Source of the DNA: Heptranchias perlo
Taxonomy: Eukaryota
Assembly: GCF_035084215.1 (NCBI RefSeq)
Contig: NC_090340.1
Coordinates: 14,818,001-14,882,000 of the forward strand
DNA: 64,000 nucleotides
Direction of reading: 5' to 3'
Shown piece by piece: positions 1-64,000 of this stretch. How positions within the stretch are numbered: the first letter of the stretch is position 1; every line of letters starts with the position of its first letter. Made by a program: the position numbers and the translations under genes. Under the pieces are notes generated by a model. That model had not been told where the DNA came from, made no database searches, and was given only the letters and a program-made list of their open reading frames with translations.

Positions 1-1470
1 AACGTTAAGCTAATTGGTCTATAGTTCTCTGAACTAATTCTGTCTCCTTTCTAAATACAGGAATCAGATTAGCTGTTTGCCAGTTCTCTGGCACTACCTC
101 CTTTCCTAGTGAATTTTTATATATATGTAATGGTGCTTCTGTTATGTCTTCCCTAACTTATTTTAATATATACGGGTGCAATCCATCCCGACCACGGATT
201 TTGTCCTCTCTAAGTTTGATTAGTTTATCAATTAACTCCCCCTTTCTTTCTTAAATCTCTTTATATATTTTGTCCCTTCTTCGAATTTCATGTCCATCAT
301 ATCAGTATCACTTTTAAATTGCAAAACAATTATTTAATATTTCTGCAATTTTACTCTCATTACCTGTGAGTTTATCGTGTGCAAACATTACTGGGCCTTA
401 CCCTATCCTGATTTTACTTTATTATTTATGTGTCTGTAGGATACTTTACTATTTCTTTTTATATTCCTTGATAATTGCATTTTGTCGCTGCTCGTAGCCT
501 TCCTGATTGTTTTTATGACTTCTTTCCTGACATTTTCATCTTCAATTTTGTCATCCTCTCCTTTGTTGTCTACCTACTTAATGTATGCCTTTTTCTTTAG
601 TTTCAAATTTGCCCTTATCTTTTTATTCATGCATGTTGTATGGTTAGTTTGTTCTTGGTTTTTAGTGAGATATATTTCTCCTGAACTCAATTGATCACCA
701 TTTTAAATGTTTCCCACAGCTGTTCTAGTTCATTTTTTATCTGTAAATTTTCCAGTTTGTTTTCCCTCGTGCCATTCTGATCCCAGCAAAATCAGCTTTT
801 TTCAAATATATTACTTTGGTCTTTGTCTTACTTCTGTCCTTCTCAATCGTTAGCTGATAACTAATGATGTTGTGATCGCTATTGCCTAGATATTCCCTGA
901 CGCTTACTTCTCTTATCTGGTTCTGGTTCATTTCCCATTACGAAGGGTTCAGTGGCCTACTCCTGTCCCTGCGCTTGACTGAATGTATGAAACACAAGCT
1001 CTCTTTTTCGGCTTTTTACATACTGGGTAAGAATGGAGTCCTGCACACATTGTAAAATTCCATTCCTTGTACCCCTTTACCTAACCCCTTTTGCCAGTTT
1101 ATTTGCGGATAGTTTAAATCTCCCATGATTATTATTCTATGTCCTTTACTCATTTCATATATTTGCTTACATATTTCTTCTTCCACCTCCTTTCCAATAT
1201 TAAGTGGTCTGTACTATACCCTATTAGCATGACCGAGCGCTTCTTGTCTTTTGTTTCAATACATATGGATTCTGTTTCAATCCTTCTGTTAGTTATGTCC
1301 ATTTTTCCATTGCCATTATGTTATCTCTAATTAGTACAGCTGCTCCACCCCCTTCTTCCTTCCCTATCCTTTCTGATTATGTTATAACCTGCAATACTTA
1401 GTTTCCAGTCCTGCTCTTGATGTAGCCATATTTCAATTATTCCTAATGCAACTGGTTCTTCGCTACTGAT
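1..1470 (-). mobile_element. CR1 LINE ORF2 fragment (APE endonuclease to start of RT), family A; runs off the window start
   Basis: EYLGNSDHNII and GDxN endonuclease motifs. Homologous to 8090-11900 and 25870-28870. Confidence 0.85.
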
Positions 1471-1639
1471 GTAACTTTTTGTACAAGAAATTCCCATGAG
1501 ATAATATTATTGACTAAAATGAAAGCCTAGGCAACTTTTGCATAGGCAAAGAAAGTAAATGCAGCCGTTCCCTATACTGGACCAGCGCACATGAAATAGT
1601 AAAATCAGAAACATTTAAAACGTAGTTGTGTCACATTAA

Positions 1640-1870
1640 TGTTTTTTCACACAAAGACTAATGAATCTCTGGAACTCTCTCAAAAAGCTATGGATACTGG
1701 GTCAATTGAAATGTTATGATTTTAGATCGATAAATATTTGTTGGGTAAAGTCTTTCAAAGGATTTGGAGCAATAGCAGGTAAATGGTGGTAAGCTGCATC
1801 TCAGGCATAATCTCATTGAATGGCGGAACAGGGTCGAAGGACTGAATGGCCTACACCTGTTCTTATGCTT
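1640..1870 (+). mobile_element. CR1 3' end fragment
   Basis: Degenerate FFTQR..NLWNSL coding end plus the 3' UTR motif gaatggcctacacctgttcttatg. Confidence 0.7.
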
Positions 1871-2239
1871 GAGTGAATGTATAAAAGACATTTATTGTAT
1901 GCCATTTCCAAATAGTTCAGGAATGCACCTTGTGATGTGATACTATGTCATACATCAATAGTTTGCATTTATAAAGCGACTTTAAATTAGAAAGAGGCCG
2001 CAAGTCTCTTCACAGATATGTAATCAGACAAAAATCTATAGATCAGGAAGATCCCGGTTTGAATCTCTAGTCTGTGCTGAAGTACCTAATGTCACTCAGT
2101 CAATTGTAGAACGCTATAAATGGAGTTAGTTTCCTCTGTTCCAAGAAGAAGGAGAATCCGCTTGGACTTACATTCTTGGCCATTCTCCACTGACTTCCAA
2201 CTGTAGGTCTGAGGTGAGGATAAAATTTATAAAATTAAT

Positions 2240-3732
2240 TCCTTCCTCCAAATAAAAGATGTCACGATGGGAACCCGTATGAGTCCCAGCTATGCCTGCC
2301 TTTTGTGGGATACGTGGAACATTCTTTGTTCCAGTCCTACTCAGCTCCCCTCCCTCATCTCTTCTTCCGATACTTGGTATTTGTATCAGTGCCGTTTCCT
2401 GCTCTCGCCGCAAACTGGAAAATTTCAACAACTTTGCTTTCAATTTCCACCCTTCCCTCGCCTTCACATGGTGCATCTCTGAATCTTCCTTTCCCTTCCT
2501 CAACCTTTTTATCTCCATTTCTGGGGATAGGCTGTCAACCATTATAAGCCCTCCGACTCCTACAGCTACCTTGATTAAACGTCCTCCTGCCCCGCTTCCT
2601 GATCCTATTCCCTTCTCCCAGTTTCTCCGTCTCCGTCGCATCTGTTCTGATAACACTACCTTTTGCACCAGTGCTTCTGATATGTCTTCCTTTTTCCTCA
2701 ACCGAGGATTCCCCTCCACTGCAGTTGACAGGGCCCTGTCTGTCCTATTTCCTGCACTTCTGCCCTTTTCCTCACCTTCCAAACTACCAGCCTCCATCTT
2801 CAACCCTCTGTCATTTCCGCCACCTCCAGCATGATCCCACCATCAAACACATCTTCCCCTCCCCTCCCCTTTCAGCATTCCAAGGGGACCGCTTCCTCTG
2901 CGAAACCCTAGTTTACTCTTCCATCACTTCCAACACCCGCTCTCCTCCTCACGGCACCTTCCCGTGCAAGCACAGGAGATGCAACACCTGTCCTTCACCT
3001 CTTCCCTTCCCACAGTCCAGGGCCCCAAACATTCCTTCCAGGTGAATCAGCAATTTACTTGTACTTCTTTCAAATTAGTGTACTCTATCCGCTGCACACA
3101 ATGCGGTCTCCTCTAAATCGGGGAGACCAAATGCAGACTGGGTGATTGCTTTGCTGATCACCTCTGCTGTGTCCGCAAGGGTGACCCTGACCTGCCGGTC
3201 ACTTGCCATTTTCATTCCCCTTCCCACTCCTACTCTGTCATCCCTGTCCCCGGCCTCTTACACTGTTCCAATGAAATTCAACTTAAGCTCTGGAATAGCA
3301 TCTCATCTTTCGTTTAGGCACTTTACAACCTTTTGGACTCAACAGTGAATTCAATAACTTCAGACCAGAACCACTACTCCCATTTTCTCGGTCAGCTCGT
3401 GCTGGTAATGGTTCTGCTGCTGCCATTTAAATCTATTCCTGAGCAATCTCTTGACCTATCCCATTACCACCTTCCTTGTCTTGCACCATCATCCCTTTTG
3501 TCATTTAATCACTCGTGCCCTCTGTCCTCACACAGACCTTCCCTTTTGTTCTTTCCTCCCCTTCCCTCACCCCCCCACCTTTCCCTGAATCTGTACTTGC
3601 TCAAAAACTTTAACTCTTTTAACATCTTCCAATTCTGACAATAGGTCTTCGACCTGAACTGTTAACTTTGTTTCTTTCTCCACAGATGCTGCCTGCCTTG
3701 CTGAGCTTCTCCAGCATTTTCTGTTTTTATTA
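2240..3732 (+). mobile_element. Penelope-like retroelement remnant (RT + GIY-YIG endonuclease)
   Basis: MGTRMSPSYACL (RT), PFSQFLRLRRICS, GTFPCKHRRCNTCP and VYSIRCTQCGLL*IGETKCRL (GIY-YIG). Confidence 0.85.
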
Positions 3733-3989
3733 TAAAATCGGTAGAGCCTCCCGAACGCACACACACACGTACACTTATCTCATGCCCATATCTGCATGGA
3801 TCACGAGCCAGATGAGATGCATGGTTCAGTCTCACACATGAAGAATAACCACTTAGGTGAGATGCCAGGGTCGCAGAAATCGTGGCATATTCCCCATCAG
3901 AAATCACCGCTTTGAGGAGTTGGAAGAATTGGGTAGGGGAATGGGTCGACTTAGCTGCTTTTCAGATGTTACTTACAGTTATTGTATTT

Positions 3990-4365
3990 AGGTTACATAG
4001 GAACATACGAATTAAGAGCAGGAATAGGCCATTCGGCCCCTCGAGCCTGCTCTGCCATTTGATAAGATCATGGATGATCTGATTGTGACCTCAACCCTAC
4101 ATTCCGGTCTACCTCCTATAACCTTTGACTCCCTTGTTAATCAGGCATCTATCTAACTCAGCCTTAAAAATATTCAATGACCCTCCCTCCACAGCTCTAT
4201 GGGGAAGGGAGTTCCACAGGCTCAGGTTCCTCAGAGAGAGAAAAAAAAACTTCTCCTCATCTCCCTCTTAAATGGGAAACCCCTTACTTTTAAACTAGGT
4301 CTAGTCTCTCCCACAAGGGGAAACACCCTCTCAGCAGCTACCCTTTCAAGTCCCCTCAGGGGACT
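3990..4365 (-). mobile_element. CR1 3' end fragment
   Basis: Tail cataggaacatacgaattaagagcagga, homologous to the CR1 3' ends at 21890, 33060 and 38717. Confidence 0.8.
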
Positions 4366-4709
4366 ATATTACACTACACTTTAAGATGAATATTTATTGC
4401 AAGCTAATTCAATGGCTGTATTTACCACTGCGCCAAACAGCGTGTACCTGTTTGCGATTTGATGAACACCACTCCCTGGTTGCTTCCTGTTTAAATTAGC
4501 ACCAAATCTCTCACTGATTAGTTTGGGTCTCATATTCCCTACCTTCATGTGGCATTTAAAATTAACTGAAATATTTAATATTCTGACTTAATTAATATTG
4601 AAAACTTCTCAACTTGAAATCGAGTAGTTCACAAATTCTACATATGCAGACAACTGAATCGATTTTCCATCGTCACTGGGTGCCCGTCGACATTCCGTTC
4701 TGTAAAGCA

Positions 4710-5100
4710 AAAGAAAGAATTTGCTTTTTTATGGCGCCTTATCATTTCCTCAGGACATCCCAAAGCGCGTCACAAAAATTAGTTACATTTTTCAGTGCAA
4801 TCATTGTTGTTACCTTGGCAAACGGACAGACAATTTGTGCACAAGGGCCCACAAACTACAAATTAGATGAATGATCACTTTGATCGGTTAACTCATTTTA
4901 AGGCCTAATTGTTGCAGGTAGAATGATGGCCAGGTCACCGGGAGAACTCGTTTCTTATTCCAAATAGCACAGTGCGATATTTTACATGCAGACGAATCGC
5001 CAGACCACGGCGACAGAGTTTAAGTTTAATGCATCTTCCGAAAGTGCAGGATGGGACAATGCTGCACTCCTTCAGCACTGACATGCTGGCTGTGGATAGA
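4710..5100 (-). mobile_element. DeuSINE (SacSINE1-like) copy, degenerate
   Basis: Homologous to 15075-15520. Confidence 0.6.
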
Positions 5101-5394
5101 GACAGAAATAAAACCAGTATGGTTTGATAATGTAATTCAACTACTGAAGAATTCTTATTCATGAAGAAATGGGCGACAGCAGATACACTACTGAGTATGG
5201 AAGGCTAGATCTTGAGAATTGCGCCACTTATGACATATAAATAGACATATGATATATAACATGTGTAACAAATCATTTACTTTATAAAACATTTAAAAAT
5301 AAGCTAGTTTACATATACACAAGTAAGTTGTCGCCATGTGATGTAAATGGGAAATAATTAAAATTGAATTATCTTATAATAAACAGTAAGGTTT

Positions 5395-6750
5395 TATTTC
5401 ATTCTTGGGATGTCGGCGGTGCTGGCAAGGCCGGCATTTACTGCCCATCCCTAGATGCCCTTGAGAAGGTGATGGTGGGCATTCCTCTTGTACCGCTGCA
5501 GTCTGCAGAAAAAGGTACTCCCACAGTGCTGTTGGGTAGGGAGTTCCCTGCGACGATGAAGGAAACGCACTTCTGTCCAAATAGGGATTTGTGTGTCTTG
5601 GAAGAAAACTTGGAGGTGATGGTGTTCCCATGCACCTGTTGCCCTTCTTCTTCTAGATGCAGGATGTTGCGGGTTTTGGAGGTGCTGCCGAAGAAGCCTT
5701 GGTGACTTGCTGCAGTGCATCCTGTAGATAATAGACACTGCAGCCACAGTACGCCAGTGGTGGGGGGAGTGCATGTTTAAGTGGTGGATAAGGTGCTGAT
5801 CAAGTGGACTGCTTTGTCTTGGAGAGTGTCGAGCTTCTTCACTATAGTTCCAGTGACACCCATCAGGCAAGTGGACCGTATTCCATCGCATTCCTGACTT
5901 ATGCCTTGTAGGTGGTGGAGATTCTTTGGGGAGTCAGGATGTGAGCCATTAAACGCAGAATACCGATCCTCTGAACTGTTCTATCAGCCGTGGCATTTAT
6001 GTGGCTGCTCCAATTGAGTTTTTGGTCAATGGTGACTCTCAGTATGTCGATGGTGAGGGATTCGGTGATGGTACTGCAATGGGATGTCATGAGAAGTTGG
6101 TTAGGCTCTCTCTTGTTGGAGATGGGTGATTTCCCGGCACATATGTAGGGCAAATGTTACTTGACACTTATCAGCCCAAGTCTGGATGTTGTTAAGGTCT
6201 TGCTGCATGCGAGCATGGACTGCTTCATTTTCTGAGGAATTGTGAATGGAGCAGAACACTGTGCAATCATCAGTGAACAGCACCTTTTCTGACCTTATGA
6301 TAGAGAACAGGTCATTGATGAAGCAGCTGAAAATAGTTGGGCCTAGGACACTGCCCTGAGTAACTCCTGCAGCGATATCCTGGGCTACAATAACCATAAG
6401 CACCTTCCCTTGTGCCAGATATGATTCCAGCCACTGGAGAGCTTTCTCACTGATTCACATTGACTTCAGCTTTACTAAGGGCAATCTCTCTCACCTTACC
6501 TTTGGAATTGAGTGCTTATGTCCATGTTTGGACTAAGGAGATAATTACTCTGGAGCCGAGTGGTCCTGCACAACACAAACTGAATATCAGTGAGGAGGTG
6601 ATTGCTAAGTAAATACCACTTAAAGCAGTGTTGACGACTCCTTCCATCAATTTGCTGAAGATTAAGAGCAGGTTGATAGAGCAGTAATTGGCCCATTTGG
6701 AATAGCCCTGCTTTTTGTGGACAGGACATACCTGGGCAATTTTTATATTT
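5395..6750 (-). mobile_element. CR1-group LINE RT/3' fragment, family C
   Basis: GVTQGSVLGPTIFSCFINDL and LFTDDCTV RT motifs. Homologous to 20693-21885. Confidence 0.85.
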
Positions 6751-7574
6751 TCCAAATCAGCCATCTCTGAGCGCAATTCACAATTGTGCCAAATTAGTTT
6801 CCTGCTGCAGGTCTTTTTTTAAAAATTCGTTCATGGGATGTGGGCGTCGCTAGCATGGCCAGTATTTATTCTCCATCCTAATTGTCCTTGAGAAGATGGT
6901 GATGTGCCACCTTCTTGAACCGAAGTTCAATGGAATCTGGGTTGAGATTTCAATCATTTTTCGTAGTGAGGGGAGAAGAGAGTTTACTAGATTCAGTCTG
7001 CGTTGGGGATTGCAAGTTGACAGGAAAGTTTGCGAACACATTGATGTCAATGGAAAATAAAATTGGGCGGAGACCGAAACGGACGGCCGAGGGCAGTCTC
7101 AGCCATTGTCGCCCGTTGTGCCTATGTCCGCAGACCAATTTGGTTTCGTGTTGTACCGTTGCTATTTCTGAGAAGATATTAAAAGAAAAACTGTGAATGC
7201 TAGACATCTGAAAGGAAAAAAATTGTGCTGGAAGTAATCAGGCAGTTTTCAGCATCTAAAAACAAAGAAAAAATAATTTGCGTTGGGAGCCTTCGTCAGA
7301 TGGTTTACGAAGTCAGTACTTCGGGTCTGAACACGGCAGAAAATGGCCAAATGGCTGTGCGTTCAGCAGGGTTTTCCACTTAAAATAGTAAAAAGTGAAA
7401 GCCTGGTTATCATTGTTACGATCATTCTTACCTCATTGTTATGGAAGACTTTACATGTTTTCAAAAACTGGCATTTAATCAGCCATTAAATTGATAATCA
7501 TTTTCTTCCTCGGGGAACTGAATTAAATTATTAAAGATCGTTTATTGATTCACGATAATTAACTCAAAAAAAGG

Positions 7575-8090
7575 GTCACCAGTAATATTGTACCTAACAA
7601 TATACATTAAAATACAATATACCTGCATTAGCCAAATTTGCAGATGATACCAATGTTTTGTGGAGCGTGCAAGAGAAGTAGCATTAAGTAAATTCGACAA
7701 AATATGAATGCCAGCAGAAAAATCGTAGATGAAATATAATGCTAACAACTGCGCATAATAAGGCACTTAGTTAATGGATGGTGTTGAAATAGCTAAGGAT
7801 GAGACAAACGAAGACCTCCGAATATGGCAACACGAACGCTGAACATGCCCGAACAATACAGAGCACCAAATAACGAACCAACAGAATGTCGAACTATATA
7901 GCCAAAACAGATGATTATAAGTCAGAGGAGGGCATGACCAAACTGCATTGCGCTCTGAACAGACCACGCATTGGGCATTGGTTCTAATTCTGGTCACAGA
8001 ATTAAGGGAGGCATTCAATCACTGGAGACAGTGCAGAGAAGAACCTCCAACCTAATTCACAGTGTAAAGGATCTACGTTTACAGAGAATA
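7575..8090 (+). mobile_element. Old CR1 RT fragment, continued at 11903-12082 and ~12690-12780
   Basis: KFADDT motif near 7633. Interrupted by two younger CR1 insertions. Confidence 0.6.
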
Positions 8091-11000
8091 ACTTAGAATG
8101 TAAAGCACAGAAACTGGCTATTCGGCTCAACAGGTCCATGCCGGTGTTTATGCTCAACACGAGCTTCCTCCCACACTTCTTCATCTAACTCCATCAATAT
8201 AGCCTTCTATTCCTTTCTCTTTCGTGTGTTTATCCAGCATCCCCTTACATGCATCCATGCTAGTCGCCTCAACAATTCCTTGTGGTGGTGAGTTCCACAT
8301 TCTAACCACTCTCTGGGTAAAGAAATTTCTCCTGAACTTCCTTTGGAGTTTTTAGTGACTATCTTATACTAATGGCCACTAAATCCGAATAGTCCTGCAA
8401 GTGGAAGCATCGTTTTAATGTCTATCATATCAAATCATTTCATAATCTTAAATACATCTATCAGATCAACCCTCAGTCTTCTCTTTTCTAGAGAAAAGAG
8501 CCCTAGCCTGTTCAATCTTTTCTGATAGGTATAACCTCTCAGTTCTGGTATCATCCTAGTAAATCTTTTTTTGCACCTTCTCCAGTCCCTTTATATCCTT
8601 TTTTATAATATGGAGTCCAGAACTATTCACAATCCTCCAAGTGTGGTCTAATCAAGGTACAATACAAGTTTAACATAACTTCCATGCTTTTCAATTCTAT
8701 CCCTCTAGAAGCGAAATCTGGCAGTTTGTTCACTTTTTATGGACTTGATAACTTGCATCGCTACTTTTAGTGATTTGTGTATCTGTACCCCCAGATCCCG
8801 CTGCTCCTGTGCCCCATTTAGATTTATTTTCCAAGGAACATGTGGCCTTCTTATTCTTCCTACTAAAATGTAAAATCTCACACTTACCTATATTGACATT
8901 CATTTGGCAATTACACACCGATTCTGCAAGTTTATTAATATCTTCATGCACTTTGTCACAGTCCTCCTCAATATTAACAATACCCCCCCAATTTGGTGTC
9001 ATGTGCAAATTTTGAAATCCTACTGCCAAGTGTCCAAGTCATTTATCTAAATAATGAACAGTGATCCCAGCACTGATCCTTATGGAGCACCAATTCCCAC
9101 CTTTTGCCAGTCTGAATAAATAACTTTAAACCCGACACTCTGTTTTCTGTTTTGTAGCCAGCTTGCTGTCCATTCGGCTACTTGTCCCTGACTCTACATA
9201 CTCTGAACTTAGTCATCAGTCTACAATGCGGTACCTTATCAAAGGTCTTTTAAAAATCCAAATATATTATATCTACTACATTACCCTGGATAACCCTTTC
9301 TGTTACTTCTGCAAAGAATTCAATAATATCGACTAAGCATGACCTTCCCTTTTGAAATCCGTGCTGACTATTCTTTATTATATTTTCAGTTTTTGGATTT
9401 TTTCTATTACATCTTTGAGTAAGGATTCCATTATCTTTCCTACCACTGACGTTTCGCTAATTGGCCTATAGCTCCCTGGACTTGTTCTATCTCCCTTTTT
9501 AAATATCGGAATCATGTTAGCTCTCCACCAGTCTTCTGGTACTATTCCCTTTTCTAATGATTTTTTATATATATGTAATAGTGCCTCTGCTATCTCTTCC
9601 TTAACTTCGTTTAATATGCACGGATGCATATCCGGGTTTAACCAGGGGATAAACCAAGGTTTAACCTCTCTAAGCTTGATTAGTTTATCAATTATCTCTC
9701 CCTTTCTATCTTAAATGTCTTTACATCTGTTTTGATCTCTTCTTCTAATGTCGTGCCCATCATGCTAGTCTCCCTGGTAAATACTGAGGCAAAGTAATTA
9801 TTTAATATTTGTGCTATTTTGCTGTCAATACGTGAGTGGTCCCATCCTTATCCTGATTTTCTTTCGTTCTTTATGTGTCGGTAGAATACTTTACTGTTTC
9901 TTTTTATGTTCCTTGTTAATTTGATTTCCTAGTTTCTCTTTGCCTTCCGAATTGTTTTTTTAACTTCTTACATAACCTTTTCTTATCCCCTTTTGTCATC
10001 CTCTCCTTTGTTGTCTATGTACTTAGTGTATGCCTTTTCCTTTAGTTTCAATTTTACACTTATTTATTTATTAATCCATGATGTGTCATTATTGGCTAGT
10101 TTTTCTGGCTTTTTAGTTGGATATGTTTCTCCTGGACTCGATTGGTCGGCATTGTTAATGTTTCTCACCGCTGTTCTATATCTTCATTTGTCAGCAAAAT
10201 TTTCGAGTTTATTTTCCCTAGTTCCATTCTCACCCCTTTAAAATTAGCTTTCTTCCAATTCATTACTTTGCTCTTTGCCTTTCATATCTTTATCTTTAAA
10301 CTTATTATGTTGTGATCACTATTACCTAGATGTTCCCTTATGCTTACTTCTCTTATCTGTTCTGGTTCACTTCCCATTATTAGATCCAACAGTGCTTTGT
10401 CTCTTGTTGTAAGAACGGAGTCATGCACATATTGTAAAATCTACATTTCCTGTACCCCTTTACCGACCTCTTCTTGCCAATTTATTTGGAGGTAGTTAAA
10501 ATCTCTCATGATTATTATTCTATGTCACTTACTCATTTCACATATTTGCTTACATGTTTCTTACTCCACCTCCTTTCCACTATTTGGTGGTCTGTAGTAT
10601 ACCCATATTAGCACGATCGATCCCTGCTCATCCTCTATTTCAATCCATATGGATTTTGTTTTTATCCTTCTCTTATTTATGTCCCTTTTCTTTAACTGCC
10701 ATTATGTTACATCTAATCAGTACAGCTACTCCATCCACCTTTGTCTCTTCCCTTTCCTTTCTGATGTTATAACCTGTAATATTTAGTTGCTAGTCCTGTT
10801 CTTTGTGTAACCATGTTTTAGTTATTCTTACTACACCTGGTTCCTCACTATGGATTATTGCCTCCAATTCCCCAGTTTATTTTGGACGCTGTGTACATTG
10901 TTGTATTTTACTTTACTTTTAACAGTCCTTTTATACTTGAGTTTTAGAACTATATTTATTTCTTGACCGTTTGTGTTATCTTTATTCCTTACCCTGGTCT

Positions 11001-11900
11001 GACCTTTACACTCATCTCATGTTTCTTTTATCGTTAGGCTTTCGTTATTGCTGCCAGATCCCTCCCCTCTCCTTGCTAATTTAAAGCCTTAACAACCGCC
11101 CCATTTATCCTTACCACTGGCCCTCTGATCACACTCCAGATCAGCGGTACAGCTCCTTCCTGTCCCACGAGTGGTGCCAGTGCACCATGAAATGGAACTC
11201 CCCTTCCCACACCGCTCTTTCAGCCACACGTTTACCTTTCTGATCTGCCTATCCATATGCCAATTAGTACTTGGCTCAGGTAGCAATCCTGTGATTACTA
11301 CCAAGGACGTCCTGCTTTTTAATTTAGTTCCAAGCTTCTGATATTCTCTTGGCAGGACCTCATCCTTGCTCTTACCATTTCATTGGTGACGACATGGACC
11401 ACGATGACTGATCCTCCCTCTCCCTTTCCAGGCTCCTTCCAGTTGCTTGGAGATGTGCTTTACCTTTGCACCAGTTAGGCAACACACCCTCCTGGACTCT
11501 CGTTCGTGACTGCAGAGCAAGTCATCTTTCCCCCGCTTTATGGACTCCCCTTTGAAATCAACCTTTCTGTTCTGCTCTACCCCCAACCCCCCACAACCCG
11601 CGCCTTCCCCATCTTTTTGGACTGCCTCATGTTCTACAGTGCCATGGTTAGCATTCTGGGCATCCTCCCTGCAGCCTTTATCCTGATCCTCACAGGTATC
11701 ATGTACCTCGTTGGATAGGACTCGTATCTCTGACACCTCCTTCTCTTCCTCTCCTAGGTTCCCTCTGCCCTGCTGACTAACAGTCATACACTCCCCTTCC
11801 TGCACCTACGCTTTCCTCTGAGGTGTGACTAATCTGGAGAAAATTATTTAGATATTCGTCCCCCTCCTCTACGTGTCAGAGTGTGTCTAATTCGCAGTCC
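8090..11900 (-). mobile_element. Near-full-length CR1 LINE, family A (esterase-type ORF1 + EN/RT ORF2), decayed
   Basis: ORF1 RRVCCLTGAKVKHI and VVITGLLP. ORF2 PEDWWRANMIPIFKKG and YRPIS. Confidence 0.9.
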
Positions 11901-12082
11901 ATCCAGAGTTAGGTGTAAAGATTGGAGAAACTTGGGATATTCAGCGTGGGAAAGGGGCCTGAAGGATGATCTTGCAGAGATGTGTAAGATAGTTAAAGAA
12001 TATGAGAACGGTAGATCGGGAAAATTGCTTTAAATTAAATCGCAGAGTTGATCAAAGGGCCACAGGTAAACTTAAGACTGAT

Positions 12083-12690
12083 ATCATAGTATCATAGTAG
12101 ATACAGCACATGTGGAGGCCATTTGGCCCATCGTGCCTGTACGCTGCTCTTTGAAAGAGCTATCCAATTAGTCCTATTTCCCTGCTCTTTACCCATAGCC
12201 CTGAAAATGTTTTCCCTTCAAGTATTTATCCAGTTCCATTTTGGAAGTTACTATTGAATCTGCTTCCACCACCCTTTCAAGTTGTGAATTCCAAATCATT
12301 AAACTCGCTTCATAAAAAAAATGTTTCCTCATGTCGCCTCTGGCTCTTTTGCCGATCACCTTGAACCCGTGTCCTCTGGTTACCCACCCTTCTTCCACTG
12401 AAAACAATTCCTGCTTATTTACTCTGTCAAAACCGTTCATGGTTTTGAACACCTCGATCAAATCTCCCCTTAACCTTCTCTGTTCTTAAGAGAACAACCC
12501 CAGCTTCTCCAGTCCCTCCATATAACTGAAGTCCCTCGTCCCTGGCACTAGTCTAGTAAATCTCTTCTGCATCCTCTCCCAGGCCTTGACATCCTTCCTA
12601 AAGTGTGGTGCCCAGAATTGAACACAGTACTCCAGCTGAGGCATAATCATAGTATCATAGTAGATGTTTTATAGAAGTTTAGCATAACAG
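12083..12690 (-). mobile_element. CR1 3' fragment
   Basis: IEVFKTMNGFDRV..TRGHGFK and a (ctatgata)-type tail. Confidence 0.85.
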
Positions 12691-13448
12691 ATGAGGATAC
12701 CGTGAAAGAAGAGTGTTCAATTCTTGCAATGAACATCCGATAGCGCAGAGGAGATGAAATCTCCTTTAAATCACCAATTTCGTATGCCGTAATGGGGTAA
12801 TGGGGTGCCGTAATGGGGTGAATATCGGGTCTTTCAGGGATGGAAAGGCCTCTCTCGTCCGTAGTTATCTTGTGAACATCTGTTATGAAGAGAGAATCGC
12901 CAGGAACCTATCTTGCATGGTCAAACGCATTGCGAGTGTATCACAGAAACAAGATGTTAATGGGCCTCCAACATATCCTATATTTATAATTCTATGAACG
13001 GAACTTACTCTTTAAGTCATTGCTATCGACAGTTTAGAAGTATAAGACATATGAAAGGTTCACACACTCAAAACAACTTGACACGTATTCCAAAGTATCG
13101 TCAGCTGGTAACATGCATCATTCAAGAAACGTATCATCCCGCAGAAAGTATTAACATGAAGATTCAGCTGCAACCCTCGCCCTCTTCTTTTTACTTATAC
13201 GTTTGTTTGAACTCATATTAAAACTCATCTTATATACAGCATCCAACTGTCAGTTATCTTTGTGTAATCTAATGTTACAGGAAGCGTGTGCAGCGAAATA
13301 CAACGGAATGTTTATGCTAACGAGTGCTCCATGAACCCGTGATCCGTCTGGATTGTGGCTCCATCATCTCGTTCCCTGCGTCCGGACGTTTCCATTTTTC
13401 TTTCCCAGCTGTGTTTGGACATACGTTATTCTTTCCCAAAAGCTAAGG

Positions 13449-13504
13449 CTATGCTTTCGTGGAATTATGAGCAGCAGAAATAGAGATTGTCAACCGTCCT
13501 TTAC
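13449..13504 (-). CDS. Gene A candidate terminal cytoplasmic exon 3 (GKGRLTISISAAHNSTKA*)
   Basis: ttttatttttaattgtcag| acceptor, phase-compatible, followed by non-repeat sequence that could be 3' UTR. Confidence 0.35.
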
Positions 13505-13594
13505 CTGACAATTAAAAATAAAATTCAGAACTGTGTTTTTAAATAATTTAACTACTTTTCATCCACATGCGATGCCCGTCTGTGCATGTCAGCA

Positions 13595-13860
13595 TCACTA
13601 TCATTAGACTCATACGCACACTCACCACCGTACCAATATCATTAAACTCAGAGATACATTCACCACTGCACAAATAACATTAAACTCACAGACACATTCA
13701 CCACAGCATCAATATCATTAGACTCACAGGCACACCACATCACCAATATTATTAGATTCATAGACACTCTCACCAAAGCATCTATTTTATTAGACTCACA
13801 GACACTTATCACTGTATCAAATCATTGGATTAAGAGCCACACTCCCACTGCATCAATAGC
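13595..13860. repeat. Degenerate minisatellite, ~31-32 bp unit, about 8 copies
   Basis: Recurrent cactcaccacagcaccaatatcattagactcacaga-like unit. Confidence 0.8.
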
Positions 13861-14079
13861 AAACTATTATTACATTCGAAGAATGTTCTTCAATTATATC
13901 CTCTCATTGTAATCGACAATAATTATAAAAGTATTCTTACACTAAATCAGTGTTGGACTAAGACAAACTTTCCCCAGTGCTAAATAAATATGCCAACATC
14001 TCAGGATGTCAAAAATAGTAGGATGCAAAACTTATATTTCGGTTCTCACGTTCATTCGTCGGTACTCCATTACTCATGA

Positions 14080-14138
14080 TTATTGTGTATGTGTTATTGT
14101 GTTCTTTATCTTTTTTATATTAAGAGGCAACCGATGAC
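14080..14138 (-). CDS. Gene A candidate terminal cytoplasmic exon 2 (GHRLPLNIKKIKNTITHTQ*)
   Basis: cttatgacttag| acceptor, phase-compatible with the TM exon. Weak pyrimidine tract. Confidence 0.25.
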
Positions 14139-14373
14139 CTAAGTCATAAGCGATATCGCACTGGTGGGTTTGCAATGCGCCCAGTGTGGAGTGACATTGA
14201 AACAAAGATACCGCTCTTAGATATACGAATATCTGAGTGAAACTCCTCAGTCTGCACTCTCTTCAAACCTAATGCCCCATTGCACATTTTCTCACTGAAT
14301 TAAGATACAACTTAAGGAACCCATACACATTAGAAGACGCCAGCTCAGATTGCTAGTCTCTGTTGTGTTATAT

Positions 14374-14615
14374 GGGGGGTAATTTTAACCCCCAAGAACG
14401 GGTTGGGTGTGGGTGGGAAGTTAAAAATAGTTGTTTTTTGGGCCGTGACCGCAAAATTTTCTGACTTTGTATTCCCATTGGGAAGCCTGTAATTGTATGT
14501 GCCCACATTAAACCCGGAAGTGGAGCCTGGTTGCGGTCACGACCCAAAAAATCGACTATTTTCAACACCCAAGCGCCCCCAACCCACCCGTTCTTGGGGG
14601 TTAAAATTACCCACC
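14374..14615. mobile_element. MITE with ~80 bp terminal inverted repeats
   Basis: gggggtaattttaacccccaagaacggg ... cccgttcttgggggttaaaattaccc. Inner arms ttttttgggccgtgaccgcaa / ttgcggtcacgacccaaaaaa are also inverted. Confidence 0.85.
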
Positions 14616-14917
14616 ATGGTCTTAGTTCCAGTCGCAGTTGAAACGCTAAAAGTGGCCTGGGCGTCCACGGAGAGGAAGAGGACAATTAGCATGAATTCCT
14701 GCTTCTGATCATTATCCAGAAGCCGCTGCGGGAAAATTCCAGTCTGATGAGGACGGACTAGGACTGGACCATGAGATGCCCGTCCACACTAATTCTCTGG
14801 ATTCACAGGTGAACGTTGGCCACGTGGGGGGAAAGGTATGGAGGGCTGTGAAGGCTGTGGACATCCCTTGAGAAGGTAACAAAAGAGGAGAACCTCGCAA
14901 AGCCACACTAAAGCAAT

Positions 14918-15060
14918 TCACTCTGATAGGTATGTATAACGGATTAAAGAACAGTTCGAGAAAACTGAACCCGCAGCTTTTACAGATGTTAATGCAATAT
15001 TAACAAAATCACTCGGGAAGTGGCGCCTGCGATAGGAATTCTTCAACCCTACATAGAAAC
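14918..15060 (-). CDS. Gene A candidate terminal cytoplasmic exon 1 (GFYVGLKNSYRRRHFPSD...LIRYTYLSE*)
   Basis: Acceptor cttctgtcttgtctcttcttag|, phase 1 frame open for 47 codons including the stop. The acceptor abuts a SINE end, so it could be fortuitous. Confidence 0.35.
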
Positions 15061-15074
15061 CTAAGAAGAGACAA

Positions 15075-15520
15075 GACAGAAGTTGCATTTGTATAGCACC
15101 TTTTACGACCACAGGACGTTCCAACGAGCTTCACAATCATTGAAGTACCTTTGAAGTGTAGCCATTAAGGTAATGTGGGGTAAAGCAGCAGCAAATTTGT
15201 GCATGGCAAAGTCCCACAAATAGCAATGACCAAATAATCGGTTTTACTTAAGTGGATGGAGGGATAAAAATTGGCCAGGACACCGGGGAAACTCCCCTGC
15301 TCCTCTTCGAAATAGAGTCATGGGATCTTTTATGTCCACCCGAGAGGGCAGACGGGCCTCGGTTTAAGGTCTTGTCAGAAAGTCGGTACCTCTGACAGAG
15401 CAGCACTCACTCAGTGCTGCGCTGAAATATTAGCCTAGATTTGTGCTCAAGTCTCTGGAGTGAGAACTTGAACGCACAACTTTTTGACACAGAACAAGGA
15501 GCTGCCACTGAGCCAAGCAT
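15075..15520 (-). mobile_element. DeuSINE (SacSINE1/AmnSINE1-related), near full length
   Basis: tRNA-like head (tggctcagtgg ... gttcaagt) and central ttaaaccgaggcccgtctgccctctc...aaagatcccatg...ccccggtgtcctggccaa, which I recognise as the Deu domain. Confidence 0.75.
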
Positions 15521-15773
15521 CAAAATTACATCCTATGTTCAGCGTTTACTATTGAATTAACCTGCAACAAACTGAATTAAATATGAAAATTATTGTGTTA
15601 TAGGTATCGGTTTTCCATGTTGTCTGCAATTTGGTACCAAAGCGTTTTAATCAGTAATTTTAAATTACATAAGAAACAGCTGACTAAAGCACATTTCTCA
15701 TCTCCATACCGCCAATCTTATCTGTGAATATGCTTTGAAGGTGATTTCATGAATTAATAAATCATTCTCTTAC

Positions 15774-15887
15774 CTTCAATGGAAGATATTTTTACGTGGT
15801 CCACAATAATAGCCGTCAGTGCAAGAATTACCAAAAAAGCCATGAGAAGCCGAACAATCATGAGGAGCGAGATGCTGAAACCGTGAC
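15774..15887 (-). CDS. Gene A exon 4: transmembrane exon with Arg (GHGFSISLLMIVRLLMAFLVILALTAIIVDHVKISSIE)
   Basis: ccgtag| acceptor and GAAG|gtaaga donor, 114 nt, phase 1-1, in frame with the C1 exon. About 24 hydrophobic residues with a single Arg. Not present in the ORF track. Confidence 0.85.
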
Positions 15888-16700
15888 CTACGGTGTAGGA
15901 TTAGAATCAAGATACAATACTGATATAAGTATTATCGATTGGTTCATACAGAGGAATGGGGTCGCAGCAATCGGCTAAAATCCCGATTCAATTATCCGCA
16001 ATGTGATTATTAAAGTAAGAGCGGCACTGAGTAGTAAAGGAAATCAACGGACGATGTTTTATTGATTATTGTCTGGCGAGGCTAAGAGTTGTTAATAAAA
16101 TGATACATTGAACCGGCTGCACTGTAGCCAGGTTTCGGGCACAGTTTAATGGAGGTTTCTGAGACAGGTCCTAATTGAACACGCAGTGGAGAGGTGTGGG
16201 TTACAAGTTGGACAGAGGGTTAATTTCACAATTTTGCACTAGAAGTAACAGAAAGGGGGATCAGGATCGAAACTGCATTGGGAGAAGCCCGAGATCAGCC
16301 AACTTGACTGCAGCTCCTGGTAACAGTTTTCATGCAGGGAAAGCCAGCAATGGTAAAGAATAAAACAATTTTGACGTGGAAACAAAAAAAGTGAAAAAAT
16401 ATTAATCGAAAGCAGGAGAGGAAATACAATCGGATACAAAAGATTAACTCCTGTTTATATTTTTTATACGGCAAATAGAAGAATTTGAAGACAAATAGCG
16501 TGCAATTGAGAATATTTGTGCGGCGGACGATATAACCCGGGTTCACAACACATCGGGTTCAATTATATTATATATTAAAACGAGAACGTTATGTTTTCGT
16601 TGATAATTCCCATTAACTATCTTCATGATTATAAATAGGAACAAACTCTACCATGTAGCTCATTGCGAATTTGACAGTAGCTAGACTGTTGGCCTCGTAC

Positions 16701-17006
16701 CTGGGTTAGATTTAGTATAGGTGATAACAGCTGGAGTCTCAAGTGAGACATGAGATACCGAGCAGGTATATTTGGCGCCGCTCGAGACAGGCTGCGTCTC
16801 TTCCAAAGTGCTGGAAACTTCATACAGCCCCTCAGTGTTCTGCCGTTTAATGGTGTGTATTCCTGTTGCAGTTTCAACGCCATTTTTATACCAAGTGAGG
16901 GTGAAGTTCTCCGGATAAAACTCAGCCGTTTCACACATAAGAATCAGAGACGCAGATGAATTCCCTTCAGCTGTCATAGAGACAATAATCAGTGGAGTTG
17001 GGGCAG
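16701..17006 (-). CDS. Gene A exon 3: Ig C1-set domain
   Basis: ttctgttccgcag| acceptor and CCAG|gtacga donor, phase 1-1. C1 hallmarks LMCETAEFYPENFTLTWYKN, GLYEVSSTL and YTCSVSHVSL. Confidence 0.93.
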
Positions 17007-17684
17007 CTGCGGAACAGAAAATGAGCAAAATCGAGTTACTGTGCACCATTGGGAGAAATTAAATATGATTCTGATTTACCTTCCGTCCATTTTATTTTAA
17101 CAGCAACATTCCAAAGCACAGCCTCCTGTCGCTTTCATTTTAGGCACATCATCTACACACACCTCATCCATTTCTCTCATCGCCGCCGGCAACTGTTCTA
17201 TTTTACCTGCGCTCTCGAGTCCAAGACATTGAGATATTCAACAGACACGTCGAACGATTGTTAATCAATGTCTGCGTCTCATAACCCAAATAATTAAATA
17301 AATAAATCTTGGGGGTAAGATGCCATACCAAGTCCCTCCATGTTTGGTACTCACAGATAGACAGTGACGATTAAGCTGCACATTGTCGATGATAAAACGA
17401 GGGTATTAGTAGGTATCGGACAGATCTCACAGCCGAGGCATGAAATTGGTGAAAGAAACTATATTCGTTTGAACCTCTGGCGGTTTCAGCAACACAGTTC
17501 CTGTGTATTATTGTATTTATTGGAGATTAGTGAGGTGACAACGTTGTGAATTCCAAGCTCCAGTTTGTTGAGTGAACCCGTTAATCAACAGTTAGTTGCA
17601 CGCTGGCTTTCAAATCCGTGACGCTAACGAATTATATGAGAATAAATTTCGGGAAGAGACAGCGGTGGGGGCAAACAGAGCTTC

Positions 17685-18115
17685 CAATTATATTCTCTGG
17701 AGATTAGAAGAATGAGAGGTGATCTCATTGAAAAATAGAAGATTCTAAGAGGGCTTGATCGGGTAGATGCTGAGAAGATGTTTCCCCTGGCTGGAGAGTC
17801 TAGAACTAGGGGACATAGTCTCAGGTTAAGGGATCGGACATTTAGGACTGAGATGAGGAGGAATTTCTTCACTCAGAGTGTACTGAATATTTGGAATTCT
17901 CTACCCCAGAGAGCTGTGGATGTTCAGTCGTTGAATATATTCAAGGCTGAGATAGATAGATTTTTAGACTCTGAGGGAATCAAGGGATATGGGGATAAGG
18001 CGGGAAAGTGGAGTTGAGGTCGAAGATCATCCATGAACTTATTGAATGGTGGAGCAGGCTCGAGGCACCATATGGCCTACCCTTGCTCCTATTTCGTATG
18101 TTCTTATGTTCCTTT
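17685..18115 (+). mobile_element. CR1 3' fragment in gene A intron 2 (antisense to the gene)
   Basis: RRMRGDLIE and RRNFFTQSVLNIWNSLP, tail tatgttcttatgttc. Confidence 0.88.
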
Positions 18116-18492
18116 GTTCAAACTGGACTAAGCGGCCTGTATATGGTGGTTAAGGCTCATTAATATAAATAATGTTCAGTCAGTTATATGCTTCCAATTT
18201 GTTCCTAACTTCCGCTATCAGACATCTGGTGTATAGATTGTATTTGGAGTTATAGTCTATCTGGTTACTATTGATCATTTTTGCAGCACTCTGCGTATGA
18301 AGGGTTACATTTTATGTCTAATTAGTATTTCTATACAGAGAACACGAACATACAACTTAACTTTCTCGCGAAATGTAATAATATAAAACATTATACTGTC
18401 AAAATTTGTACAATAAAACAATTTTAAAACATCCCCGTTTGTTGCGTTGGATATATTTGCGATAGTCCAGTTCTCCAGTGTTTCACACTCAC

Positions 18493-18813
18493 CATGCACA
18501 ATTAGATGTGATCCGGTTCCATTCCCTCGAACTATACCCTGACGCATCACTGCGCAGTGATAGATTCCAGAATCTTGGAAAGTCGCGCTCAGCAACTGAA
18601 AGAAACCGCTCGCTTTACTTTTCAGACCGAATCGTTTTCTGTCATCGGCACTTGTGCGCAGGTATTCATTCTCGCCCTGTTTCCACCAATGCACTCTTAC
18701 CCAGGAATGGTCTTGAGAGATGGGGAATATGCAGTAGAAGGTGATGTTTCCCCCTCTGGATACAGCCGCTTGTTCGGGCGCTTGAGTCACTCTGAATGAA
18801 GTGTGGTCCACAG
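18493..18813 (-). CDS. Gene A exon 2: germline-joined VJ-type Ig V domain
   Basis: ttctgtag| acceptor and CATG|gtgagt donor, phase 1-1, open frame. Motifs VTQAP, GGNITFYC, VHWWKQ, DSGIYHC and J-like GNGTGSHLIV in one exon. Confidence 0.93.
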
Positions 18814-18982
18814 CTACAGAAAACATAGTCAAGTACGGATTAATTTTATTAGATGGGACATGGAGATGGATGAGAGAAAGAAGAATCGATATAGAGGAAT
18901 TACCGTTCACTAAATTAATATGGAAACTATTTCGGAAGCATTTTATAAATTAAAGTAGCTGCTATATTGAATAAAGAGGTAC

Positions 18983-19037
18983 CTGTGCAAATAATCCACC
19001 GAAGAGTCAGGCAAAGAAATGACAAATTCGTCCACAT
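18983..19037 (-). CDS. Gene A exon 1: signal peptide (MWTNLSFLCLTLRWIICT)
   Basis: ATG at 19037, 55-nt exon ending ACAG|gtacct (phase 1). Hydrophobic leader, identical in size and phase to gene B exon 1. Confidence 0.8.
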
Positions 19038-19270
19038 TCTGAGCAATAGATTAAACAGTAACTGCGAGTTTGCAACTGTTAAGAATGGTTTGCGGTTTGT
19101 TTCCTATGAAATACGTCGCAATGACGTTTGACATCCTGTAACTGCGGCTTTAGAAAATAGGCTTCGTTTGTGAAGTGGGATTTGCTAACTTCTGTACTTC
19201 TTCGACTGCTCGAATCATATCTGTCACAGACAACAAAGAGTAAGAGAAACTATTTGATTTTCAAATGCAG

Positions 19271-20540
19271 AATTTACTAACACTGGCGGAGTCAGTGTTG
19301 TTTCCTGATGATTTAAGATGAAGAAATGGAGGTGCGAGTGCGATATTCCTGGGGTGAATTTCGCAAGACGTTGATGCGTACACTGACCATCCTCTGCCAA
19401 CTACTTTAACGTGACCTAATGGCAAATCCATAAAAAGTGGGTACTAACATCGGTCGTTCATAATCAGCCTTTGAATAATAGGCAGCAATATTTTCTGAGA
19501 AACGTTGGTCAGAAAAGGACTGATTGACAGTTATCTGTGTGTGGACTGTTTACTATAAGTTCACACTTCCGTGCACATCCCAGGTGATATTCGACCGATG
19601 CTGTGCTTTGTAATGTGTTATACCCCGGAAGACTTGACACAAATCCGAACTGAGTAATGTGAAAGCTGAAAGATCAGTAATCACGTGATCGTGTGCCTTG
19701 CCATATGATTGGGCGTGGATGCTGGTGTCGGAAACCGTTCACTGTGACGTACTGAGCTGTTATAACGTCGTTCCATGGGCAGCTGGTTAATGTTGCAAAC
19801 CGTGAGCCTCTTTGTTATCAATTGTTCATCGTTATATTTCTATAACTTTCCGACGTTCAAAAAGCACATATCGTACGATCTCATTATATAGCTGCAGATG
19901 TGTTCTTGAAGTCTAGATATATGTGTAATTTTATTGTCCTGTTATCAGCTCGCGGGTTCTGTCGAGAGCGAATACAATGCATTAATGGTAGCCACGTTAA
20001 AGTAGTGCAAATTGGCTTTATAGTGGTTATGTTACTTAGCTGAACACAAATTGGCCGCCTAACGAGTTGCAAGTAAAACACTCAAGACCGAAGAATGTGT
20101 TAAACAGTGAATGGTAATATTCTTCCCGCTCGAGGTTCTGGTATATTGCAGGCTTTTTCACCTTTTGAAGCATATCCCCTTCAGAGAAGATATAGCGCAG
20201 AATTAAAAAAAACATCTATGCAATTAAAAGTCTCGCATATTGCGCGTGTCCATGAGGACCCCACTTGAACAATGTCGGTAAAACTTCGCAAAAGGCAGCA
20301 CTCCACAAATTAACACGTCATGCTTCTCTGATTGTTTCAGATAACCAAATTCCATTAAGTTTAGCGGATGGATTTCCTCAGATATGGACAGTAGCGAATG
20401 CAACAATAGGAAATATACCCGCCCCCTCACCACAAAACCCAGCAACAACAAAAACAACAATTTGCACATACATTATGCCTCTAACGTGGAAAAAAGACCC
20501 AATTCGGTTCACAGAGCAGTGAGAAAAATAGGAGTTAGAG
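19271..20540 (+). pseudogene. Possible decayed paralogue head-to-head with gene A
   Basis: After the acceptor at 19270 the phase-1 frame reads FK..PGVNFARR*CVH*PSSANYFNVT*WQ..NRQQY, compared with gene B FK..AGTNIAFNCTFPSA..NVNIYWW..SRQRF. A tail-like exon from 20381 contains IHYASNV. Confidence 0.25.
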
Positions 20541-20692
20541 CTAATAAAGGAGATATTAGGAATGAATGTTTTCTGAAAGAGGGAGATTCTAAAGAGGTTT
20601 GTAAAGGAGAAGGGGCAGCTGGAGAGATGGACAGGCCTCTTCAGGCAGAAGTCTCGAGTAGCTGATACTCCTCCTGAGGTCTCCACCGTCAC

Positions 20693-21885
20693 AGATGCCA
20701 TTCATCAGCCAAATCCATTCACTCCACATGATATCAAGAAATGGCTGAGTACACTGGATAGAGCAACACCCCCGCTGTAGTGCTGAAGACCTGCTCCAGA
20801 ATTAGCCACACGTCCAGCCAAGTGTTCAAATACAGCTACAACGCTGGCATCTACCCAACAAAGTGAAAAATTGCTCAGGTATGTCCTGGCCACTAAAAGC
20901 AGGACAAATCCAATCGGGCCATTTACCACCCTATCAGCCTACTCTCAATCATCAGTAAAGTCATGCAAGGTTCATCGATAGTGCTATCAAGTGGCACTTA
21001 CTCACCAATAACCTGCTTACTGAAGGTCAGGATCACGCAGCTCAAAAACGCATTACAACCTTTGTCCAAACATGCACAAAAGAGCTGAATTCAAGGTGGG
21101 AGGTGAGAATGACTGCCCTAAACATTAAGGCAACATTCGACCGAATGTGGCACCAAGGAGCCTTACTTAAAGCAAAATCAATGGAGATCAGCGGGGGGGG
21201 GGGGGGGAATTCTCCAGTGGCTGGGGTCAAACCTAGCGCAAAGAAAGATGGTTGTGGGTGTTAGAGATCAATCACCTCAACCCCAAGACAGCACAGCAGG
21301 AGTTCCTCAGGGCAGTGTCCAAGGCCCAACCATCTTCAGCTGCATCATTAATGACCTTCCATCAATCATAAGGTCAGAAGTGGGGCTGTTCGTTGATGAT
21401 TGTACAGTGTTCACTTCCATTCACAATCCCTCAGATAATATAGACTCACAGTCTGGACCTGGGCAACATCCAGGTTTGGGCTGATAAGCTACAAGTAACA
21501 TTCGCACCACACCAGTGCCAGGCAATGACCATCTCCAACAAGAGAGTCTAACCATCTCACCTTGCCATTCAGTGGCATTACCATCGGCGAATACCCCACC
21601 ATCAACATCCTGGGGGTCACCATTATAGTCACAAATAGTGTGGCTACAAGAGCAGGTCAGAGTCTCGTTTTACTGCGCGAGTGACTCACCTCCTGACTCC
21701 TCAAAGTCTTTCCACCAACTGCAAGGTACAAGTCTGGTGTGTGATGGAATACTCTCCACTTGTCTGGATGTGTGCAGTTCCAACAACACTCAAGAAACTC
21801 GACACCATCAAGGACAAAGCAGTCCATTGATTGCCACCCCATTCACCACCTTAATCATGCATTCCCTCCACCACAGATGCACCAG
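20693..21885 (+). mobile_element. CR1-group LINE RT fragment, family C
   Basis: GVPQGSVQGPTIFSCIINDL and FVDDCTV. Confidence 0.85.
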
Positions 21886-21889
21886 CAGT

Positions 21890-24075
21890 AAGAACATAAG
21901 AAATTGGAGCAGGAGTAGGTCATACAGCCCCTCGAGCCTGCTCCGCCATTCAATAAGATCATGGCTGATGTCCGACCTCAACCCACTTTCCCGCCCGATC
22001 GTCATATCTCTTGAATCCCTTAGAGCCCAAAAATATATCGATCTCATTCTTGAATATATTTAACTAGTAAGCATCCACAGCCGTCTGGGGTAGAGAATTC
22101 CAAATATTCACAGCCCTCTGGGCAAAGAAATGACTTCGCATCCCAATCCTAAATCCCCGAGCCCTTACCCTGAGATTATGCCCCCTGGTTCTAGACTCTC
22201 CAGCAGAGGGAAACAGCCTCTCACCATCTACCCTGTCAAGCCCTCTCAGAATCTTATATTTTCAATGAGATCACCTCTCATTCTTCTAAACTCCAGAGAG
22301 TATAGGCCCATTCTTCTCAATCTCTCCTCAAAGGACAAACCTCTCATCCCAGGAATCAATCTAGTGATCGTTCGTTGCACCGCCTGTCAGACAAGTATAC
22401 CCTTCCCTAGTTAAGGAGACCAAGACTGTACACAGTACTCTAGGTGTGGTCTCATCAAAGTCCTGCACAATTGTCGCAACACTTCCTTACTCTTGCACTG
22501 CAAACCCTTGCAATAAAAACCAACGAACCCTTTGCCTTCCTAATTGATTGCTGCACCTGCATGTTAACTTTCTGTGTTTCGTGTACAAGGACACCAAAAT
22601 CTCTCTGCATATCAACATTTATTAGTTTCTCATCATTTAAAAAATATTCATTTTTCTATTCTTCCTACCAAAGTGAACAACTTCACATTTCCCCGCATTA
22701 TACTCCATCTGCCACCTTCTTGCCCTTCTCACTTAACCTGTCTACATCCCTTTGCAGACTCTTTGTGTCCTCCTCACAAATTACTCTCCCACCTAGTATT
22801 GTATCGTCAGCAAACTTAGATACAGTACACTCGGTCCCTTCATCTAAATTATTAATGCAGATTATAAATAGCTGAGGCCCAAGCACTGAGCCTTGTGGCA
22901 CTCCGCTAGATACAGCCTGCCAGCCTGAAAATGAACCGTTTATCCCTACTCTCTGTTGTCTGTCCATTAACCAAACCACTAACAGTGCTAATATATTACC
23001 CTCAATCCCATTAGCCCTTATGTTGTGTAACGACCTTTTGTTTGGCACCTTTTCGAATGCCTTTTGAAAATCCAAATATACTACATCCACTGGTTCCCCT
23101 TTATCTACCCTGCTAGTTACACCCTCAAAAATGTCTAATGGATTGGTCACACACGATTCCCTTTCATAAAACCATGTTGATTCTGGCTAATCATATTATG
23201 ATATTCTAAGTGCCCTGTTGCCACAGACTTAATAATAGATTCCATCATTTCTCCGACTACTGATGTCAGTCTAACTGGCCTGTAGTTCCCTGCTTTCTCT
23301 TTCCCTCCTTCCTTGAATAGCAGTGTTACATTTGCTACCTTCCAATGCATAGGGACCGTTCTAGAATCTAGGGAATTTTGGACGATCAAAACCACTATCT
23401 CTGCAGCCTCCTCTTTTAGAATCCTCTGATGTAGGCCATCAGATCCAGGGGATTGGTTGGCTTTTAGTCCCAATAATTTCTCCAGTACTTTTTCTTTACT
23501 AATTTTAATTACTTTGATTTCCTCATTCTCATTAGATCCTTGTTTCCCCGCGAACCCTAACCCTAACCCCGGTATTTTTTCCGTTTCTTTTACTGTGAAG
23601 ACAGATACAAAATATATGTTTAACGCCTCTGCCATTTCCTTTTTCCTGATTATAATTTCTTTTGTCTCAGCCTCTAAGGGACCCATGTTTACTTTCGCTA
23701 ATCTCTTCCTTTTTCCATATTTGTAGAAGCTCTTCCAATCTGTTTTTATATTTCTCGCTAGTTTACTCTTATATTCTATTTTCTCACTCGTTATCAATTT
23801 TTTGGTCTTCCTTTGCTGGTTTCTAAAACTCTCCCAATCCTCAGGCTTACTACTCTTCTTGACACCATTATAAGCCTCTTATTTTAATCTAATACTATCC
23901 CTAACTTCTTTAGTTGGCCACGGATGGATGACTTTTCCATCGAGTTTTTATTCCTCAATGGAATGTATATTTGTTGAGAATTATGCAATATTTCTTTAAA
24001 TGTTCTCCATTGCTTGTCTACCATCATAGCTTTTAATCTAATTTCCCAATCAACCTCCGCCAACTCACCCCTCAA
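21890..24075 (-). mobile_element. CR1 LINE ORF2 (RT), family B
   Basis: [18 protein letters not shown] and KFADDT, with the 3' tail at 21890. Confidence 0.92.
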
Positions 24076-25730
24076 AACTTCTCCAATCTCTCCACATAAC
24101 TTCAGTCCCTCATCTCTGGTATCATCCTGTTAATCCTCCTCTGTAACCTCCCATGTCCTCGACACCTTTCCTAAAGTGTGGTGCCCAAAATTGTATACAA
24201 TACTTCAGCTGAGGCCTAACCAGTGATTGTAAATGTTTGGCATGAATTCTACGTTTTTGTATTCAATGCCCCTATTTACAAAGTCAATATCCCATACGCT
24301 TTCTGAACCACCTTTTCAACTTGCTCTGCCACCTTCAAAGATTTGTGAATATACAACCCAGGTCTCTCTGCTCCTGCAACACCGTCAAAATGGTATCATT
24401 TAGGTTATACTGCTTCTCCATTTTGTTCCTCCCGCATTAAATTGCATCTGCCATGTGTCTGCCCATTTCACCAATCTGCCTATTCCTCCTGAAGTCTGCT
24501 ACTATCCTATTCACTACTTACTATGCTGCCAAGTTTTGTATCATTCGCATACTTCGAAATTGTACTCCCTCTACCCAAGCCCAGGTCATTTATATTTATA
24601 TTTAACAACAAAAACAATGATCCTCATTCCGATCCCTGGGGATCCAACTCCATACTTCTCTCCAGTCAGAAAAACATCCGTTCACCACTACTCTCTGCCT
24701 CTTCTGCCCAAGCCAATTACGTACCCAAATTACCACCGTCCCTTTAATCCCATCTGCTTCTATTTGCTACATGCGCCTGTTATGTGATGCTTTATCAAAT
24801 GCCTTTTGAAAGTCCATATATACAACATCCATTGCACTATCTTCATCAACCCTCTCTGATACTTCATCAAACAACTCAGTCAGGTTAGTCAAACACGACT
24901 TTTCTTTCACAAATCCATGCTGGCTGTCCCTTAATAAGCGATGCATCTCCAAGTGAGAATTAATGTTGCCGCTGACAATGGTCTCTCGAAGTTTTCCTAC
25001 TTCTGACCTTAGACTGATTGGCCTGTAGTTGCAAGATTTATCCCTCTCTCCTTTTTTGAATAGGGGTGTAACATTTGCAATTCCCCAGTCGTCTGGCACC
25101 ACTCCCATACCCAAGGAGGATTGAAGGATTGTGGTCAGACCTTCTGTCATCTCCACACTTGCTTCCTTCAGCAACCTAGGTTGCATCCCATCTGGACCAG
25201 ATGACCCGTTAACTTCGAGTGATGCCATCCTATTTAGCACCTCCTTTCTATCTATTTTCATCCTATCCAATATCTCTACTCCCACCTCCTCTACTTCATC
25301 CTCTTCTTTAGTGAAGGCAGATGCAAAGTACTCATTAAGGACCTCAGTCATGCCCCCTGCCTCCGCAAGAAGCTTTACTTCTTTGTCCCTAATCGGCCCC
25401 AACATTCCTTTCACTATTCTTTTTCTTTTTCTATGTTTATAAAAGATTTTTGGGTTCCCTTTTATGTTACAAGCTGATCTTTTCTCATACTTTCTCTTTG
25501 CCCTACTTATATCCCTTTTCGATTTCCCCCTGCACTCTTTGTATTCTGCCTGGTTTTCCACTGTATTTTGTACGTGGCGTTTGTCATAGACCTCATTTTT
25601 CTGTTTTATTTTAATCTCTATTCCCTTTTCATCCAGGGAGCTCTAGCTTTGGATGTCCTATCTTTCCACCTTATGGGAATATGCTTGGTCTGTACCTGAA
25701 GTATCTCTGCCTCATAAGCCTGCCATTGCT
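24076..25730 (-). mobile_element. CR1 LINE ORF2 fragment (another subfamily)
   Basis: 264-aa ORF with VPDDWGIANVTPLFKKG, QHGF and MDFQKAFD. Confidence 0.9.
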
Positions 25731-25869
25731 CTTCAGTCTAAAATCATTTTAAAAAATATTATTAGGTAAATAACAATGGTCTAAACTATAACCAATCTCG
25801 CTCCGCTCGGTTTTCATTGAGCAAATATATGAAATGAAACTGGGTGAGGGATCTGGTAGCAAAGACAAA

Positions 25870-28800
25870 AGCCTAAATATAAAACGAACAGGAGACGAGT
25901 ATAAAGGTCAGACGAGGAGAAGGAATAAAAACAATATAAACGGTCAATGAACAAATACGGTTATAAACCAGAAGTATAAAAGGTCTGTTAAAAATAAAGT
26001 AAAGGGAATAACTATTAAAGACGAATTAAACTGCCTGTACAGCAATGCACACAACGTCCAAAATAAAACGGGGGAAGTGGAGGCAATGATCCCCAGCGAG
26101 GAACCAGATATAGTCAGAAAAAATTAAAAATGGCTACAGAAAGAATAGGACTTGCAACTAAATGTTGCAAGTTATAACATAATCAGAAAGAATAGGGAAA
26201 GAAGAAGGGGGTGGAGCAGCTATACTAATTAGAAATAACATAATGGCAGTAAAAAAGGGACATAACTAATGGAAGGATTTGAAACAGAATCCATAGGAAT
26301 TGAAATAAACGATAAGAAGGCATCTATCACGCTATTAGGGATATACTACAGTCCACCTAATAATGGAAAGGAGGTGGAGGAAGAAATATGTAAGCACATA
26401 CGTGAAATGAGTAAAGGACATAGAATAATAATAATGGGAGATTTTAACGACCCCCAAATAAACTAGCTAGAAGAGACAGTTAAAGGGGTACAGGAAATGA
26501 AGTTTCAACAATGTGTGCAAAAGTCCTTTCTTACCCAGTATGTAAAGAGCCCAACAAGACAGGAAGCACTGCTGCATCTAGTAATCGGAAAAGAACCAGA
26601 ACAGATTAGAGACGTAAGCGTAGGGGAACATCGAGGTAACGGCAATCACGATAAAACAAGGTTTAAGATAAAGATTGAGAAGCCAATAAGTAAGACAAAG
26701 ACCAAACTAATAAATTGGGAAAAAAGCTGATTTTAAGGGGACGAGAAAGGAAATAGGGAAAATAAACTGAAAATAATTACTGAAAAAGAAATAAATAAAA
26801 GACCAGTGGGAAACATTTAAAACGGTGATCAATAGGAGAAATATATCCCACTAAAAGGCAAGAACAAACTGGCCAGTAATGACACACCATGGATGACTAA
26901 AGAAATAAGGGCAAAACTGAAACTAAAGAAAAAGGCAGACATTAAGTACCTCGACATCAAAAGGGAATATGAAAAGGTTAGGAAAGAAGTCAAGAAAAAA
27001 AATTAGGATGGCAAAGAGAAACTGCAACATTAAATTATCAAAAAATATAAAATGAAATAGTAAAGTATTCTCCAGACACATAAATAACAAAAGGAAAATC
27101 AGGATAGGGATAGGGCCACTAAGGGCTGCACCCGATAAATTCACAGGTAATGACAACGAAATGGCAGAAATATTAAATGATTAAATCAATATTTACCAGG
27201 GAGTCTAACATGTTGAGCATTAGTAGAGATCAAGACAGATATAAAGACATTTAAGATAGAAAGGAGGAAATAATTGATGAACTAATCAAACTGAGAGAGG
27301 AAAGAAAACCCTTGGATTGGATGGATTGCATCCACGCACATTAAAATGAGTTAGGGAAGAAATAACGGAGGCACTATTACACATATATATATATATATAT
27401 TACAATCTTTAGAAAAGGGAATTGCGCCAGAGGACAGGCGGCGTGCTAATGTGATTCCGATATTTAAAAAGGGAGATAGTACAAGTCCAGAGAAGTATAG
27501 GCCAATTAGCTTAACGTCGGCGGTAGGAAAAATAATGGAATCCTTACTCAAAGATGTAATTAAAAAATCCAGAAAATGAAAATGTAATAAAGAATCGTCT
27601 GCATGGATTCAAAAGGGAAGGTCATGCTTACCCAACCTTATTAAATTCTTCGAAGAACTATCAGAAAGGGTAGACAAGTATAATATAGCAGATGTAATAT
27701 ATTTGTATTTTCAAAAGGCCTTCGATTAGGTACTGCATAATCGACCCAAGACTTAGGTCAGAGCATTTGGAGTCATGGGACAAGTAGCCAAATGGATAGC
27801 AGGCTGGCTATAATTCAGAACACAGAGAGTAGGGGTTAGCGGTCGTTACTCAGACTGGCAAAAGTGGGAGGTGGCTTTGCACAAGGATCAGTGCTGGGAC
27901 CACTGTTATTCATCATTTACATAAATAATTTGAACTCGGAATCTGAAGTACAATTTCAAAATTTGTGGACGACACAAATTGGGGTTATAGTTAATACTGA
28001 GGAGGGTTGTGACAAAATACAGGAGGACATTAATAAACTTGCAGAATGGGCGAGTAACCGGCAAATGAATTTCAACATAGATAAGTGTGAGGTGGTACAT
28101 TTTGTTAGCAAGAATAAGGAGGCCACATACTCCTTGGAAAATAAGATTCTAAATGGGGTAGAGGAGCAGAGGGATATGGGGGTACTAAAAGTAGCGTTTG
28201 AGATTAATAAGGTCATAAAAAGCAAGATCAGCACTGGGATTCAATTCTAGAGGGATAGAATTTAAAAGCGGGGAAGTTATGTTAAACTTAAATAAAACCT
28301 TGGTTAGACCGCATATTTAGTACTGTTAACATTTCTGATCTCCATGCAACAGGAAGGATGTAGAGGCACCGGAGAAGGTGCAAAATAGATATACTAGGAT
28401 GATACCAAAACTGAGATGTTATACCTACCTGGAACGATTCAACAGGCTGGGGTTTTCTTCTCTATAAAAGAGAGGACTGAGGGGTGACCTGATAGAGGCC
28501 TTTAAGATTGTAAAAGGTTTTGATAGCTTAGACGTAGAGAAGATATTTCCACTTGCAGGGGAGACCAGAAATATGGGCCATAAATATAAGATAGCCACTT
28601 TAATAAATCCAATAGGGAATTCAGAAGAAATGTCTTTACCCAGAGAATGGTTAGAATACGGAACTCACAACCACAAAGAGTAGTTGAGCCGAGTAGCATA
28701 GATGCATTTAAGGGGAAGCTAGATAAACACATAAGTGAGAAATGAATAGAAGGAAATGTTCATGGGGTTAAATGAGCAGGGGCGGGAGAAGACTCGTATG

Positions 28801-28870
28801 TAGCATTAACACTGGCAATGGACCTGTTTGGCCGAATGGTCTGTGTTGTACATTCCATGTAATTCTATGT
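25870..28870 (+). mobile_element. CR1 LINE, family A, ORF2 (EN + RT) and 3' tail, decayed
   Basis: IYYSPP and MGDFN endonuclease motifs, QGSVLGPLLF, tail aattctatgt. Confidence 0.92.
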
Positions 28871-30060
28871 AAGACATTGTATCACAAATATCCCATTGGA
28901 ATTGTTCAAACTGTTTGGCCAGTAAGAAAAAAAACAGTCCTCTTCCAAGCGCAGAAAATTCGGCCCCCACTCTAAGATATGTAAAATGTACATTTTCTTA
29001 TTGAATATTGATGCAGCTCCAAGGACCAGCAGTGAAAATGAGCCACAGAGAACTGAAAGTCCCAGGTTTGATTTATGTTCTGTGCTGTGTGCCAGACCAG
29101 AACTAAAGTCAGGGAACTGGACACAGTCATTGGGTAAGATGGGACATAATGTCATATCCGTCGTGGAACCTTGGGGGCAATTTTGACTTTGGGCGGACAG
29201 TGTAAAACGGGCTGTACCACATCCTCCGCCGTTACACATCTCTGTAGTTGTATGAGAGTCGGCTCATCTGATTTAGCCCAGGCATTAGCGGTGATGAGGG
29301 AGGGTACTAAATATTTCTGGATATCAATTTGCATGAGAAAAAAAGAGACGGAAAAATTGGCTCATGTGTACATATTATCGAAGTATATAATCACAACATT
29401 CGAAAGGAAAGTTTTTATTGATGGTGGTGCTCAGACCAAGCCTTTCTGTTTTGAATTAAGTAGAAATAACCGAACTGCCCCTATAATGATTGACATTATA
29501 GATCAGGCAATAGTGTGAAAGAAATTTAACTTGACACTTGTCAGCAATTTAGCGAGGTCCACAGTAATAATGCAGCTGTAAAAATGAGGGCATTGAACTG
29601 TCCTAACAACCTAGAACAAGAGAAACGATTTCGTCAAAATAGGGAGGAGTTCTTAGAATGCATCTCGAACTGTTTCCTTAAGCGGTATGTTGCATGTTCA
29701 AGAAGGAAGAATATCGTGCTTTGTTTTGGTCTAGATAATATGAGTTTAAATGCATATGTCAAAATCCAGCGACTAACATTCTACTGTAAATAGGAGGAGC
29801 GGTTCTGACCCATAGTTGTACTAATGTAACACAATGCTTGACTTCAGCTGTCTTGGTAAACTGTCCGATGAACTGAATGGCCTACCTCAACCCTATTAAC
29901 CTTATGGTCTGGTTTCCTCTGAACACTGAAACTAACAAGGGAATAAAAGACCGAAAAAGGAACGACCCATCGTATCTAGTTTTTTGTACGTGAAGGAGAA
30001 TCCTTTCATCCCTTTGCCTGATCAAAGCGTCCAGATCCACCTGAATTCACAGGCACTTAC

Positions 30061-32520
30061 CTGGTGGCTTCTATTAAATGATTGTAATGTTTACCATAGC
30101 CTGTGGGGATCCCGTTAGCACTACCTTCCGATCAAAAACTTCGTATGTGTTTGTTTCACATGTGTACAATCAGCTAACGTATATGCAGCCACTAAACCCA
30201 TTCACTGTATATCTGTATTGTTGGAGATTGTATAGTTGCTTACCGGGTGCTGTTCACTTATTTTACTCAAGCCTTGGCCCCTGGAGTTTTCTGCATTAGG
30301 TGACCTCCGAAAGAGCAATGGTAGAATTAGTAGGTTTGAGCTAAGTGTCCCTGGGCTGGAGAGAATAGTAATGAACTGGGCTTGGAAAGTCATCCCTATC
30401 TGAAACAGGCAACTGAAATGAAACCTTACGTATAAACTAGTATGGTAAAGGTAATTCGGGAATACTACTGGCAGCTGAACAGTGATTGTAGGACAAGTTG
30501 ACACGAGTGCAAATGAGTAGAAGGTAAATTTAGGACTCCTTTGCGGAAGCTTTTTTGACACAGCAGAGGTCATCATGAGGAAGGGACTTTCAGGTAGAAT
30601 AGTGGAGATAAAAAAAAACCCATAGAATATTTTCATAATCAATTAGATGCTCGGTTCGGAGATTATATGATCTTTCTGGTCGCATGAGCAAGAAATGATC
30701 CGAATGACTTTTCTCACCTCTATCTACTTTGCACTCGTTACGCCTGCTAGAACGTGTGTGTATATGAATGTCCCCTATGGCTCTCTTCTAGCTCCATTGC
30801 CATGTTCTACGCCCACTCACAACTGGAACTGACGCGTGAAGAATGGCCAGTTGGATGAGAGTGAATGGTACCGGAGGTTTAGTTGTGTCAGTGAAAGTTT
30901 ATCTGAGTCACCTTCAAGACCAGAAGAGAAAAGAAGAAAGGTAGACAACATTTAAAAAAAATCTGCTGCTGTATTCTTGAAAGCAACTGAACTAGTTTAA
31001 ATAAATGTGCGTGGTCGCATTTACAAAGTGTCTTTCCATCGTTATTTTACAAGTGGTTTTGGGCTCATCCCTTTGCCCATCCCTCGTTGCGCTCAGAAGG
31101 TGGTGGCAGCAGTTCTTCTTCTTGAAGGTTTCTTATAAATGATTGGCTTGCTAGGCCACTTGAGAGGACAGTTCAGAGTCAACCACGTTGGTGTGGGACT
31201 GGAGTCACATATAAACCAGATGGCAGATTTACTTCGTTAAAAGAGTGAACCGGTTGGATTTTTACAACAATCCACTCGCTTCACGGTCACTCTTACTGAA
31301 ACTAGAGTGTTGTCTTCTTCTACCTTCAGTCACATCCATAAAGACATTGACTTGAAACAATTTTTTGCATTTCAGTGCAGGTACATGCTTTTTATTTCCA
31401 GGTTTCTTTTAAACCGAATTCAAATTCTCAAACCACCATGATGGGAATTGAATTTACATACTCTGGATTACGAGTCCAGTAACATAACCACTATACAACG
31501 GGCCTCACTGCAATTCCTCGGTCACAAAACAGCAGATTAGCGTTCTGTGGGTGAAACAATCTGGAGTCATAAGGCTGTGAGTACATTGCCTCTTGCGAAA
31601 GCGCTTCCTCGCACCACCGCAGGCCAACCCCAATTCACCTATTTATTTTTATTGCCATTTGACATACAGCACATTCACATATAAAGTAGATGGTGTATTA
31701 TATGCAGCATATTTTGATACTGAGTTTTACTGGTTGGCTTAATATTAACACCAACGCTAAAAGCAACCGAAGCTTCCTGTGCAGAAATAACTCGAGTATC
31801 TGTTTAAATTGAAAGGACCTGAAACAGCCTATCACTGCCGTACAACACAGTTAATCACATTGCGAAACATTCGCGCGGTCACTGCAACAGGTTGAAGGAA
31901 ATAAATTTAAAGCCTTATTTTGCAAGTTCGTATGTTCGTTTTGCAATATTTAAATCAAGTATCAAAAGAACAGCAACCGTTTGTCTAACGCTAGCAATGA
32001 AACATCAAACATTCAAACCTGCCTTGTTTGAGTAAAGGATTACCACCCCGGCTATTTATATTTTCTAAAATATTATATTATAACCTATCATTTTTTCAAT
32101 CTGCTTACTTTCTAATTGATACTTTTTATCTTAAACGCACGTAGATAATTTGAAAAGCCACCCGAACGTAATTCCCAAGACCAAAGAAGAGCTTTAGGCC
32201 CGAGACAGCTCTGTGTCGATCTATTAAAACTAGTCCAATGAGTAAATGGTGCACGTTATGTCGGATTATTGGAACGTGCCTGTATCTTTACAAATCGTTT
32301 CACAGACTGGGATAAATATGAAAAAAAACCTTCGTTTCATCAATTCATCAACTTTAAGATGACACTAAGATTGAGTTGAAGTAGTTCAAGCTTGTCCTTT
32401 TCATTGAGGCATTTCTATTCCAGATAAGACAGGTGCGGTGCATCAGGTGGAGTGAAGGAAACAATACAAGATGAGAGCTGAGCCGTCATGCCGGGGATGA
32501 GACACGATCCAGAAACTCAA
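30061..32520 (-). pseudogene. Possible decayed 3' half of an IgSF receptor gene
   Basis: Strong acceptors at 32521 (IVS..GSALILYC, LIWNRN, ITCTIYS across frameshifts) and 30912 (GDSDKLSLTQLNLRYHSL...*). Small AG/GT-bounded blocks at 30244-30290 and 30061-30100. Confidence 0.22.
31050..31500 (-). mobile_element. tRNA-derived SINE (same family as 57880-58370)
   Basis: Reverse-complement homology to 57880-58370. Confidence 0.7.
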
Positions 32521-33059
32521 CTAGAGAATGAAGAGTGCAAAGGAAAGCACAAGGACCAACTGTACCATTCTTACCAATTCCGTGTACCGATCCATCAGAC
32601 AATACTCTTTAATCCATTGCGAATGATTTAAACAATATATGCAGAGCAATAGATTAACGATATAATGCGACGTAAATCTTCGGCGGAGCAATAAAATAAT
32701 AACTAAATAAAATAGCATCTACATACATATCGAATGTGACAATAATCTTATTCTGTATATACAAACTTTGTTTAAGTGCTCTGCGTCGCCGGGGTACAGA
32801 AGTAAACATCTTTCAGACGTTCAGTTAATGTTCAGAGGCAGCAGCCTTATGTACGTGCAATGTAATCATCAGTCCGTGCTTGCCAGCAAAGGGAAAATTT
32901 ACAAATTTGAAATAAGTACAAAACAGGACCTTTTGCACCTAGCTACTTGTTTTGTTTTTGTTTTGTATTTCTGATCTAGATGTTTTATGTAAAGGGCTGG
33001 AGGTGAAACGCTCAACAATCGTCTCATCTCAAAATGTCCAACGCTTGCATGTTACGTAT

Positions 33060-36000
33060 ATAGAAACATAGAAAATAGGAGCAAGATTAAGCCATTCGGC
33101 CCTTCGGGCCTACTCCGCCATTCAAAATGATCATGGCTGATCGTCTAACTCAGTAGCCTGTTCCCACTTTTTCCGCATATCCCTTGTTCCCTTTAGCATT
33201 GAGAAATATATCTGTCTCCTTCTTGAATACATCTAATGACTTGGCCTCCACCGCCTCCTGTGGTAGAGAATTCCACAGGTTCACCTCCCTCTGAGTGAAG
33301 AAATTTCTCCTCATATCGGTTCTAAATGGCCTAGCCCGTATCCTGAGATTGTGGCCCCTGGTTCTGGACTCCCCAACCATCGGGAACATCCTCCCTGCAT
33401 CTAGTGTGTATAGTCCTTTTAGAATTTTATGTGTTTTGATGAGATCACCTCTCATTCTTCTAAACTCTAGTGAATATAGGCCTAGTCGACCCAATCTCTC
33501 ATCATACGTCAGTCCTGCCATCCCAGGAATCAGTCTGGTAACCTTCGTTGCACTCCCTTCAAGGTAAGGACATCCTTCCTTTGATAAGGAGACCAAAACA
33601 ACACACAATACTCCAGATCTGGTCTCACCAAGGCCCTGTATAAATGCAGGAAGACATTTCTGTTCCTGTACTCAAATCCTCTTGCAATGAAGGCCAGCAT
33701 ACCATTCGCCTCCGTAACTGTTTGCTGCAACTGAATGCTCGCTTTCAGCGACTGGTGCACAAGGACACCCAGGTCTCGTTACACCTCCCCTTTTCCCAAT
33801 CTATCACCATTCAGATAATAATCTATCTTTCTGTTTTTACAACCAAAGTAGATAACCTCACATTTATCCACGTTATACTGCATCTGCCATGTCCTTGCCC
33901 GCTCACCCAACTTGTCTAAATCACATTGGAGCCTCTTTGCATCCTCCTCACAGCTCACATTCCACCCCGGTTTGTGTCGTCTGCAAACTTGAAAATGTTA
34001 CATTTAGTTCACTCATCCAAATCGTTGATATATATTTTGAATAACTGGGGCCCAAGCACTGATCCCTGCGGTACTCCACTAGCCTGCCACCGTTTATTCC
34101 TACTCTCTGTTTCCTGTCGTTCAAACAATTCTCAATCCATGCCAGTATATTCCCGCCAATCCCATGTGCTTTATTTTGCACACTAACCTCTTGTGCGGTA
34201 ACATATCAAAAGCCTTCTGAAAATCCAAATACACCACATCCCCTGGTTCTCCTCTATCTATTCCACTAGTTGCATCCTCAAGAAACTCCAGTAGATTTGT
34301 TAAGCATGATTTCCCTTTCATAAACCCAAGCTGACTTTGTCCAATCCCGTTAATGCCATCCAAGTGTGCTGTTATCACATCTTTTACAATAGACTCTAGC
34401 ATTTTCCCCACTATTGATGTTGGACTAACTTGTCTGAAATTCCCTGTTTTTTCTCTACCTCCTTTTTTAAATAGTGGGGTTACATTTGCCACCTTCCAAT
34501 CTGTAGGAACTGTTCCAGAGTCTCTATAATTTTGGAAGATGATCACCAATGCATCCACTATTTCCAGGGCCACTTCCATTAGTACTCTGGAATGTAGATT
34601 TTCAGGCCCTGGGGATTTGTCAGCCTTCAGCTCCATTAATTTCCCGAGCACCATTTCTTTTATTAATACTGGTTTCCTTCAGTCCCTCCCTCTCACTAGA
34701 CCCTTGGTTCCCTAACATTTCTGGGAGGTTATTTGTGTCTTCCTTTATGGAAACAGAACCAAAGTATGTGTTTAATTGTTATGTCATTTCTTTGTTCCTC
34801 ATTATAATTTCCCCCATTTTTGACAGTAAGGGACCTACATTTGTCTTCACTAATCTTTTTCTCTTGACGTATTTATAGAAGCTTTTACAGTCAGTTTTTA
34901 TGTTCCTTGCTAGTTTACTCTCACAGACTATTTCCCCCCTCTTAATCAATCTCTTTGTCGTCCTTTGTTGAATTCTGAACTGTTCCCTACCCTCAGGATG
35001 CCGCTTTTTCTATCAATTTTATATGTCCCCTCTTTAGATCTAATACTATCCCTAATTTCTTTTGTAAGCCACAGTTTAGACACCTTTCCTGTTTTATTTT
35101 TGCGCCAGACAGGAATGAATGATTGTTGTAATTCCTGCACACGTTCTTTAAATATTAGCCATTGCCTATCCACCGTCATCCCTTTTAGTAAAATTCCCCA
35201 ATTTATCATAGCCAACTCGCACTTTCGTAATTTCCTTTATTTAGATTCAGGACCCTAGTTTCGGATTCGACTACTTCACTCTCCATCTTAATGAGGAATT
35301 CCATCATGTTATGGTCGCTCTTCCCTAAGGGACCCCGCAAAACAAGATTGTTAATTAATCTTTTCTCATTGCACAATACCCAGTCTAGGATCGCCTGTTC
35401 TCTAGTTGTTTCCTCAATGTATTGGTCTTGAAATCCATCACTCCAGAAATTGCTTTCCCACAGTATTATTGCTAATTTAGTTTGACCAATCTATAAGTAG
35501 ATTAAAGTCACCTATGGTTATCCTTGTACCCTTCTTGCATGCGTCTCTAATTTCCTGTTTAATGCCCTCCCCTACATCTCCACTACTGCTTGGGGGCCTA
35601 TAGACAACCCCCACCAACGTTTTCTGCCACTTGGTGTTTCTTAGATCAACCCATACAGATTCCACGTCGTGATTTTCCGTGCCAATATCATTCCTCACTA
35701 TTGCATTGATTTCCTCCTTTACTAACAGCGATACCCCACCTCCTTTCCCTTTTTGCCTGTCCTTCCTAAATATTGAATACCCCTAGATGCTCAGTTCCCA
35801 TCCTTGGTGAACCTACAGCCATGTCACCCTAATCACATCTGTTTCATTACCGTTAATATCTATCTGCGCTGTTAATTAATCCACCTTGTTGCGAATGCAC
35901 CACACATTAAGGCACAATACATTTGGACTTGTCTTTTTAAGATTGCTAGTCATCTTAGTTTTATTTTGCACTCTGGTCCTATTTGTTTTTCGCCCTTGTT

Positions 36001-36632
36001 TTCTCTGCCTTCCACTATTGCTTCTTCCATTTCTGCCTTTTGTTTCTATCCTTTTGTCCCCCTCCTCTGTCTCCCTGCTCAGGTTCCCATCCCCCTGCCA
36101 TTTCAGTTTAAACTTTCCCCAACAGCACTAGCAAACACTCCCGCGAGGACACCGGTCCCGGTCCCCCTCGGGTGTAACCTGTCCTACTTGACATCCTTGA
36201 CCCGAGCACCAGGGAGGCAACATACCATCCTGGAGTCACGTTTGCGGCCGCAGAAACGCCTATCTGTTCCCCTTACAATTGAATCCTCTATCAGTATAAG
36301 CCCTGCCACTCTTATTCCTCCCCTCCTGTACAGGAGAGCTAACCGTGGTGCCACATACTTGGCTCTTGCTGCTTTCCCGTGAAAAGCAATCTCCCTCAAA
36401 AGTATCCAAAGCGGTATATCTTTTTGAGAGGGAGATGTCCCCAGGGGACTCCTGCTCTACTTGCCTATTCCCTTTACTCTGCCTGGCGGTCATCCATTTC
36501 CTTTCTGCCTGCGTAATCTTTACCCGCAGTGTGACCACCTCACTGAACGTGCTATCGCGGATGTTCCACAGTGAATCCACCCGCAGCTCCAGCTCCGAAA
36601 TACGGTTAGTCAGTAGCTGCAGCTGGACACAC
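33060..36632 (-). mobile_element. Near-full-length CR1 LINE, family B (esterase ORF1 + ORF2), deletion in ORF1 near 36185
   Basis: EDSIVRGTDRRFCG..MVCCLPGARVKDV (ORF1), VYRPP and GDFN (EN), RT motifs, tail tagaaacatagaaa. Confidence 0.93.
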
Positions 36633-36647
36633 GTATGGAACTTATTT

Positions 36648-36960
36648 GTAATAAAGACATAAAATGCTGGAGAAGCTCAGCAAGTGAGGCAGCATCTGTC
36701 GAGAATGAAACAAAGTTAAAGTTTCAGGTCAAAAACCTTTCGTCAGAACTGGAAGATGTTGAAAGAGTTAAAGGTTTTGAGCAAGTAGAGTCAGGGAAAG
36801 AGGGGGAAGGGAGGGAAGGGAAGAACAAAAGGGAAGGTCTGTGATAGGGTAGAGGGCACGAGTAAGTACATAACAAATGGGATGATGGTGCAAGGAAGGA
36901 AGGCGGTAATGGGACAGGTTAAGAAATAAAACATTGATCAGGAATAGCAGTAAATGTCAG
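36648..36960 (-). mobile_element. Penelope-like 3' terminal fragment
   Basis: Reverse complement of ~3420-3732. Confidence 0.8.
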
Positions 36961-38716
36961 CAACGAGTGAATGAGTTAGTCCGCTCTTTATCAAGACTAA
37001 AACAAGGTCAAAAATTAACTTGTAAACGTTCCTACTGCATCAATACAAACCTCAAGTCTCCGAATTAATGCAGTTTCACATTCCAGCAAACAAACCCAGA
37101 GCACTGAGGAGCCTTGGCTTCGCGACGGCTGTAGTTTAAATACAGCTGCAACAATGTGAACTTTTAGGACTTTTTGACTTCCTTTTGGAGGTTTCTAATT
37201 TTGGCAAAGAGCCGTTTAACCATCACTGGCGTTGAGTTAAGCGATTTTATTTGCACAGGGGTCGGAGCTCTGTGCGTACCATTAAATCTCTGCTTTGACC
37301 TGAATATGGTGTAGAGTCAACGGTATAACTTCCATCTCCCGGCTCTGCATCATTGATTTCTCTCCATGAGCTTTATTTGAGAGATTCTCGTCCATTTCCA
37401 AAATTCTAATTATAAGAAGGCAACTATCTCTGATAAATAAAAACACATTCCCATTTTTTAGCTGTTTTAGTTGTTTAGTTTGTTTAATATATAAATATAT
37501 TAAACCTGTGTGTGTTTCCTGTGCAGCTGCGCAATATAAAATGATCAGCGAGGAAAGGAAGCAACATCAGGATTGCCAGTGAACCCACTACAATATGAAG
37601 GATTCCATAACTAGAGGAGGCAATATTTGTACCTACCAGATATATGAAATAAAGGCAAAGCTCAAATGTGATAGGGAACTTAATTTAATTGGAATGAAGA
37701 TAACTGTATTAGATGCAAGTCCTACAAATTAATTGATTATTTACATAGGAACGTAGGAATTGCTGGACGAAAAATGACCAAGGTCCATCGAATTCACCTT
37801 CTATCATCCTGGTAGTCGCATGATACAATGAGAATCGAGTTGTTGACTAATCATGGCGATCAATCTCTATCAATTAACCTACAAAAGACTCAGAAATGAC
37901 AGGCGGAAAACCCCAGTGGTGGAGAAATTTGGAAACCATTGGTCCAAAGTCACCTGTTCCTCCTAAGCATGCTCCACTTTCCACGTATCATGTCTCAAAT
38001 TACTCATAAGCTGTATTCCCAAACGGTATTTTCTGAAAGAAATCTAATTTGCATCTGAATGAATCAATCCCAATAATTTAAACTGGGAGACATTTAGCTT
38101 TAATTCGCCTTGGAAGCATAGCTTCCAATTTCCAGTGTATTTTTCAATTATCAATGCTTATCATATTGGTTTAAATTCTTTAGTCTGCTATTTTGTAGCA
38201 GAGGCGTTACGATTAAACTAAATTAGTTAATGCATCTGATAAAATCGCAAAGAAAAATGATAGCAATGCCTGAAACATTTATATAAAGACATAGCCAGAT
38301 TTCAAAGCTCACATATTTTGCAGTTTTCTCAACTTGAAATGTAAACACAAATGAATCGCTTATACTTCTCAGCGCTCCATTAAATGAAGACAATAGAGTA
38401 TGTAACAGAGCATTCTTCAGTCGACAAACGCATAACACTTTCAAACATAACTGATTGAATAATCGTAGACCTTCCCTGACCTTGCTCTCGTCCTGCTCGC
38501 ACCTACTGCGAAGAAATTGTATGTCTTTTAACTTCATTGTTGTAACAAGCTGAGATAGCTCCAGCCGTGAGACAAGTTAGGAATGGCAGGGGCCCTTGTA
38601 TAACTGTTTTAAGAGGATGCAGTGCCATCCTGTGGAGAAACTAGAAGACATGAGGCGCTACTGCAACCTTTACAAGGTTACACATTGATTTTAATGGACT
38701 GAAATCCACAGCCTTA

Positions 38717-41700
38717 AGAACATAATAAATAAGAGCAGGAGTAGGCCATATGGGCCCTCGAGCCTGCTCCACAGTCAATAAGTTCATGTCTGATCTTCTA
38801 CCTCAACTCCACTTCCCCGCCGATCCCTATGTCCCTTGATTCCCTTACTGTCCAAAACTCTATCTATCTCAGTTTTGAAAAACACAATCACTGAGCATCC
38901 ACGGCCCTCTGGGGTAGAATATTCCAAGGATTCACAACCCTCTGAGTGGCGAAATTCCTTCACATTTCAGTCCCAAATGGCCGACCACTTATCCTCAGAC
39001 TATGACCCCTGGTTCTCGACTGTCCTGCCAGGGGAAACAGCCTCTCAACATTTACCCTGTCAAGCCCTCTAAGAATTGTATATATTTCAATGAAATCACC
39101 TCTCATTCTTCTAAACTCCAGAGAATATAGGTCCATTCTACTCAATCTCTCCTCATAGGACAACCCTCTCATCCCAAGAATCAATCTAGTGAACCTTTGT
39201 TGAACCTCGTCGAAGGCAAGTATATCCTTCCTTAGGTAAGGAGATGAAAACGGTACACTGTATCCAGGTGTGGTCTCACCGAAGCCCTAAATAATTGCTG
39301 CAAGACTTCCTAAAATTTATACTCCATTCCCCTTGCAATAAAGGCTAATATACCATATGCCCTCCTAATTCCTTACTGTACCTACATGTTAACTTTCAGT
39401 GAATTGCTTCCAAATACACCGAAATCCCACTGAATACCAACATTTACTAGACTCTCAGCTCTTAAAAAATATATTGCTTTTCCATTCTTCCGAACAAAGT
39501 GGATAATTTCATATTTCCCCACATTATATTCCATCTGCCACCTTCTTCCCCAATCATTTAATCTGTCCATATCCCTCCTTCCTTCCTCTTCAGAACTTAC
39601 TTTCCCACCCAGCTTTAGATCGTCAGCAATTTTGGAGATGTTACACTCGGTCCACTCATCTAAGTCATTGATACAGTTTGTAAATAGCTGAAGCCCAAGC
39701 GCTGATCCTTGTGGCACCCCATTAGTTAAAACCTGCCAACCCGGAAATGACCCATTTATTCCTATTATGTTTTCTGTCCGTCAACTAATCATCAATTCAT
39801 GCTAATATGTTGCCCTCAATTCCATGAGTCCTAATCTTGTGCAACAAATACTTGTGTGGCACATTATCGAATGCCTTTTGAAAATCCAAATGTACTGCAT
39901 TCATTGGTTCCCTCTTATCTACCCTGCTAGTTACACCCTCAAAAAACTCTAATTGATTTGTCAAACACATTTTCCCTTTCATAAAACTGTTTTGACTCTG
40001 CCTAATCATATTATGATTTTCTAAGTGCCCTGTTACCACGGTCCTTAACAATAGCTTCTAGCATTTTCCATACCACTGATATCAGGCTAACTGGCCTATC
40101 GATCCCTGTTCTCTCTCTCCCTGCTTTCTTGAATAGCGGTGTTACATTTGCTACCTTCCAAACCAAGTTGTAGAATCTAGAGAATTTTGGAAGTTCAAAA
40201 CCAATGCATTCACTATCTCTGCAGCCACCTCTTTTAAAACTCTAAGATGTCGGCCAACAGGTCCATGGGGTTTGTTGGCTTTTAGTTCCATTAATTTCTC
40301 CAGTACTTTTTTTTATTCATATTACTTACGTTAAGTTCCTCACTCTCATTAGACCCTTGGTTCCCCACTATTTTGGATATGTTTTTTGTGTCTTCTACTG
40401 TCAAGACAGGTACAAAATATTTGTTTAACGTCTTTGCCATTTCCTTACTCCCCATTATAAATTCTCCTGTCTCTGCCTCTAAGGGGCTCACGTTTACTTT
40501 GGCTAATCTCTTCCTTTTTTTATACTTGTAGAGGCTCTTACAATCTGTTTTTATAGTTCTTGCTGGTTTACAGTCACATTCAATTTTCTCCCTTTTAATC
40601 ATTTTCTTGGTCATCCTTTGCTGATTTCCAAAACCTGCCAATCCTCAGGCTTACTACTCTTTTCGGCAACATTGTAAGCATCTTCCTTTAATCTAATACG
40701 ATCCTAACTTCTCGAGAGCCCCTCCTCCGCCGCCCAGCTGGATGGGACTGCGCTCGTCTGGCTCCATTCTTATCTATCCAGTCATAGCCAGTGAATCACC
40801 TGCAATGGCTTCTCCTTCCACACCCACACCGTTACCTGTGGCGTCCCCGAAGGATCTATTCTTGCCCCCCTCCTATTTCTCATCTACATGCTGCCCTGGG
40901 TGACACCATCCAAAAGCACAACATCAGATTCCACATTTACACTGACGACACCCAGTTCTATCTCATAACCACCTCCCTCGACCCCTCTCCTGTCTCATGT
41001 TTGTCACATTACTTATCCAACATCCAGTACGGGATGAGCAATAGTTTCCTCCAACAAAATATTGGGAAGACCGAAACCATTGTCTTTGATCCCCGCTGCA
41101 AACTCCGTTCCCTAGCCAACAACTCCATCCCTCTCCCTGGCCACTGTCTGAGACTGAACCAGACCATTTTGAAACTTGACGTCCCATTTGACACAGAGAT
41201 GACCTCCTAACCAACTACTTGGTGCCGATTTCCAACTCCGTAATATCACACGTCTCTGCCCCTGCCTCAGCTCACCTGTGCCTGAAACCCTCATCTATGC
41301 CTTTATTATCTCCAGACTGGACTATTCCAAAGGTCTCCTGGCTGGCCTCCCAATTTCCATCCTCCAGAAACTTGAGCTCATCCAAAACTCTGCTGCCTTA
41401 TCCTAACTCGCGCCAAGTCCCGTTCTCCCATCATCCCCGTGCTCATGGACCTACATTAGCTCACAGTCTGGGAATGCCTCAATTTTAAAATTCTCATCCT
41501 TGTTTTCAAATCCCTCCATGGCCTTGCCCCTGCCTATCTGTGGAACCTCCTCCAGGCCTACAACCCTCTGAGATCTCTGCACTCTAATTATTACCTCTTG
41601 CGCATCCCCGATGTAATTGCTCCACCATTGGCGACCGTGACTTCAGCTGTCTAGGCCCTAAGCTCTGGAATTCCCTCCTTAAACATCTCAATTTCTCTGT

Positions 41701-42020
41701 CTCTCTCCTTCTTTAAGTTGCTCCTTTAAACCTACCTCTTTGACCAATCTTTTGGTCATCTGTCCTAATGTGGCTTGGGATAAAAATGTTGATTGATAAC
41801 GCACCTGGGAAGCGCATGGGATGTTTTACTACGTTAAAGGCAATTTATAAATGGAAGTTGTTGTTTCTTGTTTTTGTTATTGTTGTTGTAGTTAGCCACG
41901 GTTGGATCATTTTCCCCGTGGAGCTTTTATTCCTCAAGGGAATATATATTCGTTGAGGATTATGAATTATTTCTTCAAATGTTCACCATTGCTTATCTAC
42001 CATCATATCTTTAATCTAAT
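38717..42020 (-). mobile_element. CR1 LINE family B copy interrupted by an L2 insertion
   Basis: RT motifs at 39382-40641. The sequence resumes at ~41889 (tagttagccacgg), collinear with the 21890-24075 copy. Confidence 0.9.
40712..41888 (+). mobile_element. L2-clade LINE RT/3' fragment with (GTT)n-like tail
   Basis: LGDTIQKHNIRFHIYTDDTQFY, LQQNIGKTE and ISRLDYS motifs, tail gttgttgtt. Confidence 0.85.
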
Positions 42021-42099
42021 TACCACCAGTGTTTTCTGCCCCTTTTTATTTCTTAGTTCCAGCCATACTGAGTTCCCAAACGTCATCACCCTGCAACCA

Positions 42100-43858
42100 G
42101 GGGCCCGATGTTAGCAGGGCTGCGGTTCTCGGCGGGGGGGGGGGGGGGCTATGAAATTAGTCAGTTTCCCGCGAGATCGTAGCAGACAATTCACTAATTG
42201 GATCCACTGACCTGCTCCTCCGGATTCCCCACTGCTGATCTGCGCGTCGGGCGGGCTGCGCATGCGCAGTAAGATCTGTCAGCTGGAGGCGCTCTAGTTA
42301 AAGGGGCAGTCCTCCACTGATGCTGCAACAAACAGAAAAAATTACAGCATGGAGCAGCCCAGGGGGAAGGCTGCTCCCACTTTAATGATGCCTCACTCCA
42401 GTTATCAATACATGGGGTGAGGAGGAGGGGGGAGGACAGAGATCTTCCTCCCGGCGGGCGGGAGGAAGTGGCCTGCCTTTGCCACCAGGAAGGCCCGGCT
42501 CTAGGTGGCAGAGGAGGTCACCAGCACCACCAACATATCGCCCATCTGCATAAAGTGCAGGAGGCACTCCAATGACCTCAGTAGGTCAGCCAAAGTGAGT
42601 ACACGTTGTCTTTCCCCTACACTCCGTCTGCCACATCACTGCCCCCACCCCACATCTCCTTCGGCACTGCCAACACTACTCTGTCACATCACCCCTCATA
42701 CCCACTCAAACCTCATCCTCATCTTACCTGCACCTACTCACCTCGCCAGTATTCACCCCGCCACTACCACTCAACCCAATCCTCATACAATCTCATGGCT
42801 CTATCTCATACTCACCCTCTCGTGCATCTCTTTCACGGCCAGCCTCACTCAACCTGCCACTACCTGTGCTGCAGCCACAGGGCATGCATCACATATGTGC
42901 AGTAGGCAGCGTAAGGCAAATGTGTCGTGAGCATGAAGGGGATGCACAAGGGTGTTTGAGGGTTTGTCATGGGTGTTGCTTATATTGAATTTCTGAACAA
43001 CTCACATTACATATTATATTGGCACCACTACTGCCACGTCTTCGCGAATCCTGTCTGGTTTGTGCAATAATGCTCGCTCCTGAGGATCACTATGAGGAGC
43101 CACAACTGATGCCACCCATTGTGTCACTGCAGAGTGGGTGTAGGTGTATTTGCAGGGCTCTTCTGTGCAGACGACTGGGAGACATCGGCGATGTCCCCGG
43201 TGGCACCCTGGAAGGATGCGGAGCAGAAGTTGATGAGGGCAGTGGTGACTTTGACAGCGACAGGTAAGAAGGTGGTGCTCAGGCCAGCCAGGAGCAGCTC
43301 GGCATGAAAGCGGCTGCAGATGTCCACGGCTACATGTCGAGTGACTCTGAGCCTCCGTGTGCACTGCTGCTCAGAGAAGTCCAGGAGGCTGAGCCTCGGT
43401 CTGTGGACCCCGTGGCGAGGGTAGTGCCCTCTGCGACGCATCTCTCTCTGCCGTAGCCCTCCCTCCTGCTGTGCAGGTGAATGTGTCACAGCACTCTGTT
43501 GTGGAGCTCCACGTGTCAGAGGTGGACGGCGTGGATGGCGAGGCTGGTGAGGCTGGTGATGCTGTTTGCCCTCCGAGGAGGTCATGACTGCAGCTACGGC
43601 GGCCCCACTCCGCAAGATGTACATCTGAGGGGGTCCGCAAGGTAGGTACATGTCTCTGGACCCCGGGTTAAGTGTGCAAGTTGGTGACTTTGACCGTCAG
43701 GAGGAGGGTGGTGGAGGCCAAACTTTGTCCCAAGTGACAGAGTGGCCTCCTGCAATGGGTGAGGGTCTTCCCCCCCACCACCTGTCAAATGGACCTTTGC
43801 AGCTGCCACTGGCTGACAGCTGCAACACGTCCATTTGAACTGGGAGTGTTTCCCAATC
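42100..43858. mobile_element. PIF/Harbinger DNA transposon derivative: Myb/SANT ORF (+) and transposase N-terminus (-)
   Basis: Minus strand SEQQCTRRLRVTR..LPVAVKVTTAL..ASFQGATGD..VSQSSA (HARBI1-type N-terminus). Plus strand from 42349 MEQPRGKAAP..VAEEVTS..KCRRHSNDLSRSAK (Myb/SANT-like). GC-rich. Confidence 0.85.
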
Positions 43859-43859
43859 T

Positions 43860-44300
43860 GCATCGGAATGTCCTTCCCACCACCCCATTGTTTGTCATCT
43901 GCAAATTTTAATGTTGCTCCCTCAACTCCCCAATCAAGATAATTAATCTTTATAATAAATAAAAGCAGCCCACCAGAGACCCCGGGGAACCTCTCTCGGC
44001 ATATCTTTCCACTCCGAGAAACGTTCTTTCACCCTTATATGTTGTTTTCTGTCCTCCAATCATCTCTCTATCCCCGTGGCTACTTTGTCCTCACTTTCAC
44101 GTGCCTTTGTCGTATGTGGTATCTTTTCAAATACGTTTTGAAAATCCATTCAAACTGCATCTGCGGCATTCTCTTTCTCTGTTTTCTTTGTTAGTTCTTC
44201 AATTCATTCTTAAATCAAGCGGGATCTGCTATTTCTAAATTCGTGATTGCTGGACATGATTAGTTCAGGTTTCTACAAGTATTTCTCAATGTTATGGCGA
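43860..44300 (-). mobile_element. Old CR1 RT fragment
   Basis: gtcatctgcaaattt (KFADD) and ttttgaaaatccat (MDFQ) on the minus strand. Confidence 0.6.
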
Positions 44301-46759
44301 TTGTCGCAGGCCCTGCAAATCGCAAGTAAATGTGCAACTGTTTACCTGTCATTATGTTGCAGGTTGCTTCGCATTGTCTTTCCTCACCTGATGACAATTC
44401 GTTGGCTTCGAGGAAGAGATTAAGTCAACGTGTTGTTGATTATTTTCAAATCTAGTCAACCGAAAGTGACACATTTATGTGCAGTGGTACAAAATTAACA
44501 TTTGGACATTCTATCAGTCCTGTGTTCTGAGAAAATGTAAGTTATCAAAGGCGGTGTTGACTCGTCTGGATTTAGCTACACGAAATGATTTGCTAAATAT
44601 CGACACTAGCGAATCGTTTTCTCGAGCTAAAATGAAGCGCGTGTTATTTATTCGCCCCATCAGTGTAACCATTATTACATTGCACATTCACCTTGCTCCT
44701 ATCACAGTGTTTTGCGCCTTAAGACTGAAGGTTGGAGGTGATAAAGGAGCAGATTCTACAAATAATTTCTAATGCGGCATCTTGCACTCCCGCTCCAACC
44801 ACATCAGAGGCAAGAAATCTGCATTCGGGATATCAAAGGAGAGGCAAATCCATACGGAATTTCTGCTCCTAGACCGCCGGGAATCAGTAGTTCTGGTTCG
44901 TAACAAGGGGTGACGAGAAGACTGAATAGTCTGTGGAGGAGTATTTCGCTTTAAAGCATTGAAGGATTATAAGACAAATTAGTCATGAATATCTGTCATG
45001 AATATCTGTGTTAGAAGTATCGGGACCGGTGGAATTGATACACGTTTTGAGAAAGTAAATATTAGTGTGGGATTATAAAAATAAATGATTGGACAGTGAC
45101 TATTTTTAGCGTAAGGGAACTCAATATTAATTATTCCCCATTTACATCCAGTTTCATCACACGATCACAGCTTGCAGTTAATGAACAGTTCAGATCATTT
45201 AAATGCTTTTTTATGAATTATAATGACATTTCATAATGGATATATCCAGTATAATTGTGAATACATAATAGGGACGTTAAAGGGAGATTACGGTGTGTAA
45301 TGTAATAAAAACCGATACTCATTTTATTTCCATCTTTTTATCTAGAAAAAACAAAACAAAAAATAGACAGTTACCTAGTAATGTTACAAATGTGCTTCAG
45401 TCATCTGATTTCGAGTTTGTCTCGTGTTTTTCATAACTCTTTCCAACCTTGATGGTGAGCTACACCATGATCCTTGGAACTTCGTTTGTCGTATGTGACA
45501 ACAACCGTTCACCCATGTACTCAAGATTTCGACTGAGTTTACTCAGCACTGACAGAAACATGAGAGTTGGTAAATTGAAGAATGTAACGGAGTCCAAAGT
45601 CCACAACATCATTTGAGCTACTTGATGCTAAAGTTGAACCTTCATTGCCTTAGTGAATGATTCTGCGGTAATGGTTAAATTGTATGGTTTGAATTTATTT
45701 ATGGAAATACAAATTTACAATAAAAAGCTGCACATTGTGGCAAAGCGTAGCATAGACTATAGGGATCAGCTTGTGTGAACAGGTCATACAAGGGAGACTC
45801 AAATACCCATGACAGTGGCCACACTTGATATTTAACAAACTGACGATTTTAATGACCAGCGCAACTTAAAGCCCTAACCATTTGCAAAGTGAAATGCCAG
45901 CCCACGCTATCGCTGTGTCACACTTGTATCAGGTTTGCTTAAATTAGGTTTTCATTAAAAACGCAACAAATTAAAACTGAAAATGTACAGAACGCCCAAG
46001 TCAAATAGGAGGAAGGTGGATAGAAACAACACCGATCATGAATTCCTAAGAACATATTGAAGTACCAAACCATGACTAGTGAGTACAATCTACAAACAAA
46101 ATAAAGAGAAACCAACGAAATTGTTCCACTTTTTGAAAATCTTTTGCTTTTTGTTCCACCACTAAGATGAGGGCTTACTGCTGGCAAAATATCGGGGTTA
46201 CAAAATTTAGAAGAATATATTCAAACCTATTGACACAATAACATTTTCTGTGTTTTCAACAGATTCTGAGAGAATTTTCGGTTGGAAGCTTGCATCTCTC
46301 TGAAAAGCCTGAGTCTACAGTGTAAGGGCTTTCCAGAGATGTCAATCTGTCGGTTTACAAGGCAGGAGAGTACAATTCCGACCATGCACTGCTGTGACTG
46401 ATTTTAACAGCCTGTATAGAGAATTGCGAGCATGCACTTGCAGCTTCTTCCTTTCTGAATCCAATGAACACGATCATTGTCAGAACATGCCATGACTTGT
46501 GATTCGTAAACACATCCTTTGTCCCTGTGCAGCAACGAAAGAGGCATTGCTGCGGAATGATAGAAGGTAAAGAAGCATTGATTTTCCTCATCGAATACTT
46601 TAAAGGTAACAGCATTTTTTTTTGCATGGAACAATAAAGCAATGTAAAACAGGAACTTTTGAAAACTTTCTTAAAGAGCTATATTCAACCGGTTAGTGAT
46701 TTATTTAACAAAAGATATTACATGCCATTCCGTTCAATGGCCATGTGCACCTCTTTGAC

Positions 46760-47020
46760 ATAGTACCATAGTAGGTACAGCACAGAAGGAGGCCGTTCGG
46801 CCCATCGTGCCTGTGCCGACTCTTTGAGAGAGCTATCCAATTGGTCCCATTCCCCTGCTCTTTCTCCATAGCCCTGTAAATATTTTCCCCTTCAAGGAAT
46901 TACCAATTCATTTTTGAAAGTTCCTATTGAATCCACTTCCATCACCCTTTCAGGTTGTGCATTGCAGATCATTACAACTCGCTTCCTCGCCCCTGGCTCT
47001 TTTGCCGATCATCTTAAATG
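46760..47020 (-). mobile_element. CR1 3' end fragment
   Basis: Homologous to 12083-12370. Confidence 0.8.
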
Positions 47021-47619
47021 GAAACTTAATTGCAGAGATTACCTTCATCCTAACAGTCTACATCCGAAATAGGTGTGACCAGTTCCTTCTGAGGAAGTGT
47101 CACAGAGCCAAATTGCCCAATTTGGAAATCTCACTGAGAGTAACCATGTGATAGTTAGCATGGGGCTGAAAAAAGTCGTGTTGGTACAATTGCCAGCGTT
47201 CTGGTCAGGTTGGGGCTGAGGCTTATCCTTAGCTCCATGCATGCCTTGCTTTTGGATGGAGCTGACACCATAAAATGTCCCCTGTATAATCTGCAACAAA
47301 ATTGCAAACCTATTCGTTGTAAACGGGTTCGGAATTTTGTTATATATAGCACATAGTGGAGAACGACATGAGTCTATCAGGAAATAGTTCCATTCCCCAG
47401 CCCTCACACCCTTCGCCTCGATTAGTGCAGAATTCACCCCAAGAGATTTCAAAAAGGAGGAAAATTGAATTTGAAATTCAGTTATACTAAAATCAGAAAT
47501 ATTCAAAATCAGATTACCCTTCGGTTGTGCACTTCAGCTGTTGAATAAAATTGTACAGAAAAAATGTTGATACAAATGAATCGTTTAGTGCAGTGTAGAT
47601 ATTGACAGTGGCGTCATAT

Positions 47620-48030
47620 GTTAAATAGCTCAACGCAAGCTCGAAGAACAGCACTTCATCTTTCCATTAGGCACTTAACAGCCTTCCGGCCTTAATATTC
47701 AGTTCAACAACTTTAGATCATAACCACCGCTCCCATTTGATCGGACGACATGTCCTGGTTATGTTTCTTCTGTTAGCATTTACACTTCCTCTCGACAAAT
47801 CTTTGTTTCTTCAACTTTGTTTCTTTACTTGTCGCATTACAACCACCTTTTTCCTTTCACCATCACCCTTTTTGTCATTTAATCACTGCTGCCCGACATT
47901 CTATCACAGACCTTCTCCTTTGTCCTTATCTCATTCCACCCCCCTTTTTCCTGGCTATTTATTGACTTATAAATTGTTAAATCTCTAACTTCTTCCAGTT
48001 CTGATGAAAGGTCATCGTCCTGAAACCAAT
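47620..48030 (+). mobile_element. Penelope-like 3' fragment
   Basis: Homologous to ~3280-3660. Confidence 0.7.
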
Positions 48031-50389
48031 GTGCACACAGCATGGTCGCACAAACAACAAGTTAATTGAATGACCAGCGTATTCACGGATAAATTGGGAT
48101 GGATTACTGACGAGGACACTGGGAGAACTAAGCGCTGTTTTTCAAAAATGCCGTGGGATCTTCTACATCTACCTAAACAGGCAGATTGATCCTTATTTGG
48201 GTCCTTAGATAATCTTAAAAGCAATGCACATAATATTAAAGACAATAATCTCAAATGATGCTGAATTCTTTATATTATATCGGTGCGCACTTCCTGTTAA
48301 CTTTTTCCATTAGAAATGCCGACGTCGGAATTTCTAATGGAAATTGGTTCTATGCGTATGTGAAGCTGTAATTATGCCCTCCCGCAATAGAAGCATTGCA
48401 CTGGCACGAGGGCGTAATTGCAGCCCAACGGTTATAACATGGGAAATTTCCATTATAAAAATGAATATCGGAATTGATGGGACAGAGTGTATATGATTTA
48501 AAATGGATATCGAGTTGCGTCTGTATGCACTGGACCAAATAACACCCATCGTCTAACCTGATGACGGCACGCCACTTTGATTCTCCTTGTGCAACACGAT
48601 GGGCGATTGAATCTATTTTATAAACTTTACCTTAACATTAAAAAACGGCTGATGCGGACTAACATGATACAAGCAGAGCCAATGATTTATGATGAGATGA
48701 GCTGCAGGAAGACAGTTAGCCTTCATGATCCGGATTACATCCTTTTGTAGAATATTTCAACACCTCCTGTTGCTGGTCATTATTTATCCTTTTTATAAAA
48801 AAGGACGAGGGCGGGAGCTCAAGTGACATTAAAAGTAATAAAAAATGACAATTTTCCTCTTCTTGTAGTTGGGCATAAAGGATTGTTTCTCCTATTGCCA
48901 TGCAATTTCTCCTGCCCGATATTCCCAACGTCCCAGGACCTCCCAGAATGCTCCTAGAAGCTAACCCTCCAGTGAATCCAGTACCTTGCGTCTTCCCTCC
49001 CACTCCTCCCGACCATTGGGCCCAAGATTTCCCTCCCCCATCCCAAAATATACTGCCAAAAGCTGAGACACCATGCAATTACTCCAGACCCTGATCCCCT
49101 TCCCAGTGCGCCGTGATCCTATGATTGGCCCGAATTCTGATAAGCCAGTTGTCCCTAACGATAGAACTTGGCAAAATAGCGTGTTCTTTACAACCTCTGA
49201 CTCATTGTGAGCAACGCCACGAGAGATCAACTAATTATATATTAAAACATCTAACAGCTTTGTACTGTTCATGTCACCTTCATCCATTATAAATTGTTAA
49301 CTCCACATGATTAATAGAAGCAGCCAAAATAATCTTGTCACGCGATAGGTACACCATGTGACTACTGAAGGCACTAGTGCGCCATTACTAGCAGGACGGT
49401 GTAATTAGAGCTTGAGAAGTTTACCGTGGCAGTTTACATTACAAGTGTGGCTATAAGAATTTGTATTGAAAACGCAGAAAAATTGCTTCTGAATGTCTGA
49501 CGTTAAAAAGTGACCGGATTATATCTGCACGTCCTGACCCAATTAAAATCTGCCCACTAAAATCATTTTAATTGAAGACAACACATGGTCTTGACAGTCT
49601 GCAAAACCACGGGCAATTAATTAGTAATATGTTAACAATCTTACCTAAGCACGCACTTCAATTATAACTTCCCCAGTTCACTTTTATAATGCGAAGTACC
49701 TAAATAAAGTTGTCACATTGTACTGACACGCTGCCACTAGCACTGAACTGCCTCAGCTTTATACCTCGCTGCTCCTCAGCCTGTACTTCAGGGAAGCTCC
49801 TATGCTCTGACTGATCTGCTTCCTAGATGGTCATAATTTTGCGATTTAACTATAAATAATTATGTAAAACAAAAGTAAATGAAAATAAGGACAGGATTTA
49901 TGATTTCAATATGGAGAATGAATTAATTCTGCGTCCTCCGGGCCAATTATTTCTCAACCCTCAAACGCTCCATCACAGAAACACCACCTTTGGTCCCGGA
50001 TCCCGGCATTTAACGACACGACCGAGGTGCCGAGTATTGTTACTGAGTCCACTTTCAACACTCCCGGACCGCAGCCGACCTGCTAGCACTACAACGTTTC
50101 TTCACTCGTTCAATTCATTTCCTCTATTGCTATTTTTAATTCTTCTGCTGCGTTGGCCGAATCTGGGTTCGCTTGGTGTGGGTCGTAATTTGAAGGATTG
50201 AGCTCTGCGAAGTTTAAATTCTTCATTTGGATTTGACGATAAAGGACTGGACTTCAGGCATTGGGATCAGGCTGCAAATGATTTGGGGTATAATAGCCAG
50301 TTTGCAAAAGTGACCTCCCCACTTAGCCCAGCGGTCCACCCTTTCGGCCCTCCTTGTTTCCTCCTCAAAAAAAATAGGCACACTCGACC

Positions 50390-51790
50390 TTCCCTTAACA
50401 AATCCAAGCTGACTGTCCTTAATTAATCCGTATCTTTCTAAATGACGATTAATACTGTCTATAGAATTCTTTACAATAATTTACCCACCTCCGAGGTTAG
50501 GTTGCATCAAGTGTTTTCGAATCGTAGAATGTTATAGCATAGAAACAGCCCATTCGGCACATAGAGTCTGCACCATTGTTTATCTCCACGTGAAATACTT
50601 GGTTAATTCCACTCTCCTGTTCGGTCTCCACAACCTTCAATATTCCTCTTTTTTCACGCAACTACTTCCCCTTGAAAAGGATTTCTGCTTCAGAAAAGGA
50701 ATGCGGCATAAAACTCCACATTCTAACCATGATCATTGTAAAGAGTATTTTGCATATGCCTTTGCATTTTTTGCGGTTATTTTACATTTGTGCCCTCTTG
50801 TTGCCGTGTCCCGGCCAGTGATAACGATTTATCGCTATTACTTTATTATATCCTTCACAATCTACAAAACCTCTACATGCTCATCCCTTAATTTTGTCAG
50901 CTCCATTGATGAAAGCCCCAGCTTCACACATCTCTCCATAACATTATTCCACATTTTTTAGTAACATAATAGCCTATCGATGCTGCATGCCTTCCAATGT
51001 TTCCCAATCCTTATTGCAAAGGGATGCTCAAACCTCTACACAACACTCCAATTGTAGTCTAACAAAATTCACGTACATTACCTCAGGCTTTTCTATTTTA
51101 TTCCTCTCGAGAGGAACTCAAAAGAGACTCTTCGGCTTTTTATGACTTCATCTCCGAGCGCTGCCACTGTTAATGTCTTGTGTATCTGCACACCAAGGTC
51201 ACTCTGCTCCTCTGCACCATTTCAAATCCAACTATTAAATGAGTGTTTTGTTTCTCTGTTTTTATCTGCAAGAATGTATTACTTCAAATTTCTCTGCTTT
51301 CTACATCTGCTATCTAACTGTCTATCCACCGACGTCTATCGATGTCCCCCTTCATGAATTCACACGCTCCATCCTAATTCTCCATCGTCCCCTTCCCATT
51401 AGGTGTCATCTTTATGTGTTTAGCGAATAAAAGCAGCATCAACTCCGTTGTCTGGGAAGTATCAGTCATCAAATATTTCCATTTCAAGAAGCTGCATTTT
51501 ACTCTTATACTTTGTTCGCTACCTTCCAATCATCTCTCTAACCTTGTGGTCACATTCCTCTTACTTACTTTGCTGAGCGTTTCTTATCTGACTCCTTATC
51601 AAACGTGCTTCTAAAGTCCATATGAAACACATTCACAGCCTTTTCTTTGCATTTTCCCTCTGTTATTTCTTCAAAGAATTCTCTAAAGGAAACCAATTAC
51701 GATCTGCTATTTAGAAATCGGTGCTGGCTGGCCTTGATGAGCTCTTGTTTCTACAAGTGCCTGGCAGTTTTATCCAGATTGACACAGCGC
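50390..51790 (-). mobile_element. Old CR1 fragments
   Basis: Degenerate RT and 3' end similarity to the other CR1 copies. Confidence 0.6.
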
Positions 51791-53529
51791 ACATTAAATG
51801 TAAGTAAATGTTCAACAAATAGGATTATGTTTCAAGTTAGTTTCACATTCGATTTTCTCATCTAATAACTGCATAATGTTTGAAGAATAATGTTTCATGA
51901 TTCTTTTGCAAACTAGTTAACCAACTGTGACACATTCGTGTAAAGTCAACGAGTTGACGCTCAGCCAGCCCTGTGTTCTGAAAAAATGGAAGCAATTAGC
52001 TTAAAATTTCGCCTTGTGTTTTTTGCTATACCACAAGCGCTGTGAAATATTGACACCGACGCGTGGGTTTCTAAAGCTAAGTGTAGACATGGTTCATTTG
52101 CACGTCTCCGCTGTCGCAGTTCAAGTTTTAAATTTAGCTGTTAATTGCAACACTCTGAAAACTTATCGAGTGTTGCAACAACAGCAGTTATCACGCCTCA
52201 TGGTTCAGTGTAATTGCATCAACGGGCAATGCTCACATTTATTCATCTACACACGCGTTTCAGTACATTAAAACTGGCTAAACCACTGACACTTGGCTTA
52301 ATTTAATGTACTGCAATACTGTAATATTGATCACACGGGCTTCCAACTTGTCAGTTGTGGACAGCTGTCTAAAATGTCAAAAGTATTTGGTTAACGCGAA
52401 GCAGATTTAATTCAATCTCCTTTTAATTGTAACATTTTTAAGAGCAGAGCCATTACTGAACATTGTCCCTTGTCATAGTGTTTTACACATTAGGAATGCC
52501 TGTTGTAGGCGACCAAGGAGTGTATTGTGTATAGAACATCTTATGGGATATCTTGTCGTTCAACTTCATCCTCGTCGTGAGCAGGACATAGGGTAATTGT
52601 AATGTCACAGTAGGGGAAGTCTCATATAAAATCCGTGCTCCCAGACTGCCTTCAAGCAGCACTGTACCAGTATATAAATAATGACTGAAGATAGCAGTCA
52701 GCGTATAAGTATTTCCCTTTTTTACACTAAAGGCTTAACGGATAGGTTAGAAGAATGCGCTTCCCCTTTAAGAACACGCTGCGTTTGATTATATTCAAAA
52801 CGGTTGAAAAGTTAAGGAACACAAACAGAAACAAGTATAAAGACCAACACACATGCACGTGTGATTACGTGCACACGATCACACACACACACGAAATTTA
52901 AAGTTCCTGTGCATATCCAGTGAAAAAAATCCAACCTCGAGTATTAAAATGGATACATAATAAATATCAAATATCAATTAGAAAGGGCAATCGTTTTGGC
53001 AGACGGAAATGGGATAAAATTCAATTATTTCGCTATCTCTATCTTAACCCAGCACCAACTCGTTGTAATTTCTCACCCATCCTAATGAGAAATGTATTTA
53101 TTTCACCGATTTTGTAGTCACGGCGCTTGGTGCATTTTACAAGTCTGAGTCAGAACAAGCTGGGCTTTCAGTTATATGCTGTCCATGATTTCTAGACCTA
53201 AAAATCAGGACTCTGATTCCACACAAATGGCCGGCTACCCCGCTGCAGTTGATAATGTCGTCCCAGCTGATCGACGTGAACTGATTCTAGCGACTCCATT
53301 GGATATATTATTGCATATTGATAACACGTCATTTTTTGAGCACAGAGCTTGCTGTGGACAAGAGTTGGGTGAATCTGCTGAACAGAGTGAATTGCAAACA
53401 GAGTCTGGACTTTAAAAACGGAAATTTGGTGAGAGTAGAAATTAATAAGAGGGGGTAGGAGGGCCTGAATAATTTGTACCAAGGGGGAAAAGTAAATAAG
53501 CAAATATATCAATAAATAATCAGTAATTA

Positions 53530-56018
53530 ATCGCAGCAAGTGTTTCCAGCTGCTCGAACTCAAGCTCAGGGTTTCTGAGCATGAGGAGAGAATGGAGTCA
53601 CTGTAAGGCATACGGGAGGGTGAGAATTTCCTGGATCGCATGTTCCAGGAGGTGGTCACTCCGCAACCACAGAGAGGAGGATAGTAAGTCGGTGGTCATT
53701 CGGCGGGGTAGGAAGAGTTAAGCAGTGCAGGAATTCTGTGGAAGTGTGGCACTCTCAAACCAGTTTTGGGTGCTGAGTACTGGTGAGGGGGAGTGCAGTC
53801 TAGAGCACATCCACGTTACGGTGGGATATTTGACTGCACGGGGGCTGGTGGGTAGTGGGGATGGCATAGCAAAGTGTAGAAATGCAGTTGTCACAGGGGA
53901 TTCGATAGTCAGGGGAATAGACAGACGTTTCAGCAACCGCCGAAGTGAGTCTTGCATGGTGTGTTGCCTCTCTGGTGCCGGGCCAAAGGACATCACTGAA
54001 CGACTGCAGAACATTTTGCGTGGAAAAGAGGGACAGCTGGAAGCCGTTGTCCATGTTGAATCTATGACATAGGTAGGAAAAGGGTTGAGGTCCTACAGAC
54101 AGTTTCAGGAGCAAGGGTGAAAATAAAAGAGCAGGACTCAAAGATAGTAATCTCTGGATTACTCCCAGTGTTATGTGCTAGTGAGTCTCGGAACAGTAGG
54201 ATAAGACAGGATAATCCGTGGCTGGAGAAATGGTGAAGGATTGAGGACTTCACATTCCTGGGGCATGGGACCAGTTCTGGGGCAGGAGGGACCTGTACAA
54301 CAGGTTAGACCTCAACAGGGTTGGGACCAATGTCCTTGTGGAGAGGTTCGCTCGTGCTGTGGGGGAGGGTGTAAACTAATTTGACAGTAGGAGCGGCACC
54401 AGAAGGAAGCATTAGGGAGGAGGAACAATATGCACCGAGGACTGGGAGAGACAAACGGCATTAGAATAAAGAGTAGTTTATAAATAGGAGGGATCAGACA
54501 GGGGTAACCGCGTGGTAGGCTAAGGTGGGCCTGGAATGCATGTGTGTAAATGCACGGAGCACAGCAAATAAGGTTGGTGAGCTTCAGCTACATGTAGCTG
54601 CATGGGATTATGATATAGCAGCAATGACATTAAAGGCAAATCGTGTTTGACTAAATTGATTGAGTTCTTTGATGAAGTAATGGAAAAGGTTGATGTGGGT
54701 TGTGCAGCTGATGTTGTGTATCTGAACTTTCAAAAGGTATTTCATCAAGTGCCACTTCTTGGACTTGTTGGCACGACTGAAGCCCGTGGGATTAAAGGGG
54801 CAGCAGCTGCGAGGTTATGCAATTGGCTCAGGGACTGAGAGCAGAGAGTTGTGGTGAGCGGTTGTTTTTCAGACTGGAGGGAAGTGTGCAGTGATGTCCC
54901 CCAGGGGGCGCTGTTGGGTCTATTGCTCTTTTTGAAATATATTAATGACCTGGACTTGGGTACAAAGGGCATAATTTCAAAGTTTGCAGATGACACCAAA
55001 CTTGGAAATGTGGTGAACAGCGAGGACGATAGTAAAAGACTCCAGGAGGACATAGCAGACTGATGTAATGGGCAGACGCATGACAGATGAAATTTAACGC
55101 AGTGAAGTCGTTCATTTTGGTTGGAAGAAAGAGGAGAGGCAATAGAAACGAAATTGTACAATTTTAAAGAGGGGTGCAGCAACAGAGAGACCTGGGGGTG
55201 CACGTACACACATCTTTGCTGGTAGCAGGGCAAGTTGAGAAGGCTGTTAAAAAGGCATACGGGATCTTTGGCTTTCTAAATAGAGGCATAGAATATAAAA
55301 GCAAGAAAATTATGCTAAACCTTTACTAAACAGTGGTTAGGCCCCAGCTGGAGCATCGTGGTCAATTCTGGGCACCACAATTTAGAAAAGATGTCAAGGC
55401 CTTAGATAAGGTGCAGAGGAGACTTACTAGAATGGTACCAGGGATTAAAGATTTCAGTTACTTGGACAGACTAGAGAAACTGGGGCTATTCCCCTTCGAG
55501 CATGGAAGGTTACAAGGAGATTTGACAGAAGTGTGAAAAATCATCAAGGGTTTTGCTAGAGTAAATAAGGAGTAACTGTTTCCAGTGGCAAACTTGTCGA
55601 TAACCAGGGGATATATATTAAAGATAATTCGCAAAAGAACCAGAGGCGACATGAGGGGAAAATCATTCACGCAGCGAGTTGTTATGATCTGGAGTGCGCT
55701 GCCTGAAAGGGTGGTGGAAGGAGATTCAATGATAACTTTCCAAAGGAAATTCGATAAACACTTGAAGGAAGAAATTTGCTGGGCAATGGGGAAAGAGCAG
55801 GGGAGTTGGACTAATTGGATAGCTCTTTCAAAGAGCCGGCACAGGCACGATGGGCTGAATGGCCTCCTTATGTGCTGTATCATTCCAGGATTCTATGATT
55901 TACCCACTGTGCACTTTTAAAGTGGAGTGGGACTTGCTGGATTGCTCTTGCATAGAGCCGGCACGGACTCGATGAGCCGAATGGCCTCCTTCCGTGCTGT
56001 AACCTTTCTATGATTCTA
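53530..56018 (+). mobile_element. CR1 LINE with esterase ORF1, large internal ORF2 deletion and duplicated 3' end
   Basis: VTGDSIVRG..MVCCLSGA. Jumps from the EN start to RT (SCLTKLIEFF) near 54630. 3' UTR occurs twice (ending ~55899 and ~56018). Confidence 0.9.
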
Positions 56019-56217
56019 AGAAAACAATGGTCGTATTGTGACTGCTTCCTTCCCGGCAGTATGAAGATTGTAGATGCAGCCGAGATCCATTTGCTTTCAT
56101 TGGGAAACACAAGTGCTGATATACAAATTGAGTCAGTACAAAATATGGATATACTGACCTCCGCGAGGGATCCCTTGGTAAATTAATTTTTTAACGTGCT
56201 TTCACCTCACACTGCAG

Positions 56218-57732
56218 TCACACTCAGTGCGGTGTCGAACCGAAGCCCTTTGAGACTAACACCTCCAGGTCGGGCTATAACTTGGAATCATGCTGAAACT
56301 TTAGCCTGGCAGCCGAGCCGAAACGACTTTACGGGGATGCTAAAGTTAGTAACAATGGTTTACAGCCCACAACTTACAATCGATGTTGGAGCCGAATATC
56401 CAGTTAGAAAATCCCAGGAAAAACTAATACGTCTTTTCCAAGATTCACAGATTCCGGCTGATCTCTATCTTTTTATTGTAAAAGTTGCCAATAAGGAATT
56501 CCACTATAAAACAGACGAACCTCTCTTTGCTGGAGGAGGGGGTTCGTTTTAGTTAATAAACTATTTTTTAGTAATACAACGCCTTTCTGGTACATGGGTT
56601 ATCCTGCTCATGGCCCGGTGCAATAATGTCATTCGGGCCGCACCATTCTTTTTAGTTCAGGTTAGTAAGAAAGAATGTTTGTCATGGGACCAAAGCTTCC
56701 TGAATACAAACACCGGGACGCTTCTTGTACAATCTGGTTAACTAAAAGTCAAAAGCTTGTTAATCAGCCGATCTCATTAATGGACAGGGTGATACAGATA
56801 TACTTATCGTAGCAGGAAATTCAGTCCCGCCTGTCAGCTAATGCAGTAAACTGAAGCTGCATGTATATTTAGCTTGCAACCGCAGACAGTTAGATATGTG
56901 CAGATTTACATGTCCATTCATTAACAGTCAAATAAGCCTGCAGCGGCTCCACTTTTGCAAAGAGAAGTCAGATTAAACTTACTATCACAAATATCTAGGA
57001 ACACCTACTCTTGGTACACATGCACCCTGATAATTATCTGAGCAAGTGCTTTATCTATGATCGTTAGACTATTTTTACTGTTTGAAGTCTTTACCGTAAA
57101 GTATGAAGAGCTGTTCCCGTTGATATTGTGACCAGCTGAATCAGATTGTCTTTTTAGACTTGGAGACAAAGAGGTCTGACAAACAACTTGCTGATGGCTC
57201 AGTGGGAAAATGTTCCCCGAGGTGCAGTACTGAGTCATGCAGAACAGGAAGGTCACTTTTTCCAATCCCTGTTATCTGTTGAAATAGAGTCGAGTTAGAG
57301 GGGTTCTACAGCCAAACTGAGCTGTCGTGACCTCCGTTTGATGTTCTTGCATAGAGAAGATAAAGCCGAGATGAGATAGTTCCTACCAACTGATCATCTA
57401 CTAATGGACTGGAGAAAGAAAAATGTCATCTGTGGAGCTAAAACTCCTACGCGCTAATGTCATCCCTAAGTTTAAATAAACCACTGGAGCATTCATCGGC
57501 CTACACTGCAAGCAAAGCGATTGTTACATTTTGGGTTATTTTGCTTTTTACGCTCCCTCACTTTCTCTTCCTCTCTCTAGCTGCAGCCCACGATCTGGAA
57601 TTGGCTATCCAACCATGTTGGGCTTCCATTTTGCATCTGCAGATGGAATCAGCCTGACATTGCGATTGTTTATGAGCCAACTTTACGGTTCTAGCAAATT
57701 AAAAAGTGCCTGTCTGCAATACTAAGGAAGGG
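56218..57732 (+). pseudogene. Probable decayed VJ-C1-TM paralogue
   Basis: Three phase-1 acceptors in the expected order. V-like 56218-~56560 (PGRAITW, DSG/LYLFIV across a frameshift, GGGSF*LI). C1-like 56999-~57300 (TPTL, LYL*SLDYFY, EVFTVKY, SDCLFRL, WLSGKMF..VQY). Semi-hydrophobic exon 57581-57732. Contains stops and frameshifts. Confidence 0.4.
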
Positions 57733-57879
57733 GTATGAATGCACCCTCACATTAGTTGGATTTGACACGCAGTTGGATGCAAATTCAGGGCAGTATCAAT
57801 CCTAGTGTACAGAATGCGCATGTTTAAAGGGGAGGGGCTTCTCTTTGTCAAGCTTCTTGAGCATTCGAATTGTTTAATT

Positions 57880-58370
57880 GTTGGTGGCATAGTGGTTATG
57901 TTAATGGACTGGTAATCCAGAGGCCTGGACGAATAATCCGGAGACATGAGTTTAAATGGGCCACGGCAGCTGGGGAATTTAAATTCAGTTAATTAAATAT
58001 AATCTGGAATAAAAGCTAGTATCAGTAATGGTGACCACGAAGCGAACGGATTGTCGTAAAAACCCAATTCGTTCACTAATGTGCTTTACGGAAGTAAATC
58101 TGCCGCATTTACCCGGTCTGGCCTTTTTGTGACTCCAGACCCACAGCAATGTGGTTGATTTGTAACTGCCCTCTGAAATGGACCAGCAAGCCACTCAGTT
58201 GTACAATCTCGCTACAAAAAGACATAATACCTAACAGCACTGTGAGAATGTCTTCACCCGGACTGTAGCGGTTCAAGAAGGCTGCTCACCACCACCTTCT
58301 CAAGGGAAATTAGGGTTCGGCAATAAATGCTGGTCTTGCCAGCGACGCCCACATCCCATGAATGAATCAA
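57880..58370 (+). mobile_element. tRNA-derived SINE with a family-C LINE 3' tail
   Basis: A-box tggcatagtgg at the head. The 3' end caataaatgctggtcttgccagcgacgcccacatcccatgaatgaa matches the LINE end at 5395. Confidence 0.78.
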
Positions 58371-60489
58371 AAAGAAGGATCTGCGCTCTGCCCTAAACAG
58401 TATCCCCGCCGCACAAATCGCTCTCCTGGACCTGACTTGGCGAGGGCCAAGCAAGATAAGCCCGGGTCGGCTTGGCCGATCTGAACTAGAGTTACTGATT
58501 TCACATCGGTAGGTGCAATGCAAATGCACTCTAACAATCAGTTCAATTAAAAACAATAAATCTTATCTTCACTTGTTATTTATGGCTTTAGATAAGGGTG
58601 AAGCTTTGGTGCAGATAAACCGAAACCTTTTGAACATTTAGCTTTATCTGAAAGACCATTTGGTCCATCCTAACTCAGCCATCTGAAAACCGACATTTCC
58701 CCTATTAAATAATTTAATTCCACCTTAAATGATTTAATTGATGCCTCCACTTCAGTACCACATGTCCACTTCCATTTGAGTTAGTCTTTGTGTAAAGAAT
58801 AGCTTTTCCTTATCTGTTCTCGTGATGTGGGATGCATCTGCAAGGTTGCATTCATTGTCCATTCTCATTGCCATATACAAAGTGGCGGTGGGCCATTTCT
58901 TGCTGATGATTTTTCTGTGCTGATGGTTAGATAGGGAATTCCAGGATATTGACCCAACAATGATGAAGGAACGGCGACGTATGTCCTAGTCAGGATTGCG
59001 TTCCCATATCGTTGCTGCTCACATCCTGCTCATGGTAGAGGTCGAGGGCCGAGGCGGTGTTGTCCAATAAGAACTTCTTTATGAGTCCTAAATCAGCTTG
59101 CGTCCGGGTAGCCGGATAATTGATTCGGTTTACACAGCGTTTCGCACACGGTCGTCGATATCATGGCTTTTAGCCAGTCAACCTGAAATTTTATGACCAT
59201 TATATTTCCGGTTTTTTTCAAATAAACATCCGAAGCTGTAGAATTTGTAAGATATGTGAGCCCTGCATGGGTAACATTATTTTCATAAATGTATAACGTG
59301 ATGCAGTCGACAGCAGAACGTGGCTTGCAACAGGAATGTGCTCTCTCAAGACACAATGATAATCATAGCCTTGGTCTTAACCCTTCTAGAATTGTACAGG
59401 CATGAATCGTATTAAACAGCATCTGATTATTCAGTGTGCATATTGCTACAATAGGAAGCTAACTTTTTATGGAATGATTTTAGGAAAGGAAGTTCTTGGC
59501 AAGGCTTTTCGTGGGTGACAAAGGTCACTAAAATTAACAGTGTTCAAAATCTCCAAGTTCACTTTCGTGTCAAACACTTCTTTTCCCATCAGCAGCTCTG
59601 GATTGTCTGTAAAGGCCAAGGTCGTCAAGAGTTGAACATGCCTCCATATCTCGGGAGACGCTGACCTCTCCGACACCCCTGGACAGGACAGTAGAAATGA
59701 CTTCTCATCTAATAATCGTTCTCATTCTCACCTACAGCCTCTCTGTCCCTTGCACCATTGTTTTCCTATACTATCACATTACCATCCGCTCTGTTCCAAA
59801 TGTTTCCCTCTTTTCCTCCTAAGCTGTAAATATGCCATCTAGCACGCTCTTCCACATTTATGCATCCTCAACCAGTTGAATTCAAGACTTGTTCCTTCTG
59901 AAGACGTCCAAACTTTACTCAGTCTTTCCTTCCTCCAATAATCGTCAAGATTTTTAAACCTCTGCTTGGCATTAATAATTATTAACTCCTGATTCATCTT
60001 GTTTACTCTCTTACACTTTTCAACCTCAACGCTGATCATGCCCGTTCACCTTGTTTTCTGATTTTTTAAAAAAGTTAACTTGCTGCGTGTATGTGACACT
60101 GTGTTTAGAACATTGGGAAATTAGACGGCCCTTTCTGTCACAATCTCAGACGCCCATAAAGATGCATTGGCCAGCTTCATTGATTTGATCAATGCTGTTA
60201 TCAAATACAACTTATTATGAAAGTTAAAGATATCTTTCAACAGACATGCTGGATATACGAGTCTGAGGTTGCCCTGAAATAACGTTGGGTGGTGTGATGA
60301 GGCTGTAATCAGCATGAAGCAAACACTCTATTTCACTCTTTAAACTCTGCCAATAGCACCGCTGTTTCAGGCATGTAGCCTCTCACGTCATTGACTCATA
60401 GATCTCACCAGGTTTTGAACCGCCTTATTTCTCCAAACTATTAGAGTTTCGTGTTTGTTGTCTTCAAACGGCCAGTACCTATCACTGAA

Positions 60490-60544
60490 ATGTTTATGAG
60501 GGCTCTGCTTCAGAGCATACAGCTCATGGGGATTATTTTCATAG
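60490..60544 (+). CDS. Gene B exon 1: signal peptide (MFMRALLQSIQLMGIIFI)
   Basis: ATG at 60490, 55-nt exon ending ATAG|gtacgt, phase 1, followed by a 91-nt intron to the V exon. Mirrors gene A exon 1. Confidence 0.8.
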
Positions 60545-60635
60545 GTACGTTCGTTCCTTCGTTCATTCTTTGTCTCTCTCTCTGAAACTCTCTCCGTGAT
60601 TTTATAACTATAACTAATGTTCATTTTGTTAACAG

Positions 60636-60953
60636 TTGCCGCCGATACTCTGTTTAAAGTGACCCAGGCCCCTGAAAACACCAATTCGATCGCTGGTACA
60701 AACATTGCCTTCAATTGCACATTTCCCAGTGCTCCAGACGATTCAAATGTGAATATATATTGGTGGAAACTTGGCGAAAAGGAATTGATACAACCAGGCT
60801 CAGACAGCAGGCAACGATTTAGTAATGAGAATGGAAGAGCCTCCTTCCATCTCCTGAATGTCAGTGTCCTGGACTCTGGAGCCTATTACTGCTTCGTGAC
60901 ACTTCTGGGGGACAGGGCTGAAAATGGAAGTGGATCAAAGCTTGTCGTCAGTG
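60636..60953 (+). CDS. Gene B exon 2: germline-joined VJ-type Ig V domain
   Basis: ttttgttaacag| acceptor and AGTG|gtaagc donor. Motifs VTQAP, GTNIAFNC, IYWWK, DSGAYYC and ENGSGSKLVV. About 43% identical to gene A V by hand alignment. Confidence 0.93.
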
Positions 60954-61424
60954 GTAAGCACATTGCAAAGAACGGATCGACTGCATAGTCTCACTGTAAT
61001 TCAAAATAAATAAAAAAGCATGGCATTCTCTCTCTCGCTCTCGTGTTGCTTTAACATTTACATTAGAAGTCAAATATTTAAATGATGGAGATTCTAGTTA
61101 TGAAATACAACACGTGTAGCACTGTGTACTGGTTTTCAATCTATATTAATCGATTTATTATTCATTATTAATGTTGTTTCATCCATGTAAATTTGCGCAG
61201 GAAGCGTGTTCATGCCATACCGGTGTGAATACAGATTGTGAAAAATCTTGAAAGATTTTCAGGATGAATAACATTTCGATTGGAATTATTTGAATATAAC
61301 CTGAACAATTTAAAAATTGCCTTTTGGTGATCTTATAAGGAGAAATTTCATCGTAAACGTGCTATTATCGAGTATAAAGTCTAATTTCAATGATAAAATT
61401 AATACAGAAGTTACTCCACATGAT

Positions 61425-61745
61425 AAAGAACTTGCACTTATTTAGCGCCTTTCAAGACGTCCGAAAAAGCGCTTTACAACCAATGAAGTATTTTTGAAAT
61501 GTAGTCACTATTGTAATGTTGGAAAATATGGCAGCAAATTTGCACACAGCAAAGTTCCACAAACAGCAATGAGATAATGACCAGGCAATTAATGATGGTA
61601 CTTGAGGGATAAATATTGGCCAGTACAACAAGACAACTTCTCTGCACGTCTTCGATTAGTGCTGTGGGATCCTTTATGTCCACCACAGAGAGCAGAGGGA
61701 GTTACATTTTAACATCTCATCAGATGGCACTCCCCGCAGTTCTTA
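61425..61745 (-). mobile_element. DeuSINE copy in gene B intron 2
   Basis: Homologous to 15075-15420. Confidence 0.7.
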
Positions 61746-62464
61746 TTTTCCAGTTATAAATGTCTCTCACACGCCGAAGTAACCCGTGAAATGAAGATTT
61801 CGCCTTCAATTAATAGCCCCGATTGTGATTTAATAAATTTATTGTAAACCGTACGAGCAACACGAATCAGAGAACTCAAGGCTGGAAATTGAATTCCTTT
61901 CGTGGTTGGGGATAATTGGGAGGAAGGATGTCTGTCGAAAGCGTTTTATCCCCGCTGTTTATTTCTCGGGTTACACTCAGTAACGGGACGGGGGTGGGGG
62001 CGGGGGGGGGTGGCAGTGTGGGGAGGGGGGCGCCCGGGCGGGTGTGGGCTTGCGATTCCTCTTCTCACTGTCAGTAGCAACACTGTGCGAGCGCATTCTG
62101 AACGTTTTGTTGGGTAGGGAATAGTGGGCATAGAAAGTCTTCACAAACGCATTTACTATTCGCTACAGAGACCAGAGCAATGCTTCCCCATGCTTTCCAA
62201 TTCTTGCAAATAGCGGGAAAAAAATGGAAAGTCAGGTTTCGAGATTTGATAAAGGGAACAATGTAAATCGTGAGCACAATCTATCTTAATTAAAATGTTA
62301 TGTGTTCGCTTCAACATAAAGAAACAGATATTTAGCTCTCTGATACTGTTATACCCGATCTGAACTCATATTTCTCCATTTGGAAGGCTCCGTCACAAAA
62401 GGGAATAAAGTTCTAAATTGCAGAATATAGCAAGTATTAACTTTCTTCTTTGCTCTTTCACCAG

Positions 62465-62776
62465 CTCCCCCAACTCCGCTGAGGATTGTCTCCAAAGCAT
62501 CTGAAAGCAACGTATCTGGTTCTTTCACTCTCGTTTGTGAAATGGCTGCATTTTACCCGGAGGGACTGACTACCACTTGGTATAAAAATGATAGAAGCAT
62601 TGAGATTGGAATACGTACAACTAAACAGCTCACTAGAGCCGGGATGTATGAAGCTTCCAGCTATCTTGAAGAGACACAGCCTGTTCAGGGAGGGACTGTT
62701 TATGTCTGTCTGGTTTCTCACGTGACCCTCCAGATTCCAGCCATGGCGATTTACGTGGTTCCCAATTCTAATTCAG
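62465..62776 (+). CDS. Gene B exon 3: Ig C1-set domain (no TM exon found; likely beyond the window)
   Basis: Long pyrimidine tract + ccag| acceptor and TCAG|gtaaga donor. Motifs LVCEMAAFYPEGLTTTWYKN and YVCLVSHVTL. About 53% identical to gene A C1 by hand alignment. Confidence 0.93.
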
Positions 62777-63054
62777 GTAAGATGTCACTTTTCTTACAAA
62801 AACAAACATCTGTCAGTAATCTGTGATTGCTTTATTGCCCGATATGGGGAAATTTGCCCTATACATCATTGAAAGGGAAACATGTTGGAAATTTCGTTAC
62901 AAATAGCGTTTAGTGGAATTTATCCCCAGCGTTATTTTTTTTGTAAAATTTCATTAATATTAAGAATATTGCAATTGATTGTTCATTTCAAGAGCATTTA
63001 GATTTCCGGTTCCTGACCTACCAACTTCCGCCGAATGGTTACAACCTTTACATT

Positions 63055-63180
63055 GGGGGGAACTTTCAACTTTGGTGGGCCGTAAAACTGGCGGCATGGG
63101 AACGTCTGAGTGTTACAAACACTGCTCGAATTTCCCTTCCATTTGTTTCCACGCGCCTGCCGAAGTTGAAAGTTTCGCCC
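63055..63180. mobile_element. Short MITE
   Basis: TIRs ggggggaactttcaactt / aagttgaaagtttcgccc. Confidence 0.65.
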
Positions 63181-64000
63181 AATGCACGTGCACCCAGTCA
63201 GTTGAGTAAATCTTTCAACCCGGAAAACATTTCTATGCAAGATTATTTTTCCCCATTATGTCACGTTTATTGATCAATATTCACACTTCATTCAAACCGC
63301 GTTCAATTTCCCACCCCAGATCAAGCACCACTGATTTAGCATCACATGATCGAAACGCCAAGCAGCTCAATTTGGGTCAGAACAAGTCTGTGACCCGAGT
63401 GCTGAAGTTCTTTACTCTCAAGTTTCAACTGAGTAAGAATTTCCCTGATCCCTCGATGGCAAATGTATATGTGATAATTTCCAGTTTTCGCTATTTCTAG
63501 TGAAATGGGAAACGGGTACAAACCAAAATTTTGTTGGGGACCAAATACTGGCTGTATATTACTTCTTGAAATAGTGGCAGTTTTATAGTTTTGAATAAAT
63601 GGGGCGTTAATGAAACAAAGGTACGGAGAGGAAAATTTCACAAACATATTCTACAGAGAAAAAAATCATGGCTGGACATATCTAATGGGAAATCATTACA
63701 AAAGAGGTTACGATATAAACACACGTAGTGACGAGGGCAATTGTTATTTGAATTAATTAACCACTTAAAACTAAAATTTATGTTTTAGTCTTAACAATAT
63801 AAGCTGCTCTTGTCCCACAGGGCGACAAATAAATACAGAGACTAGGAACGGGTCAGCCTTCCAGAAATATAGAACAAAAAGTGGTTGAAGCGGTAGCGCA
63901 AAATGAGCCATCGTGAATCTGCCGCCAGTTTTACACTCCGCCCATTTTGTTTTCCATTAGCCCGTTTTCTGACGGGTGATAAATATGATCCCCCCTCCCC

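What the first reader, a model, noticed from the sequence alone, without database searches (positions are those of the whole stretch)
15774..15887. Activating-type transmembrane segment resembling FcRgamma/CD3zeta-coupled receptors
Seen: TM SLLMIVRLLMAFLVILALTAIIVDH with one Arg near the outer face and an acidic residue at the inner end. Known: NKp46, FcalphaRI, OSCAR and LILRA have the pattern NLxRxxxAxLVLxxLxxxxx(E/D), and NKp30 also has a TM Arg; these pair with FcRgamma/CD3zeta. Activating SIRPbeta instead uses a central Lys with DAP12. Inference: gene A joins a TCR-like VJ-C1 ectodomain to an NK-receptor-style signalling anchor.
Basis: partly seen in the sequence, partly recalled or inferred. 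Interest (0 to 1): 0.8.

Follow-up and report, generated by a model that had tools for sequence, protein, structure and literature searches.

The report
Shark activating-receptor arginine membrane anchor
A sevengill-shark immune-receptor gene has a real membrane-anchor exon with a buried arginine and, most likely, a short tail with no signalling motif. That makes it the probable activating twin of a near-identical inhibitory receptor: a familiar design in a shark gene family for which I found no paper.

Summary
Window 15887-15774 (minus strand) is a 114-nt, phase 1-1 exon with good splice sites. It encodes (G)HGFSISLLMIVRLLMAFLVILALTAIIVDHVKISSIE. It is the only exon-like hydrophobic segment in the 64 kb.

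It belongs to an intact Heptranchias perlo gene with leader, one-exon VJ and C1 exons. RefSeq model XP_067853651.1 joins C1 to this exon. Two neighbouring paralogues, XP_067853654.1 and XP_067853655.1, have very different ectodomains (V about 39%, C1 about 56% identical). They carry the same TM at 84-87% identity, with Arg and Asp-His invariant, followed by a short tail with no Tyr motif, GKGRL...

A homologue of that tail exon lies at 13504-13449. The likely tail is therefore 27 residues without tyrosine, not RefSeq's 47-residue exon.

The nearest relative, XP_067853772.1, has V 105/106 and C1 93/101 identical, an unrelated uncharged TM and three ITIMs. This is a classic activating/inhibitory pair.

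The claimed NKp46/LILRA kinship is not met: the defining Asn of NxxR and the DYT motif are absent. The adaptor is untested, and the RNA contigs came from paralogues. This scan had already noted the family elsewhere in this genome.

The parts
18983..19037 (-). Leader exon of gene A (ATG 19037-19035; MWTNLSFLCLTLRWIICT, phase 1 donor)
   Evidence: Sequence read. Joint 18813->18983 (CT..AC, i.e. GT..AG on the minus strand) in RNA contigs of the near-identical paralogue. 17/18 identical to the leader of P0013.
18493..18813 (-). VJ exon (321 nt, phase 1-1). V-set domain ending in the J-like GNGTGSHLIVH; V and J lie in one exon.
   Evidence: Pfam V-set 3.8e-7. Joints 18813->18983 and 17006->18493 give the exact borders. 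105/106 identical to P0013.
16701..17006 (-). C1-set exon (306 nt, phase 1-1)
   Evidence: Pfam C1-set 9.3e-14. Joint 17006->18493. 101/101 identical to RefSeq XP_067853651.1 (P0012) and 93/101 to P0013. PDB best hits are Ig CH domains, UrIg2 and SIRPalpha.
15774..15887 (-). The finding: TM exon (114 nt, phase 1-1) encoding (G)HGFSISLLMIVRLLMAFLVILALTAIIVDHVKISSIE. Arg codon at 15852-15850, Asp codon at 15801-15799.
   Evidence: only such exon in the window. Identical to residues 121-158 of RefSeq XP_067853651.1. 84-87% identical to the TMs of P0014 and P0015. Low-depth RNA contigs cover 15770-15817.
13449..13504 (-). Probable last coding exon, inferred by homology: ttgtcag|GT AAA GGA CGG ... 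gives (G)KGRLTISISAAHNSTKA, stop TAG at 13451-13449.
   Evidence: tblastn of the P0014 tail gave E 6e-6. Sequence read. The same exon follows the TM exon in the RefSeq models P0014 and P0015. Its first four bases, GTAA, explain why the RNA contigs match 4 nt past the TM exon end.
14918..15060 (-). Alternative tail exon used by RefSeq model XP_067853651.1 (GFYVGLKNSYRRRHFPSDFVNIALTSVKAAGSVFSNCSLIRYTYLSE, stop at 14920-14918). Probably not the conserved 3' end.
   Evidence: P0012 sequence. ORF, acceptor read. No Pfam hit, no RNA depth, no counterpart in P0014/P0015. Contains the ITIM-consensus IRYTYL.

Best explanation
Gene A is a Heptranchias perlo gene (RefSeq protein XP_067853651.1) on the minus strand, running from about 19037 to 13449. 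All five exons inspected have open frames and canonical splice sites. I read it as the activating member of a paired activating/inhibitory receptor family of non-rearranging VJ-C1 receptors found in sharks and rays.

The exon at 15887-15774 is its transmembrane exon, spliced directly to C1. It encodes a helix with a single conserved Arg about one third of the way in from the outer face and an Asp-His at the inner end. It is most likely followed by the small exon at 13504-13449, giving a 27-residue cytoplasmic tail without tyrosine.

This TM-plus-tail unit is a conserved cassette. It is shared with two neighbouring genes whose ectodomains have diverged far more.

Inferred mechanism:
- The buried Arg pairs with the two transmembrane Asp residues of a disulfide-linked ITAM adaptor dimer. 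By the position rule this would be a zeta/FcRgamma-type 'RDD' assembly.
- On that basis, ligand binding by a V domain that is 99% identical to that of the ITIM-bearing twin XP_067853772.1 would give an activating signal instead of an inhibitory one.

Shown: exon, frame, splice sites, conservation, the twin, and the absence of Tyr motifs in the conserved tail.
Inferred: use of the 13504 exon in this gene, adaptor coupling, adaptor identity, and expression of this copy.
For: - Exon anatomy and uniqueness in the window.
- The V-set and C1-set exons have borders confirmed by spliced contigs.
- A phmmer search of 1.84 billion representatives with the 38-residue exon returned one hit. It was RefSeq XP_067853651.1, 100% identical, with the TM directly after C1.
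- P0014 (XP_067853654.1) and P0015 (XP_067853655.1) carry the same TM: 32/38 and 33/38 identical, with R, A(+4), FLVILALT and DHVK invariant. Their V is only about 39% and their C1 about 56% identical to gene A.
- Both paralogues continue into GKGRL(A/T)IS.SAAHNS..., with no ITIM, ITSM or ITAM.
- The homologous exon sits in the window at 13504-13449 with a good acceptor.
- The X1 contigs on 15770-15817 stop matching after GTAA, which is the start of that exon. They show neither read-through nor a joint to RefSeq's 15060 exon.
- The twin P0013 has leader 17/18, V 105/106 and C1 93/101 identical, an unrelated TM (shuffle p 0.16), and three ITIM-consensus motifs plus one ITSM-like motif.
- The inhibitory-type TM and tail exons are absent from the window.
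- Position rule: Arg near the top of the TMD couples to zeta-zeta or gamma-gamma, whereas a central Lys couples to DAP12 (PMC13107469).
Against: - No RNA contig with gene A's own C1 sequence was found. All C1 contigs carry the 11 differences of the inhibitory paralogue and continue into its TM, reading ASVIDVSLYF.
- The contigs touching the TM exon have 1-2 mismatches, are low depth (10-12) and do not cover the Arg codon. They may come from P0014/P0015-type genes.
- RefSeq's own model of this gene starts at a Met inside V and uses a different 47-residue tail that holds YVGL and the ITIM-consensus IRYTYL.
- No AATAAA or ATTAAA lies within 1 kb after the 13449 stop.
- No relative of the TM was found outside H. 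perlo.
- FcRgamma was reported as not found in sharks with 2014 data (PMC4016189).
- No adaptor could be looked for here.
Confidence: 0.65

Rival explanations
1. The RefSeq model is right at the 3' end. The TM exon is spliced to 15060-14918, giving a 56-residue tail with YVGL and a C-terminal ITIM-consensus IRYTYL. The receptor would then combine a TM Arg with an inhibitory-type motif, a KIR2DL4-like or dual-function design, rather than being a pure activating form.
For: The XP_067853651.1 sequence. Strong acceptor tctcttcttag|GT and an open 47-codon frame. IRYTYL fits (S/I/V/L)xYxx(I/V/L). The region is not a repeat within the window.
Against: - The exon has no counterpart in the two paralogues that share the TM. 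Both use the GKGRL exon, and that exon is conserved in gene A.
- It has zero RNA depth, and no 15774->15060 joint appears in any run.
- A 47-codon open frame after a random in-phase acceptor has roughly a 10% chance.
- The same model is also odd at its 5' end: it starts at a Met inside V although a leader exon exists.
- No Pfam hit.
Confidence: 0.15
2. Gene A is a silent or decaying duplicate. The exon is real in ancestry but this copy is not used; only the paralogues P0014/P0015 and the inhibitory twin are expressed.
For: In the one sample available, all V-C1 contigs are of the P0013 type, at depths of 13-670. At the ten C1 differences listed (of 11), no contig carries gene A's letter (table 3). 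The RefSeq model is 5'-truncated.
Against: - All five exons are open with canonical splice sites and an intact ATG.
- The TM and tail show only conservative changes relative to the paralogues.
- Logan contigs drop rare variants, and only one sample was available. Activating members of paired families are often expressed at low levels or in restricted cell types (general knowledge).
Confidence: 0.12
3. The TM is a true evolutionary member of the NxxR-type, FcRgamma-coupling TM subtype of LRC/FCRL receptors (NKp46, LILRA, OSCAR, GPVI, FcalphaR).
For: It shares an Arg in the upper TM, an Ala at +4 and an unusual acidic residue at the cytoplasmic end, 17 residues after the Arg. C-terminal acidic residues are named as a hallmark of that subtype in PMC6557307.
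Against: - The invariant Asn at -3 is absent: the motif is MIVR or MFVR in all three genes.
- There is no DYT motif.
- No sequence search connects them. The Atlas hit to an 'Fc alpha receptor' cluster is a single-helix structural match without weight.
- LRC genes and FcRgamma were reported as not found in sharks (PMC4016189).
- The exon shares its length, its phase and the E|GK.GR junction with the family's own inhibitory TM exon, which suggests a local origin.
Confidence: 0.07
4. The Arg does not recruit an ITAM adaptor. It serves another purpose, such as ER retention or quality control, association with a different partner such as a DAP10-like chain, or pairing with another receptor chain.
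For: The Arg is residue 10 of 26 apolar residues, which is not at the very top. NKG2D uses a mid-membrane Arg with DAP10 (PMC13107469). Adaptor identity is untested.
Against: The combination of a conserved lone basic residue, a motif-less short tail and an ITIM-bearing twin is the standard signature of adaptor-coupled activating receptors (PMC13107469, PMC6557307). There is no membrane-proximal Cys for covalent pairing.
Confidence: 0.1

Closest known systems
NxxR-type TM of FcRgamma-coupled LRC/FCRL receptors (LILRA2, PIR-A, NCR1/NKp46, GPVI, OSCAR, FcalphaR; Xenopus XFL 'TM1')
   Same: A lone Arg in the upper part of the TM. An unusual acidic residue at the cytoplasmic end. A short tail. The TM is used as a conserved cassette on diverse ectodomains, and it is the most conserved element of the genes that carry it (PMC6557307, PMC2413239).
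   Different: The Asn at -3 is missing (MIVR, not NxxR). There is no DYT motif. No detectable sequence relationship exists. The ectodomain is VJ + C1, not C2-type domains. FcRgamma and LRC genes were reported as not found in sharks.
SIRPalpha / SIRPbeta paired receptors
   Same: A V domain with a J-like strand plus C1-set domain(s). An inhibitory ITIM form and an activating short-tailed form with near-identical V domains. RefSeq names several relatives 'tyrosine-protein phosphatase non-receptor type substrate 1-like'. The C1 exon hits SIRPalpha (2wng) at 7.7e-12.
   Different: One C1 domain rather than two. A TM Arg high in the helix rather than SIRPbeta's central Lys, which couples to DAP12. 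The C1 exon scores higher against Ig CH domains and UrIg2 than against SIRPalpha.
Macaque activating KIR3DS (Arg TM cassette taken from KIR2DL4, couples to FcRgamma and not DAP12; PMC8102735)
   Same: The activating form is made by putting a foreign Arg-bearing TM/tail cassette behind the ectodomain of an inhibitory receptor. The cassette is shared among genes.
   Different: An unrelated family and unrelated sequences. Recombination is inferred here only from the jump in identity between C1 (92%) and the TM (none). I had no DNA of the partner loci to map a breakpoint.
TCR alpha/delta chains
   Same: VJ + C1 + TM with an Arg that, in the TCR, binds zeta-zeta (PMC13107469). The V exon weakly hits TCR and Ig V domains.
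   Different: V and J are in one germline exon, with no rearrangement. No Lys lies five residues below the Arg. There is no connecting-peptide Cys. The family has ITIM-bearing members.
UrIg / UrIg2, shark non-rearranging VJ-C1 genes (PMC12227049; PDB 9dmx)
   Same: Elasmobranch, single-exon VJ, C1-type constant domain. UrIg2 is the second-best PDB hit of the C1 exon (1.3e-15).
   Different: UrIg is described as a non-rearranging shark antibody (title of ref. 29 in PMC12227049), and UrIg2 has nine C1 domains. That paper describes no paired activating/inhibitory forms. The V exon does not hit UrIg2 among its 60 best PDB matches.

Membership tests
NxxR-type FcRgamma-coupling TM subtype (LRC/FCRL TM1) | Arg in the N-terminal part of the TM | tested here: met
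   R is residue 10 of the 26-residue apolar run and is followed by 16 apolar residues. It is invariant in three paralogues.
NxxR-type FcRgamma-coupling TM subtype (LRC/FCRL TM1) | Asn three residues before the Arg (NxxR), described as invariant (PMC6557307, PMC2413239) | tested here: not met
   M-I-V-R in gene A and P0015, M-F-V-R in P0014. Definition taken.
NxxR-type FcRgamma-coupling TM subtype (LRC/FCRL TM1) | [quoted passage not shown] | tested here: not met
   The upstream sequence is KSNP|GHGFSIS (GHSFSIS, GHSLSIS in the paralogues). Definition.
NxxR-type FcRgamma-coupling TM subtype (LRC/FCRL TM1) | [quoted passage not shown] | tested here: met
   IIVDHVK: Asp at R+17, invariant in three paralogues.
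NxxR-type FcRgamma-coupling TM subtype (LRC/FCRL TM1) | Physical association with FcRgamma | not testable with these tools
   This needs co-expression. I could not query the shark proteome for adaptors without a tool-given query sequence.
Paired activating/inhibitory IgSF receptors | A partner gene with a near-identical ectodomain and ITIM(s) | tested here: met
   P0013 (XP_067853772.1): V 105/106 and C1 93/101 identical. Motifs LHYTAL, IVYAQI, LTYATL and TEYAQL.
Paired activating/inhibitory IgSF receptors | Basic residue in the TM of the activating form, none in the inhibitory form | tested here: met
   Gene A has Arg. The P0013 TM, FWAPACAVGGLAFLVLMVFIG, has no charge.
Paired activating/inhibitory IgSF receptors | Short cytoplasmic tail without signalling motifs | tested here: inconclusive
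   Met if the conserved exon 13504-13449 is used (27 residues, no Tyr) or with read-through (SSIEGKRMIY*). Not met under the RefSeq tail exon (IRYTYL). No gene-specific cDNA was available.
Paired activating/inhibitory IgSF receptors | Partners lie in one gene cluster | tested here: inconclusive
   All lie on the same 66.5-Mb H. perlo sequence.
SIRP family | V + two C1 domains; activating member with a central TM Lys (DAP12) | tested here: not met
   There is one C1 exon between V and the TM. The basic residue is Arg, not Lys.
T-cell receptor chains | Separate V and J segments that rearrange; a conserved TM basic pair (alpha/delta: Arg and Lys); an interchain Cys | tested here: not met
   V and J are in one exon, 18813-18493. 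No Lys follows the Arg within the TM, and there is no Cys between C1 and the TM.
UrIg/UrIg2 | VJ followed by several C1-type domains | tested here: not met
   A single C1 exon is followed directly by the TM exon. UrIg2 has nine C1 domains (PMC12227049).

The most novel reading that the evidence does not exclude
The Arg-TM plus short-tail unit is a mobile signalling cassette. It has been moved between, or kept constant across, strongly diverged VJ-C1 genes. It would be the cartilaginous-fish counterpart, possibly a relative, of the tetrapod NxxR/FcRgamma-coupling TM. That would place zeta/gamma-type coupling of germline-encoded, antigen-receptor-shaped (VJ-C1) innate receptors at the base of jawed vertebrates, in a lineage where FcRgamma and LRC genes were reported missing. 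It would also hint that the TCR-alpha-Arg/zeta-zeta assembly mode was shared with non-rearranging VJ-C1 receptors.
Probability: 0.12. Interest if true: 0.7.

Novelty: new variant of a known kind. Interest (0 to 1): 0.45.

Why it matters
Paired activating/inhibitory receptors with a charged TM are well known in mammals, birds, frogs and bony fish. The shark and ray VJ-C1 family exists only as automatic annotations under misleading names: 'H-2 class II beta-like', 'Ig lambda light chain-like', 'SIRP-like', 'tapasin-related'.

This locus gives a clean pair, with 99% identical V domains and opposite signalling ends. It also gives a conserved Arg-TM cassette with testable partners. It therefore offers a direct way to ask which ITAM adaptor innate receptors use in cartilaginous fish, and whether that assembly resembles TCR-alpha/zeta-zeta.

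It also corrects a RefSeq model: a probably wrong 3' exon, a truncated 5' end and a wrong name.

Tried and rejected
1. RNA support. The only runs offered (X1-X4, one sample, contigs) gave exact V and C1 splice joints. However, they belong to the inhibitory paralogue: 11/306 differences in C1, and the downstream letters read ASVIDVSLYF, matching P0013.
I could not fetch DNA of the P0013, P0014 or P0015 loci. No dN/dS estimate, conversion breakpoint or map positions were possible.
3. A phmmer search of the 38-residue exon against 1.84 billion representatives found only the gene's own RefSeq model. The paralogues were hidden inside 50% clusters and appeared only in the word-index searches. Absence outside H. 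perlo is therefore not established.
4. The PDB sequence search with the TM gave nothing at E<=10.
5. The ESM Atlas search on the TM/tail part gave only low scores and single-helix matches, including an 'Fc alpha receptor' cluster. I rejected these as uninformative.
6. Homology of the TM to the family's ordinary TM was not above shuffles (p 0.14-0.54). Against the Arg-bearing TMs of Mustelus and Hypanus the Arg aligns in register, with p 0.045 and 0.02. This is not significant after 12 tests.
7. No inhibitory-type TM or tail exons lie in the window, which rules out alternative splicing of one gene into both forms here.
8. Literature searches for this family, or for shark adaptors, found no paper. 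UrIg/UrIg2 is a different architecture.
9. Direct comparison with NKp46, LILRA or OSCAR sequences was not done. I had them only from memory, which is not admissible. I used the published motif definition instead.

Full report
**Observation**

Window 15887..15774 is a 114-nt exon. It is bounded by ccgtag|GT and GAAG|gtaaga and is phase 1 at both ends. It reads (G)HGFSISLLMIVRLLMAFLVILALTAIIVDHVKISSIE.

The Arg codon is at 15852-15850. It is the only charge in a 26-residue apolar run. Sixteen apolar residues separate it from Asp-His at the inner end.

I scanned both strands of the window for open phase-1 AG...GTRAG exons of 90-150 nt with a strongly hydrophobic 20-residue window. This exon was the only one found, so it is not a chance hydrophobic frame.

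**The gene**

Upstream on the same strand lie three further exons:
- a leader exon, 19037-18983;
- a single-exon VJ domain, 18813-18493 (Pfam V-set, ending GNGTGSHLIVH);
- a C1-set exon, 17006-16701 (Pfam C1-set, 9e-14).

All are phase 1. Spliced contigs from four runs of one sample show joints 18813->18983 and 17006->18493 with GT..AG ends. These confirm the borders.

The 38-residue exon was searched against 1.84 billion representative proteins and gave one hit, 100% identical. It is RefSeq XP_067853651.1 of Heptranchias perlo, named 'H-2 class II histocompatibility antigen, A-S beta chain-like'. This identifies the genome. It also shows that NCBI's pipeline joins C1 directly to this exon. 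That model starts at a Met inside the V exon. It ends in a 47-residue exon at 15060-14918.

**The family and the twin**

A V-domain search found relatives in:
- H. perlo;
- Heterodontus, Scyliorhinus and Mustelus;
- Mobula and Hypanus.

They carry assorted automatic names: SIRP-like, tapasin-related, CD276.

The nearest relative is XP_067853772.1 (P0013, 370 aa). Compared with gene A:
- leader 17/18, V 105/106 and C1 93/101 identical;
- then no similarity at all.

P0013 has an uncharged TM, FWAPACAVGGLAFLVLMVFIG. Its long tail carries LHYTAL, IVYAQI and LTYATL (ITIM consensus) and TEYAQL.

The abundant RNA contigs over V and C1 carry P0013's 11 C1 differences. They run on into letters that translate to ASVIDVSLYF, which is P0013's TM exon. 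That 30-mer is absent from the window. No inhibitory-type TM or tail exon is in the window either. So these are two separate genes, not two splice forms of one gene.

**The TM is a conserved cassette**

Word-index searches restricted to the TM and tail of the RefSeq proteins found two more H. perlo genes with nearly consecutive accessions: XP_067853654.1 (P0014) and XP_067853655.1 (P0015).
- Their V and C1 domains are only about 39% and 56% identical to gene A.
- Their TM exons are 32/38 and 33/38 identical.
- Arg, Ala at +4, FLVILALT and DHVK are invariant, and the changes are conservative.

Both continue with GKGRL(A/T)IS.SAAHNS... and stop after 20 residues. Neither has an ITIM, ITSM or ITAM.

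A tblastn with that tail finds its homologue in the window at 13504-13449. It follows the acceptor ttgtcag and encodes (G)KGRLTISISAAHNSTKA, then a stop. The conserved architecture is therefore C1 | Arg-TM | short tail with no Tyr motif (Tyr-free in gene A), and gene A has all of it.

Two low-depth contigs of run X1 lie on 15770-15817. They stop matching four bases past the exon end. Those four bases, GTAA, are also the first four of the 13504 exon. The contigs show neither read-through nor a joint to RefSeq's 15060 exon. My laid stretch began at 13500, so the junction itself could not be displayed. These contigs have 1-2 mismatches and may come from the paralogues.

I rate RefSeq's 15060 exon as the less likely 3' end. 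It has no RNA depth and no counterpart in the paralogues, but it contains the ITIM-consensus IRYTYL. I cannot exclude it.

**Mechanism**

Four features occur together: a lone conserved basic residue in the TM, a short tail without motifs, a twin with the same V domain and ITIMs, and reuse of the TM on other ectodomains. This is the standard signature of an adaptor-coupled activating receptor.

A 2026 review gives the position rule (PMC13107469):
- An Arg near the top of the helix assembles with the Asp pair of zeta-zeta or FcRgamma dimers, as in TCR-alpha, CD89, NKp30 and NKp46.
- A central Lys goes with DAP12.
- NKG2D's central Arg goes with DAP10.

Here the Arg sits about 16 residues above the inner boundary. 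This favours a zeta/gamma-type partner but does not prove it.

A 2014 survey found no FcRgamma in shark data (PMC4016189). I could not search for adaptors here.

**Comparison with the NKp46/LILRA type**

The literature defines that TM subtype by four features (PMC6557307, PMC2413239):
- an Arg inside an NxxR motif with an invariant Asn;
- a DYT motif upstream;
- acidic residues at the C-terminal end;
- FcRgamma association.

The shark cassette has the Arg and the acidic end. It reads MIVR or MFVR and has no DYT. No search linked it to LRC or NCR proteins. So it works like that type but is not a demonstrable member.

Several features point to a local origin:
- The exon has nearly the same length as the family's ordinary TM exon (38 against about 39 codons) and ends at the same E|GK.GR junction.
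- Short-tailed members in Scyliorhinus, Mustelus and Hypanus carry an Arg at one fixed column of the ordinary TM.
- That Arg aligns in register with gene A's Arg, at weak significance (p 0.02-0.045, uncorrected).

**Limits**
- Expression and splicing of this particular copy are not shown.
- Absence of the cassette outside H. perlo is not established.

**Earlier notes of this scan**

The scan already holds first-reader notes and follow-ups on the same family elsewhere in this genome. Examples are s1-882557, s1-882560 and s1-883221. Those with follow-ups (s1-882557, s1-882560) reached a similar paired-receptor reading. I treated them as leads only. The species, the twin and the cassette were established here independently.

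**Verdict**

The 'activating-type anchor' reading is supported by anatomy and conservation. The specific LRC/NCR kinship and the adaptor assignment are not supported. The finding is a new variant of a well-known design, in a family for which I found no describing paper. Interest is moderate.

Noticed in passing
window 60614-62823 (+ strand): A second VJ-C1 gene ('gene B') lies head-to-head with gene A, 41 kb away. Its VJ exon is in ORF 60614-60985 and its C1 exon in ORF 62431-62823 (Pfam V-set / C1-set). Its V and C1 are only about 42-43% and 55-58% identical to two H. perlo relatives of gene A (P0001, P0003). Its TM exon is not in the window, so its signalling type is unknown.
   Followed up: partly
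window 18701 / 17006 (minus strand) and P0011: Transcripts of the inhibitory paralogue use a cryptic donor inside the V exon (TGG|gtaaga). This appears as joint 17006->18701. RefSeq isoform X3 (P0011) lacks 35 V-domain residues (57-91 of P0013). The same cryptic sites are present in gene A's V exon.
   Followed up: partly
P0004 (Scyliorhinus), P0008 (Mustelus), P0009/P0010 (Hypanus): Short-tailed family members in other sharks and a ray carry an Arg at one fixed column of the family's ordinary TM (W-x-x-R-C...GGL). This looks like a second, KIR-like route to activating forms. It may be distantly related to the H. perlo cassette (in-register alignment, p 0.02-0.045).
   Followed up: partly
window 15078-15355 and 61427-61699: A SINE-like repeat lies just downstream of the TM exon, with a 71%-identical copy in gene B's V-C1 intron. 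It has very high depth in the RNA contigs (thousands), as does another repeat at 17637-18227 in the V-C1 intron of gene A.
   Followed up: partly
window 22701-23186, 24770-25642, 34124-34678 (minus strand): Fragments of LINE-type reverse transcriptase (Pfam RVT_1) fill much of the space between the two receptor genes.
   Followed up: partly
window 42000-44000: A GC-rich block (55% against about 41% elsewhere) has long open frames on both strands and no Pfam match. Its nature was not determined.
   Followed up: partly
RefSeq XP_067853651.1 / window 13449-19037: The RefSeq model of gene A appears mis-built and misnamed. It starts at a Met inside the V exon although an intact leader and full V exon exist. 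It probably uses a wrong last exon. It is also called an MHC class II beta chain.
   Followed up: yes

What the first reader, a model, noticed from the sequence alone, without database searches (positions are those of the whole stretch)
18493..18813. Compact V domain with VNAR-like loss of the C'/C'' (CDR2) region
Seen: the canonical cysteines are only 59 positions apart in gene A (58 in gene B), and the C-strand Trp is 18 residues from the D-strand RF. Known: conventional V domains span roughly 65-75 residues between the cysteines, while shark IgNAR V is short (about 61) because it lacks CDR2. Inference: these germline receptors share, by descent or convergence, the truncated single-domain fold of VNAR.
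Basis: partly seen in the sequence, partly recalled or inferred. Interest (0 to 1): 0.72.

Follow-up and report, generated by a model that had tools for sequence, protein, structure and literature searches.

The report
Short V domain in shark receptors
This exon encodes an unusually short antibody-like tip domain, predicted to lack the CDR2 loop as shark single-domain antibodies do, in a non-rearranging gene that is likely an "on-switch" immune receptor of a large shark, ray and chimaera family, and the shortening was likely reached independently of those antibodies.

Summary
The numbers are right. The cysteines are 59 (gene A) and 58 (gene B) apart, and Trp to RF is 18. The trait is family-wide: 56 of 69 fetched paralogous exons were measurable and span 54-59, against 65-77 for 40 other V-set exons and 61 for this genome's VNARs. 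AlphaFold (pLDDT 92) shows no C' or C'' strand. Structure cannot separate VNAR from I-set: NCAM Ig1, VNAR and light-chain V tie at Z about 14. The gene is leader-VJ-C1-TM(Arg)-short tail, one of about 100 V-exon matches on one chromosome, many relatives bearing ITIMs. Gene A is a chimera: the ectodomain of an ITIM paralogue (V exon 99% identical) joined to a neighbour's activating TM and tail. In two trees the family is its own clade and VNAR sits with TCR and Ig, so convergence is favoured, but AU tests (p 0.11, 0.21) do not reject shared descent. C'' loss is also known in PD-L2. Nine paper searches found no description of the family. This scan noted the family in this genome and the compact V in another genome.

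The parts
18983..19037 (-). Gene A leader exon
   Evidence: ATG to GT donor; 94% identical to the leader of RefSeq paralogue P0174
18493..18813 (-). Gene A single VJ exon: compact V domain, Cys-Cys 59, predicted without C'/C'' strands, Asn-Gly-Thr sequon where antibodies have the J-region Phe/Trp
16701..17006 (-). Gene A C1-set exon
   Evidence: Pfam C1-set 52.7 bits; splice sites
15774..15887 (-). Gene A transmembrane exon with an Arg in its N-terminal part (activating type)
   Evidence: 86% identical to the TM exon of the neighbour-type gene at C18:15.4228 Mb; homologous Arg-TM in chimaera protein P0175
13449..13504 (-). Gene A short cytoplasmic exon with stop codon, no tyrosine motif
   Evidence: predicted from splice sites; homologous exon downstream of the neighbour-type gene
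15942..15964 (.). Chimera junction: homology switches from the ITIM-bearing paralogue (leader, V, C1) to the next gene's TM and tail; about 12 kb missing relative to the 15.43 Mb copy
   Evidence: blastn; bridged by a 131-base contig with no difference in 4 of 4 DNA runs of one sample
18389..18850 (.). Likely gene-conversion tract covering the V exon and adjoining intron, shared with the ITIM paralogue
   Evidence: 3 mismatches in 462 bases, none in 141 intronic bases, against 7.6% in other non-coding parts
60496..60544 (+). Gene B candidate leader exon (an alternative ATG lies at 60490)
   Evidence: hydrophobic ATG-to-GT scan; not confirmed by transcripts
60636..60953 (+). Gene B compact VJ exon, Cys-Cys 58
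   Evidence: 43% identical to gene A V
62465..62776 (+). Gene B C1-set exon; its TM exon lies beyond the window and is frameshifted
   Evidence: Pfam C1-set 44.3 bits; ends read

Best explanation
The exon encodes a germline-joined VJ domain that is 10-15 residues short between the C and E strands and is predicted to lack C' and C'', at the tip of a V-C1-transmembrane protein that is likely an activating member of a large paired-receptor family of cartilaginous fishes, and the shortening likely arose independently of VNAR. Shown: exon structure, family-wide shortness, presence in sharks, rays, skate and chimaera, ITIM-tailed and Arg-TM forms, and gene A's mosaic origin. Inferred: the V domain works unpaired, binding through CDR1, CDR3 and the D-E loop or the open GFC face, since the J-region aromatic that packs VH against VL is replaced by an Asn that is probably glycosylated. 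The TM Arg would recruit an FcR-gamma or CD3-zeta type ITAM adaptor (by analogy with NKp30; recalled). ITIM twins would bind a self cell-surface ligand and recruit SHP phosphatases. Gene A would give the opposite signal on the same ligand or a pathogen mimic of it, with gene conversion keeping the two V domains alike.
For: Length: Trp to E-strand Leu is 28-31 in 30 family rows, 33-34 in 6 VNAR/NAR-TCR rows, 26-32 in 8 I-set rows and 40-48 in 38 other V rows. Model pLDDT 92.2 with no strand at residues 45-58. Family size: 102 of 104 V matches lie on contig C18, in two main clusters, fragments included, with a similar set of C1 matches. All 30 hits of a full-length search are chondrichthyan. Trees: family clade 99/99 and 98/91; VNAR plus NAR-TCR 100/99 and 99/98, placed among TCR and Ig V (97/78; 81/75). 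With the deleted segment left out, the family falls in a 96/93 V/VJ clade that excludes 6 of 7 I-set rows. A VNAR query found 17 matches among 102 candidates, none on C18. The family profile scores VNAR 27-30 bits, below turtle multi-VJ domains (34-50), NCR3-like (36-42) and the I-set rows (31-42, chosen as best scorers). The residue before the GxG is Asn in 35 of 49 parsed exons (55 examined), a sequon in 33, and Phe in 1. Paired forms: ITIM tails in P0174, P0008 and ray proteins. Mosaic and conversion. Contigs from runs guessed to be RNA show the V-C1 splice in 4 of 4 runs of one sample, for the 99%-identical ITIM paralogue.
Against: AU tests reject neither family plus VNAR (p 0.106, 0.205) nor family plus I-set (p 0.329); the trees have only 76-103 columns and no SIRP row. 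The branches that separate the family from VNAR are not starred. The nearest ESM-Atlas cluster is 'putative Antigen receptor (Fragment)', tied at 0.95 with PD-1-type clusters. VNARs are frequent among the top fold matches. The missing C' rests on one predicted model, and the VNAR control model was weak (pLDDT 73.7). Ligand, adaptor and monomer state are untested.
Confidence: 0.68

Rival explanations
1. Shared descent: the family and VNAR inherited the CDR2-less fold from one ancestral single-domain VJ gene, or the family arose from a germline-joined IgNAR V.
For: Same Trp-to-RF distance of 18 as the genome's VNARs. VNARs tie for best fold match, e.g. 8ht3_A Z 13.8, rmsd 2.1, 98 aligned. Both are found in cartilaginous fishes. 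A pre-joined IgNAR V exists in this assembly (L168). AU p 0.106 and 0.205. PMC12227049 speculates that the first antigen receptor was a single-domain VJ like IgNAR V (passage).
Against: Only 23% profile identity. VNAR groups with TCR and Ig in both trees. No reciprocal hit. The family C1 is no closer to the C domains on the IgNAR contigs (35.6 bits) than to those I label IgM (37.2). The deletion differs: the D-E hairpin is 3-4 residues shorter. Different contigs.
Confidence: 0.1
2. The domain is an I-set domain by origin that never had C'' and gained a J-like G strand, so nothing was lost.
For: NCAM Ig1 heads the fold lists (5aea_A Z 13.9, rmsd 2.2, 95 aligned; 1qz1 Z 14.3). Segment lengths overlap I-set. 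Gene B scores Pfam I-set 31.9 bits and V-set 30.4. AU p 0.329.
Against: GxG J motif, single phase-1 exon followed by C1, long BC and FG loops. Framework-only tree places it in a 96/93 V/VJ clade. Gene A scores V-set 33.7 against I-set 22.7.
Confidence: 0.1
3. The family is the cartilaginous-fish branch of the SIRP family, and its V domain was shortened further in this lineage. This is compatible with convergence on VNAR but makes the genes members of a known family.
For: RefSeq auto-names many members SIRP-like. SIRP-alpha ranks second among PDB matches for a chimaera member (2wng_A, E 1.8e-20, two stretches summed). VJ-C1 layout with ITIM and charged-TM pairs.
Against: For P0174, SIRP-alpha ties with Fab chains, UrIg2 and TAPBPR, and the match starts after the C strand. 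One C1 rather than two. Names also read tapasin-like, CD276 and light chain. The two SEP-domain genes found (the family of the SIRP neighbour NSFL1C; neighbour recalled) lie on C22 and C3, not C18.
Confidence: 0.25
4. Gene A itself is a silent or dispensable duplication by-product, and the compact fold matters only in its paralogues.
For: The clusters hold many broken copies (stops; gene B's TM exon has a 13-base deletion). The C1 exon has 8 non-synonymous and 3 synonymous differences from the paralogue.
Against: All five exons are open with canonical splice sites despite about 8% intron divergence from the donors. The V exon seems homogenised with the ITIM twin.
Confidence: 0.25

Closest known systems
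IgNAR V domain (VNAR) and NAR-TCR V
   Same: No C''/CDR2, Cys-Cys near 60, Trp-to-RF 18, no J-region aromatic, tied best fold match
   Different: Not rearranging (J in the same exon, no RSS beside it); shorter still (54-59 against 61-63), with a shorter D-E hairpin; one C1 and a TM; separate clade and contig; ITIM and Arg-TM forms
SIRP family (SIRP-alpha, -beta, -gamma)
   Same: Joined VJ plus C1, clustered paired inhibitory and activating genes, conversion-like homogenisation; source of many RefSeq auto-names
   Different: One C1 in gene A (SIRP has two; recalled); Arg rather than Lys in the TM (recalled); shorter V; about 100 loci; orthology and CD47 binding untested
NKp30 (NCR3)
   Same: Germline VJ with GxG, TM Arg, fold Z 12.9 (6yjp_A)
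   Different: The genome's own NCR3-like exons are on C42 with Cys-Cys 69-70 and form a separate clade; NKp30 has no C1 (recalled)
I-set domains (NCAM Ig1) and short V domains such as PD-L2 and CD79b
   Same: ABED / A'GFC layout without C''; NCAM Z 13.9-14.3, CD79b Z 13.3; PD-L2 lacks C'' (PMC12051499 passage)
   Different: J-type G strand, V-C1 receptor layout, V-type framework in the tree
UrIg and UrIg2 (non-rearranging shark VJ-C1 antibodies)
   Same: Germline-joined VJ followed by C1 in elasmobranchs (PMC12227049)
   Different: UrIg is secreted with three C1 domains and MHC-linked; UrIg2 V is most like VH and has many C domains; here one C1, a membrane anchor and a multigene paired family

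Membership tests
IgNAR / VNAR | V domain without C''/CDR2, Cys-Cys about 61 | tested here: met
   Cys-Cys 59, model without C'/C''; prediction only
IgNAR / VNAR | V(D)J rearrangement with RSS after V | tested here: not met
   J is in the same exon and runs to a splice donor; no heptamer match beside the exon. The genome's VNAR in L115 has a heptamer-like sequence after V
IgNAR / VNAR | Several heavy-chain C domains after V | tested here: not met
   One C1 exon then a TM exon; no other Ig exon in the window besides gene B
IgNAR / VNAR | V groups with VNAR and NAR-TCR | tested here: inconclusive
   Separate in both best trees; AU p 0.106 and 0.205
I-set domain | A/A' split, D present, very short or no C', no C'' | tested here: met
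   definition from PMC8470474 passages
I-set domain | I-set sequence ancestry, no J motif | tested here: inconclusive
   GxG motif present; V/VJ clade 96/93; AU p 0.329; Pfam split between genes A and B
SIRP | Joined VJ followed by C1 | tested here: met
SIRP | Paired ITIM and charged-TM members | tested here: met
SIRP | V-C1-C1 ectodomain (recalled) | tested here: not met
   Gene A is V-C1; other models read V-C1, V-V-C1 (P0005) or V-C1-V-C1 (P0175)
SIRP | Conserved synteny with the mammalian SIRP cluster | tested here: inconclusive
   SEP-domain genes on C22 and C3; prodynorphin-family search found nothing anywhere
SIRP | Phylogenetic grouping with SIRP V | not tested
   No SIRP sequence was held as a stored protein
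SIRP | CD47 binding | not testable with these tools
   needs a binding assay
NKp30 / NCR3 | Single V of about 69-70 Cys spacing without C1 | tested here: not met
NKp30 / NCR3 | TM arginine | tested here: met
UrIg / UrIg2 | VJ plus three or more C1 domains | tested here: not met
   against PMC12227049 text

The most novel reading that the evidence does not exclude
About a hundred germline VJ-C1 receptor genes preserve the CDR2-less single-domain V from which VNAR descends, so sharks keep a non-rearranging, innate counterpart of IgNAR and a living relative of the gene that RAG split.
Probability: 0.1. Interest if true: 0.88.

Novelty: new variant of a known kind. Interest (0 to 1): 0.5.

Why it matters
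If convergent, cartilaginous fishes trimmed CDR2 from a VJ domain twice, once in a rearranging antibody and once in a large innate receptor family. That weakens the use of the VNAR fold as a sign of ancestry and suggests that unpaired V domains tend to lose C''. The family is older than the shark-chimaera split and is labelled only by automatic names in the records I saw. It adds a membrane VJ-C1 candidate to the debate on the pre-RAG receptor. It also offers dozens of natural V scaffolds 2-7 residues shorter than VNAR between the cysteines. Gene A shows how an activating partner can be made from an inhibitory gene by one deletion.

Tried and rejected
The profile search of protein representatives and the profile search of PDB sequences were swamped by titin-like multi-domain proteins; only three turtle multi-VJ proteins were useful. 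A near-length homolog search with the alignment gave 0 of 121 candidates. A short VNAR motif pattern gave one match, the same as its control, and it was not an Ig exon; VNARs were then found beside C exons. No RNA holder was listed on record. The contigs from runs guessed to be RNA carry the paralogue's bases and its inhibitory TM exon, and none was laid on gene A's TM exon; this says nothing on whether gene A is silent. A 13502-15098 joint (depth 3, 21 letters on one side, in a repeat) was dismissed. SIRP was not listed among the top 50 rows of the fold searches, which does not exclude it. The viral fold search gave only generic Ig matches. Synteny was not resolved: a flanking exon that I recall as AMFR was not confirmed, and 16 sampled flank stretches were mostly repeats. 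No complex prediction was run, as no binding partner is claimed. Ohta et al. 2019 (PMC6761025) and a DOI that I recalled for a shark NCR3 paper were not held. Rows dropped: 13 of 69 family loci were not parsed; 45 family exons went into the fold alignment; 16 of 88 rows were left out of tree 1 as near-duplicates, and 25 of 88 out of tree 2, including two long branches. Assembly artefact for the chimera was considered and is unlikely, though those runs may be the assembly's own source.

Full report
What is there. The finding's coordinates are one minus-strand exon of a five-exon gene: leader 19037-18983, V 18813-18493, C1 17006-16701, TM 15887-15774 and tail 13504-13449, 283 residues in all, with canonical splice sites. 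Pfam calls the two domains V-set and C1-set. The V exon includes the G strand with a GxG motif, so V and J are joined in the germline, and no RSS heptamer lies beside it. Gene B (V 60636-60953, C1 62465-62776, plus strand) is a 43%-identical paralogue. All named homologues are from cartilaginous fishes: 11 hits and 30, covering sharks, rays, a skate and a chimaera, under automatic names such as SIRP-like, tapasin-related or CD276.

Checking the observation. Cys-Cys is 59 and 58, and Trp to RF is 18. A genome search gave 104 matches among 137 candidates, 102 on contig C18, mainly at 2.7-6.0 and 14.5-15.6 Mb, fragments and broken copies included. Of 69 fetched loci, 56 were parsed: 54 (4), 56 (8), 57 (5), 58 (4), 59 (35) (near-duplicates included). 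Forty other V-set exons of the genome span 65-77, a set biased to full-length V by its Pfam ranking. The genome's VNARs span 61 and NAR-TCR V 63. Using fixed anchors, the whole deficit lies between the C-strand Trp and the E-strand Leu: family 28-31 (30 rows), VNAR and NAR-TCR 33-34 (6), turtle multi-VJ 33-35 (5), one CD28H-type exon 34, I-set 26-32 (8), other V 40-48 (38). Labels such as TCR, IgM or CD8-like are mine, from recalled motifs. Only NCR3-like was checked against PDB; the EIPPP motif of CD28H comes from PMC11599192.

Fold. AlphaFold with 45 family rows gave pLDDT 92.2 and strands A, A', B, C, D, E, F, G, with loop and one helical turn at 45-58. A control on the genome's pre-joined VNAR was weaker (pLDDT 73.7) and showed only two or three strand residues after C. 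Fold searches tie NCAM Ig1 (Z 13.9-14.3), VNARs (13.5-14.0), antibody V (up to 14.3), PD-1 (13.8) and CD79b (13.3); NKp30 scores 12.9. So the loss is supported, but shape cannot tell VNAR-like from I-set-like. Published reviews say the same of VNAR itself (PMC8470474) and list PD-L2 as another V domain without C'' (PMC12051499).

Descent or convergence. In a 72-row tree the family, chimaera included, is a 99/99 clade, and VNAR plus NAR-TCR (100/99) lie among TCR and Ig V (97/78). With the deleted segment removed (63 rows) the picture holds, and the family sits in a 96/93 V/VJ clade apart from 6 of 7 I-set rows. A VNAR query hit no C18 exon, the family profile ranks VNAR below several other domains, and the family C1 shows no preference for C domains on the IgNAR contigs. 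Against this, AU tests do not reject family plus VNAR (p 0.106, 0.205) or family plus I-set (p 0.329), the separating branches are unstarred, and no SIRP row was included. I put convergence at about 0.8, shared descent at 0.1 and I-set origin at 0.1.

How it likely works. The residue that is Phe or Trp in antibody J regions is Asn in 35 of 49 parsed exons, a glycosylation sequon in 33, and Phe in 1. This suggests an unpaired domain (inferred). Relatives carry up to four ITIM-like motifs (P0174), while gene A has a TM Arg and a tail without tyrosines, the pattern of activating receptors that use ITAM adaptors (recalled). Gene A is a mosaic. Window 15964-20300 is about 90% identical to the ITIM gene at 15.434-15.439 Mb, and 11000-15942 is 85-90% identical to the TM and tail of the next gene at 15.418-15.423 Mb; three sister copies all break off at 15964. 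A contig with no difference bridges the junction in 4 of 4 DNA runs of one sample. The V exon differs from its ITIM twin at 3 of 321 bases, inside a 462-base tract that includes 141 identical intron bases, against 7.6% elsewhere; the tract was chosen after the fact, but conversion is likely. Contigs from four runs guessed to be RNA show the V-C1 splice (4 of 4) and the leader-V splice (1 of 4) with the paralogue's bases and its inhibitory TM exon, so the compact domain appears to be expressed in the twin. The most likely mechanism is an on/off pair that reads one ligand; the ligand is unknown.

Comparison and novelty. It works like a SIRP or NKp30-type innate receptor with a VNAR-shaped tip, but it fails membership tests for IgNAR, NCR3 and UrIg; SIRP membership is open. 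Nine full-text searches and a search of the elephant shark supplement (no SIRP or ITIM hit) found no description of the family. The library lacks most subscription journals, two relevant papers were not held, and bioRxiv supplements are closed, so a prior description is not excluded. What I saw of each paper: PMC12227049, outline, part 1 of 8 and passages; PMC10751288, PMC8470474, PMC12051499 and PMC11599192, passages only; PMC3964593, supplement search only. This scan had already noted the family several times in this genome and the same compact V, with the same reading, in another genome. I had stated my reading before seeing them, and they are not independent evidence.

Verdict. A real, family-wide structural variant, probably convergent with VNAR, with precedents for C'' loss. 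New variant of a known kind; interest 0.5.

Noticed in passing
L181:2180-2287 (G000:C18, about 14,882,180, just past the window's end): Gene B's TM exon has a 13-base deletion relative to its 15.39 Mb paralogue, giving a frameshift and early stop inside the TM; gene B is probably truncated or dead.
   Followed up: yes
L168:1498-1836 (G000:C572): An IgNAR V already joined to a CDR3 and J in the assembly, either germline-joined or from a rearranged cell.
   Followed up: partly
P0055, P0076, P0100 (turtle proteins): Receptors with 4-6 tandem joined-VJ domains of Cys-Cys 60-63, some ITIM-like, auto-named titin-like, pIgR-like or NCAM2; the best non-chondrichthyan scorers for the family profile. 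A third group of short VJ domains or a distant relative.
   Followed up: partly
L070 (G000:C1:27,073,379-27,073,696): A CD28H-type V exon with the EIPPP motif and Cys-Cys 61, whereas a second EIPPP exon (L084) spans 72: another apparently independent shortening.
   Followed up: partly
L043, L044, L045, L057 and L060-L067: Subfamilies with Cys-Cys of only 54 and 56; the L060 group has partly lost the GxG motif.
   Followed up: partly
L204:8911-9384 (G000:C18, about 15.669 Mb): First exon of a gene flanking the cluster that I recall as AMFR; not confirmed. A possible synteny anchor.
   Followed up: partly
L209:5838-6227 and 9215-9727; L210:5810-7756 (G000:C18, about 37.0 Mb): C1-like Ig exons of another gene, and a 649-residue ORF that looks like an NLR-type exon by recall, on the same contig.
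   Followed up: no
L072, L073, L074, L104 (G000:C8): A cluster of single-exon joined-VJ genes with full-length V (Cys-Cys 73) that groups loosely with CD8-like exons.
   Followed up: no
P0014, P0176 versus P0174: RefSeq isoforms of the ITIM paralogue that skip part or all of the V exon; a joint at 17006-18701 in one RNA-guess run fits an internal donor in V.
   Followed up: no
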